From contig CAZWTX010000018.1 in assembly GCA_964637135.1 (NCBI GenBank), positions 1 to 47,146 on the forward strand: a stretch of DNA of 47,146 bases, in the 5' to 3' direction. Made by a program: the position numbers and the translations under genes. Positions 1 to 47,146 of the stretch are shown here, piece by piece (positions within the stretch are counted from its first letter, which is position 1; every line of letters starts with the position of its first letter). The notes below the pieces were generated by a model. The model saw only the letters and a program-made list of their open reading frames with translations. It was not told the DNA's origin and searched no databases. This DNA is from an uncultured Methanospirillum sp. (GTDB lineage Archaea; Halobacteriota; Methanomicrobia; Methanomicrobiales; Methanospirillaceae).

Positions 1-2
1 TT

Positions 3-2849
3 CCGGGGATCTACCTCACCTTAAACCCGGTCAATCCGGCCCTCCTCTCCCGGCGAGCCAACCGGCTGAAGATGCGGTTATCCCGGTCCGATCAGACGAC
101 CGCAGACGGGGATATCCTCTGCCGGCGATGGCTGCCGGTGGATATCGATCCGGTCAGGCCGTCCGGGATCTCTGCGACCGATGAAGAGAAGGAGGCTGCC
201 CGGATCAAGGGAACCAATATCACCGCGTTCCTTGCCGAGAGGGGATTTCCCGACCCGGTGGTCGCCGACTCGGGGAACGGAACCCATCTCCTCTACCGGA
301 TCTATCTGCCGAATACGAATGCCTCGACCGAACTTGTCCACCGGTGCCTCTCGGTGCTCTCCGCTCTCTTTTCAGACGAGACCGCCCAGGTGGATACGGC
401 GGTTGCCAATCCGGCGAGGATCTGGAAGCTCTACGGTACCCTCTCCCGCAAAGGGGACAACACCGCTGAACGGCCACACCGGCGGTCGGCGATCCTCTCG
501 GTTCCGGCAGAAATACAGCCCGTTCCGACGTCGGATCTCGAACATCTTGCCGGGCTGCTCCCCGATGAAGCCCCGGCTCCACAGCGGCTCATCACGTTCC
601 GGCGGGCAAAGACCGATCTCGATACCTGGCTCTCCCGGCACCGGATCCCGGTCGTGTCAGAGAAGCCCTGGGAAGGAGGTGTCCTGTACCGGCTCGGCCG
701 GTGTCCGTTCTCCGAGGACCACACCGACGGGGCGTATGCCATCCGGTTCCCGGACGGGAAGATCCATCTCGGCTGCCATCACCAGCGATGCGGAGCCGGG
801 ACGAACCGGTGGCAGGAAGTCGCCGATATCCCGGTGCTCAGGCCTTCACGGGAGGTACAGCCGGATCCCCCGGCTGCGAGACCGGCCGGGGATCCGGTGA
901 ATACGCCGGTCATCAGCCCGGAACGGTCGAGGGCAGAGGCGATCCTGAAGAGCGATCCGGCCGGGTTCATCCTCTCGGTCTTTGGCCGGAGCCATGTCGG
1001 GGATGACGGCCTTGCCAGATCGCTCCTTGCCTCGGCGGCGTCCCGGCTGGTTCTGAATACGAAAGGGATCCATGTCCTCGTCTCCGGTGCATCCGGGAAG
1101 GGGAAGTCTGACGGGATGCGGACGATGCTCAGGCTTCTTCCGCCCGATCAGTCACTGAAAGGAAGGTTTTCTGATAAGGCCCTCTATTACAACCAGGAAC
1201 TCTCACCGGGGTCAATCCTGCTGCTTGACGATATGGTCCTCTCCGAGGATCTCCAGTCGGTGCTCAAGGAGTCGACGACGAGTTTTACCGAGCCGATCCT
1301 CCACCGGACGGTGGACAAGAGCCGCCAGCCGGTGACGCTTTCACTGCCGGAACGATGCATCTGGTGGATTGCGAACGTGCATACCGGCGGAGACGACCAG
1401 GTCTTAAACCGGATGCTGACGGTCTGGGTGGATGATTCCCCTGACCAGGATGCGGCCGTTTACCAGAGGAAACTCGAACACGAGGCAAGATTTCCGGCAG
1501 TCGATGCAGACGGCGACGAGGAAGTGGTCAGGGAGATCTGGCGGCGGCTCACGGCCGAGGGGCCGGTTCCGGTGAGAGTGCCATATGCCGGCCGGATCCG
1601 GATGAAGAACACGACAAACCGCCGGAATGTGGATCTCGTGCTTGACCTTATCAAGGCCCATGCCGTGCTCCACCGGTATTCGAGGACCGTGGAAGAGCAT
1701 CCGACCGGACCGGTGATCGTGGCCGGCAGGGATGATTTTGCGTTTGCCGCCCGGCTGTATGGAGATCTGCACGGATCCTGCGGGAGCCAGGATGCGAAAC
1801 TGACAAAGGATGAGTCACGGCTCGTGGATCTGATCCGGGAACTCTCATGCACGGAGTTTACCTACCGGGAGCTGATGTCCTGGACCGGCTGGAGTTATTA
1901 CAAGGCCCAGCGGGTGATGCGGGGCGATCACGAGGGGGAGCGGACCGGACGGTCCGGGCTGCTTGAGAAGATCGGCGGGATATCAGAGATGATGCAGAGT
2001 CGGACGATCATCCAGGCCAACGGCCGGGAGAGCCGCCGGTCATGCCGGGTCTTTCTCGTGGATCCGGATCACCTCACTTCCGGGCTGGGAAACGGGCTCA
2101 TCTGGCTTGAGGAGGACGAGGATCCCGGCCGGCAGGATCCGGGGTCAGGGTCGGGGAGCGATGTGAGCGGGTCGTGTGCGGTGGTTTCCGCTCAGGACGA
2201 AGTCTTTGATACTGGTCCGGATGACGGTGAAATGGTAGGTATCGGGGAGATCAGATCGGCCGATCCCGTCCTGAACGGAGATCTTCAGGCAGAGAGGAGA
2301 CAGGTGGTGGAAGCGGTCTTCCGGCAGGGTCGTCCCCTGATCCCGGGATCAGGTGCTCAGGACGATTCCGGGGATCTGAATTCCGGCCATGATGGTCCGG
2401 ACGGACGTTTTATCGCTGATCCGGCGGATTCGTCCCGAGCGGATCCTGACCGCTCAGCACCCGCTCAGGACGGGGGGAGGGGGATAGTGTTGTCAGCGAT
2501 CGATCCGGGGGATTATGTCCGGCTTGAGATCCGGGAGCGAAGGCCCTGTTCCTGTTGCGGTAAATCTCATACTGAATTCCGGGAACGGATGACCAGGGAT
2601 CGGATGAACGATCCTCCCCGGCCAAACCGGATGTTATGTACAGAATGTTACCAGGCGACGGTGATCCGGCGGTCCCGGTCGATTACGACGCTGCCGGGGT
2701 CGATCGAGGTGTCTGGGATGAAACGGTGGTCAGTTCCCTTGGGCCGGTGTCATGTCTGCGGAGGAGGAGCGATCGAGTGGTATGATCCGGTCGGACATGT
2801 GGGGCTGTGTGAGATGTGTTATGGGAGGGAGAAAGGCATTGTCTCGTGA
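3..2849 (+). CDS. Primase/helicase-like replication protein of a mobile element (AEP-type primase + Zn finger + P-loop AAA+ + C-terminal Zn ribbons); 5' end lies outside the window
   Basis: The frame is open from position 3 (PGIYLTLNPVNPALLSRRANRLK) into the ATG at 72. AEP-like motifs are VDID, DSGNGTHL and ARIWKLYGT. Also present: CPFSEDH...CHHQRC Zn motif, Walker A GASGKGKS, Walker B LLLDD, and C-terminal CSCC/CTEC and CHVC/CEMC pairs. Confidence 0.75.
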   Translation, partial: PGIYLTLNPVNPALLSRRANRLKMRLSRSDQTTADGDILCRRWLPVDIDPVRPSGISATDEEKEAARIKGTNITAFLAERGFPDPVVADSGNGTHLLYRIYLPNTNASTELVHRCLSVLSALFSDETAQVDTAVANPARIWKLYGTLSRKGDNTAERPHRRSAILSVPAEIQPVPTSDLEHLAGLLPDEAPAPQRLITFRRAKTDLDTWLSRHRIPVVSEKPWEGGVLYRLGRCPFSEDHTDGAYAIRFPDGKIHLGCHHQRCGAGTNRWQEVADIPVLRPSREVQPDPPAARPAGDPVNTPVISPERSRAEAILKSDPAGFILSVFGRSHVGDDGLARSLLASAASRLVLNTKGIHVLVSGASGKGKSDGMRTMLRLLPPDQSLKGRFSDKALYYNQELSPGSILLLDDMVLSEDLQSVLKESTTSFTEPILHRTVDKSRQPVTLSLPERCIWWIANVHTGGDDQVLNRMLTVWVDDSPDQDAAVYQRKLEHEARFPAVDADGDEEVVREIWRRLTAEGPVPVRVPYAGRIRMKNTTNRRNVDLVLDLIKAHAVLHRYSRTVEEHPTGPVIVAGRDDFAFAARLYGDLHGSCGSQDAKLTKDESRLVDLIRELSCTEFTYRELMSWTGWSYYKAQRVMRGDHEGERTGRSGLLEKIGGISEMMQSRTIIQANGRESRRSCRVFLVDPDHLTSGLGNGLIWLEEDEDPGRQDPGSGSGSDVSGSCAVVSAQDEVFDTGPDDGEMVGIGEIRSADPVLNGDLQAERRQVVEAVFRQGRPLIPGSGAQDDSGDLNSGHDGPDGRFIADPADSSRADPDRSAPAQDGGRGIVLSAIDPGDYVRLEIRERRPCSCCGKSHTEFRERMTRDRMNDPPRPNRMLCTECYQATVIRRSRSITTLPGSIEVSGMKRWSVPLGRCHVCGGGAIEWYDPVGHVGLCEMCYGREKGIVS

Positions 2850-2876
2850 AAACAATCTGAATCTGAGAAGATAGGC

Positions 2877-3089
2877 ATGTCAGATCCGATCCTGGTCACT
2901 GCTGATTATGCAAATGGACAGTACCATCTCAGGAATGATGTCTTCCAGGTAGAGCCCTCTTCACCCGGGCTGGAAGAGGGATTGGGCCTGATCCGGGATA
3001 AGCTGGAACTTCTTTATCTTGAGTACTGTACCGGTGATCCGGATGAAATGATTCTGGATGAGTTATTCGAAATTCTCATTTTCGAGTAG
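2877..3089 (+). CDS. Small acidic hypothetical protein (possibly HicB-like fold fragment)
   Basis: 70-aa ORF directly after the replication gene; beta-beta-beta then LEEGL helix pattern. Confidence 0.4.
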   Translation: MSDPILVTADYANGQYHLRNDVFQVEPSSPGLEEGLGLIRDKLELLYLEYCTGDPDEMILDELFEILIFE

Positions 3090-3347
3090 TAAGAGTTGAT
3101 ACCATGAAGGAGAACTATGGGTTTGTAACTGAAGTAATAGTCCTGATATTTTCAGAGTCTATCAAGGATGTTACACTACTCAGGTTTGATCTTCACACAA
3201 GGGTACTTTCTGATCCAAAAAAACATCAAAGAAATAATGTGAAATTTTCCTCATTGTATCGCTGCCTTCGGGTTCGACAACAACCTCTGTCTGCACGTTT
3301 TTGGAGAGCCTCTACTTATATGCGGGTGTAGATCAGATATAAATAAG

Positions 3348-6134
3348 ATGACTGACCGATCAGAATATCTCACCCGGAAAGAGAAGATAGATCCACTTCT
3401 TTTTGAGCAGGGATGGGATGTTTCTGATCGCTCCCATATCAGGGTGGAGATTGACACAAAGCAGTCCGGATTTCTACTGAAAGATTACCGAACAGTGTCA
3501 GAGACACTGAAAAATGACTTGGAGAGTAAGTATGCTGATTATCTCCTCCTCGATTCTGCAGGATCTCCACTTGCTGTTGTTGAGGCGAAACGGACGAGTA
3601 AAGATCCGCTCGTAGGTCAGAAGCAGGCTGAAGAATATGCAAATGACATCAAGGCCCAGACCGGCAGAGACGTCTTCATTTTTCTGACCAACGGAGAGAG
3701 TATCAAGTTCTGGGACCGGACCCGGGCCGGGGTGAGGGAGGTATCAGGTTTTTATTCCCGGAGAGATTTAGAACGCATCAGGTTTCAGAATGAGCATCTG
3801 ATGCTTGAAGCTCCGGTTGTAGTCAATACCGATATTGTTGATCGGGCCCGGAATATTGAGAATGTTAAACGAGTGGTTGAACACATTCTCAAAGGTCATC
3901 GCAAGGCACTCATTGTAATGGCTACAGGGACTGGAAAAACCCGGGTTGCGATGGGAATTATTGACCTTCTGATGAAGATGCACCTCGTTCAGCGGGTGCT
4001 CTTTCTTGCAGACCGGAAGGCCCTCCGGGACCAGGCGATGGATAAGGGATATCTGGAATTCTTTTCTGAAGAGTCAAAAAATACGATCAGGGGGAAAGAG
4101 TACAATCCTGATGCCCGTCTGTATGTCTCGACGATCCAGACATTCATGGAGATATATCAGAACCGGGATGAGCAGGGACGGCTGATTATGTCTCCCGGTG
4201 AGTTTGATCTGATCTTTTCTGATGAGGCTCACCGGTCTATCTATAACAAGTGGCGTGATGTGTTTACCTACTTTGATGGGGTTCAGATCGGGCTTACTGC
4301 AACCCCCTCGGAATTGGTGGACCGTGATACATTCCAGTTTTTTGACTGTTATGATGATACCCCTACTGCCCTGTATGAGTACTCTGATGCGGTGAAAGAC
4401 GGGGTACTCGTTGATTTTCGTCAGAGTGTGATATCAGCCCAGACTCATTTCCAGATAGAAGGAGTAAAACCTAAAGACCTCTCTGAAGAGGAGCGTGATC
4501 GTCTCATTGCGAAAGGGATTGATCCTGATGAGGTGGATTTTGAAGGGTCTGAGCTTGAGAAGAAGGTGGCAGTTCTCGGGACGAGTATTGCGATTGTCAG
4601 GGAGTTCATGGATAACTGCCAGATGGATGCCACCGGAACCCTCCCGGCAAAGACGATCTTCTTTGCGATAACAAAAAATCATGCCCACCGGCTTCAGGAA
4701 GCCTTTGACAAGTTATATCCGGAATACAAAGGCGACCTTGCAAGAGTGATTATTTCCGAAGATTCACGTTCAGATACGTTGATCAAAGAATTTTCAGATA
4801 AGTCAATACCCAGGATCGCTATCTCTGTTGATATGCTTGATACCGGTGTTGATGTGCCAGAGGTCTGCAACCTGGTCTTTGCAAAACCGGTGTTCTCAAA
4901 GATTAAGTTCTGGCAGATGATCGGACGGGGTACCCGATCCGAGGAGGCCTGTAAGCACAAGGAATGGCTGCCTGAAGGGGGAAAGGATTACTTTTCTATC
5001 TTTGACTTCTGGAATAATTTCGAGTATTTCAATATGAAACCGGACGGGGTGGAGGCTGGGCCCATCATCCCGATGACCGGAAGGGTATTCCTTGTGAGGG
5101 TTCAGCAACTGGAGCATCACATCAGGGCAAGAAATGAGGTGAGGACCAATCAGATACGCACCCTGATTGAAGAGACGATAACTGCCCTTCCCATGGATTC
5201 GGTGACCGTCAGGGCTGCTAATGACTCTATTAAGAAGGTGCTATCAGGGTGGATCTGGGATAATGTGGGAGTAGACCCGGTTTCATTTCTCAAGAGAGAG
5301 ATGATGCCCCTGATGCGGTTTGCAGTTGGGACAAACTTGTCTGTTGCATCCTTTACCCTGAAGTATGAAAAACTGGCATACGCCGTGCTGAAGCACAACG
5401 ACACCGAGATAGAGCGATTGAAACCTGATATCGGTGACATGGTTGCCCGGCTTCCGATGACCATAGATGCGGTGAAAGCAGAGGAGGCTCTGATTAAACG
5501 GGTGCTTTCACCCTCATTCTGGGTCTCTCCTGAGTATGATGAGGTCAGGGAGGTTGGCACTCGGCTTGCTCCCCTGATGAAGTACATGCAGAAAGAGACT
5601 TTTGAGCCGATTGTCATCAGAATGGGGGATACCGTGGAGAAGTGGGTTCAGATGCAGATTGCTGAACCTGATATTCCTTATGTGGTGAACTACCTGGAAC
5701 GGGTGATGGGCAGGATTATCTCACTGATCTCTTCAGTTCCGGCAATAGAGAAGATAGAACGGGGTGAAGAGGTCACGGATGCAGAGATCAGGGAGATTGA
5801 GACGGCCCTAAACCGAGCAGGAGTTCCGGTCCATGCCTCGTTCAAAGGCAGGATCGTTGACCTGATTAAGACTGCCATAGACCAGGATCACAAGAGAGTG
5901 GAAGCGTCATTTGAGAAGTATATCCGGGAGCACCAGGGACAGTACACCGCTGACCAGATTTCATTCATCAGGATACTGAAGATAAATTTCATGAAGAGGC
6001 GGCATATTGAGCGGGGTGATCTGTTTGAGGCTCCGTTTACGAACCTTGGGTTGCATGTTCCGATCCCGATGTTCTCAGAAGAAGAGATAGATACGTTGAT
6101 CGGGCTGTGCGATGGGCTTGATATTTATTCCTAA
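3348..6134 (+). CDS. hsdR: Type I restriction enzyme R subunit (EcoAI/EcoEI-like)
   Basis: Nuclease motif YADYLL...VVEAK; helicase motifs MATGTGKT, DEAH, LTATP, DMLDTGVD, QMIGRGTR. Confidence 0.95.
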   Translation: MTDRSEYLTRKEKIDPLLFEQGWDVSDRSHIRVEIDTKQSGFLLKDYRTVSETLKNDLESKYADYLLLDSAGSPLAVVEAKRTSKDPLVGQKQAEEYANDIKAQTGRDVFIFLTNGESIKFWDRTRAGVREVSGFYSRRDLERIRFQNEHLMLEAPVVVNTDIVDRARNIENVKRVVEHILKGHRKALIVMATGTGKTRVAMGIIDLLMKMHLVQRVLFLADRKALRDQAMDKGYLEFFSEESKNTIRGKEYNPDARLYVSTIQTFMEIYQNRDEQGRLIMSPGEFDLIFSDEAHRSIYNKWRDVFTYFDGVQIGLTATPSELVDRDTFQFFDCYDDTPTALYEYSDAVKDGVLVDFRQSVISAQTHFQIEGVKPKDLSEEERDRLIAKGIDPDEVDFEGSELEKKVAVLGTSIAIVREFMDNCQMDATGTLPAKTIFFAITKNHAHRLQEAFDKLYPEYKGDLARVIISEDSRSDTLIKEFSDKSIPRIAISVDMLDTGVDVPEVCNLVFAKPVFSKIKFWQMIGRGTRSEEACKHKEWLPEGGKDYFSIFDFWNNFEYFNMKPDGVEAGPIIPMTGRVFLVRVQQLEHHIRARNEVRTNQIRTLIEETITALPMDSVTVRAANDSIKKVLSGWIWDNVGVDPVSFLKREMMPLMRFAVGTNLSVASFTLKYEKLAYAVLKHNDTEIERLKPDIGDMVARLPMTIDAVKAEEALIKRVLSPSFWVSPEYDEVREVGTRLAPLMKYMQKETFEPIVIRMGDTVEKWVQMQIAEPDIPYVVNYLERVMGRIISLISSVPAIEKIERGEEVTDAEIREIETALNRAGVPVHASFKGRIVDLIKTAIDQDHKRVEASFEKYIREHQGQYTADQISFIRILKINFMKRRHIERGDLFEAPFTNLGLHVPIPMFSEEEIDTLIGLCDGLDIYS

Positions 6135-6290
6135 ATTAAGTAGATTTATGTGAGTGCTCAAGTATATTAACTCATATTTGCACAAAATAGGTAACCTTTA
6201 AGGTCTTCAATAGTAACAAAATGAATAAGAGAACTCTGGTTGCAAACCTGATTTGTCTTATAATTAGGATTCAAGGTGAAGGGAGGAATT

Positions 6291-6797
6291 ATGACGGAAG
6301 ATAACCGGCGGGAGCTGATTCTTGCTAATATTCTTAATTTACTCCACTATGATACCATCAACACAGATGAGTTTAATAACCGGATTATCTATCAAAAGAT
6401 TGTTTATCTTCTGCAATATCTTGGAATATCGTTAGGATACCGATTCAACTGGTATATTCGTGGGCCATATTCACCACTGTTAACAAGGACCCTATATAAT
6501 CTATCTGAAAATTCAGAATTGCAACAATCTGGAAGAGAAAAACAATTAAAAAATGTTGATGAGATTGAAAGAAGAATTGCAGAGTTGCAAAAAGTTGTCG
6601 ATCGTCATCATGATGATGCAATGTTCCTTGAAATCCTGGCTTCTTTGGCATATATTAAAAGAAGTAATCCAAGAAAGTACACCCATGACAACATTATTGA
6701 AAAGTTGTACATGCAAAAACCATTCATTAAGGAATTAACAAACTATCAGGATATTTGCTCTGAAGCATTACACACTCTTGAACACTTAGAGAATTAA
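6291..6797 (+). CDS. YwgA/SocA(Panacea)-like winged-helix protein
   Basis: Motif QKIVYLLQ...YRFNWYIRGPYS and C-terminal LEILASLAYI. GGAGG RBS precedes the ATG at 6291 (the ORF track starts at GTG 6276). Confidence 0.65.
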   Translation: MTEDNRRELILANILNLLHYDTINTDEFNNRIIYQKIVYLLQYLGISLGYRFNWYIRGPYSPLLTRTLYNLSENSELQQSGREKQLKNVDEIERRIAELQKVVDRHHDDAMFLEILASLAYIKRSNPRKYTHDNIIEKLYMQKPFIKELTNYQDICSEALHTLEHLEN

Positions 6798-6802
6798 TTG
6801 AA

Positions 6803-8371
6803 ATGGGTAATTATTGCCAATCAGAAACACCCATTTTTGATAATGTTCATGGTTTTATTTATCCAACTACATTAGAATTATCGATAATTAACTCTCCTTT
6901 TTTTCAGCGATTACGTGATATAAAGCAATTGGGTCTTGTTGAGTATGTATTTCCCGGTGCCAGTCATAATCGGTTTAGTCATTCATTGGGGGTTATGCAT
7001 CTAGCTGGGAAAATGGCTGCTACTATTATTAGGAACCAACAAGAGAGGGGTGAAGTAGAGTTAGACCTAAAAAAAATTCGGTTGGCTGCATTATTACATG
7101 ATATTGGCCATTATCCCTGGTCTCATACTGTCGAATATGTTGTTAGAAAGCAAACAGATAGTAATAATATCCCATTCTGGAATTATCTGGATGGTCCAGA
7201 CAAACCACAGTTAACTCCTGAATTTACTGAAGAATCCGAAAGAAGTAGACCTGAAGAAATCCCTATCCCACAGAAAACACATCTTCTAAATTGCCGGTTA
7301 AATGGAGAAGGAGATTATGCTCATCATGAAAAGATGGCTGGAATTGTTATATATAATTCCAGTGTTTATGATTTGCTGAAGGGTGATGGACTCACTGATG
7401 ATGATATAGATGATATATGCAAACTCATTTCAGGACAGTATTCAGAAGGGTTAGAACAGAGTCTCATTCATTCTGAACTGGATGCAGATCGTTTTGACTA
7501 TTTGTTGAGAGATTCATACCATACCGGCGTATCATATGGTAATTTTGATGTTGAACAGATCATCAGGTATCTCGATATTCAATTTGACCCAAATGGTGGT
7601 AAAGAAAGCCCACAACAGTCATCCTATTTAGTCATTAACAAAAAAGGGCAACGAGCCGTAGAAGATTATCTTATTGCCAGATATTTCCTGTATTCAACGG
7701 TTATTTATCACAAAGCAAATATTTCGTTTAATGCGGTTGCAGAACGGGTATACGAAGGTCTTCTAGAGCGTAATTTAGTCCCTTCGTATGTTAATATACT
7801 GGAATGGTTTGAAAAAACATCAGGAAACGAACCTAATCATCCATATCTCGACTTCACTGATACTTCACTTATCCGGTTATTGCGAGATATATGCTTCCAA
7901 AAGAAAAAACTTGAGAATCCTCCTGATCCTGTAATTTCTACAGATATATTGTATGATCTGATCTGTAAAATTGTCCATCGCGAACCTTTAAAGCAGATTT
8001 ATGAGAATACGGTTCTCACGAGCCGAAGTAACCGGGGGCCATATGATGATGTATGGAATATGAAACTTTCCGAGCAAGAAAGGAAATTTAGAACGAGAGG
8101 ATTGGATGATTCATGGTTGATTCAAACTCATGTAACCACATCTGTTACATCCATTAAGCCCTATGTTTCTATTTTTGACGGTCAGAGTTCCGCTAATCCG
8201 GATGAGGCTATCAGGATATTTAATCCAAAAAATCAGGTGAAGCCAATTTCAATTCTTTCAGATGATGATACTTCAATAATTAAAGTACTTGCAGATAAGG
8301 ATCTTATTATCCGTGGATTGTATACAAAGAATGATGAGTATAAAAGTATTCTAAATTCTGGAGTGAACTAA
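6803..8371 (+). CDS. HD-domain phosphohydrolase, SAMHD1/YwfO-like dNTP triphosphohydrolase family
   Basis: DNVHG, FQRLRDIKQLG, FPGASHNRFSHSLG, LLHDIGH, HHE, LDADRFDYLLRD, RYFLYSTVIYH. Confidence 0.9.
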   Translation: MGNYCQSETPIFDNVHGFIYPTTLELSIINSPFFQRLRDIKQLGLVEYVFPGASHNRFSHSLGVMHLAGKMAATIIRNQQERGEVELDLKKIRLAALLHDIGHYPWSHTVEYVVRKQTDSNNIPFWNYLDGPDKPQLTPEFTEESERSRPEEIPIPQKTHLLNCRLNGEGDYAHHEKMAGIVIYNSSVYDLLKGDGLTDDDIDDICKLISGQYSEGLEQSLIHSELDADRFDYLLRDSYHTGVSYGNFDVEQIIRYLDIQFDPNGGKESPQQSSYLVINKKGQRAVEDYLIARYFLYSTVIYHKANISFNAVAERVYEGLLERNLVPSYVNILEWFEKTSGNEPNHPYLDFTDTSLIRLLRDICFQKKKLENPPDPVISTDILYDLICKIVHREPLKQIYENTVLTSRSNRGPYDDVWNMKLSEQERKFRTRGLDDSWLIQTHVTTSVTSIKPYVSIFDGQSSANPDEAIRIFNPKNQVKPISILSDDDTSIIKVLADKDLIIRGLYTKNDEYKSILNSGVN

Positions 8372-8547
8372 GATTATAATAAAAACTTTGTGATGATTTG
8401 TCATAAATAATGAAAATCATGCTGTGTATTTGGTTCACAAATTGAGTTAGATCTTATATAACAATGTATTTTTCAAACGAAAAAGTATACAGAGAAAGCA
8501 ATAGAACTAGATCCTTTGCATGAAAATGTATCATTGAGGAATAAAGA

Positions 8548-9744
8548 ATGGACAGTGAACTGCCAGATGGATGGGAGTGGAAAAGATTTGATGAAATTGG
8601 AAATATTTTTGCTGGTAGTACACCATCGACGCTAGATGAAAGTAATTTTAATGGTGACATTCCCTGGGTTACCCCTGCAGATTTGGGTAAAACCAAAAAT
8701 ATGTTCATTCAAAACGGACAAAAAAATATTTCTGAAAAGGGGCTTAAATCATCCTCTATTCCACTACTCCCTAAAGGAACGATTCTCTTTTCTTCACGAG
8801 CTCCGATAGGATATGTTGCAATTGCATCCAATGAGATCACTACGAATCAAGGTTGTAAAAATTTAGTTTTAAATGCTGGGATATTACCTGAATTTGTTTA
8901 TTTTTACATCAAAAAAAATGGAGAATACTTAGAATCATTAGGATCAGGATCTACATTTAAGGAACTCTCCAAAACTCGTTTTTCACAGATTATTATTCCA
9001 ATCCCTCCTCTTGAAACCCAGCGACAGATCGTTCTCATCCTTGAGAAAGCGGATACCATCCGGCGATTGCGGGCAGAATCAGATGCTCTGACGCAGCGGC
9101 TGCTCCAGAGTGTATTTTTAGAGATGTTTGGGGACCCGGTGACGAATCCGATGGGGTGGGATAAGAAAAAAATATCCGAAATCTGTATTCGGCATTTTGG
9201 GGGAGGAACCCCAAGTAAATCTAATGCCGAATATTATTTAGGAGATATTCCCTGGGTATCTCCTAAAGATATGAAAAAGGATTTCATTTTAGACAGTATC
9301 GATCATATCACCGAGGAGGCAGTTAATAATAGTGCCACAAAATTGGTCCCTAAATTCTCATTATTGATGGTAATTCGCAGTGCCATTTTGAAAAAGTATT
9401 TGCCTGTCGCAATTAACCTCAAACCCGTCACAATTAATCAAGACATGAAAGCCTTTATTATTAATACGAAAATTATTTCGCCATATTATTTTCTATATCT
9501 CTTAAAATCTTATCAGAGCCAGTTACTCCAGCGGGTGAGATCTGTAACCGCAGATAATATTGAGTTCGATATGATTCTTAATTCAGAAATCCCAACCCCT
9601 CCACTAAATATTCAAATAAAATTCGAAAATATGGTTAAAGGAGGAAAAGGGATTTCCGACTGTCAAGAAAAGAATAATTTAATGAGTAATGAACTATTTG
9701 ACTCTCTCATGGCAAAAGCATTCACCGGAGAACTCGTTACATGA
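8548..9744 (+). CDS. hsdS: Type I R-M specificity subunit
   Basis: LPDGWEW start, two TRDs (GSTPS...DIPWV; GGTPS...DIPWV), central IPIPPLETQRQIV...MFGDP region, C-terminal KAFTGEL. Confidence 0.95.
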   Translation: MDSELPDGWEWKRFDEIGNIFAGSTPSTLDESNFNGDIPWVTPADLGKTKNMFIQNGQKNISEKGLKSSSIPLLPKGTILFSSRAPIGYVAIASNEITTNQGCKNLVLNAGILPEFVYFYIKKNGEYLESLGSGSTFKELSKTRFSQIIIPIPPLETQRQIVLILEKADTIRRLRAESDALTQRLLQSVFLEMFGDPVTNPMGWDKKKISEICIRHFGGGTPSKSNAEYYLGDIPWVSPKDMKKDFILDSIDHITEEAVNNSATKLVPKFSLLMVIRSAILKKYLPVAINLKPVTINQDMKAFIINTKIISPYYFLYLLKSYQSQLLQRVRSVTADNIEFDMILNSEIPTPPLNIQIKFENMVKGGKGISDCQEKNNLMSNELFDSLMAKAFTGELVT

Positions 9745-11129
9745 CTCCCCGGGAGTCAGACACCCAGGAGTTCAAACGCTCATTCTCCCAAATTGACCCC
9801 TCCCTGAAATCTGTCTGTGGATTCCTCAACCATCACGGCGGTGTAATTACCTTTGGGAGATCAGACACCGGAGATCCCATCGGTATCACTCCTGCAGATC
9901 ACAGCCTTCGCAAACTCTCACAGCAGATTACATCCCGGATTAAACCTGAAATATCACCAGATATCAGGGTCATCGAGGAGTCAGGGGTGCAATTGGTTAC
10001 GGTCACCGTCCCTGAAGGAACCAATAAACCCTATTTCCTGGATGGAATAGCATACATCAGGGTAGGCACTGAAAACCGTATTATTCCTCCTGATGAACTT
10101 AAGAGAATTATCCGTTCTTCTCCTGAATCACCATGGGATAACGAATTCTGCATCGGTGCTACAGTTGATGACATCGATCCAGACATAGTAGAGACATTTC
10201 TCACATTGGTACGGCAGGAGCGGAGAATAGAGATTGAACCAGATATTTCAATTACTACTGCTCTTGAAAAACTCTATCTCATAAAAAATGGACTCATCAC
10301 CAATGCCGCAATCCTGCTATTTGGGACAAACCCTCAACAGTTTTTCATCCAATCAGAAGTACGATGCGGCCATTTTAAAGGATCAGATGTTACAACTCCT
10401 TTTATTTCGATGAAAGTGATCAGGGGAAATTTACTTAATCAGATAGAAGAGTCTGTGAAGTTCATCCTGGGCGAGATCCGAATGTCTGCATGGGTACCAA
10501 AAAATGAAATCCAGCGAAAAGAACAATGGGAATATCCATTAGAAGCTATCCGCGAGTCGGTGATAAACGCACTCTGTCATAGGGACTATCAATCCTCGGC
10601 AAATACACAGATTCGGATATATTCTAGAAAGATGGAGATCTACAATCCGGGAGAACTACCTTCTCCTCTCACTATAGAGGTAATAAAAGGGGATCATATC
10701 TCAGTTCCCAGAAATAAACTCATTGCACAGATGTTATTCCTGTCCGGTTTCATCGAACAGTGGGGATCTGGTATAAATCATATAATTAGAGCCTGCCGGG
10801 AAAGTAGCCTCCCTGATCCAGAATTTACTGAATCAGCCAGCGTATTCTCGATCACCTTTACCAGGTCAAGTCTGATAGATATCCTTGAAGATCCTTCCAT
10901 TCTCAATGATCGTCAGAAGGATATCCTTGATTATCTCAAAACATCAGACCATATAACCCTTTCAGAATATGCTAACAAGTATAATTGTAATCAGAAGACC
11001 GCACAACGCGATCTTGGAAAACTAGTTTCCCTGAATCTTGTTAATAAATCTGGAAAAACTAGGGCAACGAGATACATTCTCTCAGAATCGATGAAAGACT
11101 TTCCAGACAATTACGGACATGAGTCATAA
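9741..11129 (+). CDS. Schlafen/AlbA_2 + HATPase_c_4 (RecG-C-like) + C-terminal HTH protein
   Basis: ESDTQEFK...GFLNHHGG (AlbA_2/Schlafen); EAIRESVINALCHRDY, NPG, PRN, IEQWGSG; LNDRQ...TAQRDL HTH. ATGA overlap with the hsdS stop. Confidence 0.88.
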   Translation: MTPRESDTQEFKRSFSQIDPSLKSVCGFLNHHGGVITFGRSDTGDPIGITPADHSLRKLSQQITSRIKPEISPDIRVIEESGVQLVTVTVPEGTNKPYFLDGIAYIRVGTENRIIPPDELKRIIRSSPESPWDNEFCIGATVDDIDPDIVETFLTLVRQERRIEIEPDISITTALEKLYLIKNGLITNAAILLFGTNPQQFFIQSEVRCGHFKGSDVTTPFISMKVIRGNLLNQIEESVKFILGEIRMSAWVPKNEIQRKEQWEYPLEAIRESVINALCHRDYQSSANTQIRIYSRKMEIYNPGELPSPLTIEVIKGDHISVPRNKLIAQMLFLSGFIEQWGSGINHIIRACRESSLPDPEFTESASVFSITFTRSSLIDILEDPSILNDRQKDILDYLKTSDHITLSEYANKYNCNQKTAQRDLGKLVSLNLVNKSGKTRATRYILSESMKDFPDNYGHES

Positions 11130-11363
11130 TATGGAGCCATGTCAATTTGTGCCAAAAAATAGGGATATAATCTCCATTTCTCAAAGATTTAATGAAAGCG
11201 GTCTCCTTTTCATTATGGACATTTACGGACAATTACCGACATTCCCACAAAACGCCATAGATCTGAAAATCATCTCAAAAATGAAAAGGTATGAGAGTTT
11301 TGACTAATATTTTCTTCAGGTATTTGGACATATCTGGACATATTCGGACATTCATTACGGACA
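11101..11363 (+). repeat. Three clusters of degenerate 10-bp-period tandem repeats with GGACA/GACA core
   Basis: 11101-11120 ttccagacaa ttacggacat; 11212-11241 attatggaca tttacggaca attaccgaca; 11321-11363 tatttggaca tatctggaca tattcggaca ttcattacggaca. Confidence 0.75.
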
Positions 11364-11367
11364 AGTT

Positions 11368-12882
11368 ATGAGACTCGCTCCAGAACTTAAATCTGATATC
11401 GACACCCTCTGGGACCGGTTCTGGTCAGGAGGCATGTCAAATCCCCTTCAGTCCATCGAACAGATGTCATATCTCATCTTCATGAAACGACTTGAGGATA
11501 TGGACATTGTCGAGGAACGAAGAGCGTCGGCAAGAAAAATACCATACACCTCGATCTTTTCCGGACATGACGAATGCAGGTGGTCAAACTGGAAGAACTA
11601 TCCGGCAGACCAGATGCTTGCACACGTACGTGATGTCGTCTTCCCCTTCATCAAAACAATCTCAAACGGGGAGAAGAGCAGGTTTTCAGAGCACATGAAG
11701 GATGCAGTCTTCATTATCGCAAAAGCCTCACTCCTTCAGGAAGCAGTATCAATTCTTGACCGGATGGATATCACTGCACGAAACCGGGACACCCAGGGTG
11801 ATATCTACGAGTACCTCCTCTCCCAACTCTCAACCGCAGGAAAAAACGGCCAGTTCCGTACACCTCGTCATATTATCAGGATGATGGTCGGACTTGTTGA
11901 TCCTGATATCAATGACCGGGTATGTGACCCGGCCTGCGGGACTGCAGGATTCCTGGTCAATGCCTATGAGCACATTATCCGGAGATATACAAGTCCTGAT
12001 ACCCTTAAGGTAGACGAGGATGGGGAATATACCAACCTTGTAGGGGATCATATCACCGAACCAGCCCACTGGGAAAAACTCTGGTCTGATACCTTCTACG
12101 GATTTGATTTCGACTCAACCATGGCCCGGATATCGGTCATGAACATGATGCTCCACGGAATTCGATCTCCGGAGATCCACAATATTGACACACTCTCAAA
12201 ACGATACACAGAAGAAGAGAAATATTCGGTAATTCTTGCAAATCCTCCGTTTAAGGGGAGTATCGACAAGAGTGACATTAGTGATAACCTTTCTCTGACA
12301 ACCACCAAAACCGAACTGCTCTTTGTGGAGAGGATGATTACACTTCTTGCAACCGGAGGAAGATGCAGTGTTATCGTTCCGGATGGGGTATTATTTGGAT
12401 CATCCAACGCCCATAAAAACCTCAGAAAGATGCTCCTTGAAACCTGTCAACTCGAAGGGATAGTATCAATGCCATCCGGTGTGTTCAAACCCTATGCCGG
12501 GGTCTCCACTGCTGTCATCACATTTGTAAAAGGAGGAAATACAAACCGGGTCTGGTTCTACAACATGGAGTCAGACGGGTACTCTCTTGATGACAAGCGG
12601 AACCGGATCGATGGGAGAGGTGATATTCCTGATATCATTGAGAGGTTCAAAGCACGGAAGAAGGAGAACCCCACCGACCGGAAAGAAAAATGCTTCTTTG
12701 TGCCGGTTGATGAGATCAAAGCAAACAATTTTGATCTCTCAATATCCCGATATAAAGAGATCGAATATGAGCAGGTTATGTATGACCCACCAGAAAAAAT
12801 CATAACAGAGATCGAGATAATAGAGCAGGAAATTCTCAAAAATCTGGGAGATTTAAAAAGAATGTTGAAAAAAGGCGGGTAG
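11368..12882 (+). CDS. hsdM: Type I R-M N6-adenine methyltransferase subunit
   Basis: GQFRTPRHI, DPACGTAGFL (motif I), NPPF (motif IV), VPDGVLF. Confidence 0.95.
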   Translation: MRLAPELKSDIDTLWDRFWSGGMSNPLQSIEQMSYLIFMKRLEDMDIVEERRASARKIPYTSIFSGHDECRWSNWKNYPADQMLAHVRDVVFPFIKTISNGEKSRFSEHMKDAVFIIAKASLLQEAVSILDRMDITARNRDTQGDIYEYLLSQLSTAGKNGQFRTPRHIIRMMVGLVDPDINDRVCDPACGTAGFLVNAYEHIIRRYTSPDTLKVDEDGEYTNLVGDHITEPAHWEKLWSDTFYGFDFDSTMARISVMNMMLHGIRSPEIHNIDTLSKRYTEEEKYSVILANPPFKGSIDKSDISDNLSLTTTKTELLFVERMITLLATGGRCSVIVPDGVLFGSSNAHKNLRKMLLETCQLEGIVSMPSGVFKPYAGVSTAVITFVKGGNTNRVWFYNMESDGYSLDDKRNRIDGRGDIPDIIERFKARKKENPTDRKEKCFFVPVDEIKANNFDLSISRYKEIEYEQVMYDPPEKIITEIEIIEQEILKNLGDLKRMLKKGG

Positions 12883-12943
12883 AACGTAAACAGCAATGAA
12901 TTATCCGGGCATCTTGATCATTCTGATCGTCTGCAATAAAGCC

Positions 12944-12989
12944 CAATCCTCTCTCTACACCCCGGGTAGGAACCGGATCACCGGCACAC
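12944..12989 (+). repeat. 46-bp imperfect direct repeat, copy 1
   Basis: caatcctctctctacaccccgggtaggaaccggatcaccggcacac; 39/46 identical, ungapped, to 14113-14158. Confidence 0.8.
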
Positions 12990-13437
12990 ACCTGACCAGA
13001 CGGATCTGGTCCTGACCATTCTCTCATAATCGTTCGTCACAAGGATGGATTCGCCCACAACCCCTGGCCTGGGAAAACCAGTAAAGGGCAGGAATACCAG
13101 TCACCGGGATGCCCTTATACCAGACCTGAACCCGCTTCCCTTCGTCTCCACCTCCTGTTCGAAACTCTGTCTCTGATTATGCACAGACCGATAGACCGCA
13201 GGATTTCATCAAAGAATATATTGCCCATTCTGACAAAAGGAGAGATAACAGCAGAATAGACCGATGATACTTCTTGCTCATAATAAAGCGGTTCCTGAAG
13301 GGATGTACCTGATTGGATATCGGACAAGAGGAGAGGTTTGGTTATTGGGTGAGCCACCGGTAAAGACAGATCCCGTCATGCTCAACAATTCTGAGCTGAA
13401 AGAGACACTATATCCTGAAGAAATATCCGGAACACGT

Positions 13438-13746
13438 ATGAAAATAGCACAAATCCCTTCTGATATCCGTTCAAAAATCATTCCACAGTATCGGATTTCA
13501 GCGATCTGGATCTTCGGTTCTGCAGTCCGTGATGATTTCTCTGATGAAAGTGACATTGATCTGGTCGTTGAATTCGAGCCGGATGCACGAATAACCCTGC
13601 GTATACTTGCCTCATTACAGACAGAACTGGAAAAGGCATTTGGAAGAAAGGTGGATCTCATCACCCGGAAAGCCATCGATGATTTCATGAATCCAATTCT
13701 GAAACAAGAGATTCTGTCCTCCATGGTCAAAATGTATGGATCGTGA
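13438..13746 (+). CDS. mntA: Minimal nucleotidyltransferase (MNT) antitoxin
   Basis: FGSAVRDDFSDESDIDL (GSx10DxD), LEKAFGRKVDL. Start uncertain (13438 or 13378; the ORF track gives 13264). Confidence 0.88.
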   Translation: MKIAQIPSDIRSKIIPQYRISAIWIFGSAVRDDFSDESDIDLVVEFEPDARITLRILASLQTELEKAFGRKVDLITRKAIDDFMNPILKQEILSSMVKMYGS

Positions 13747-14060
13747 TCGTTCCCTCCTTGCAGATATCAAAACGATGTGCTCTGATGCCATCTGTTTTTC
13801 TCGGAGATCGAAGCAGGGAAGATCTCCAACAGGATCGCCAGTTACAATATGCCTTAATCCGGTGCCTGGAAGTGAACGGTGAAGAAGCAAAACTGATCTC
13901 ATCAGATACGAAAACCAAATACCCCGGGATTCCATGGTCAGATTATGCTAAAACCCGTGATTTTCTGATTCATTCATACGCCAAAGTTGACATTGACATC
14001 ATCTGGCAAACGGTGAAATATGATCTCCCCGACCTCATGCGAATCCTCAACACCAGTTAA
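13736..14060 (+). pseudogene. hepT: HEPN (DUF86/HepT) RNase toxin, apparently frameshifted at a T5 run
   Basis: The ATG at 13736 reads MDRDRSLLADIKTMCSDAICF. Removing one T from 13795-13799 joins it to LGDRSREDLQQD...IRCLEVNGEEAK...PW...RDFLIHSY (Rx4HxY). Confidence 0.75.
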
Positions 14061-14112
14061 CCCTTTTTGCATCCAGAACAGTGGCATGTACAGATAATAA
14101 CCGGGATTCTCA

Positions 14113-14158
14113 CAATCCCCTCTCTACACTCCCGGCAGGAATCAGATCACCGGCATAC
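14113..14158 (+). repeat. 46-bp imperfect direct repeat, copy 2
   Basis: caatcccctctctacactcccggcaggaatcagatcaccggcatac. Confidence 0.8.
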
Positions 14159-14259
14159 CGGTTAAAAGTATACACAATATCGCCGGTATATCGGTGATAC
14201 CTGTCTCTATCGGAGACCGGCACTAGTTTAAAGCGTGTTTCCTTCGGTGAACTCTTCCT

Positions 14260-14685
14260 TCAGGTGATCATACCGAGCAACGACTCAAACGAATCAGCTA
14301 TCCGGTTCTTCAAGGCACCGGTGATCATCGGATTATCCTGCGAGTGAATAAACGAACGGGTATCTGTTTTCAGCCCGTAACACTCCTTTCCAAGGGCATA
14401 AGCGATCCCCACCTCCACACAGGCACCCTCGTCAGGAACCCGTCCATCCATCACGAAGACGAGAATATCCGCTTTTCTCAGTTCGCCAAGATCGTACCTG
14501 AATATCAGATCCGAAATCTCCCGGGGATCTGAATCCTGTACGAGGTCGCTCAGTTCATACCCGTCCTTCTGGGGAAGAAAGGTCGAGAACCCGTTTTCGA
14601 GGAGGAAATCATTTAATTTCTCATTGTATTCCCGTTCTGCCTGTGAAAACAGGGGTCCGGCGATATAGATCCGTCTCGTTCCCAT
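14260..14685 (-). CDS. Nucleoside 2-deoxyribosyltransferase / N-glycosidase family protein
   Basis: IYIAGPLFS, FLPQ, DLGELRKADILV, DEGACVEVGIAYALGK. Confidence 0.85.
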   Translation of the reverse strand: MGTRRIYIAGPLFSQAEREYNEKLNDFLLENGFSTFLPQKDGYELSDLVQDSDPREISDLIFRYDLGELRKADILVFVMDGRVPDEGACVEVGIAYALGKECYGLKTDTRSFIHSQDNPMITGALKNRIADSFESLLGMIT

Positions 14686-14840
14686 ACGTCCCGTCCGGAT
14701 GAATAATGGGATCCCATCCGGATTTATCCTGCCGGTGAGCGGGTAATGACCTGTATTGGACGGATTTTCGTGGATCCGGATCCCGCCTCTATCTCCGGAG
14801 ACCTTCAGATATGTATCTCAGGTTCATCCCCTTTATTTGC

Positions 14841-14863
14841 CTCATGACAGAATATCTCATGAG
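14841..14863. promoter_or_regulatory. Candidate operator palindrome
   Basis: ctcatga-N9-tcatgag inverted repeat just upstream of the ATG at 14873 of an operon encoding a wHTH protein. Confidence 0.3.
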
Positions 14864-14872
14864 CAGAGAAGA

Positions 14873-15511
14873 ATGATCACTGCACTCGAACGGTTCAAAA
14901 CCGAGATCACGAATTTTTACGTCGTATCGCTCCTCAATATCGTCTTTTCAGCCCTTGCCATTGCATTCGGGGTGCAATACGGGGTCACCGCCATAACCGG
15001 GACAGCAGACATATCCGATACCATTGCCATCCGGATCCTGACCGGGATGGTGGCGATGATCTCGTTCGGACTTGGAATCAGCTGGCTGCTCGCAACGATC
15101 CGGGTTTTTGAAGACATGGAGTCAATCCGGGAGATTCTCTGCTCAAAAAAAGAGATCGTCTCCGAAGATCTGATAACCTGCCTCATCGTCCGGATGCTTG
15201 CCCATTACCGGGAACGGAAACAGATGATCCGGAGCATGATCCGTGTCAGCCTGATCGGCGGCGGATGCTTCATTATTTTCGGAATAGAGGCAGGACTGGA
15301 TATTTTCTGGTCCCTGTCAGGAGGATCGGGGATGACCATTCAGACAATCGTTTCTCTCATCGGCATGATCCTCATGCTTGGGGTCGGCAGTGCCTCGATC
15401 CTCTCCTCCTTGTACCTCCGGAGATTTACCCGGGTCTATGACCGGCGGCTCCACGAGATCGATGCTTCGGAATGTACCCTGCAGGAAAAACTGGGACCGG
15501 AGAGAGCATGA
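14873..15511 (+). CDS. Hypothetical membrane protein (about 4 TM)
   Basis: Four hydrophobic segments. ATG 14873 is preferred over TTG 14756. Confidence 0.75.
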   Translation: MITALERFKTEITNFYVVSLLNIVFSALAIAFGVQYGVTAITGTADISDTIAIRILTGMVAMISFGLGISWLLATIRVFEDMESIREILCSKKEIVSEDLITCLIVRMLAHYRERKQMIRSMIRVSLIGGGCFIIFGIEAGLDIFWSLSGGSGMTIQTIVSLIGMILMLGVGSASILSSLYLRRFTRVYDRRLHEIDASECTLQEKLGPERA

Positions 15512-15783
15512 GCGGGCGGCGGACATGCTACGAGATCTACTGGGAGATCCTCGTATACTGCCGGACACCACGGGCCTTTACCGCGATAATCAACCGGTGC
15601 GATCTCAACTCCAGAACCGGGCAGGAATACATCGAATTTCTGACAGAGAAAGGATACCTCTCAGTTGAATCCGAAGACGGGAGAAACCAGTTCCATTCCA
15701 CCCCGGCAGCGGCGGAATACATCGCCCTCTTCAGGGAACTCTACCAGAACCTCTTTGACAGTGAACCAGAATTCAGGTTGTGA
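15508..15783 (+). CDS. Archaeal winged-helix transcription regulator (HTH_45-like)
   Basis: RRTCYEIYWEIL...TAIINRCDLNS...YIEFLTEKGYL; ATGA overlap with the upstream gene. Confidence 0.8.
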   Translation: MSGRRTCYEIYWEILVYCRTPRAFTAIINRCDLNSRTGQEYIEFLTEKGYLSVESEDGRNQFHSTPAAAEYIALFRELYQNLFDSEPEFRL

Positions 15784-15932
15784 ATGCACCGGATGGATTC
15801 CGGTGAAAAGACCTGATGTTCCAGGAATCAGGTACCAGGGGCAGACATCACGGGCCTCCCTGCCTGAAAAAGGATCGCTTTGGTGCAGGAAGAGGCATTA
15901 CCCGGTTCACGAATGGTCCTCCCGCCCGGGTG

Positions 15933-16742
15933 TCACCGTTTCTTCTGCGATGAACGCTCTTCCTTCTTCCTGATTCCCGTCATGATATTGACAAACCGGC
16001 CATTACTGATCGGGTGGTGACTGATGACCTCCCCGTTGTAGACGATGCAGAACGTCCCGAACGCACACGGCGACGCCTGGACCGCTTCGGCATCGGCAAG
16101 TTCAACAAGCCGGGGAGACAGGCCGAACTCTTTCGATGCAGTCTCCATGATCGCCCTGACATTCTTCTCCGAATACGGACACTGGGCAGACCGGAGAATC
16201 GTCAGTCCGTCAGGATATTCAGCGGCCTTCCCGGGAAGATCTTTCCTGAACGAGGGAAACGGGACAGATTCCCGCAGCCGGAGGGCAAGAAGTTCAAAGT
16301 CTGGCGGAGCGGTATCGACCACCGTGAACCCGAGTTTTTCAAAGATATCCTTCTTCGCCATGAACGACCCGGTCCGGGTCACGACCGCCACACCGGCATA
16401 GGATCCTGATTCCGCATCCTGAATACACGCCCTGACAAGAGCCGTCCCGTATCCTTTCCCCTTGTATTCTTTTTTAAAACCGGTGAAGATACACTGGATG
16501 AAGAGATAATCCCCGGCATCCACCGGGCGATGGGCAAACGTTCCGGGAAGATACTCGATCATGCCCTGGTACCCGTCCTTCCCCGCGGTCAGGACCTTCA
16601 TCCGGAGCCCTTTTTCGTAGTACTCCGTGAACCAGGCAATCTTCCGGCGGAGTTCCTCGTGTTTCCGGATGTCCTTGTACCCGCAGACCCCCCAATCCGC
16701 GATATTATCAGGAGTGATGTCGATGATGGCAGCCGGTTCCAT
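15933..16742 (-). CDS. GNAT N-acetyltransferase with YoaP-like C-terminal domain
   Basis: YKGKGYGTALV acetyl-CoA motif; QCPY...SPCAFGTFCIVYNG. Confidence 0.85.
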   Translation of the reverse strand: MEPAAIIDITPDNIADWGVCGYKDIRKHEELRRKIAWFTEYYEKGLRMKVLTAGKDGYQGMIEYLPGTFAHRPVDAGDYLFIQCIFTGFKKEYKGKGYGTALVRACIQDAESGSYAGVAVVTRTGSFMAKKDIFEKLGFTVVDTAPPDFELLALRLRESVPFPSFRKDLPGKAAEYPDGLTILRSAQCPYSEKNVRAIMETASKEFGLSPRLVELADAEAVQASPCAFGTFCIVYNGEVISHHPISNGRFVNIMTGIRKKEERSSQKKR

Positions 16743-17105
16743 AGCAAGACTCTTCGCCGGAGGGCAATAAGTTAGGCGGCATTCATCCTCCCGGTGTGAG
16801 AAGGTTTCATTCCACCGGAATAGTGCTCATCAGGCACTGCCGGCATTTCCGTTGGATATGAACACCCGGAACGTCTCCTACCGGAACCGGTAATTCCCGT
16901 ATGGCGAATCCTCCTGAACATGATCCGGATGGCTGGCCAGCGGACAGGTCTCCGGCTGATGATGAATCATCACACCGGTCCGGTGAGGGAATGATCTTAT
17001 GTTCAGCCGGATTCTCGGGCAGGAACCCGGCTCATAGACAGCGACCCGGCATACTCCCTGACCTGCAGAAAATGGGAGACCTTCTTCTCTGCCAGGATCG
17101 CCAGA

Positions 17106-17537
17106 TCACCCCTCCCGGCGGAACGGGCAGAACCGGTTCCCACACCCGGGACAGATGAGCAGGTAACTACAGAGAGCAGCTCCCAAAAGGCAAATCCAGA
17201 AGAGCAGGAGCAGGAGCGGTTCCGTTAGCAGGAACGCCTGGGGCGGCAGAATGAGGAACACGAAGAGGACGACGGTTACCAGCATATCGAAGGCGGTATA
17301 TGGCCCCTCCCGCTTCTGCCAGTAGCGGGCGATGTACCCCGGCAGAATATGGACACAGGTCTTTGTGATCGGGCATTTCGTGCAGTATGTCCGGGTAATC
17401 AGGATACCGCAGATGACAGCGAGGAGGAGATAATTCCACCAGTAGTCAGAAGAACCAAGAGATATTGCATATGTTCCGATCAGGACGGCAATTATCCCGA
17501 GAATAATCCCCAAAATACCAAAGGCAGAGCGTTTCAT
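17106..17537 (-). CDS. Small membrane protein with Cys clusters
   Basis: About 4 TM helices; YCTKCP...CVH and ICPGCGNRFCP. Confidence 0.75.
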   Translation of the reverse strand: MKRSAFGILGIILGIIAVLIGTYAISLGSSDYWWNYLLLAVICGILITRTYCTKCPITKTCVHILPGYIARYWQKREGPYTAFDMLVTVVLFVFLILPPQAFLLTEPLLLLLFWICLLGAALCSYLLICPGCGNRFCPFRREG

Positions 17538-17623
17538 GGGTACAGATAGAATTGATGAGATAATGGAACTTTCTGCGGGTATCTAAAACCTCTTTCCATT
17601 GGATCCGGCCAGGATTCGGATGA

Positions 17624-18157
17624 TCAATATTCATACTCCCGGAGAATATCCGCATCCCCTGCCTGTTCAAGCACGTCTTCAATAAAAACCCCCTTGCCTG
17701 CCAGGTACTGATCGATATCGTGGGGATGGCGGGAAGCCAGTTGTTCCTTGAGGAACCCGTATGCATCCCGGGTTTCCGGATGGCTCCTCAGAAAATTCCT
17801 GAACCTGATATGCCGGGAAAGTTCCCGGCTCTCTATCGGGCAGACGTAGAGATGGTACGGCATGAATCCATCATCACGGATTCTCTGAAAAGCCTCCCTG
17901 CCTGAAATGCCAAGATCTCCCTGATACACAAACCCTGCCTCCTCAAGACGGGCAGTGACTAACGGGAAACGATCCATATCACCGATGATCACGTCAAGAT
18001 CAATGATCGGCTTGGCGGCAAGGCCGTGAACCGCCGTGCTCCCGACATGTTCGATCCCGAGGATGAGATCTCCGATATACTCCTCAATCATCACCCTGAT
18101 TTTTCTGAATTCGTCGTCCCATCCGGGATCAAACGAAACGACCCTGATGGTTCTCAT
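17624..18157 (-). CDS. GrpB/UPF0157 family nucleotidyltransferase-fold protein
   Basis: IEHVGSTAVHGLAAKPIIDLD, FRNFLRSHP, YLAGK; start taken at MRTIRVV. Confidence 0.9.
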   Translation of the reverse strand: MRTIRVVSFDPGWDDEFRKIRVMIEEYIGDLILGIEHVGSTAVHGLAAKPIIDLDVIIGDMDRFPLVTARLEEAGFVYQGDLGISGREAFQRIRDDGFMPYHLYVCPIESRELSRHIRFRNFLRSHPETRDAYGFLKEQLASRHPHDIDQYLAGKGVFIEDVLEQAGDADILREYEY

Positions 18158-18297
18158 GCCGCTGTTCACCTGAATAGGTCTGTCTGGCAGGGAGAAGAAG
18201 AATGTTACCCGGCTGACAGGATCCAGGGGGATAACGGTCTCATTCTCATCACCCGGTATCCCCGCTGATATATCCATGCAGCAACAAACACAGACAT

Positions 18298-18903
18298 GTG
18301 ACATACGATATCATCATCATCCTCTATCCTGAATTCGAGACCCTGGATGTCTTCGGTCCGGTGGAGGTGCTCGGAGCCCTCCCTGATTCCTATCACATCC
18401 GGTTCTTCTCTCAGGAAGGGGGGATTGTCATGAGCAGCCAGCAGGTTCCGGTGGTCACCGAACCGGTCTCTGCCCCCGTGAGCGGGGAATACATCCTCTT
18501 CATCCCTGGGGGGGCCGGGATCAATCCCCTGATGGGCGATGAATCATTCATCGCCACTCTCCGGAACCTTGCCGGAAAAGCAGCGTATGTACTGACCGTC
18601 TGCACCGGATCGCTTCTTCTTGCAAGGACCGGCGTTCTGAACGGGAAGAGAGCGACCACGAACAAACGACTCTTTTCCTTCACGGAACGGTTCCCCGGTG
18701 TTACCTGGATCCAAAAGAGCCGATGGGTGAAAGACGGGACTATCTACACGGCCTCGGGAGTCTCGGCCGGGATGGACATGGCACTCGGATTTGTCGCAGA
18801 CCAGGCAGGATACGAGGCAGCCAGTGCTATCAGTCTGATGATGGAGTACGAGTGGCACGAAGAGAGCGAATACGATCCGTTCAGCGAACGGTACCCGGAA
18901 TAA
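18298..18903 (+). CDS. DJ-1/PfpI family protein
   Basis: ETLDVFGP, IPGG, TVCTGS, ATT, SGVSAGMDMAL. Confidence 0.9.
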   Translation: MTYDIIIILYPEFETLDVFGPVEVLGALPDSYHIRFFSQEGGIVMSSQQVPVVTEPVSAPVSGEYILFIPGGAGINPLMGDESFIATLRNLAGKAAYVLTVCTGSLLLARTGVLNGKRATTNKRLFSFTERFPGVTWIQKSRWVKDGTIYTASGVSAGMDMALGFVADQAGYEAASAISLMMEYEWHEESEYDPFSERYPE

Positions 18904-19096
18904 CACCCGGGTTCAGGAGCGATCCATTCAGGCAGAGCGAACTGAAACACGAGCAGGAATGTATCAATCCCCCAGGTCTATACTCCGGGGGGAATCCGAA
19001 TCATCCTCCATTTTCAGGTACCGGGCGGCAGGAAAGAACCCGGATCTCCCTGGATACACCGGAAGGGTATCATCCAATCCGGGCCGATAATACCGG

Positions 19097-19405
19097 ATGA
19101 CACTCAAAGCAGCGTTCATGTTCGTCGCTCCCGGAGCAGACCACAAGATCCACCGGTCTGTCATCCGGACGGCCGAGGTTGAGTTAACCACCATCGGCGT
19201 CGGGAATTATGCCATGGCTGAAGAGGCTGCAAAAATCCTGGTAGCCGAAGGAGTTCAGGCTATCGAACTCTGTGGCGGATTCGGGATCGAGGGAACGGCA
19301 GCAGTGAAGCAGGCTGTCCAGGGAAAGGCAGTCGTCGGGGTCGTCAGGTTTGATTCCCATCCCGGCCTTGGAAACCAGAGCGGGGACGATATCTTCTCAT
19401 CCTGA
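19097..19405 (+). CDS. DUF6506-like conserved hypothetical protein
   Basis: AAFMF...IELCGGFG...GVVRFD pattern. Confidence 0.7.
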   Translation: MTLKAAFMFVAPGADHKIHRSVIRTAEVELTTIGVGNYAMAEEAAKILVAEGVQAIELCGGFGIEGTAAVKQAVQGKAVVGVVRFDSHPGLGNQSGDDIFSS

Positions 19406-19419
19406 AAAAAAGGAGCGGA

Positions 19420-19974
19420 TTATCCGGTTACAACAAACTGCTGAAGGTAGGTAACATCCTCGGGGGTTACATTCTCCCACGGGCGGCGGTACACTGCCGA
19501 GAAGGTCTGGTTGCCGGCAGCCGTTCCTTCAACGGTCCACCGGTGCTCTCCGCCTGCTCCCACGAGCTGACTGTCCGGGGCGATGAAGGTGTCATTAACA
19601 ATGGCAAGTCCGGACGTGACCGTCGCATTCCAAGAGTATCCAGTTGTCGGGTTCTCCTGAAGGGCGACGACGGCTGTCTCTCCGATCTTCAGCTCTGTGG
19701 GTGGCTGGCTGTCTATCCGCTGCTGGATGACGTTAATCTGGTCGGCAAAGGAGAGATTCTTTAGATCTTCTCCGGATGCAGCCTCTTTTGTCTCAGCCTG
19801 ACTGACCGGTTCTGCGGATGGTTCGGTGACGGTCATTTCCGGGGTGATCTCCGGGGTAGCGTCAGCAGGTCCGGCAGTCGTCTCCTTTGCCGGCTCCGAA
19901 CCGGTGCATCCGGAAAATGCAACGGCAAGGAGGAGGAGTCCGAGGATACTCACACAGAGTCTCATGATGTTCAT
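19420..19974 (-). CDS. Lipoprotein with chagasin-like I42 cysteine protease inhibitor domain
   Basis: Lipobox-like FSGC, ENPTTGYSW, VGAGG, YRRPWE. Confidence 0.88.
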   Translation of the reverse strand: MNIMRLCVSILGLLLLAVAFSGCTGSEPAKETTAGPADATPEITPEMTVTEPSAEPVSQAETKEAASGEDLKNLSFADQINVIQQRIDSQPPTELKIGETAVVALQENPTTGYSWNATVTSGLAIVNDTFIAPDSQLVGAGGEHRWTVEGTAAGNQTFSAVYRRPWENVTPEDVTYLQQFVVTG

Positions 19975-20086
19975 TTGCACAAGCTTCCGGATAAGGATTG
20001 GTATGAGGGGACGGAAAACCAGGGTATGAATGGGGAAAAGAGGGACGACCTGTATTGTCTTAATTGCTGGAGGATAACTATTTCTC

Positions 20087-20848
20087 ATGCAGCCAGGTAC
20101 TGACCACGGAAGACAGGAATGGTTTGAGGACGAATCCTTCTGGGAAGAGTTCTACCCCGTCCTGTTCCCGGATATTCTTTTCGAAGAGGCAGAAGAGGAG
20201 ATCGAAAAGATCCTCGACCTCATCGGGCACCCGGTCAGTTCTATCCTCGATCTCTGCTGTGGTCCGGGACGGTTCGCCGGTCTGCTTGCGAGAGATGGAT
20301 ATCAGGTGTGCGGGGTGGATCGGACGCCGTTTCTCCTGGATAAGGCCAGGACAGAGTATTCTGATTGTGCGACTGCCGAATGGGTATTATCCGATATGCG
20401 GGAGTTCGTCAGGCCTGACGCCTTTGATCTCATCCTGAATCTCTACACCTCCTTCGGGTACTTCGAAGATCCCGCCGACGAACGGTGTGTCCTGAACAAT
20501 ATCCATACATCTCTCCGGCCCGGAGGTTCGTTCATCATCGAGGTGATGGGAAAGGAGATACTGGCCCGTGATTTCGAGCCCGTGCTCACCTCCCAAATCG
20601 ATGACGGTTTTTTCATCCAGGTCCACGAGATCAGGGAGAACTGGAACCGGATATACAACGAGTGGACGCTCGTCAGGAACGGAACGGTCAGGACCTTCCC
20701 CTTTGAACACACGCTCTTTGCGGCAAGCGATCTTGTCAGGCTCTGCGAGATGGCAGGCTTTACTGATATCAGGGTGTTTGGTGACTTTGACGGGAGCCCA
20801 TACGATAATACTGCCAGGCTGCTCATCGTGACCGGGAAGAAAGGATGA
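20087..20848 (+). CDS. Class I SAM-dependent methyltransferase
   Basis: ILDLCCGPGR, DMRE, TSFGYF, LRPGG. Confidence 0.9.
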   Translation: MQPGTDHGRQEWFEDESFWEEFYPVLFPDILFEEAEEEIEKILDLIGHPVSSILDLCCGPGRFAGLLARDGYQVCGVDRTPFLLDKARTEYSDCATAEWVLSDMREFVRPDAFDLILNLYTSFGYFEDPADERCVLNNIHTSLRPGGSFIIEVMGKEILARDFEPVLTSQIDDGFFIQVHEIRENWNRIYNEWTLVRNGTVRTFPFEHTLFAASDLVRLCEMAGFTDIRVFGDFDGSPYDNTARLLIVTGKKG

Positions 20849-20970
20849 GGAAGGGAATAAAGCAATTCCTCTGATCCTCCGCTTCCCCCCCAGTGAGTGA
20901 GATCCTCCGGGTTTTATCCATGATAATAGCAGGGAAACATCTAACGAACCATAAGGGACTATTAACCGGC

Positions 20971-21717
20971 TCACCGTTCATCGGGAGAACCAGTTTTCTG
21001 TTCCATGAACCTGAAGATCTCTGATACCAGAAGATCACGCTGGTTCATCCAGATAGAATGATCACCGTCGATGAGAATAACTTCTGCCCCCGCAATACCC
21101 CGCTTCAGTTCCCTTGCCATCTTTTCCCCGGCAAAGGGATCTCTCTTCCCGTTGATCACGATCGTCGGAGCCCTGATCTCACCCAGGTACATTCTCCCGT
21201 CAAACCGGGTTCCTGCTTCTCCCTGTCGTCTGAATGACTCAGGGGTAGGGGGGTATTTCTGATCCATGAGCGTCTTCATTCCCCCGTTCAGTTTCTTCCT
21301 GGAACCGGGGACAAGATGCAGGAGTGTCATCATGATCTTTACCGGGAGGGTTATCCGGGTAAACCCAACATGGATAATAAGGGCATGTACCCGGTCGGGA
21401 TGCTTCGCAGCCACCACCTGGGCGATCATGGATCCAAGGGACATTGCAAAGAGGGTTGCCTTCTCAACAGCGAGTGCATCAAGAAGTCCGATAAGATCCT
21501 CTCCCATCTCTTCGATTGAATAGGGTTTATCCGGCTTGTCTGATCTCCCGGCCCCCCGGTTATCTACCGCAATGACCTGGTATTTCTTTGAGAGATCGCC
21601 GATAAGATCGTCAAGGGCTGATATTTCTCTTCCCCATCCGGGGATAAGGACCAGGGGATCTCCGGTTCCCCGGATTTCATAATACAGGCGAATGTTGTTT
21701 ACCGATACAAAAGGCAT
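20971..21717 (-). CDS. Alpha/beta hydrolase
   Basis: DNRGAGRS, elbow AMSLG, GKRD, GDH. Confidence 0.88.
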   Translation of the reverse strand: MPFVSVNNIRLYYEIRGTGDPLVLIPGWGREISALDDLIGDLSKKYQVIAVDNRGAGRSDKPDKPYSIEEMGEDLIGLLDALAVEKATLFAMSLGSMIAQVVAAKHPDRVHALIIHVGFTRITLPVKIMMTLLHLVPGSRKKLNGGMKTLMDQKYPPTPESFRRQGEAGTRFDGRMYLGEIRAPTIVINGKRDPFAGEKMARELKRGIAGAEVILIDGDHSIWMNQRDLLVSEIFRFMEQKTGSPDER

Positions 21718-21844
21718 TTTATCACGATTTTTTCCATATGGTTTGATAGATCACATTTTTTTGGTGAACCAGATTTCAATGAACTGATGAGAGAAGATAC
21801 CAGCCTGATACTCGGAGTGTCAATCCGGATACCTCCATGATCTC

Positions 21845-22216
21845 CTACATCCGGGATCTCTTTTCATAACTCTGATTCACGGAGATCTTTCCGATCTGTT
21901 CAAGATATTCATCAGTTTTCCAAAATTCCACATAATTTTTGAAATACTCTTCCTCTGCATCCTCTGATAGCGGTTTTCCACATCTCGTGCAGAACCGTTC
22001 CTCAGGTCCGTTCATTGATCGGCATGAACGGCAGAGCCCGGGAATCTCATCCCTGAAATACTGGAAAAAGATCTCTTCCACGACTGAAGAGATTGATATC
22101 CCCTTCTTCCTTGAGGTTTCAAGAATTATCTCCATGAACCATGGTGATATCCGTACTGACAATGCTCCGGATACTTTTTTATGAGCATACGTTTCGTTAT
22201 ACATTTTGTGCAACAC
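21845..22216 (-). CDS. Ribbon-helix-helix + zinc-ribbon protein
   Basis: LSVRISP...KKGISISSVVEEI (RHH-like) followed by CRSC...FCTRCG. Confidence 0.6.
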   Translation of the reverse strand: MLHKMYNETYAHKKVSGALSVRISPWFMEIILETSRKKGISISSVVEEIFFQYFRDEIPGLCRSCRSMNGPEERFCTRCGKPLSEDAEEEYFKNYVEFWKTDEYLEQIGKISVNQSYEKRSRM

Positions 22217-22390
22217 TTAGTGAAACATTCAGTGATAAAGACCTTTGCCTGAAAAATGGTATCTCAAAAAACGGCCATCATGTTATGGAACCCTGCCATT
22301 CATCGCTCTTTCAATCAGGGATTGTTGTTTTGCCGGGTCAAAAAACCATGAAATACCCGGAATCACCGGATTTTGGGAAATGTCGCCAGG

Positions 22391-23041
22391 TTACTGGTTC
22401 ATCCTGTCTCCGCACTCCTTTGTCCGCGTACATTCCTGGCAGGGGACCGGAGGGGTCTGACCGTCAAAGAATAACAGATGGAGATCGCTGATCCAGGCTT
22501 TCCGGAGCCGGTGAAGATCGATGCCAAGAACAATCTGCATTCGCATTCCGTTGAAAAGGGCGATGAGGGTAAGTGAGAGGTCATCGGGATCAATATCTTT
22601 CCTGATAACTCCTTTTTCCTGCCATTCCCGGTTTTGGCGGCCAATATCAGCCCCCCAGAACTCCATCTGCCTGGAGGAGAACGTTCCGAGTTCTTCTTTC
22701 CGCGATGTCAGGGAGATCATCTCAAAGTAGACTGACTGGACTCTGGGATCCGGTACCAGGACCTGTTCAAAGAGATCGATCCAGGAACAAACCGGGCATG
22801 CCCGTTTGTCACGAGAACCGGTAATCTTCAGGAATTCAGACTGGCGTTCCTTTACACTCTCGATGATCAGTTCATCCTTATCCCTGAAATACCGGTAGAG
22901 CGCTGGTTTCGTAACATCCAGACGACGGGCGATCCCCTCCATCGTCGTCTTTGCGTATCCCTTCTCGTACAGAACCTCAAGACCAGCCTCCATTATTCTC
23001 TTCCTGGCTTCTTCCCGGTATTCTGCAATGATCCGCGGCAT
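22391..23041 (-). CDS. TetR/AcrR family transcriptional regulator
   Basis: TTMEGIARRLDVTKPALYRYFRDKDEL. Confidence 0.92.
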   Translation of the reverse strand: MPRIIAEYREEARKRIMEAGLEVLYEKGYAKTTMEGIARRLDVTKPALYRYFRDKDELIIESVKERQSEFLKITGSRDKRACPVCSWIDLFEQVLVPDPRVQSVYFEMISLTSRKEELGTFSSRQMEFWGADIGRQNREWQEKGVIRKDIDPDDLSLTLIALFNGMRMQIVLGIDLHRLRKAWISDLHLLFFDGQTPPVPCQECTRTKECGDRMNQ

Positions 23042-23093
23042 TGGTTACTCATTATCATCATCACAAGGTATTAGCAATTGTTATGATTCACCC

Positions 23094-23113
23094 AAGTTAC
23101 TAATAGGTAACTT
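23094..23113. promoter_or_regulatory. Candidate TetR operator overlapping a TATA-like element
   Basis: Perfect 7-bp inverted repeat aagttac-taatag-gtaactt between the divergent tetR and amidohydrolase genes, running into tttaa. Confidence 0.5.
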
Positions 23114-23180
23114 TAATGAATACTGGAAACTAATCCTTTCTGCAGCCGGGTTAATGAAGATCCTGGCTGTTGAGGAACAA

Positions 23181-24731
23181 ATGAATCAGGATAGCAGAAG
23201 ATCATCATCAGCCCATACCGTCTTTACCGGGGGGAGGATCCTAACCATGGATCCATCCGTTCCGGAAGCAGAAGCGGTGATCATTCAGAACAGAAGAATC
23301 TGTGCAGTCGGCGGGAAGGATATCCTCTCCCGGCATCCGGACGCACCGATATGCGATCTCAGGGGACGAACTCTCATCCCCGGGTTCATCGACTCCCATA
23401 TCCATCTCTCTTTCGCATGTTTCCGCCAGGAATGGACAGACCTCACCGGATGTCAGACAAAAGAGGATATTCTTAAAAGAATGGGTGAACATGCTGCCAG
23501 ATCTGATAATGAATGCGTTATCGGGTTTCCCTGGTTCGATGAATATTACGGGGGTATTGCTCTCACCAGGGAAGATCTTGACGGTGCATTTCCTGATAAA
23601 CCGGCGATCCTTATCCATACCACGTTTCATGAGATCGTCGTAAATTCACGGGCCGGTGAATTGTCAGGGATATCCGAACCATCACAAGGAACCGGCCTGC
23701 TCCGGGAGAAGGCCTGCATCCCGGTATACGCCAGGGCATTACGGATTAACACCCGCAGGTATGCAGAACTCATAGAACAGGAGGCAAAGAACCTGCATCA
23801 GTTCGGAATTACCGCGATTCACGATCCGGGGGTGACTCCTGATGCAGAGGCTGCCTACCGGGTTCTTCATGCTGAACAGAGACTGCCGGTCTCCGTGCTG
23901 ATGATGCCACATGGCAGTACCCTGCTTGATAACCGGGTTGGCGATCGACTCATGGCTGAAGACTATGGAACCGGGGATGAATCGCTTCGCGTAGGACCGG
24001 TGAAACTCTTTGCTGACGGGGCCAGCCAGGGAACGACGGCCATGTCGGTCATGATCCAGGGACAGCAGTATAAAAGCGGTTCGTTCAGGGATGATTTTCA
24101 GGATATGGTCCTTGAGGCTGTCAGACACCGGTACCAGGTCTGTCTCCACAGTCTTGGAAACATCACGACTGACGCCATTCTGGATGTTGCAACCACTGCG
24201 AAGAATATTGCCCCGGATGGATTTGCCTTTACCCCGCGGCTTGAACATTTGAACCTGCTCAGCCGGGAACAGATTGAGCGGTTATCCAGGCTCGAAGGGA
24301 GGGTGTGTATCCAGCCCCAGTTTCTGAACAGGGCTGCCCAGTTAAACAAGGTTCCGGTTGAAGAGGCCACCTGGTTTGCATATCGCGATATGCAGGACGC
24401 CGGGATTATCCTCGGAGCGGGGAGTGATTACCCGGGCGGATTCATGGATGCACGGGATGTTATCACCTGCTGCTCGATGGGTGCCACGATGAGTGACGGC
24501 CAGGGAAATCAAGTATCGCCAGAGCAGATGATGCCTTTCCTGGAATGGCTCAGAATTTACACTGCAGGCAGTGCCCGAATCGGGGGACAGGAAAATGAAC
24601 GGGGGATGATTCGTGAAGGATTTGTGGCTGATTTTGTCATTCTTGACAGGGATCTCACTCCTGAATCCCCACCGGCGGTTGATGAGACATGGGTTGGCGG
24701 ACAACGGGTATATTCCCGGAACCGGGGGTAA
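23181..24731 (+). CDS. Metal-dependent amidohydrolase (YtcJ/Amidohydro_3-like)
   Basis: PGFIDSHIH, KLFADG, HSLG, RLEH, GSD, ADFVILD. The start at 23181 avoids overlap with tetR. Confidence 0.9.
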   Translation: MNQDSRRSSSAHTVFTGGRILTMDPSVPEAEAVIIQNRRICAVGGKDILSRHPDAPICDLRGRTLIPGFIDSHIHLSFACFRQEWTDLTGCQTKEDILKRMGEHAARSDNECVIGFPWFDEYYGGIALTREDLDGAFPDKPAILIHTTFHEIVVNSRAGELSGISEPSQGTGLLREKACIPVYARALRINTRRYAELIEQEAKNLHQFGITAIHDPGVTPDAEAAYRVLHAEQRLPVSVLMMPHGSTLLDNRVGDRLMAEDYGTGDESLRVGPVKLFADGASQGTTAMSVMIQGQQYKSGSFRDDFQDMVLEAVRHRYQVCLHSLGNITTDAILDVATTAKNIAPDGFAFTPRLEHLNLLSREQIERLSRLEGRVCIQPQFLNRAAQLNKVPVEEATWFAYRDMQDAGIILGAGSDYPGGFMDARDVITCCSMGATMSDGQGNQVSPEQMMPFLEWLRIYTAGSARIGGQENERGMIREGFVADFVILDRDLTPESPPAVDETWVGGQRVYSRNRG

Positions 24732-24733
24732 AT

Positions 24734-25429
24734 ATGGACTCTTCACCGGAAACCCCGAAGAACAAGAGCAGGAGTAGCGGCCTTATTTACGGACTGATAC
24801 CTGTGGTTATGATGGCAGTAGTCCTTCTTATCTCATCAGGCGACCTGTTCTGGGTTCAGGCATGGATATTCATTCTCATCCACACAGGAGCCACGATTAT
24901 CCTGGTTATGACCATCGATCCCTCCCTAATCAGGGAGCGAATGGCATTGAAAGAGAACCGGGACAGAATGGATGGCCTTTTGGTTATGCTGCTGAATGGA
25001 TCCGGTCTGCTGGTTCTCCTCATCGCCGGTCTTGACATCCGGCTCTCCCTGACCGGCACGGTATCACCGCTCATTCCCACCGGTGGGTTCATTCTCTTCA
25101 TCACAGGGTATGTCATCCTGATCAGGAGTGCAATTGAGAATCCCTTCTTTTCAGCCGTGGTGAGGATACAGGATGACCGGAAGCACCGGGTGATCACGAG
25201 CGGGATGTACCGGTATATCCGGCACCCGGGATACCTCGGGATTGGTTTGTGCATAGCAGCCGAACCGATGCTATTCGGATCGGTGTGGGCTGTTATTCCC
25301 GTATTAGTAACGATTCTCATCCTTCTGGTACGCATACGCCACGAAGAGGAGGTCCTTTGCAGTGGTCTTGCAGGATATACTACATACTGCGGACAGGTTA
25401 CCTACAGGCTCATCCCCGGGATCTGGTAA
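24734..25429 (+). CDS. Isoprenylcysteine carboxyl methyltransferase (ICMT/PEMT) family membrane protein
   Basis: ENPFFS..VRIQ..HRVITSGMYRYIRHPGY, EE..L, RLIPGIW. Confidence 0.88.
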   Translation: MDSSPETPKNKSRSSGLIYGLIPVVMMAVVLLISSGDLFWVQAWIFILIHTGATIILVMTIDPSLIRERMALKENRDRMDGLLVMLLNGSGLLVLLIAGLDIRLSLTGTVSPLIPTGGFILFITGYVILIRSAIENPFFSAVVRIQDDRKHRVITSGMYRYIRHPGYLGIGLCIAAEPMLFGSVWAVIPVLVTILILLVRIRHEEEVLCSGLAGYTTYCGQVTYRLIPGIW

Positions 25430-25535
25430 CAGATAAGAACAGGAATATCGCTTTCCAGGAGAACGATACATGCACTCTTCCGGAACCAGCCACAGAAGAA
25501 ATATATTCGGACGGCTCTGTCAACCTGGTAGGAGA

Positions 25536-26156
25536 ATGAATCAAATCACCCGGGGATTCCTCATCATCATCATTATCGCGGAGATTTTCACGGTGTGCAA
25601 TGCCGGTCAGATCACCATCGATCCCGTCGGGCCACCGGCACCTGGTGATTCTCTCACCCTCTCCGGAACCAAACCGGAAAACACCTCCCGTCTCGGGATT
25701 GAAATTTTTCCGGCCCGGTACTGGGAATATGCCTGCAGGTATGGCGAGATGACCCATGCAAAGCATTTCCGCTTTGTTCTTCAATGGATTACCGAATCGC
25801 TAAATAATGCCCCGTTTGTAAAACTCGTCAGGTTCAACCCGGACAAGACGCAGTCATACATCGTGTACCCGAATTGTCCTGAACACATCCTGATTCATCC
25901 GTACGTTCCTTCCGGGCCGGGACGGGAAAAATGGAGCCTGAATCTCGACCAAAAGGCCGGGCGACGAAACCTGCGTCCCGGATCCTATATCATCCTCGCC
26001 TGGGATGCCTCGGGTCAGATCCTCTATTCAGACACCTACCAGCCGAACGGATGGGATACCAGCGGGAAGTACCTGTACCCGGCTACGATGCGGGGAAATA
26101 TCTGGGATCTTGAGAATAAACAGGAGTGTGCGAACCGGATCTTTTCAGTCCGGTGA
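25536..26156 (+). CDS. Hypothetical secreted protein
   Basis: GGAGA RBS, signal-peptide-like N-terminus, ITIDPVG...LTLSGT Ig-like start. Confidence 0.6.
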   Translation: MNQITRGFLIIIIIAEIFTVCNAGQITIDPVGPPAPGDSLTLSGTKPENTSRLGIEIFPARYWEYACRYGEMTHAKHFRFVLQWITESLNNAPFVKLVRFNPDKTQSYIVYPNCPEHILIHPYVPSGPGREKWSLNLDQKAGRRNLRPGSYIILAWDASGQILYSDTYQPNGWDTSGKYLYPATMRGNIWDLENKQECANRIFSVR

Positions 26157-27116
26157 ACCGGGACCGGAAGACCCGTCCGGCGGATCATAGTTCATCACGA
26201 TTATCTCGTGGATTTCTCCCCGTTTTTCGGCGACGCTGTTGATCAGTCGTTTTGCAAGTACCCGCTCGATCCTATATTTACGGTAGAGATCGTCAAAGAA
26301 CTCGTCTTCCGGATCCTCGTTCTTCGGGTCAGAGTTGCTCAGCATGATCTTTGCCCCGGTCTGATCGATCCCGGCAAAGAATGCGGCAAGCCGTCTCTGA
26401 TCCCCGTCAGAGAACCCGTCCTGTGAATACGAGGTGAACTTTGCCGTCCGGCTGATGGGCCGGTAGGGAGGATCGATGTACACGAAGGTCTCCCTGTCGA
26501 TGAATTCCCGGCACGACTCGAAATCACCGAGCAGGATCCTCGTATTGGCAAGCAGGGCCGAGACCTTGAGCAGGTTCGGTTCGTTTACGATCCGGGGATG
26601 CTTATACCGTCCGAACGGGACATTGAACTCGCCCTTCGAATTGAGCCTGAAGAGTCCGTTAAAACAGGTCCGGTTCAGGAAGATGAGTTTTGCTGCCCGT
26701 TCAGCCCAGGCAGGACTCATCCGGGTATAATCGAAGCCCTTCTTCTCTGCATTCAGGTCATCCCTGATTTCATAGAACATCCGGCTTCTTCCCTCTTCGT
26801 CAAGGGAGTCATACCGCTCCTGGTATCCGGAGAGAAGCCTGATAAGAGTCATCACATCCTCCCGGACCGCCCGGTAGGTAAGCACCAGTTCCTCGTTCAC
26901 GTCGCAGAGGATCGCCTCCCTGACCGGGCAGGTCTGGACCACGTGGAAGAAAACCGCACCGCCCCCGGTGAACGGCTCCACGTACCGGGTCAGTCTTCCA
27001 GATCGCAACTCTTCCGGGAACCGTGCCTCGAACTCGGGGATCAGCTGGCCTTTTCCCCCGGCCCACTTGAAAAACGGGCCGGCAGGTCCTTTTTCCTGGT
27101 TTGACGTTCGTCTCAT
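26145..27116 (-). CDS. dam: DNA adenine methyltransferase, Dam/D12 class (orphan)
   Basis: FKWAGGK, YVEPFTGGGAV, FNGLFRLN..G.FNVPFG, YIDPPY, MLSNS. Confidence 0.9.
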   Translation of the reverse strand: MRRTSNQEKGPAGPFFKWAGGKGQLIPEFEARFPEELRSGRLTRYVEPFTGGGAVFFHVVQTCPVREAILCDVNEELVLTYRAVREDVMTLIRLLSGYQERYDSLDEEGRSRMFYEIRDDLNAEKKGFDYTRMSPAWAERAAKLIFLNRTCFNGLFRLNSKGEFNVPFGRYKHPRIVNEPNLLKVSALLANTRILLGDFESCREFIDRETFVYIDPPYRPISRTAKFTSYSQDGFSDGDQRRLAAFFAGIDQTGAKIMLSNSDPKNEDPEDEFFDDLYRKYRIERVLAKRLINSVAEKRGEIHEIIVMNYDPPDGSSGPGSPD

Positions 27117-27284
27117 GATGGAGGGAGTATTGCCCGGACGATCAGGTACCGTCCCTTTGTGGCAGAAGGGATCAATTCATACAGGTTACTTCCCGGGCTA
27201 TAAAACAGGGGCGGAAGGGTTTTTTGAATCTCCGGGAAGAAAGAGGGAGATATCTCCGGGTGCCCGGACCAGGAGGAAAGAACG

Positions 27285-29402
27285 TCAGATCTGGAGAGGG
27301 TCGGCACAGGCCCGGATCAGGTCTTTCCGGGAATTATTCTTCTCCTGGATCAGCCGGTCAATCATCCGGGTGAGGGTCCGCTCATCCCCTTCTCCTTCTT
27401 CGAGGAGATGGTGCAGCATCGTGATAGTCCCTGCTCCCGCGGTCCGTTCGGCGAGATAGGTACTGACCTCTTCCAGGGCCGCTGAACCGGCAGCATCGCC
27501 GGATTCAAGATATCCCCTCGCTTTCACACCGAGCCGGCGGTATACAGCCAGGATATCAGCGATTTCAGCCGGGTCAAGGAAGACGGCAGCAGAAAGGGTC
27601 TCAAGATGGTGAATTGTGGCAGATGTGGCGACTGCGATAGCCACGCAGGCGAAGATCCGGTTTACGAGGGACTCCCTGCGGATGTAGGAGGCGGCCCGGC
27701 TTTCCGGGGCGATGCGAAGGATGAGCCGCCCGATCCTCATCCTGATCCGTGAACCGGGAGCGTACCCGGAGACATCAGGGTGGTAATTGCCTGACTGGAT
27801 GAGATCCTCCCTGATAGCCGTCTGGTACTGGAGTTCGGCATAGACCGCCGGGAGAATCAGCCCTTCATCATAGAGGAGCCGGTACTGTTTCTGCTCGAAC
27901 CGGAGAGCCTCGAGCCAGAAGAGCCGTATCACGCTCTTCCGTTCCGGGTCTTTGCGGCCCTCTTCCCAGAAATCCCTGATCTCCTGCTCGGTTGCCACTG
28001 ATACCTGCCGGTGCTGCATGATCTGCCGGGTGATGACCTCCGGGGAGATGATGCCCTCAACGACCGGCTGTTCAAGGCTCTTCTCCGCAGCCCGGGACGC
28101 AATCAGGGTACTGTGAAGCTGGTGGAACCGGGCAAGCAGACGGGTCTGTCCAAGTCCCAGGGTATTGATGACACCTCCGATGGTCAGGCCCTGCACGAAT
28201 ATCGTGAAGAGCACGATCGTCACCGAGAATCCCACGATGAGATCACGGAACGGAAGAGAATGGGGAATCGAGAGGAACAGGGCAATCGCGACGGCTCCCC
28301 GGAGTCCGCCCCAGGAGCAGACGGCCTGGTAGGAGACCGGCACCCGGTGGCGGGCAAATATATTGTATACACCGAAGATCCCGAAGACCGGGACAAACCG
28401 TGCGAGCAAAACGATACCGGCCAGGACGAGTATCCCGAGTATGCCTCCCCTGATAAGGATTGAGAGATCCTGGAGCGTCGCAAGGGAGATTCCCACCAGG
28501 AGAAAGATCAGGCTGTTTGCAATAAACCCGATATACTCCCAGTATCCGTTCAGGCCCTCCCGTCTCTCCGGACCGATCCAGTCAGAGGCAGCCCGGGCAG
28601 CAAAGAATCCGCATATCACCACGGCAACCACTCCGGAAACGCCGAGTTCGTCCCCGACAAGGTAGGTGAGGTAGGCAGCGACAAGGGTTGCCGTCTGGTG
28701 GATCTGGGGGTGAAGCGGTGTTCTCCGGAGTACAGACCGGAGAATGAGCCCACCGATGATCCCGACCGCAATACCCCCGAAGAACGAGGTGAAAAGGTCG
28801 GTCATGAAGATGGATGCCGTGTCCAGAAACGAGAGCTGGTACCGCACGAGGGGAGTGCTGATCAACATGAGAACCAGTTGGAACAGGATGATGGAGGCAG
28901 CATCGTTGAGCAGGCTCTCGCCTTCCAGGAGGGTCTGAAGCCGTTTTGGAACCCCGATCTCCTTGAATATCGAGATCACCGCGACCGGGTCGGTCGAAGA
29001 GATGAGGGCACCGAAGAGGAGGGTATAGAGGAGGGGGATGGCGAAATACCAGGAGACCAGGTAGCCGATGATTCCTGCCGACAGAACCACCCCCGCGATC
29101 GCAAGCCCGAGAACCGGGAAGATATTCCGGCTGAGCAGCCGGGTATTGCAGGCGATTGCCGCTTCGAAGAGGAGTGGCGGAAGGAAAATGTAGAGGATGA
29201 CATCAGACGCCGGGAAAAACTTTCCGAGGGGGCTGAAGAGATCGACATACGGGATGACAAACGAAGAGAAGGCGTATCCCACGATGACGAGGCCAATGGT
29301 ATACGGCATCCGCAGATGCCTGAGCGTCATCGCGGCAACGATGGCGACAAGAAGCAGTGCGATGATGATGGCCTCATTGGCAATAATCAGTTCTTCGTTC
29401 AT
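27285..29402 (-). CDS. CPA1 family Na+/H+ antiporter (NhaP/NhaG-like)
   Basis: FLPPLLFEAA, STDPVAV, EGESLLND, WGGLRGAV. Confidence 0.92.
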   Translation of the reverse strand: MNEELIIANEAIIIALLLVAIVAAMTLRHLRMPYTIGLVIVGYAFSSFVIPYVDLFSPLGKFFPASDVILYIFLPPLLFEAAIACNTRLLSRNIFPVLGLAIAGVVLSAGIIGYLVSWYFAIPLLYTLLFGALISSTDPVAVISIFKEIGVPKRLQTLLEGESLLNDAASIILFQLVLMLISTPLVRYQLSFLDTASIFMTDLFTSFFGGIAVGIIGGLILRSVLRRTPLHPQIHQTATLVAAYLTYLVGDELGVSGVVAVVICGFFAARAASDWIGPERREGLNGYWEYIGFIANSLIFLLVGISLATLQDLSILIRGGILGILVLAGIVLLARFVPVFGIFGVYNIFARHRVPVSYQAVCSWGGLRGAVAIALFLSIPHSLPFRDLIVGFSVTIVLFTIFVQGLTIGGVINTLGLGQTRLLARFHQLHSTLIASRAAEKSLEQPVVEGIISPEVITRQIMQHRQVSVATEQEIRDFWEEGRKDPERKSVIRLFWLEALRFEQKQYRLLYDEGLILPAVYAELQYQTAIREDLIQSGNYHPDVSGYAPGSRIRMRIGRLILRIAPESRAASYIRRESLVNRIFACVAIAVATSATIHHLETLSAAVFLDPAEIADILAVYRRLGVKARGYLESGDAAGSAALEEVSTYLAERTAGAGTITMLHHLLEEGEGDERTLTRMIDRLIQEKNNSRKDLIRACADPLQI

Positions 29403-29720
29403 CTGGTCAGACTCCGGGGATCTATTGGAACCGGGAGGTTATGAGAGGGCTGGTTCATCTGGTTCTGCCATTCAGTCCACCGGGCCGGTGCCATCACCGG
29501 CTGCGGGCTGGGAATAGTACATCTGGGCAGGCACGCCATGAACCAGCCCAATAGATCACCGGTACAATGGGAACGGAGAGACGGGATTCATCCTATCCCC
29601 TCCCTGATTTCACGAATTTCCCCGGGTAATCAGCGGTATCCTGATGATGAGATGAATACCCCCTCTCCTCATATACCACCAGAACCATCTGGTTAGTATT
29701 GAACAGAGGCAGCGAACAGG

Positions 29721-30719
29721 ATGAACGGGGAAGAGATCATAATCGTCGAGCATCTAACCAAGGTTTTTTCCGGAAAAAAACCGGTGACGGCCGTTGATGA
29801 TATCTCCCTCAGGGTGAATAAGGGGGAAATTTTCGGACTTCTCGGGCCGAACGGGGCAGGAAAGAGCACCCTCATCCGGATCCTCACGACCCTTCTTGTT
29901 CCGACATCAGGCCGTGCTGTTGTGGGTTCTTTCGATGTTACGACCCGGCCGGAGGAGATCCGTCGGATCATCGGGGTCTGTCCGCAGAACAGCACCCTCG
30001 ATCTCGAACTCACCGCATATGACAACCTCGACTTCTACGGGAAACTCACCGATGTTCCTGAAGAACGCCTGCCTCGCCGGATCAGCGAACTTCTTGCCAT
30101 GACCGGGCTTGCCGACCGGGCACATGTCCCGGTTTCCACCTTCTCCGGCGGAATGAAGCGGAAACTGGAGATCGTCCGGGCGTTCATTCACCAGCCGCTC
30201 ATCCTCTTCCTTGACGAACCGACGATCGGACTGGATCCAGAGTCACGGCGGGAGGTATGGAACCAGATCCTGAGCCTGAATAATGAAGAGACCACCATCA
30301 TTCTGACCACCCATTACATGGATGAGGCAGATACACTCTGCAGCCGCGTCGCATTCGTTGATAACGGCTCCCTTATCGCCCTTGACAGCCCGGTGAACCT
30401 GAAACATTCACTCTCGATAGGAGATCTCATCGAGATCGGGGTGGAAGATCCGGACACCCGTCTGACTGCATCCATCCGGGATATCAGCGGTGTTCATGCC
30501 GTCGAGCAGAAAGGGAACCGAATCATTGTTTCAACCCACGACGGAAGCAGAATCCTTCCTGACCTGCTCGCCCGGTTCGAGATTGCCGGCGTGTCGATGA
30601 CCTCGATCTCAATACGGACTCCTTCGCTCGAGGATGTCTTCATCTCGCTGACCGGCCGGAACCTCACGACCGGCGGGACCGGTCCCGATACCGGACACTC
30701 CGGGAGGAGTGCGGGATGA
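29721..30719 (+). CDS. ABC exporter ATP-binding subunit (DrrA-like)
   Basis: GPNGAGKS, FSGGM, LFLDEPT, TTHYM. Confidence 0.95.
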   Translation: MNGEEIIIVEHLTKVFSGKKPVTAVDDISLRVNKGEIFGLLGPNGAGKSTLIRILTTLLVPTSGRAVVGSFDVTTRPEEIRRIIGVCPQNSTLDLELTAYDNLDFYGKLTDVPEERLPRRISELLAMTGLADRAHVPVSTFSGGMKRKLEIVRAFIHQPLILFLDEPTIGLDPESRREVWNQILSLNNEETTIILTTHYMDEADTLCSRVAFVDNGSLIALDSPVNLKHSLSIGDLIEIGVEDPDTRLTASIRDISGVHAVEQKGNRIIVSTHDGSRILPDLLARFEIAGVSMTSISIRTPSLEDVFISLTGRNLTTGGTGPDTGHSGRSAG

Positions 30720-31804
30720 TCCGGGGAGCGGTTGCGATATTCAGGCGGGATTTCAAGAAGTTCCTGAGCAATCCCTTTGCTATCCTGATGACCCTCTTCA
30801 TGCCGATCATGTACCTGATCGTGTTTGGAAACGCTATGGGAGGAACGATATCCCATATCCCGGTCGGAATTGTCCAGGACACGCCGTATATCGAACCGAC
30901 GCCTCTCTTTGACTCGGTTGAACAGACACTGCGATATTACAACTCCACAAAATCGTCCCGTATCATCGATCTCACGGTGTACTCGGATGAACAGACCGCA
31001 AAGAACGATCTCGCGTCCGGCAGGATCATGGGAGTGATCATCATTCCCTCAGAGATATCGCGAAACGGGATGATCCGGCTTTACGAGGATAGTTCCGAGT
31101 ATGTCATCCCGGGAATCATTGAGGCAGCGGTCCGCTCGGCCGTGGGTGCGGCTCGGGCAGGAAATCCTATCCATATCGAGAAGATATACGGGGATATCGA
31201 GTACATCCAGTTCTTCGGGGTCGGGGTGATCGTGATGGCAATCTTCATGACCACGATGATGGGTGGCGGGATTGCCCTGATCCGGGACCGGGAAATGGGA
31301 ATCATCGAGGGATATCTTGTCACCCCGGTCAGGCGTTCAAGCATTATCCTTGGGATGATCGGGAGCGGGACGATTCGGGCATTTCTTGCCGGTACGATCA
31401 TCTTCATAGTAGCAGTGCTCCTGACCGGTATCGTGATCCGGGATCCGGTCAGTTATCTTCTGGTCTTTCTCGTTATCGGGGTCTCCAGTCTTGGTATCAC
31501 AAGCCTGATGGTCTCGTTTGCCTCCCGGTTCGCGAATCAGCAGGAATACGCTGCCAGTTCGGCTTTCATTAACCTCCTCCTCTTCATGACAAGTGGGGCG
31601 TTCTACCCGATCATGGGAATGCCTGACTGGCTCCGGTGGATTACCGTAATCAACCCGGAGGCATACGCCGTCCATGCCCTCCGGAGCATCATTCTCCGGG
31701 ACCAGGGACTGGCGATCATCGGCATGGATCTTGCGGCATTGTGTCTTTTCACCGGGCTGATGGTGGTGATCGGCGTCTCGACGTACCGCCGGACGCTCGA
31801 ATGA
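30716..31804 (+). CDS. ABC-2 type permease
   Basis: DREMG...LVTPV, SGAFYP..MPDWL...NP; ATGA overlap. Confidence 0.93.
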   Translation: MIRGAVAIFRRDFKKFLSNPFAILMTLFMPIMYLIVFGNAMGGTISHIPVGIVQDTPYIEPTPLFDSVEQTLRYYNSTKSSRIIDLTVYSDEQTAKNDLASGRIMGVIIIPSEISRNGMIRLYEDSSEYVIPGIIEAAVRSAVGAARAGNPIHIEKIYGDIEYIQFFGVGVIVMAIFMTTMMGGGIALIRDREMGIIEGYLVTPVRRSSIILGMIGSGTIRAFLAGTIIFIVAVLLTGIVIRDPVSYLLVFLVIGVSSLGITSLMVSFASRFANQQEYAASSAFINLLLFMTSGAFYPIMGMPDWLRWITVINPEAYAVHALRSIILRDQGLAIIGMDLAALCLFTGLMVVIGVSTYRRTLE

Positions 31805-32070
31805 AATACCCGACATTCCTCCTTTTCCGGCCGATGCCGGTGATGACATCCCCCCGGCCTTCACAACAGGGCTGATAGAAGGAAAGAGGTGGGGAAAGCC
31901 GGAACTTACCCGGGAACAGTTGTTAGCACCATCCAGTGATGTCAACACTGGTTATTTCCGGTTACTCCTGATTAAACAGACCATGCTCCGTGATATCATA
32001 TCGCAAGCCTCATGAGCATATTAATCACAATTTTATCTATAGATTTTTCTTCTTTAATCCGGAGAATGAC

Positions 32071-34641
32071 ATGAGCGGGGAAAACACGAATAAACTACCT
32101 GGAATTGCCCAATACGACCAGAAACCCGTTGATTTCCGGGTGTCTGATACTGCCCGGGATGAGGTATCCCGACCCATCCAGGGGATATACAGCCAGGACA
32201 GCCTCACACTCGCAACCATCATTGATGCAATACCCTTCGCCGTCCAAATCCTCGACCAAAAAGGGATATTCCTCGATTGTAACCGAAAAACGTTCGAACT
32301 ATGTGGCGTGGATAGCGTACCCGAGATCATTGGAGAATCAATCGGGAATTTCATCCCCGAAATGCAACCTGAGGGGAAAAAAATCCCCCAACCGGTATTG
32401 AAACAGGTATCAGAGGCATTCTCAGGAGGAACACATACCTGTACCGGGATGATCCGACGAAAAACAGGAGAAACGGTCCCGGTCAGGGTGACCATGGAAC
32501 CGCTCCAGTACGAGGGGGAAGCCTGTCTGCTCGTCACCGAAACCGATACCACCGGGGAAGTTGCCGCGAAACATGATATGAAGACGTTCCTCGAAGAGAT
32601 CCCCCTCTCGGTCCTGACCGTCTCTCCGGATATCGAGATCGTTGCATTCAACCCGGCATACCTCACGATAACGGAATTAACCCGGGAAGAGGCAGAAACC
32701 ACGAGCTTTGCCGATTATAAGATCTACAGCAGGGAAGGGGGAAGCATCCAGGATGCAAAAACCCTGAAAAAAACCATACGGGGCCGTTTTGTCTGCGATT
32801 ATGGTAAATGCATAAAAAACCTGGAATACACGTATATCCCGATTCTTGACACAATGGGCGAGGTGGTCAAGATCTACCATGTCATGCAGGATCTGACCGA
32901 GGTGCTCAACAGGATACATGAGTTCGATTCCCTGGTCACAGAGAGCCCCATCGGGATCCTTACCATGGACCCGTCAACGAGGATCCTCTCGGCAAATAAC
33001 GCGTTCCTTGAAATTTCCGGCCTGTCAGCGGCAGAAGTCACATCCCGGCATATCTCTGACTTTACCATCATCTCCCGGTCAGGACCGGCGGTATCTGAAG
33101 TCCTCGCATCGAAAAAACCTGGCAGGGGAGTCCTGACCGGTACCTTTGGCAGGAATGTCCGCACGCTCGAATACAGTTACATCCCGATCATTGATATCAC
33201 CGGTGAAGTGGTACGGATCCTGACCCTGTATGCAGATAACACGGCAATATCACGAAATATCGAGTACCTGCAGCAGTCGGTTGCCCGGATATCAGAATAT
33301 ATTGAACACCTGGCCGCAGGGAATACCGCGTTCACCGCCGGGGTTATCCCTCCTGATGAATTCACCAGTGCGGCATATGAGAGCTTTCTCAGTATCACCG
33401 CGGCACTGAATCATGCAAAAGAGGCGTTTGAGCGGGTGGTTGCCAATTCACAGACACTGACAACGGCAGCCGTGGACGGAAGGCTTTCATTCAGGACAGA
33501 TCCGGCTGCCCATCAGGGCAACTTCCGCACGATCATCGAGGGAATGAACCAGACTCTTGAATATACCCTCGCTCCGGGGAAAGAGGCCATGCGGGTTTCA
33601 GGAGAGTATGCCCGGTACAATTTCACGGCACGGTTCAGTCCTTCCATCGGGATAAAAGGAGACTGGACTCTGTTTCAAAAGAGTCTTGATGATACGGGAA
33701 TTGAGATCTCTGAGGTTATCACGACCCTGACCGGAAAAGTCGTCGAGTTATCAGCCAGTATTGAAAAGGTATGTGCCAATGTCTCAGAGATATCATCAGG
33801 TGCCGATAGTGTCTCAGAAACGATGAATGCCGTCAGGGACAACAGCCGGCAGGGCAATGAATCGATCGGGCAGATTCTCAGGGCCATGGACGACCTCACC
33901 ACCACCGTGGCCGCCGTGGCACAAAAGGCTGAATCGGTCGCTTCACTCACCCAGGATGCAAACGAGGTTGCGCAGGCAGGTATGGAACTTGCCCGAAAAA
34001 CCGTGGATTCAATGTCAGATATCACCCGATCGACTGGAGAGGTCGATTGTATCGTTCAGGACATTAACACACGGATGAACGAGATCGGAAAAATTGTCCG
34101 CCTGATTTCAGACATCGCGAGTCAGACCAACCTTCTTGCCCTCAATGCGGCAATCGAGGCAGCCCGGGCAGGAGAGGCTGGTCGCGGATTTGCGGTGGTT
34201 GCCTCCGAGGTGAAGTCCCTGGCACTTGATTCGCGATCATCTGCTGAGAACATCTCCGAACTGATATCCGACCTGCAGAAGATGACCAAATCTGCCGATG
34301 GTGCGATGAAATCCTCGCTTATGACGATCAGGGAAGGGAACGCTGCCCTTGAGGATACCATGTCCGCATTCGAACAAATTGCGTCAAAGATCGAGATTAT
34401 CAGCAGGAATATCATTGATGTTGCCTCCTCTGCAGAGGAGCAGGCTGCTTCGGTGGAAGAAATAACGGCAAGCATGCAGGAAGTCTCACTCCTGACCCAT
34501 ACGAATACCGAAGGAGTGGAAGAGACCTCATGTACGCTTGATCAGACCACGAAAGCACTCAACCGGATTAATAAGGAGATAACCCTGCTGGTCGGCATTG
34601 CTGACGGGGTCAATGGCGAGGTTGAACAATTCCGGGTATGA
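32071..34641 (+). CDS. Soluble multi-PAS methyl-accepting chemotaxis protein
   Basis: About three PAS-like repeats, no TM segment, [30 protein letters not shown]. Confidence 0.93.
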
Positions 34642-34663
34642 GGGTTTAGGGAGGAAAAGCCGG

Positions 34664-36055
34664 TCACCGGCGATCCCTGAGCACCGGACTCTCCTGAAAG
34701 ACCCGGGCGTATGACCGGATCATGTAATCCTTCAAGACCGGCCGAACCTTCTTCTGTACGGAGGGAATCGCCATCAAGAGGGAGAAGAAGAACCGGTGAA
34801 CCCGTTTGCGGTACTGGTACTGGGGAAAGTCATACAGGCCGTGGGCCCTGAAATATCGGTGATCTGCCCGGAATATCGGCCTGAGATCGCTCCAGATAAC
34901 ATCCCTGAGCACCACCCGACCGGCTATGGCGGGGAACATCGGGGGGCGGGAATACCCGGATACCCGGTACCTGACTGCCTTTTCAGCCACCGACCGGATG
35001 AGGGCATCGATCTGCGATGGATCTTCCGGCTCGGTGGTGACGATATCCACGAGGTGTCCCCCGGACAGGATGTTCGAGAGGTTCTCCCGGAGGCCGGGAA
35101 CCGATCCAAGCGGACCGTCTACGAGGAAGAATACCTGTTTCCCGGCAAACCGGGGGATATGCCCGAGGAAGAAACTCCGGTCAAAAAACTGTTTCCAGGC
35201 TGCTGAGAGGTACCGATCCCTGATCGTCCCGGCAAAAATGATGATCCCGGCAGGTTCAACCTCTTCTTTCCAGAACGTGACATAATTGTCCGCGTAGACA
35301 CATTTATTCGCAAATGCACACTGGACACACCCGAGACAACCGCCGTTCATCCCGATCATGTCAAGATGGAAGACCTTTGCACCGGGGAGAATCTGTGCTG
35401 CCTGCCTGACCATCCCATCCAGGGACGATGCAGGGGCAGCGTCATGAAGGACCAGTACGTGCGTTCCCCGGCTGTCGACCGGTTCCAAGACTTTCCCGGG
35501 CCGGTATGAATACGAAACCCCCGGGACCGGTGGATATGCCCGGAACGCCGGCCGGCGCTCCCGGCAGGCCGCGATGATATCATCACCAAAGAGAACGAGC
35601 TGCCGCTGGTTCTCTTCGCGGAGGAGATCTTCCATCCCGGCGGAGAACGAGCCGGCATAGGCCATCGAGAGATCCCCGCTGATCCCTTCGAGGTATTCGT
35701 GTGCCTTCTGGTCGAAGAAGTGAACCGAGGTGGTAAGAGACGCTGCGTACTTCCCTGAAAAGAACCGGGTTGCCTCCCGTTCAGATATGAGTTCGATAAA
35801 CCGTTTGTATTGTGACGGAACGTGCATGAAATACACGGGAGTTGCCCAGAGGATGAGATCACTCGCCTGTATCGCCATGCATATCTCGTCCCATGCTTCA
35901 GGATTCTTTTCAAGCCGGGAGATCGTGTTTCCGGCATGATATACGACGAACGTATGATCCGGGTTTGCCTTTTGAAGAAACCGGACATACTGCATGGTCA
36001 CGCTCGTCTCCCCTTTCGGGCTCCCGTTGAGGACACAGATCTGCATCCTACTCAT
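34664..36055 (-). CDS. Two-domain flavodoxin-like NAD(P)H-dependent FMN reductase / iron-sulfur flavoprotein
   Basis: NGSPKG, ATPVY, CLGCVQCAFANKC in the second domain. Confidence 0.85.
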   Translation of the reverse strand: MSRMQICVLNGSPKGETSVTMQYVRFLQKANPDHTFVVYHAGNTISRLEKNPEAWDEICMAIQASDLILWATPVYFMHVPSQYKRFIELISEREATRFFSGKYAASLTTSVHFFDQKAHEYLEGISGDLSMAYAGSFSAGMEDLLREENQRQLVLFGDDIIAACRERRPAFRAYPPVPGVSYSYRPGKVLEPVDSRGTHVLVLHDAAPASSLDGMVRQAAQILPGAKVFHLDMIGMNGGCLGCVQCAFANKCVYADNYVTFWKEEVEPAGIIIFAGTIRDRYLSAAWKQFFDRSFFLGHIPRFAGKQVFFLVDGPLGSVPGLRENLSNILSGGHLVDIVTTEPEDPSQIDALIRSVAEKAVRYRVSGYSRPPMFPAIAGRVVLRDVIWSDLRPIFRADHRYFRAHGLYDFPQYQYRKRVHRFFFSLLMAIPSVQKKVRPVLKDYMIRSYARVFQESPVLRDRR

Positions 36056-36332
36056 CCCCGTCAGGATCGACCGGTTTCTCTCCGAACATCTTCAGCATCT
36101 TCATGGCTAACGAGTGAAATTTATCTGCTTTCACGAGTGCTATTCCCCGTTTCTCGTCACCAAGGACCATGAGGGTGTCCCCGGGACTAATCGCAAAGAT
36201 CTCCCGTGCCTCCTTTGGTATGACAATCTGGCCCCGTTCTCCCACTTTTACCGTTCCGAAGATGTGTTTGCCATCTCCNNNNNNNNNNNNNNNNNNNNNN
36301 NNNNNNNNNNNNNNNNNNNACTTTTCATACAA
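36048..36332 (-). CDS. AbrB/MazE/SpoVT family DNA-binding protein (5' end crosses an assembly gap)
   Basis: GTVKVGERGQIVIPKEAREIF..PGD. Confidence 0.85.
   Translation of the reverse strand: MYEKXXXXXXXXXXXXXXGDGKHIFGTVKVGERGQIVIPKEAREIFAISPGDTLMVLGDEKRGIALVKADKFHSLAMKMLKMFGEKPVDPDGDE
36279..36319. other. Assembly gap (41 N)
   Basis: Run of n characters. Confidence 1.
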
Positions 36333-36484
36333 GTATGAATTTCAGAGATATAATCTCTCCCAGAGTATCATTCTTCAGAACCATGCCGGAAAGGAGATGC
36401 CTTCCCGTTTCGATCATCCCGGAAAAGGGCCCCATTCACGCATGGTGGCTTTCGACAGGGCGAATACCGGTTCCCGGATAATCC

Positions 36485-38761
36485 TCAACATCCGCACGGG
36501 GAGATACGACAGGCATTCGGCGGAACGATCAGTTCAAACCGGGCTCCTTTTCCGGGTTCACCCGTTTCACGAATGGATATCCCCGTGATCAAGAGGATCT
36601 CACGGGAGAAAAAAAGGCCAAACCCGGTATGCTTCCCATACCCCCGGGTGAATAACCGGGTCTTCTCTTCCTGGCCAATTCCGACGCCGTCATCTTCTAT
36701 GGTGATGATGCAGGTTCCCTCCTCCTGGCGATCAGTGACCCGGATGTAGGTGAGCTGTTCACCCCCGTGCCTGATAGCATTCTCAAGAAGGTTGAAAAAA
36801 ACCCGGAACAGGAGGGGATCCGCATAGATCTCAAGGCCGGTAGTGCCGGTATACGTGATCCTGATATCGTTCCCCGGCAGGTCAGATGCCACTTCCTGCA
36901 CGAGGTCACGGATATTCGTCCATACCGGTGCATTGACTCCAAGATTTTCGTAATCCCGGGTGAATGTCACGAGCCGGATCATGGTATCGATGATTGTCTT
37001 CTCTACCTCGATCAAGGTAGCCAATTCAGCCGGATCATCCAGTGATCGCTCGCTCAACCGGGCAAATGAATCAAGGGCCGTCAGCTGGTTGCCAATATCG
37101 TGCCGGTTGATCCCGGTCAGGAGATTGAGTTTCTTGTTTGCCAGTTTCAAGGCATCCTCGGCCTGCTTTCGTTCGGTAGTATCGTCAAGAATGATGAGAG
37201 CACCTGGCTCAAACCGGTCCCCGGCGAGGGAGGAGATATAGCCCCGGTAATACACGGTTTTTCCCCAGAACGACTCATATTCCATCTCGAAGAGATCAGT
37301 TGGGGAACTACTTGCAAGGGATTGTTCCAGGGCGTTACTAAACCCGGATGAGACCAGGGGGGGGAATGTAAGGAGGTTTATCTGCCGGGTAACTGCCTCT
37401 GAAGGGGAACCGAGCATTTTGAGCATCTTCGGGTTGATAAAGGTGATATTCCCGTGCCGATCACAGGTGATGATCCCGATCGGGGCATTCTCGGCAAGGG
37501 TCCGGTACCGCTCCTCGCTTGCATGAAGGGCAAGGACGGAGGTCCTCCGTTCATCCTCGATGGCAATTGCTTTTGCGAGAATCGTGATGATTACAAGATC
37601 CTGGGGGGTGGGGTTACAGGGCTCTGCGTACGTCACGCTCAGGGATCCAAGAACCCGCTCTCCGATCTTCACGGGAACCCCGATGTACCCCCGGTGCTGG
37701 AACTTCCGGACGTATGGATCCGTCTCTGCATACCCGGACTGCAGAAGATCTGGGATGATCGTCGGGGCAATCCCCCCGGCACTGATGACATCATTGCAGA
37801 CATGACCGTCAGGCCGATCTCGTACCGGGTGATCAGGCGGGGTATTCCAGGTACCGAGCGAGCAGAGCAGGCCGTCTTCAAGCCGGTTGTACACAGCACG
37901 TTTTCCGCCGAGCATCTCCCCGGCCACCCTCGTCAGGACATTGATATTATGAAGGGGATCAGGACTGAATGCAAGGAATGCGGTGTTGAGCCCTGATATT
38001 CTCCCTTCAATGATTCTGCGTTCAGTGATATCCTGGTTTGCCCCGAACACCTTCACGAGGGTTCCCCGGTCATCCAGAATCGGCCTTCTCCGGACGACAA
38101 TCTGCCTCACCTCCCCGTCCCGCCGGATGATCCGGTGTTCAACCTGGGGGACCAGGAAAGATGAGCCTTCAAGCGAATTGCTGATCTCGCTTGAGACGAT
38201 ACCGGTATCGTCAGGGTGAACGAATTCGTGCATGTACTCCTCTGCCGGCATCCGGGTTCCTCCCTCCCGTTCGGCAGAGGTACCGTACAGGGAATAGAAC
38301 CGGTCATCAAAGGAAAAAATCCCGGTAGCGATATCAAGCTCCCAGTTTGCCAGCTGTGCCAGTTCCATGGCATTCGCCATCTTCTCCCTGCCTTCCCGAA
38401 GAGCTGTCTCTCCCTTCTTCCGGGAGGTGATGTCGATGAGAACCCCGACATACCGGTCTGGTTCCTGGAGCGGATCGAGTTTCAGGATGACATCCGATAT
38501 CTCTCCTGAACCGGCGATAAACCTGAATTCACAGGAAAAATCACGAAATCCCGCACCTCCCGGATCCGGAAGACCGGCGGCCACCTGCTCCCGGTCGTCA
38601 GGGTGGATAAAGTCAGTCCATTTCTTCTTTCCTTCGATATCATCACGGGAGAGCCCGGAGAACGTGATGAACCTGCGGTTTGCATGGAGGATTATCGCAT
38701 CCGCTCCGGAGATGAACAGTTCTATGCCGGCATTTTCAAAGAGAGACCGGTATTGTTCCAT
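36485..38761 (-). CDS. PAS/PAC-GAF sensor histidine kinase
   Basis: IHPDD/VHPDD PAS-PAC repeats, GAF segment, RHDIGNQL, NLLENAIRHG, EDDGVGI, GFGLF. Confidence 0.93.
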   Translation of the reverse strand: MEQYRSLFENAGIELFISGADAIILHANRRFITFSGLSRDDIEGKKKWTDFIHPDDREQVAAGLPDPGGAGFRDFSCEFRFIAGSGEISDVILKLDPLQEPDRYVGVLIDITSRKKGETALREGREKMANAMELAQLANWELDIATGIFSFDDRFYSLYGTSAEREGGTRMPAEEYMHEFVHPDDTGIVSSEISNSLEGSSFLVPQVEHRIIRRDGEVRQIVVRRRPILDDRGTLVKVFGANQDITERRIIEGRISGLNTAFLAFSPDPLHNINVLTRVAGEMLGGKRAVYNRLEDGLLCSLGTWNTPPDHPVRDRPDGHVCNDVISAGGIAPTIIPDLLQSGYAETDPYVRKFQHRGYIGVPVKIGERVLGSLSVTYAEPCNPTPQDLVIITILAKAIAIEDERRTSVLALHASEERYRTLAENAPIGIITCDRHGNITFINPKMLKMLGSPSEAVTRQINLLTFPPLVSSGFSNALEQSLASSSPTDLFEMEYESFWGKTVYYRGYISSLAGDRFEPGALIILDDTTERKQAEDALKLANKKLNLLTGINRHDIGNQLTALDSFARLSERSLDDPAELATLIEVEKTIIDTMIRLVTFTRDYENLGVNAPVWTNIRDLVQEVASDLPGNDIRITYTGTTGLEIYADPLLFRVFFNLLENAIRHGGEQLTYIRVTDRQEEGTCIITIEDDGVGIGQEEKTRLFTRGYGKHTGFGLFFSREILLITGISIRETGEPGKGARFELIVPPNACRISPCGC

Positions 38762-39035
38762 GATATACGGATACTCCCGGTATTACCTGGGTCCGGAATC
38801 TGCCGGGTTTCCCAGTGTACTGATACAGAACCCGGCCTGGCATTTCCATACCCCGGATGATACCTCTCATCCTGCCATCCCTTATACTTAATCCATCCGG
38901 GAGATCAATTCGGTGATTTACGGCCGGTATCAGGAAGCGTTTCCCCCTCCATCCCTGAAGGGGAGGATGGAGGATCGGGAACCTGCCGGAGAACTCGGAT
39001 ATAGGATGCGGACTCATGATCCATCAGGTATCATC

Positions 39036-39896
39036 ATGATCTCCCGCTGGTTCATCTGCATGGTGCTCTTCATGGTAATCGCCATGGATCCTGCCTCTGG
39101 TGTCGGCGACGATCCGGTCATCAGGATCGCCATCTTCCAGATGGCACCAGAGGAGGGAAATTTCACGGTAAATCATGCCATGATTGAGAAAGCCATTACC
39201 GTCGCATCTGTAAACGGAGCAGACTGGTTTCTCACGCCTGAGATGGCGGAAAGCGGGTACGAGTTTCTGGAGCACATGACCCTTGATGACGTCCCGGAGT
39301 TTCCCTCCTCCTGGTTCGAGCACCTGGCTACCCTGGCAGAAGCAGAGAACATCACCCTCTTCATCGGGTTTCCCGAACGCAGCGGGGGGAAATACTACAA
39401 CGCGGTCGCGATGATCGACCATGATGGTAATCTCTCAGGGATCCATCAGAAGATAGAGATCATCCCCGGTCCGAACGAGGGGTGGGCGACTCCGGGAGAC
39501 ACCACGCCCCTCATGGCTGACGATCACACAATCGGGTATTATATTTGTGCCGATGTTGCGAATGCAAGCATTACGGATGATTACATCGCTGCCGGGGCAG
39601 ATATCATGCTCTCTTCGGCGGCCTGGTACCCGGATCCCACGATGGGGCCGGAGGAGTACTGGAAGAGTGTGACCGGCAGATCCGGGGTACCACTCGTCAT
39701 CGCGAATACGGTCGGAAAGAAGGGAGAGATTGATTTCACCCATGCCGAGAGCGGGGTATACCAGAACAACACCACGGTGTACACCGTTCCGGCATCAGAA
39801 CAAGTGGTTGCATTCGTGGATTGGAACCCGCAAACCGGGACGATCCGGCCGGGGGGCCTCCCGGTACTCATCGGCAACCAGTCCGGACTGGCATGA
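39036..39896 (+). CDS. Carbon-nitrogen hydrolase (nitrilase superfamily), probable signal peptide
   Basis: Triad motifs TPE, HQK, ICAD; hydrophobic N-terminus from ATG 39036. Confidence 0.85.
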   Translation: MISRWFICMVLFMVIAMDPASGVGDDPVIRIAIFQMAPEEGNFTVNHAMIEKAITVASVNGADWFLTPEMAESGYEFLEHMTLDDVPEFPSSWFEHLATLAEAENITLFIGFPERSGGKYYNAVAMIDHDGNLSGIHQKIEIIPGPNEGWATPGDTTPLMADDHTIGYYICADVANASITDDYIAAGADIMLSSAAWYPDPTMGPEEYWKSVTGRSGVPLVIANTVGKKGEIDFTHAESGVYQNNTTVYTVPASEQVVAFVDWNPQTGTIRPGGLPVLIGNQSGLA

Positions 39897-39961
39897 ATCT
39901 CCGGGGATACCGGAGAGCGGACACATCTGACACTTCATGTCCATGATCATTCCCACAGGCT

Positions 39962-39998
39962 GAAAAAAGAAAGGGATCGGGTACTCACCACCCGATCC
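39962..39998 (-). terminator. Hairpin + U-tract terminator
   Basis: 9-bp stem ggatcgggt/acccgatcc (39974-39998) followed on the minus strand by ctttctttttt. Confidence 0.6.
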
Positions 39999-40318
39999 TA
40001 GGACTCTTCAGGCTCTTCTCCGAGGTCGCAGAATGTATCCTCGTCGAGATCGCTGTACAGCGGGCATCCCGGACAACTGCAGTGAAATCCCTTCGGACAG
40101 GTTCCGGCAAGGGAGTCCGCTTCATCCTGCGTGTCTTCATCGATCAGGTCGAGATTTCCGGATGCGTCGGTGACAACCTTTTTTTCTTCACTCGTGGGAG
40201 CGACCAGCGGATCCTGACAGCCATCCACGGCTGATACCGGCTGAGCAACTGCTATCCCGGCTATAAAACTGATGAGGATGAATATCTGGATGATAAGACG
40301 GATCTGATTATTATTCAT
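39998..40318 (-). CDS. Small secreted acidic Cys-rich protein
   Basis: Signal-like N-terminus; CPKGFHCSCPGCPLYSDLDEDTFCD. Confidence 0.7.
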   Translation of the reverse strand: MNNNQIRLIIQIFILISFIAGIAVAQPVSAVDGCQDPLVAPTSEEKKVVTDASGNLDLIDEDTQDEADSLAGTCPKGFHCSCPGCPLYSDLDEDTFCDLGEEPEES

Positions 40319-40580
40319 GATTATCTCGCAGCGGCAGCAGAATTCGGCCCATACTCTTCAGCATCCCCTTGAACTGGCAGACATGTACTGCAGCAAGTAT
40401 CGCCATGACAAGCCCTGACCAATCGTGGAGATCGGTGATCAGGGCCATCGGCACCTGCCGGTACGTCAGACCAAGTCCGGTGATGAGTCCGGGCCATTTG
40501 ATGATCCCGGTCACGACACAGATAACGGTCGCGATGAGGAGCAGAAAGGCCGTGATTCTGGTAACCGTTTTTTTCTTCAT
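40311..40580 (-). CDS. DUF4405-like small membrane protein
   Basis: VTGII...LHDWSG...AVH pattern with two conserved His. Confidence 0.75.
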   Translation of the reverse strand: MKKKTVTRITAFLLLIATVICVVTGIIKWPGLITGLGLTYRQVPMALITDLHDWSGLVMAILAAVHVCQFKGMLKSMGRILLPLRDNHE

Positions 40581-40806
40581 GACGTTTCACAGGATATCCA
40601 GACCATCTCACGAACGGACGGGAGTCATCAGTAATTATCTTCTGCCGATTCCCGTCTTCGGAATGTGGTCTGGCACAGAAGAGAGATTAACGGGATTCGT
40701 TGATAAAAATATAAAATCCGGCTGGTTCACCCTTTGAACCGGGTGGTTACTGGGGGGAGGAGCCGGACGGATAGAACACCCTGACGGGACCGGACAGGAT
40801 CGCAGA

Positions 40807-42069
40807 TCACACCAGTTCAGGTTCTGGTATCCGGACCTGCTTCGCCCGGTCATAGGTATAGTAGACGATCGCGAAAAGGAGTCCGATAAAGGTGGCCAGC
40901 GACATCCCTTCGAGATCCATCGGACCGATATCAAGAGAGATCTGGGAGAGTCCGCAGATCAGGATCACCGAGACGATGGCAAGGTTTCGCGGTTCGGAGA
41001 GGTCTATCCGGTTCTCGATGAGCATCCGGATCCCGGAGGCGGCGATTACCCCGAAGAGGAGGAGCGAGATGCCGCCGATCACCGGGTCAGGAATCGTCCG
41101 GATCCAGATCGTGAGCTTGCCGCAGAACGCGATGACGATCGCGATTACCGCCGTTCCGGCAAGGATATAGGTACTGTATACCCTTGTTATCGCAAGTACC
41201 CCGATATTCTCGGCATAGGTGGTATTCGGGGGTGACCCGAAAAACCCGGAGATGAGGGTTGAAATTCCTTTTCCGATGAGAGTCCGGTCAATCCCCGGAT
41301 CCCGCATCAGATCCCTGCCCACGATCGTGCCGGTCACTTCGAGATGGCCGACCAGTTCGGCGAAGGTGACAAACGAGGCGGGAATCACCAGGATGATTGC
41401 GTGCACTGACCATTCCGGGGTATAAAACGTAGGGATCGCAAACCAGGGGGCAGCCAGAACCGGTTCTATGCTGACATATCCGGTCAGCACCGAGAGGACG
41501 TACCCTGACAGGATGCCGCACATGATCGGAAAGATCCGAAACATCCCGGTGGTCATGGTCATGAGCACGATCGTGAGAACTAGGGTGAAGAGGGCGATCC
41601 CGATAGACACGGGATCGGGTGTTGTTGCGATGAAACCGGCCATCTTCGCCGCTTCCGGGGCGAGTTCAAGCCCGATGATCGTGACGATCGGGGCGATGAT
41701 AACGCCGGGGAAGAGAACCCTGACCCAGCCGGTTCCCCATTGACGGATCCCGGCAGACGCGAGGAGGAAGAACACCCCTGAGACGATGTACCCGGAGAGA
41801 ACTGCCCCATACCCGATGGTCTGGATGATCACCTGGCTGACCGGGATATAGGCAAAACTCGGGCCGAGATACGCCGGAACCTTCCATCTGCAAACAACAA
41901 GGAAGATAAGCGTCCCGATTCCGTTGAAGAGGAGAACCGTTCCCGGATCGATCCCAAGGATCGTCGGGACTACGATCGTCGCCCCGGCCATTGCAAAGAG
42001 ATGCTGCAGACTGAGGGGGAGAGTGACCGGGAGCGGGGGCCTATCCTCGATCGAGAAGAGGGGTTTCAT
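40807..42069 (-). CDS. uraA: Uracil/xanthine (NCS2) permease
   Basis: SLQHLFAM, VPAYLGPSF, PNTTYAENIG, LFGVIAASG. Confidence 0.88.
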   Translation of the reverse strand: MKPLFSIEDRPPLPVTLPLSLQHLFAMAGATIVVPTILGIDPGTVLLFNGIGTLIFLVVCRWKVPAYLGPSFAYIPVSQVIIQTIGYGAVLSGYIVSGVFFLLASAGIRQWGTGWVRVLFPGVIIAPIVTIIGLELAPEAAKMAGFIATTPDPVSIGIALFTLVLTIVLMTMTTGMFRIFPIMCGILSGYVLSVLTGYVSIEPVLAAPWFAIPTFYTPEWSVHAIILVIPASFVTFAELVGHLEVTGTIVGRDLMRDPGIDRTLIGKGISTLISGFFGSPPNTTYAENIGVLAITRVYSTYILAGTAVIAIVIAFCGKLTIWIRTIPDPVIGGISLLLFGVIAASGIRMLIENRIDLSEPRNLAIVSVILICGLSQISLDIGPMDLEGMSLATFIGLLFAIVYYTYDRAKQVRIPEPELV

Positions 42070-42277
42070 GACGTGAAAGAGTTTCGGTTATACCAATTAA
42101 TCAATGCCGGATTGAAAGGAGCTCCTCTCATCTCCTCATTTATGAGGACAATCCGACCAGGATCAACGGGGTCTACAGCGGATACGGGGAGTCGGCAGAG
42201 TTCTGTCTGCCAGTGGATCCCTGAGATCCCTATCGGTATTCATAATCTATATCTGTCGTCTCCTCCCCACCTCTAAT

Positions 42278-43570
42278 ATGCCATCACCCCGCCTCATTCC
42301 TGTATCCACGTTCATAATATTCCTCATTCTCCTCTTACTAATCACCCCGGCCCTCGCCGGAGAGCGGTATTCGTCCGGTGAACCGGCCCTCGCCGCCGGA
42401 ATCGCCGGGAGCAACGAGCTGCGGATCGGAGAGAAGACCGATCTCGCCGTTACGATCTCCAACAGCGGGGTATACACGATGAAATCGATCGAAGAGGGAT
42501 CGATCACCCCGGACTATCTCCCGACCACCGCACTCTCCCTCTCCGCCCACCTTGACGGGGGGGATAGTCCGGTCACAATCACCTCAGATCCCCAGATCCT
42601 CGGCGATCTTACGTCAGGAAACGTGGCGCAGGCCACCTTCCCGGTGACCGTGCCTGACAAGGCCGTGGCCGGAACCTACGAGATCCCCCTCACTCTCTCC
42701 TACCGGTACATGGACGGGGCAACCCAGACCGGCACCGATGATATCCAGTATACCTTCCGGAACGAAGAGAAGACGATACTCCTCCCGATCACCCTCCGGC
42801 CGGCGGTCCGGCTTGAGATCCGGTCGGTCGACTCAGGAGATCTCAATGTCGGCGGGGAAGGCCACATCGTTGTGATGGTAGAAAATACCGGTACCGATAA
42901 CGGAAAAGAGACCGTATTTACCCTTGAACCAGTCGGGTACAATCCGATCACACCGCTTCAGGACAGTATCTATATCGGGGATTTCCCGGAAGGGAAGACA
43001 GCCACCCTCCCCTTCAAGGTCTCGGTCGCCGACAAGGCCGACCCGTCTGTCCGGTATCCGCTGACCCTTCAGGCAACCTACACCGACTACCAGGGCCTCA
43101 CCGCCGGGACCTCCCCGGCCGAACTCTCTGCCGGGTTCAAACAGAAAGTCACCTTTGAAGTCGTCACCGAACCTGACTCGGTCAGCCCGGGGGGCAAAGA
43201 CGTTATCGAGGTCGGGTACCGGAACACCGGATCGGTCCCGGTCTACAATGCACAGGCAGGGATCAACATCGTCGATCCATTCACGAGTGTTGACGATCAG
43301 TCCTACCTTGGCACCATCCTGCCGGGAGAGACCGCGAATGCCAGGTTCAAACTGAACGTGAACAGCGGCACGACCGTAAAACAATACGGGCTCGACTCCG
43401 AGATCCGGTACACCGACAGCAACCAGACCTCCTTCACCTCGGATCCGATCAAGGTTCCGGTGAACGTAACCGATGGCGGGAACAGCATGCTGCTTTTCGG
43501 CGGGATACTCCTCGTGATCATCCTCATCGGCGGCGGGTTCTTCTATTACCGGCGGATGCAGCAGTCCTGA
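42278..43570 (+). CDS. COG1361 S-layer-domain-like membrane-anchored protein
   Basis: Signal peptide, repeated NTG/NSG beta-sandwich modules, C-terminal TM plus RR. Confidence 0.82.
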   Translation: MPSPRLIPVSTFIIFLILLLLITPALAGERYSSGEPALAAGIAGSNELRIGEKTDLAVTISNSGVYTMKSIEEGSITPDYLPTTALSLSAHLDGGDSPVTITSDPQILGDLTSGNVAQATFPVTVPDKAVAGTYEIPLTLSYRYMDGATQTGTDDIQYTFRNEEKTILLPITLRPAVRLEIRSVDSGDLNVGGEGHIVVMVENTGTDNGKETVFTLEPVGYNPITPLQDSIYIGDFPEGKTATLPFKVSVADKADPSVRYPLTLQATYTDYQGLTAGTSPAELSAGFKQKVTFEVVTEPDSVSPGGKDVIEVGYRNTGSVPVYNAQAGINIVDPFTSVDDQSYLGTILPGETANARFKLNVNSGTTVKQYGLDSEIRYTDSNQTSFTSDPIKVPVNVTDGGNSMLLFGGILLVIILIGGGFFYYRRMQQS

Positions 43571-43580
43571 CGGGGGAGAG

Positions 43581-44903
43581 ATGAACACCCTGAACTCACC
43601 GGCCCGGAGGGGAATAATTTCCCGTCAGGGCAGCATATGCAGCCTGATACTCCTCGTCTGGCTGATCTCATGCATCCTTCCGGTTGGAGCCATGCCTGTC
43701 CCGTTCGGAGAACCGGCCTACACCGCGACGATCACCGGCGGCAACGAACTTTTCCCCGGCAATATCACCCCGCTCACCATAGAGGTCCGCAATACCGCCC
43801 AGACACCAGAGAAGGTGCTTGATCCTGATGACCCGGTTGCTTCAAGCCCGGTCATCGGATACGGGGCAGAACTTACACTCCGGCCGGGTAATGCCCCGGT
43901 CTCAATCCCGGCAACCTCCCTGACCATCCCGGCCCTCCCTGAGAATTCCGGCGTACCGGTCACATTCCCGGTGATTGTTCCGGCAGATGCGATTGCTGGT
44001 GATTATTTCCTGAACCTGGATATCAGCTCACAGTACGCCCGTTCCGTCACGATGGAAGGGATGTCCAACACCTTCCGTTTCCTTCCCTGGAACATGACCC
44101 TCACGATTCCGGTCACGATCACGGAGACGGTCAGGATCAGGGTCGACGCGATCTCCTCATCAAACCTCTCCTCCGGAGAGAACGGTCTTATCTCGGCAAC
44201 GATCACCAACATCGGCCAGTATGCCGGAAGAAACGCATCGGTCGAATTGATCCCTGATAAGGGCAGTCCGCTCAGCCTCTTCCAGGGGAGTGTATTCCTG
44301 GGAACCTTCGCTCCCGGCGTGCAGCGGACCGTGGAATGGCGGGGTTCAGTCGCCGGTGCCCTGGATCAGACGACCGTTCCGGCAACCATCCAGGTCTCCT
44401 ACGAGGATAAGCATCACCTGACCACCGATTCCATCCCGGTTACGGTCGGGATCCCGGTTCAAAGCGGTCCGAAGTTTGAACTGGATTTCGGAAAACCGGA
44501 GATCGAACCGGGCGGATCGGTCACCGTGAATGTCAGGTATACAAACACCGGCGACTCTCCTGCGACGGATGCCTCGGCTAAGATTGTCCCTCTCCCACCC
44601 CTCTCCTCGCCGGAGACGGTCAGAAGCCTCGGGACGATTGAACCGGGAGGCTTCGTTGACGTGGCATATGACCTGAACCTTGAGGGATCGGCCCTTGTCA
44701 AGCGGTACGGGGTGCTCACCGATGTCCGGTACCGGGGCGGGGACGGGCTCGTTGCGATATCAGATCCGATGTACATCGAACTTGAGGGCCGGCCGGCCGG
44801 GATAGAGACGCTCATCTTCTCCCCGCTCTCCCTCGTGATCCTTCTCGGAATCCTCCTCATTGCCGGGTACCTCTTCCTGAAACGGGAAGGAAGGCTGAAC
44901 TGA
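43581..44903 (+). CDS. Second COG1361 S-layer-domain-like protein
   Basis: Same architecture as the upstream paralog (NEL..G, TNTGDSPA, YGVLTDVRY, SDP, C-terminal TM). Confidence 0.82.
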   Translation: MNTLNSPARRGIISRQGSICSLILLVWLISCILPVGAMPVPFGEPAYTATITGGNELFPGNITPLTIEVRNTAQTPEKVLDPDDPVASSPVIGYGAELTLRPGNAPVSIPATSLTIPALPENSGVPVTFPVIVPADAIAGDYFLNLDISSQYARSVTMEGMSNTFRFLPWNMTLTIPVTITETVRIRVDAISSSNLSSGENGLISATITNIGQYAGRNASVELIPDKGSPLSLFQGSVFLGTFAPGVQRTVEWRGSVAGALDQTTVPATIQVSYEDKHHLTTDSIPVTVGIPVQSGPKFELDFGKPEIEPGGSVTVNVRYTNTGDSPATDASAKIVPLPPLSSPETVRSLGTIEPGGFVDVAYDLNLEGSALVKRYGVLTDVRYRGGDGLVAISDPMYIELEGRPAGIETLIFSPLSLVILLGILLIAGYLFLKREGRLN

Positions 44904-44931
44904 TGATCTCTCTCTTCCAGCGAGGGATCAG

Positions 44932-47146
44932 ATGTCCCTGACCGCCCGGTTCTATGAAGGGGTCGCTGACCTCGTACTTGCCCGGCCGGCAGAGATCCTC
45001 CTCGTAATGGCCCTGCTCTTCCTCGGGTCATTCCTCGTGATCGGGAACCTCTCGATGGACTCCGGGGCAGACATCGTCATCTCTGCCGACGATCCCTCGA
45101 TGATATGGTACAACACGTATAACGACGAGTACTCGACCGAGAAGGTCGTCCTCCTCTATATCACCACTCCGGATCCCCTCAACTATCTCCTCCTCCACGA
45201 TCTCCTGGTCCTCGAAGAGGAGTTCTCCCGGTTACCCGGAGTAGTTGGAACAGAGACCGTTGCCGACGTTATAGCAGAAGAGAACGGAGGGACACTTCCC
45301 GCGAATGACGCACGAATAGCCTCTATCTTCAGTACGATCCCGGCATCTGACCGGGAGATGCTGGTCCCTGATAACCTCCACCTCCTCGGGATGATCACGA
45401 CCAGGGGCGATCCGACCGATCTGCTTGATCCTATCCAGTCGGTGATCGATCATGCGGTCCTTCCTCCCGGAGTGAATATCGAGATCAGCGGGAGTGATGC
45501 CTTCAACAGCCAGATGCTCAACGAGATGACGACCCAGATCGTGGTCCTGATTCTGGGAGCATTCGGCCTGATGTTCGTCGGCCTTCTGATCCTCTTCGGC
45601 TCGGTGCGGTACAAGCTCCTTCCCCTGATTTTTGTTCTTGCCGGTCTCGTCTACCTCTTCGGAATCCTCGGGGCATTCCGGGTTTCCCTGAACATCGGGG
45701 CGATAGGAGCGTTTCCAGTCCTGCTGGGTCTTGGGATCGACTATGCCGTCCAGTTCCAGTCCCGGCTCAACGACGAACTCCTCGTCTCGCCGATGGATGA
45801 GGCAATCCGGACGACGATTTGCAACACCGGGTATGCTGTGATGAACGCAATGATCGCGACCGCGATGGGATTTGTCGTCCTCTTCATCACCCCGCTTCCC
45901 ATTCTGACCGGGTTTACCCTGACCGCAATCATCGGGATCTTCTGTGCATACGGGGCGACGCTCTTCGGGTTTCCGGCCCTTGCAATCCTGATGAACTACC
46001 AGCCAAAGACTCCATCCGGAAAGAAGGATGTCTTTGAGAGATACAACGATCTCCTCTCCCACATGGCAGGCCGGATTGCCCAGGCTCCTTTCGTTCTGCT
46101 CATTCTTGTGCTGATGCTTGCCGGTATAGGGATGGTCGTGGACGAGCAGATCCCGATCGATACCACCCAGGACTCGATGGTTCCGCCTGATATGCCGGCG
46201 AAAGTGGTGCTCGACAAGATCACCGATCTCCTCGGATCGCAGACTCCGGTCGAGCTGCTGGTAACCGCTCCGGATCTGACCAGTCTTGAGGTGGTCAGAT
46301 GGATGGACCGGTACGGGTCGTTTATCCAGGATGTCTACCCGCAGGATATCATCGGGGTGAACGGGATCGCCCCGCTCGTGAAGGAGTATAACAACGGCAC
46401 GATCCCGGCCTCACAGGCTGCTCTCGACGAGGTGCTTGCCTCCATCCCAGCGAATGAGAAACGCCCGTATCTCTCCGGGAAGCGATCCGGGGTGATGGAA
46501 CTGAAGACCGTTGATCTCACCTCCCGGGAGTCGAGCGATATGCGGGCGGTTGTGCTCGATACGATCGCCTGGACATCGCCTCCGGCAGGCCTCTCCGCCC
46601 GGACAACGAGCGACTTTGAGGTGGACGCGGTCACCCTGGACGATATCGTGTACTACAAGCCGTTGATGACCAATCTTGCCTTTCTGATGATCTTCTTCTT
46701 CCTGATCCTGGTCTACCGGCATATCGTCTCGGCAGCCCCGCTCTTTCCGATCATCTGCGTCGTCGGATGGAACGCCGTTGTTATGTGGGTCTTCTCCATC
46801 GATTACACCTTTATCACGGCTTCGCTCGGGGCGATCACCATCGGGGTCTCGTCTGAGTACACGATCCTGATGATGGAACGGTACATTGAGGAGAAAGAGA
46901 CGGCGTCAAGTCCGGAGGAGGCTATCAGAAGCAGTGTGCAGAAGATCGGGGCCTCGATCACGGTATCCGGCCTCGTGACAGCATTCGGGTTTTCTGCCCT
47001 GCTCCTCTCGTCCTTCCCGATCATCGCCAATTTCGGGATCATGACCGTGATAGCGGTCGTCTTCTCGCTGATCGGGGCGATCGTTATCATGCCGGCCGTG
47101 CTCTCGATCATGGGAAAACTCGAAGACCGGGTGGTCAGGAAGCGAT
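44932..47146 (+). CDS. RND/MMPL transporter, HAE3 type (runs off the window end; absent from the ORF track)
   Basis: GAGGG RBS, then MSLTARFYEGVADLV...; LLGLGIDYAVQF and TIGVSSEYTILMMERY in the same frame; reads ...VVRKR at the window end. Confidence 0.9.
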   Translation, partial: MSLTARFYEGVADLVLARPAEILLVMALLFLGSFLVIGNLSMDSGADIVISADDPSMIWYNTYNDEYSTEKVVLLYITTPDPLNYLLLHDLLVLEEEFSRLPGVVGTETVADVIAEENGGTLPANDARIASIFSTIPASDREMLVPDNLHLLGMITTRGDPTDLLDPIQSVIDHAVLPPGVNIEISGSDAFNSQMLNEMTTQIVVLILGAFGLMFVGLLILFGSVRYKLLPLIFVLAGLVYLFGILGAFRVSLNIGAIGAFPVLLGLGIDYAVQFQSRLNDELLVSPMDEAIRTTICNTGYAVMNAMIATAMGFVVLFITPLPILTGFTLTAIIGIFCAYGATLFGFPALAILMNYQPKTPSGKKDVFERYNDLLSHMAGRIAQAPFVLLILVLMLAGIGMVVDEQIPIDTTQDSMVPPDMPAKVVLDKITDLLGSQTPVELLVTAPDLTSLEVVRWMDRYGSFIQDVYPQDIIGVNGIAPLVKEYNNGTIPASQAALDEVLASIPANEKRPYLSGKRSGVMELKTVDLTSRESSDMRAVVLDTIAWTSPPAGLSARTTSDFEVDAVTLDDIVYYKPLMTNLAFLMIFFFLILVYRHIVSAAPLFPIICVVGWNAVVMWVFSIDYTFITASLGAITIGVSSEYTILMMERYIEEKETASSPEEAIRSSVQKIGASITVSGLVTAFGFSALLLSSFPIIANFGIMTVIAVVFSLIGAIVIMPAVLSIMGKLEDRVVRKR

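Follow-up and report, generated by a model that had tools for sequence, protein, structure and literature searches.

Our analysis of a 47,146-nucleotide stretch of DNA from an uncultured Methanospirillum sp. (contig CAZWTX010000018.1; hereafter the window) shows that a mobile, co-inherited two-gene module of patchy distribution has been inserted between the hsdR and hsdS genes of a type I restriction-modification (R-M) operon. The first gene, ORF1 (positions 6291 to 6797, forward strand), encodes a stand-alone protein of 168 amino acids that resembles the C-terminal domain of DarG (DarG-C; YwgA-like) and is a predicted antitoxin or regulator. The second, ORF2 (6803 to 8371, forward strand), encodes a 522-residue HD phosphohydrolase of the EF1143/SAMHD1 type, the predicted effector, which belongs to a mobile lineage with an isoleucine in place of a substrate-pocket tyrosine and a long insert beside it. 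This Ile/insert lineage with its stand-alone DarG-C partner appears to be what is new here; judged from sequence, the two genes are well supported as a unit and form a candidate defense system.

The two genes lie 5 bp apart, and their placement between hsdR and hsdS by the first-pass annotation agrees with our coordinates. All genes of the operon are on the forward strand. The upstream flank is hsdR (3348 to 6134), an EcoAI/FtnUII-like type I restriction subunit by Pfam, PADLOC and NCBIfam, and the downstream flank is hsdS (8548 to 9744; Methylase_S, E = 1e-50), followed by a passenger gene with Schlafen/AlbA_2, HATPase_c_4 and HTH domains (9741 to 11129) and by hsdM (11368 to 12882; N6_Mtase plus HsdM_N, PADLOC MTase_I, E = 7e-178). 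The ATG at 6291, with GGAGG before it as a ribosome-binding site, is taken as the start of ORF1, and the in-frame GTG at 6276 is a possible alternative. A promoter scan stayed at chance level (10 matches versus 12.9 expected), and no BRE/TATA-like pattern was matched in the gap upstream of ORF1. Searches for repeats bounding the cassette and for tRNA genes found none. The window also has a replication gene at 72 to 2849, 47% identical to that of a clade locus discussed below (L113).

Gene order in relatives establishes the insertion. A close hsdR occurs in 25 other genomes; from these we fetched 16 orthologous R-M loci, and in all 16 hsdR abuts an hsdS gene. A locus from the same genus reads hsdR (82% identical), hsdS, AlbA (65%) and hsdM (88%), with no gene between hsdR and hsdS; its AlbA_2 passenger already sits at the same place as the one in the window. 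Because hsdR and hsdS are contiguous in relatives, ORF1-ORF2 is a true insertion, as had been proposed at first sight, and the R-M system is not dependent on the pair. Base composition was considered as proof of insertion and rejected. The pair has 35.9% GC versus 52.4% for the genome, a value as low as in 5 of 1288 same-sized genome windows, and the GC counts given earlier are exact (15/60 at 6841 to 6900, 44/60 at 841 to 900). However, hsdS at 37.6% is almost as low, so GC alone does not set ORF1-ORF2 apart from the surrounding operon.

ORF1 is closest to the C-terminal domain of DarG, by both sequence and predicted structure. It has no Pfam match, but matches positions 171 to 299 of the NCBIfam DarG model (E = 1.3e-7), and in a profile search the one convincing match was 7yk3 (7yk3_B, E = 5.6e-7). 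The helical predicted model (pLDDT 95) aligns with DarG-C in 7yk3 at Z = 12.8 and an rmsd of 3.0 over 150 residues, where the next row scores 4.3. The DarG model is matched by 57 of 71 ORF1 family members, whereas SocA_Panacea (PF13274) matches 0 of 71 at E = 0.05, and we rejected ORF1 as a Pfam Panacea protein. Thus the "YwgA/Panacea-like" label holds in its antitoxin-like sense, given the predicted DarG-C fold and the relatives described below, and fails for Panacea itself. An 87% identical protein is labelled 'uncharacterized protein YwgA' by JGI; in Bacillus, according to the first-pass annotation, ywgA (COG3465) neighbors the HD gene ywfO. A language-model comparison scored 0.84 between ORF1 and a cluster of which 13% is Panacea, which we treat as a lead only. 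Gly58-Pro59 of ORF1 is invariant and followed by Tyr; the Panacea signature motif is GPV (described in PMC8832971). Conserved basic residues are Arg31, Lys36 and Lys143; the pI varies from 4.9 to 9.6 across the clade, a spread at odds with the idea that ORF1 is a conserved acidic DNA mimic.

The company kept by other ORF1 relatives in methanogens points to an antitoxin role. The family comprises 5,644 cluster representatives, with a member in 23 of 60 relatives, and we fetched 22 loci. In nine of these the ORF1 relative lies directly upstream of MazF/PemK, mostly as wHTH-X-MazF, and in two it is a DarG beside DarT; two others are beside an HD gene, five are wHTH-X arrangements in which no toxin was found, and four are of other kinds. 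The family therefore occupies the antitoxin slot next to two unrelated known toxins. For DarG, the C-terminal domain is reported to bind and occlude DarT (PMC11481870, citing Deep et al. 2023), and stand-alone Panacea proteins are reported to neutralize toxins directly, with a sensor role proposed (PMC10440598).

ORF2 is an EF1143/SAMHD1-type HD protein (COG1078) by sequence and predicted fold. In sequence it matches EF1143 (2o6i, E = 2e-33, phmmer), and Foldseek matches the predicted model to SAMHD1 (4lrl, E = 2e-19) and to 2hek (TM 0.88 by target). The close clade comprises about 99 proteins, set off by a clear score gap, and its named members are Methanosarcinales, Methanomicrobiales and a few bacteria, so the pair, first described as an archaeal system, is not confined to archaea. 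The HD catalytic motifs are intact, as had been noted: the metal ligands His60, His99-Asp100 and Asp229, together with His103, His108, Glu111, His175 and Glu176, are kept in 97 to 99 of 99 clade proteins, nearly all misses being gaps; overall, the clade shows almost no variation in its metal, catalytic, triphosphate or 3'-OH residues. Residues of the first allosteric site are also kept (Asn30, Gln35, Arg38, Phe58, Arg393 and Lys397); we take Arg393 and Lys397 to be the equivalents of SAMHD1 R451 and K455. Against the antiphage dGTPase model NF041026, ORF2 scores 21.7 bits, below the cut-off of 400.

The host also carries an ordinary SAMHD1-like HD gene (C44), which is present in 61 of 61 relatives at a syntenic locus lacking the partner. 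Plasmid searches matched neither ORF1 nor ORF2, phages gave nine weak records, none of the clade (three were examined and had no partner), and IMG/VR gave 13 distant loci and no clade member. In PHROGs, ORF1 had no match and ORF2 matched two families of unknown function.

A signature difference between ORF2 and the characterized enzymes, overlooked by the first-pass annotation, is Ile301 (7703 to 7705, forward strand), which in an alignment to 2o6i replaces the substrate-pocket tyrosine (Y243 of EF1143, Y374 of SAMHD1). It stands eight residues after the pocket arginine, the same spacing as between R366 and Y374 in SAMHD1 (PMC7045340). Tyrosine occurs in none of the 99 clade proteins at this position (88 Ile, 5 Val, 5 Leu, 1 Met), and the SAMHD1 pocket triad L150/Y315/Y374 is therefore incomplete in ORF2, where Leu43 and Tyr233 are kept. 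Y374 is reported to line the base/sugar pocket (PMC7045340; PMC3190883) and Y243 to contact the substrate nucleoside (PMC3190883). In SAMHD1, Y374I is reported to give no dGTP hydrolysis, but Y374F and L150V are dead too (PMC5207538), which shows that the enzyme is fragile at this pocket. The fold and catalytic residues thus bear out a SAMHD1-like assignment, whereas plain dNTPase activity of ORF2 is in doubt because of Ile301. With the ribose gate (Leu43) and the 3'-OH contacts (Gln42, Tyr233, Asp237 and Tyr297) retained, ORF2 probably still acts on a deoxynucleotide.

Adjacent to the changed pocket is a lineage-specific insert (7136 to 7324, forward strand; ORF2 residues 112 to 174) between the equivalents of SAMHD1 H215 and H233. 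The distance from His108 to His175 is 67 residues in ORF2 versus 10 in EF1143, an insert of 57 residues, which agrees with the acidic, proline-rich segment reported earlier between the SHTVE and HHE motifs. The acidic and proline-rich part is residues 128 to 156, with 8 Asp/Glu and 6 Pro in 29; in the predicted model, pLDDT suggests that residues 137 to 149 are disordered and followed by a helix (157 to 167), whose His160 is invariant in 67 rows. The spacing between the H215 and H233 equivalents is 40 to 78 in 41 of 41 non-Tyr rows, one of which duplicates the window's own ORF2, and 10 to 35 in 123 of 123 Tyr rows. We built a tree from 94 rows, comprising every one of the 39 non-Tyr rows and 55 randomly sampled Tyr rows, with five partial rows dropped. 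On it the non-Tyr state needs two changes and falls within a single supported group of 41, in which methanogens stand together with Bacillota, Melainabacteria, Elusimicrobiota and Planctomycetota. Tyrosine loss and insert are probably one evolutionary event and not independent observations. Together with Ile301, the adjacent insert suggests that ORF2 either prefers another base or has to have its pocket remodelled before it can act; the insert might serve as a docking site or lid.

The pocket change also goes with the partner gene. Among HD proteins of the fetched loci, tyrosine is present in 40 of 40 partnerless rows; distant HD proteins with a partner have 61 Tyr and 18 other residues, and those with too little flank to judge (n = 25) have 24 Tyr and 1 Leu. 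Every non-Tyr HD enzyme with flanking DNA has a partner gene. In the clade, the partner is directly upstream of the HD gene in 21 of 21 distinct loci with upstream DNA (gap -58 to +24 bp; two further loci with none were left out), so the coupled two-gene module first suspected from this single locus recurs across the clade. Among distant HDs, the partner can be upstream, downstream or even convergent.

The clade is rare: of 401 genomes from the order, 8 have it, as do 5 of 401 from the phylum, the window's own genome included. In 17 of 17 loci the cassette has a lower GC content than its flanks. Purifying selection acts on both genes (dN/dS 0.03 to 0.18 in 8 of 12 gene comparisons, the others being saturated). 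A Mantel test relates the distances between partners to those between HD proteins (rho 0.65, 0 of 2000 permutations), a correlation that marks co-inheritance and not binding. In two loci (L206, L254) the HD gene is broken and the partner whole. No ORF1-HD fusion was seen among 120 HD proteins, in which forms of 589 to 684 residues carry other inserts; a search of longer proteins for ORF1 fusions returned one DarG only, which is weak evidence.

Defense genes are enriched around the module, in line with the first-pass suspicion of an antiviral role. Among the 16 other clade loci with long flanks (the window left out), nine have defense genes within about 10 kb: type I R-M (L025, L026, L075), GmrSD and DUF499/DUF3780 (L027), an HmaA/BrxHII-like helicase (L032), Mrr plus an integrase and replication gene (L113), RhuM (L115), a SIR2-like gene and retron-type RT (L205), and a DpdB-like gene and kinase (L024), the weakest call. 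A transposase lies near the pair in L075. The corresponding number for core-HD control loci is 1 of 14 (Fisher p = 0.007), a value that overstates the difference because the controls are syntenic kin and fewer genes per locus were scanned than at some clade loci. The controls were 14 of 20 fetched loci, 101 genes in all, in which the core HD gene neighbors cofD, ubiX/ubiD or thiolase genes. No recognized defense neighbor was found at the remaining 7 of 16 clade loci (L028, L029, L030, L031, L033, L050 and L206). Four sorts of PADLOC match (ABC ATPase, generic methyltransferase, PLP enzyme and HEAT repeats) were treated as non-specific, in clade (L031, L033) and control (L217, L225) loci alike.

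Restriction genes of four kinds are beside 6 of 15 distant non-Tyr loci: type I (a second pair in L075, L098 and L154), type ISP (L126), Dcm plus MutH-type (L074) and McrBC (L094), the HDs of L094 and L098 being near-identical. In Desulfurococcales, Tyr-type HD and partner pairs lie among housekeeping genes (thymidylate kinase, a diphthine-synthase-like methylase and FEN1), evidence that the pairing goes back a long way and does not always serve defense.

Taken together, the insertion, strict pairing, patchy spread, purifying selection, intact residues, predicted DarG-C fold and MazF/DarT relatives lead us to hypothesize that ORF1-ORF2 is an antitoxin-restrained, nucleotide-depleting antiviral switch of a type II toxin-antitoxin-like kind, a reading to which we give a probability a little under one half. 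In such a switch, ORF1 would bind ORF2 and keep it inactive, infection would presumably free or activate ORF2, and active ORF2 would hydrolyze deoxynucleoside triphosphates and so might starve the virus. Several observations weigh against it: SAMHD1 Y374I is dead on dGTP, so the module may do something other than deplete canonical dNTPs; the seven loci lack a recognized defense neighbor; the Desulfurococcales pairs are in a housekeeping context; the pI of ORF1 is spread widely; and the pair is absent from the plasmids searched. A broader proposal, which we consider doubtful, is that the pair represents a new immune SAMHD1-type lineage of methanogens and bacteria, its pocket rebuilt for non-canonical or virus-specific nucleotides and gated by DarG-C as a universal inhibitor or sensor of HD, MazF and DarT proteins.

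ORF2 might instead be specific for modified dNTPs, which would be virus-made base analogues or else methylated dNTPs salvaged after neighboring modification systems have cut or marked host DNA, with ORF1 as a regulator. The Tyr-to-Ile change and insert, fixed in a lineage under purifying selection, would fit, as would the reported position of Y374 in the base/sugar pocket (PMC7045340; PMC3190883) and the range of neighbors (type I, type ISP, Dcm plus MutH-type, McrBC, Mrr, GmrSD and DpdB-like). However, no modification type recurs, any defense-island gene has such neighbors and 7 of 16 loci have none, and we judge this account unlikely. Nor do we think it likely that the pair is an addiction module that stabilizes only its island or integrative element and has no antiviral effect. 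The toxin-antitoxin layout, the pairing of ORF1 relatives with MazF, the integrase and replication gene in L113, the transposase in L075 and the related replication gene in the window are all compatible with addiction, but copies that stand alone among housekeeping genes (L028, L029 and L031) stay intact under purifying selection, and there are no plasmid matches.

Two further accounts seem improbable to us. In the first, ORF1 would be an activator or obligate subunit of ORF2, either an on-switch sensor or a part that completes the altered pocket. That all non-Tyr enzymes with flanking DNA are partnered is expected on this account, and the sensor role proposed for Panacea (PMC10440598) and the conserved basic Arg31, Lys36 and Lys143 would suit it, but the solved relative, DarG-C, is an inhibitor, and in both broken loci the HD gene was lost before the partner. 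In the second, ORF1-ORF2 would be a housekeeping regulator of dNTP pools that spreads as a hitchhiker and reached the R-M operon only by accident; the Desulfurococcales pairs and the reported pool-balancing role of the EF1143 dNTPase (PMC3190883) are on its side, but the host already has a core enzyme, and the clade is rare, AT-rich everywhere and defense-enriched. Very improbable is a PrrC-like guard that watches over the type I R-M complex and is set off by viral inhibition of that complex, as the first-pass annotation had entertained: the pair is inside the operon here, and type I R-M, 0.64% of the host genome, lies within about 3 kb of 3 of 16 other clade loci versus 0 of 20 controls, but Fisher p is 0.078, 13 of 16 loci have no nearby type I system, the adjacent systems differ in subfamily and orientation, and all 16 orthologous R-M loci do without the pair.

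The nucleotide-depleting prokaryotic defenses tested in the literature we covered are of the dGTPase branch or are deaminases. If the antiviral switch is real, ORF1-ORF2 would be a protein-regulated, archaeal defense of the EF1143/SAMHD1 branch, and among prokaryotic systems it would stand closer to the human restriction factor. The natural Y374I-type change, lethal in SAMHD1, offers a direct route to study pocket specificity. The ORF1 family, which lacks a Pfam model and pairs with three unrelated effectors, extends the Panacea idea and could serve as bait for more toxins.

Several known systems share features with the pair. With EF1143 and SAMHD1 (2o6i, 4lrl and 9mr6), ORF2 shares the predicted fold, metal site, catalytic His/Glu, and triphosphate and 3'-OH residues, but it differs in the pocket isoleucine, the 57-residue insert and the obligatory partner gene; at the Enterococcus and Listeria loci examined, no partner was found next to the HD gene. 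PrrC and other effectors sit inside type I R-M operons, and ORF1-ORF2 is likewise inside an hsd operon, but it has no ABC-ATPase/HEPN protein and its type I R-M linkage is not conserved. The stand-alone antiphage dGTPase (NF041026, PADLOC dGTPase), reportedly the work of Tal et al., is like ORF2 an HD triphosphohydrolase near defense genes, but it is a single-gene system and ORF2 is far below its model cut-off. DarTG (7yk3) shares with ORF1 the DarG-C fold and sequence motif, but ORF1 has no macrodomain and no adjacent DarT, its neighbors being hsdR and the HD gene, and its partner is an HD hydrolase.

PanAT systems (Panacea/DUF4065) resemble the module in coupling a small GP-motif antitoxin-like protein to unrelated toxins. 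Rows of Dataset S1 of PMC8832971 (2022) list five predicted PanA plus COG1078 HD pairs in Clostridia (predicted toxin cluster T34; HD, YdhJ/COG1078). As listed there, these pairs are toxin-first; the ORF1 family has no PF13274 match. The general pairing is therefore already catalogued, and the pair, first presented as undescribed, is not wholly so. That description stands to the extent that no named system in PADLOC 2.0 or NCBIfam matches, that the literature covered has no description of an Ile/insert lineage with a stand-alone DarG-C partner (the predicted-system lists of other supplements may hold it), and that the main text of a survey of dGTPase-type defenses mentions neither DarG nor Panacea (PMC13519002).

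The closest working analogue of ORF1-ORF2 is Clover (PMC12265719), as reported likewise a two-gene system in which a toxic dNTPase, CloA, is restrained by a partner, CloB. The differences lie in both components: CloB is a nucleotidyltransferase that makes p3diT, whereas ORF1 has no enzyme fold, and CloA is an octamer of the dGTPase family, whereas ORF2 is of the EF1143 type.

The pairing of a SAMHD1-like HD enzyme with a DarG-C-like partner, named for its likeness to the C-terminal domain of DarG, recurs in varied arrangements among the loci we retrieved. In L075 (6820-18752), a locus of the close lineage (clade) of the window's HD enzyme, a single island holds a type I R-M operon flanked by two different HD-plus-partner pairs, and the last gene of that operon encodes an extra TATA-binding protein. 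In L024 (618-9089), also of this clade, the island upstream of the pair contains genes for a B12-binding protein, a DndB/DpdB-like protein, a GHKL ATPase and a Ser/Thr kinase, along with three unknown genes. Elsewhere the two genes are convergent, tail to tail, yet still adjacent (L059, L073, L074, L093, L094, L098, L100 and L126); most of these loci come from gut bacteria, Gastranaerophilales among them.

The HD gene itself is sometimes broken beside a whole partner, by a premature stop at codon 348 in the clade locus L206 (4380-5956) and by a split in L254. Three clade enzymes (P0071, P0080 and P0097) are enlarged by one or two inserted domains of ~90 residues.

In type I R-M loci that are orthologous to that of the window and lack the pair (L291-L294, L296 and L288), the hsdS-hsdM slot carries varied, AT-rich passenger genes. 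This slot is likely a hotspot for undiscovered defence genes.

Three further features were recorded in the window. The replication-type gene at 72-2849 (925 aa) has no match in Pfam, NCBIfam or PHROG; its relatives lie on two other contigs, C30 and C41, and in the integrative element of L113. A 46-nt direct repeat, whose copies share 85% identity, flanks an MNT-HEPN toxin-antitoxin pair (12944-14158), and a solitary Dam-like (D12 class) adenine methyltransferase is encoded at 26145-27116.

DarG-C-like proteins also occur beside other genes. One (L245, 198-1983) lies in convergent orientation to a 426-aa gene that falls in no known family, and in L253 DarG-C and wHTH are joined in one fusion. 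Among methanogen relatives, L235, L238, L240, L244, L247-L249, L251 and L253 carry three-gene operons in the order wHTH, DarG-C-like protein, MazF/PemK. The middle gene, for which a Pfam match is absent, looks like an uncatalogued MazF antitoxin.
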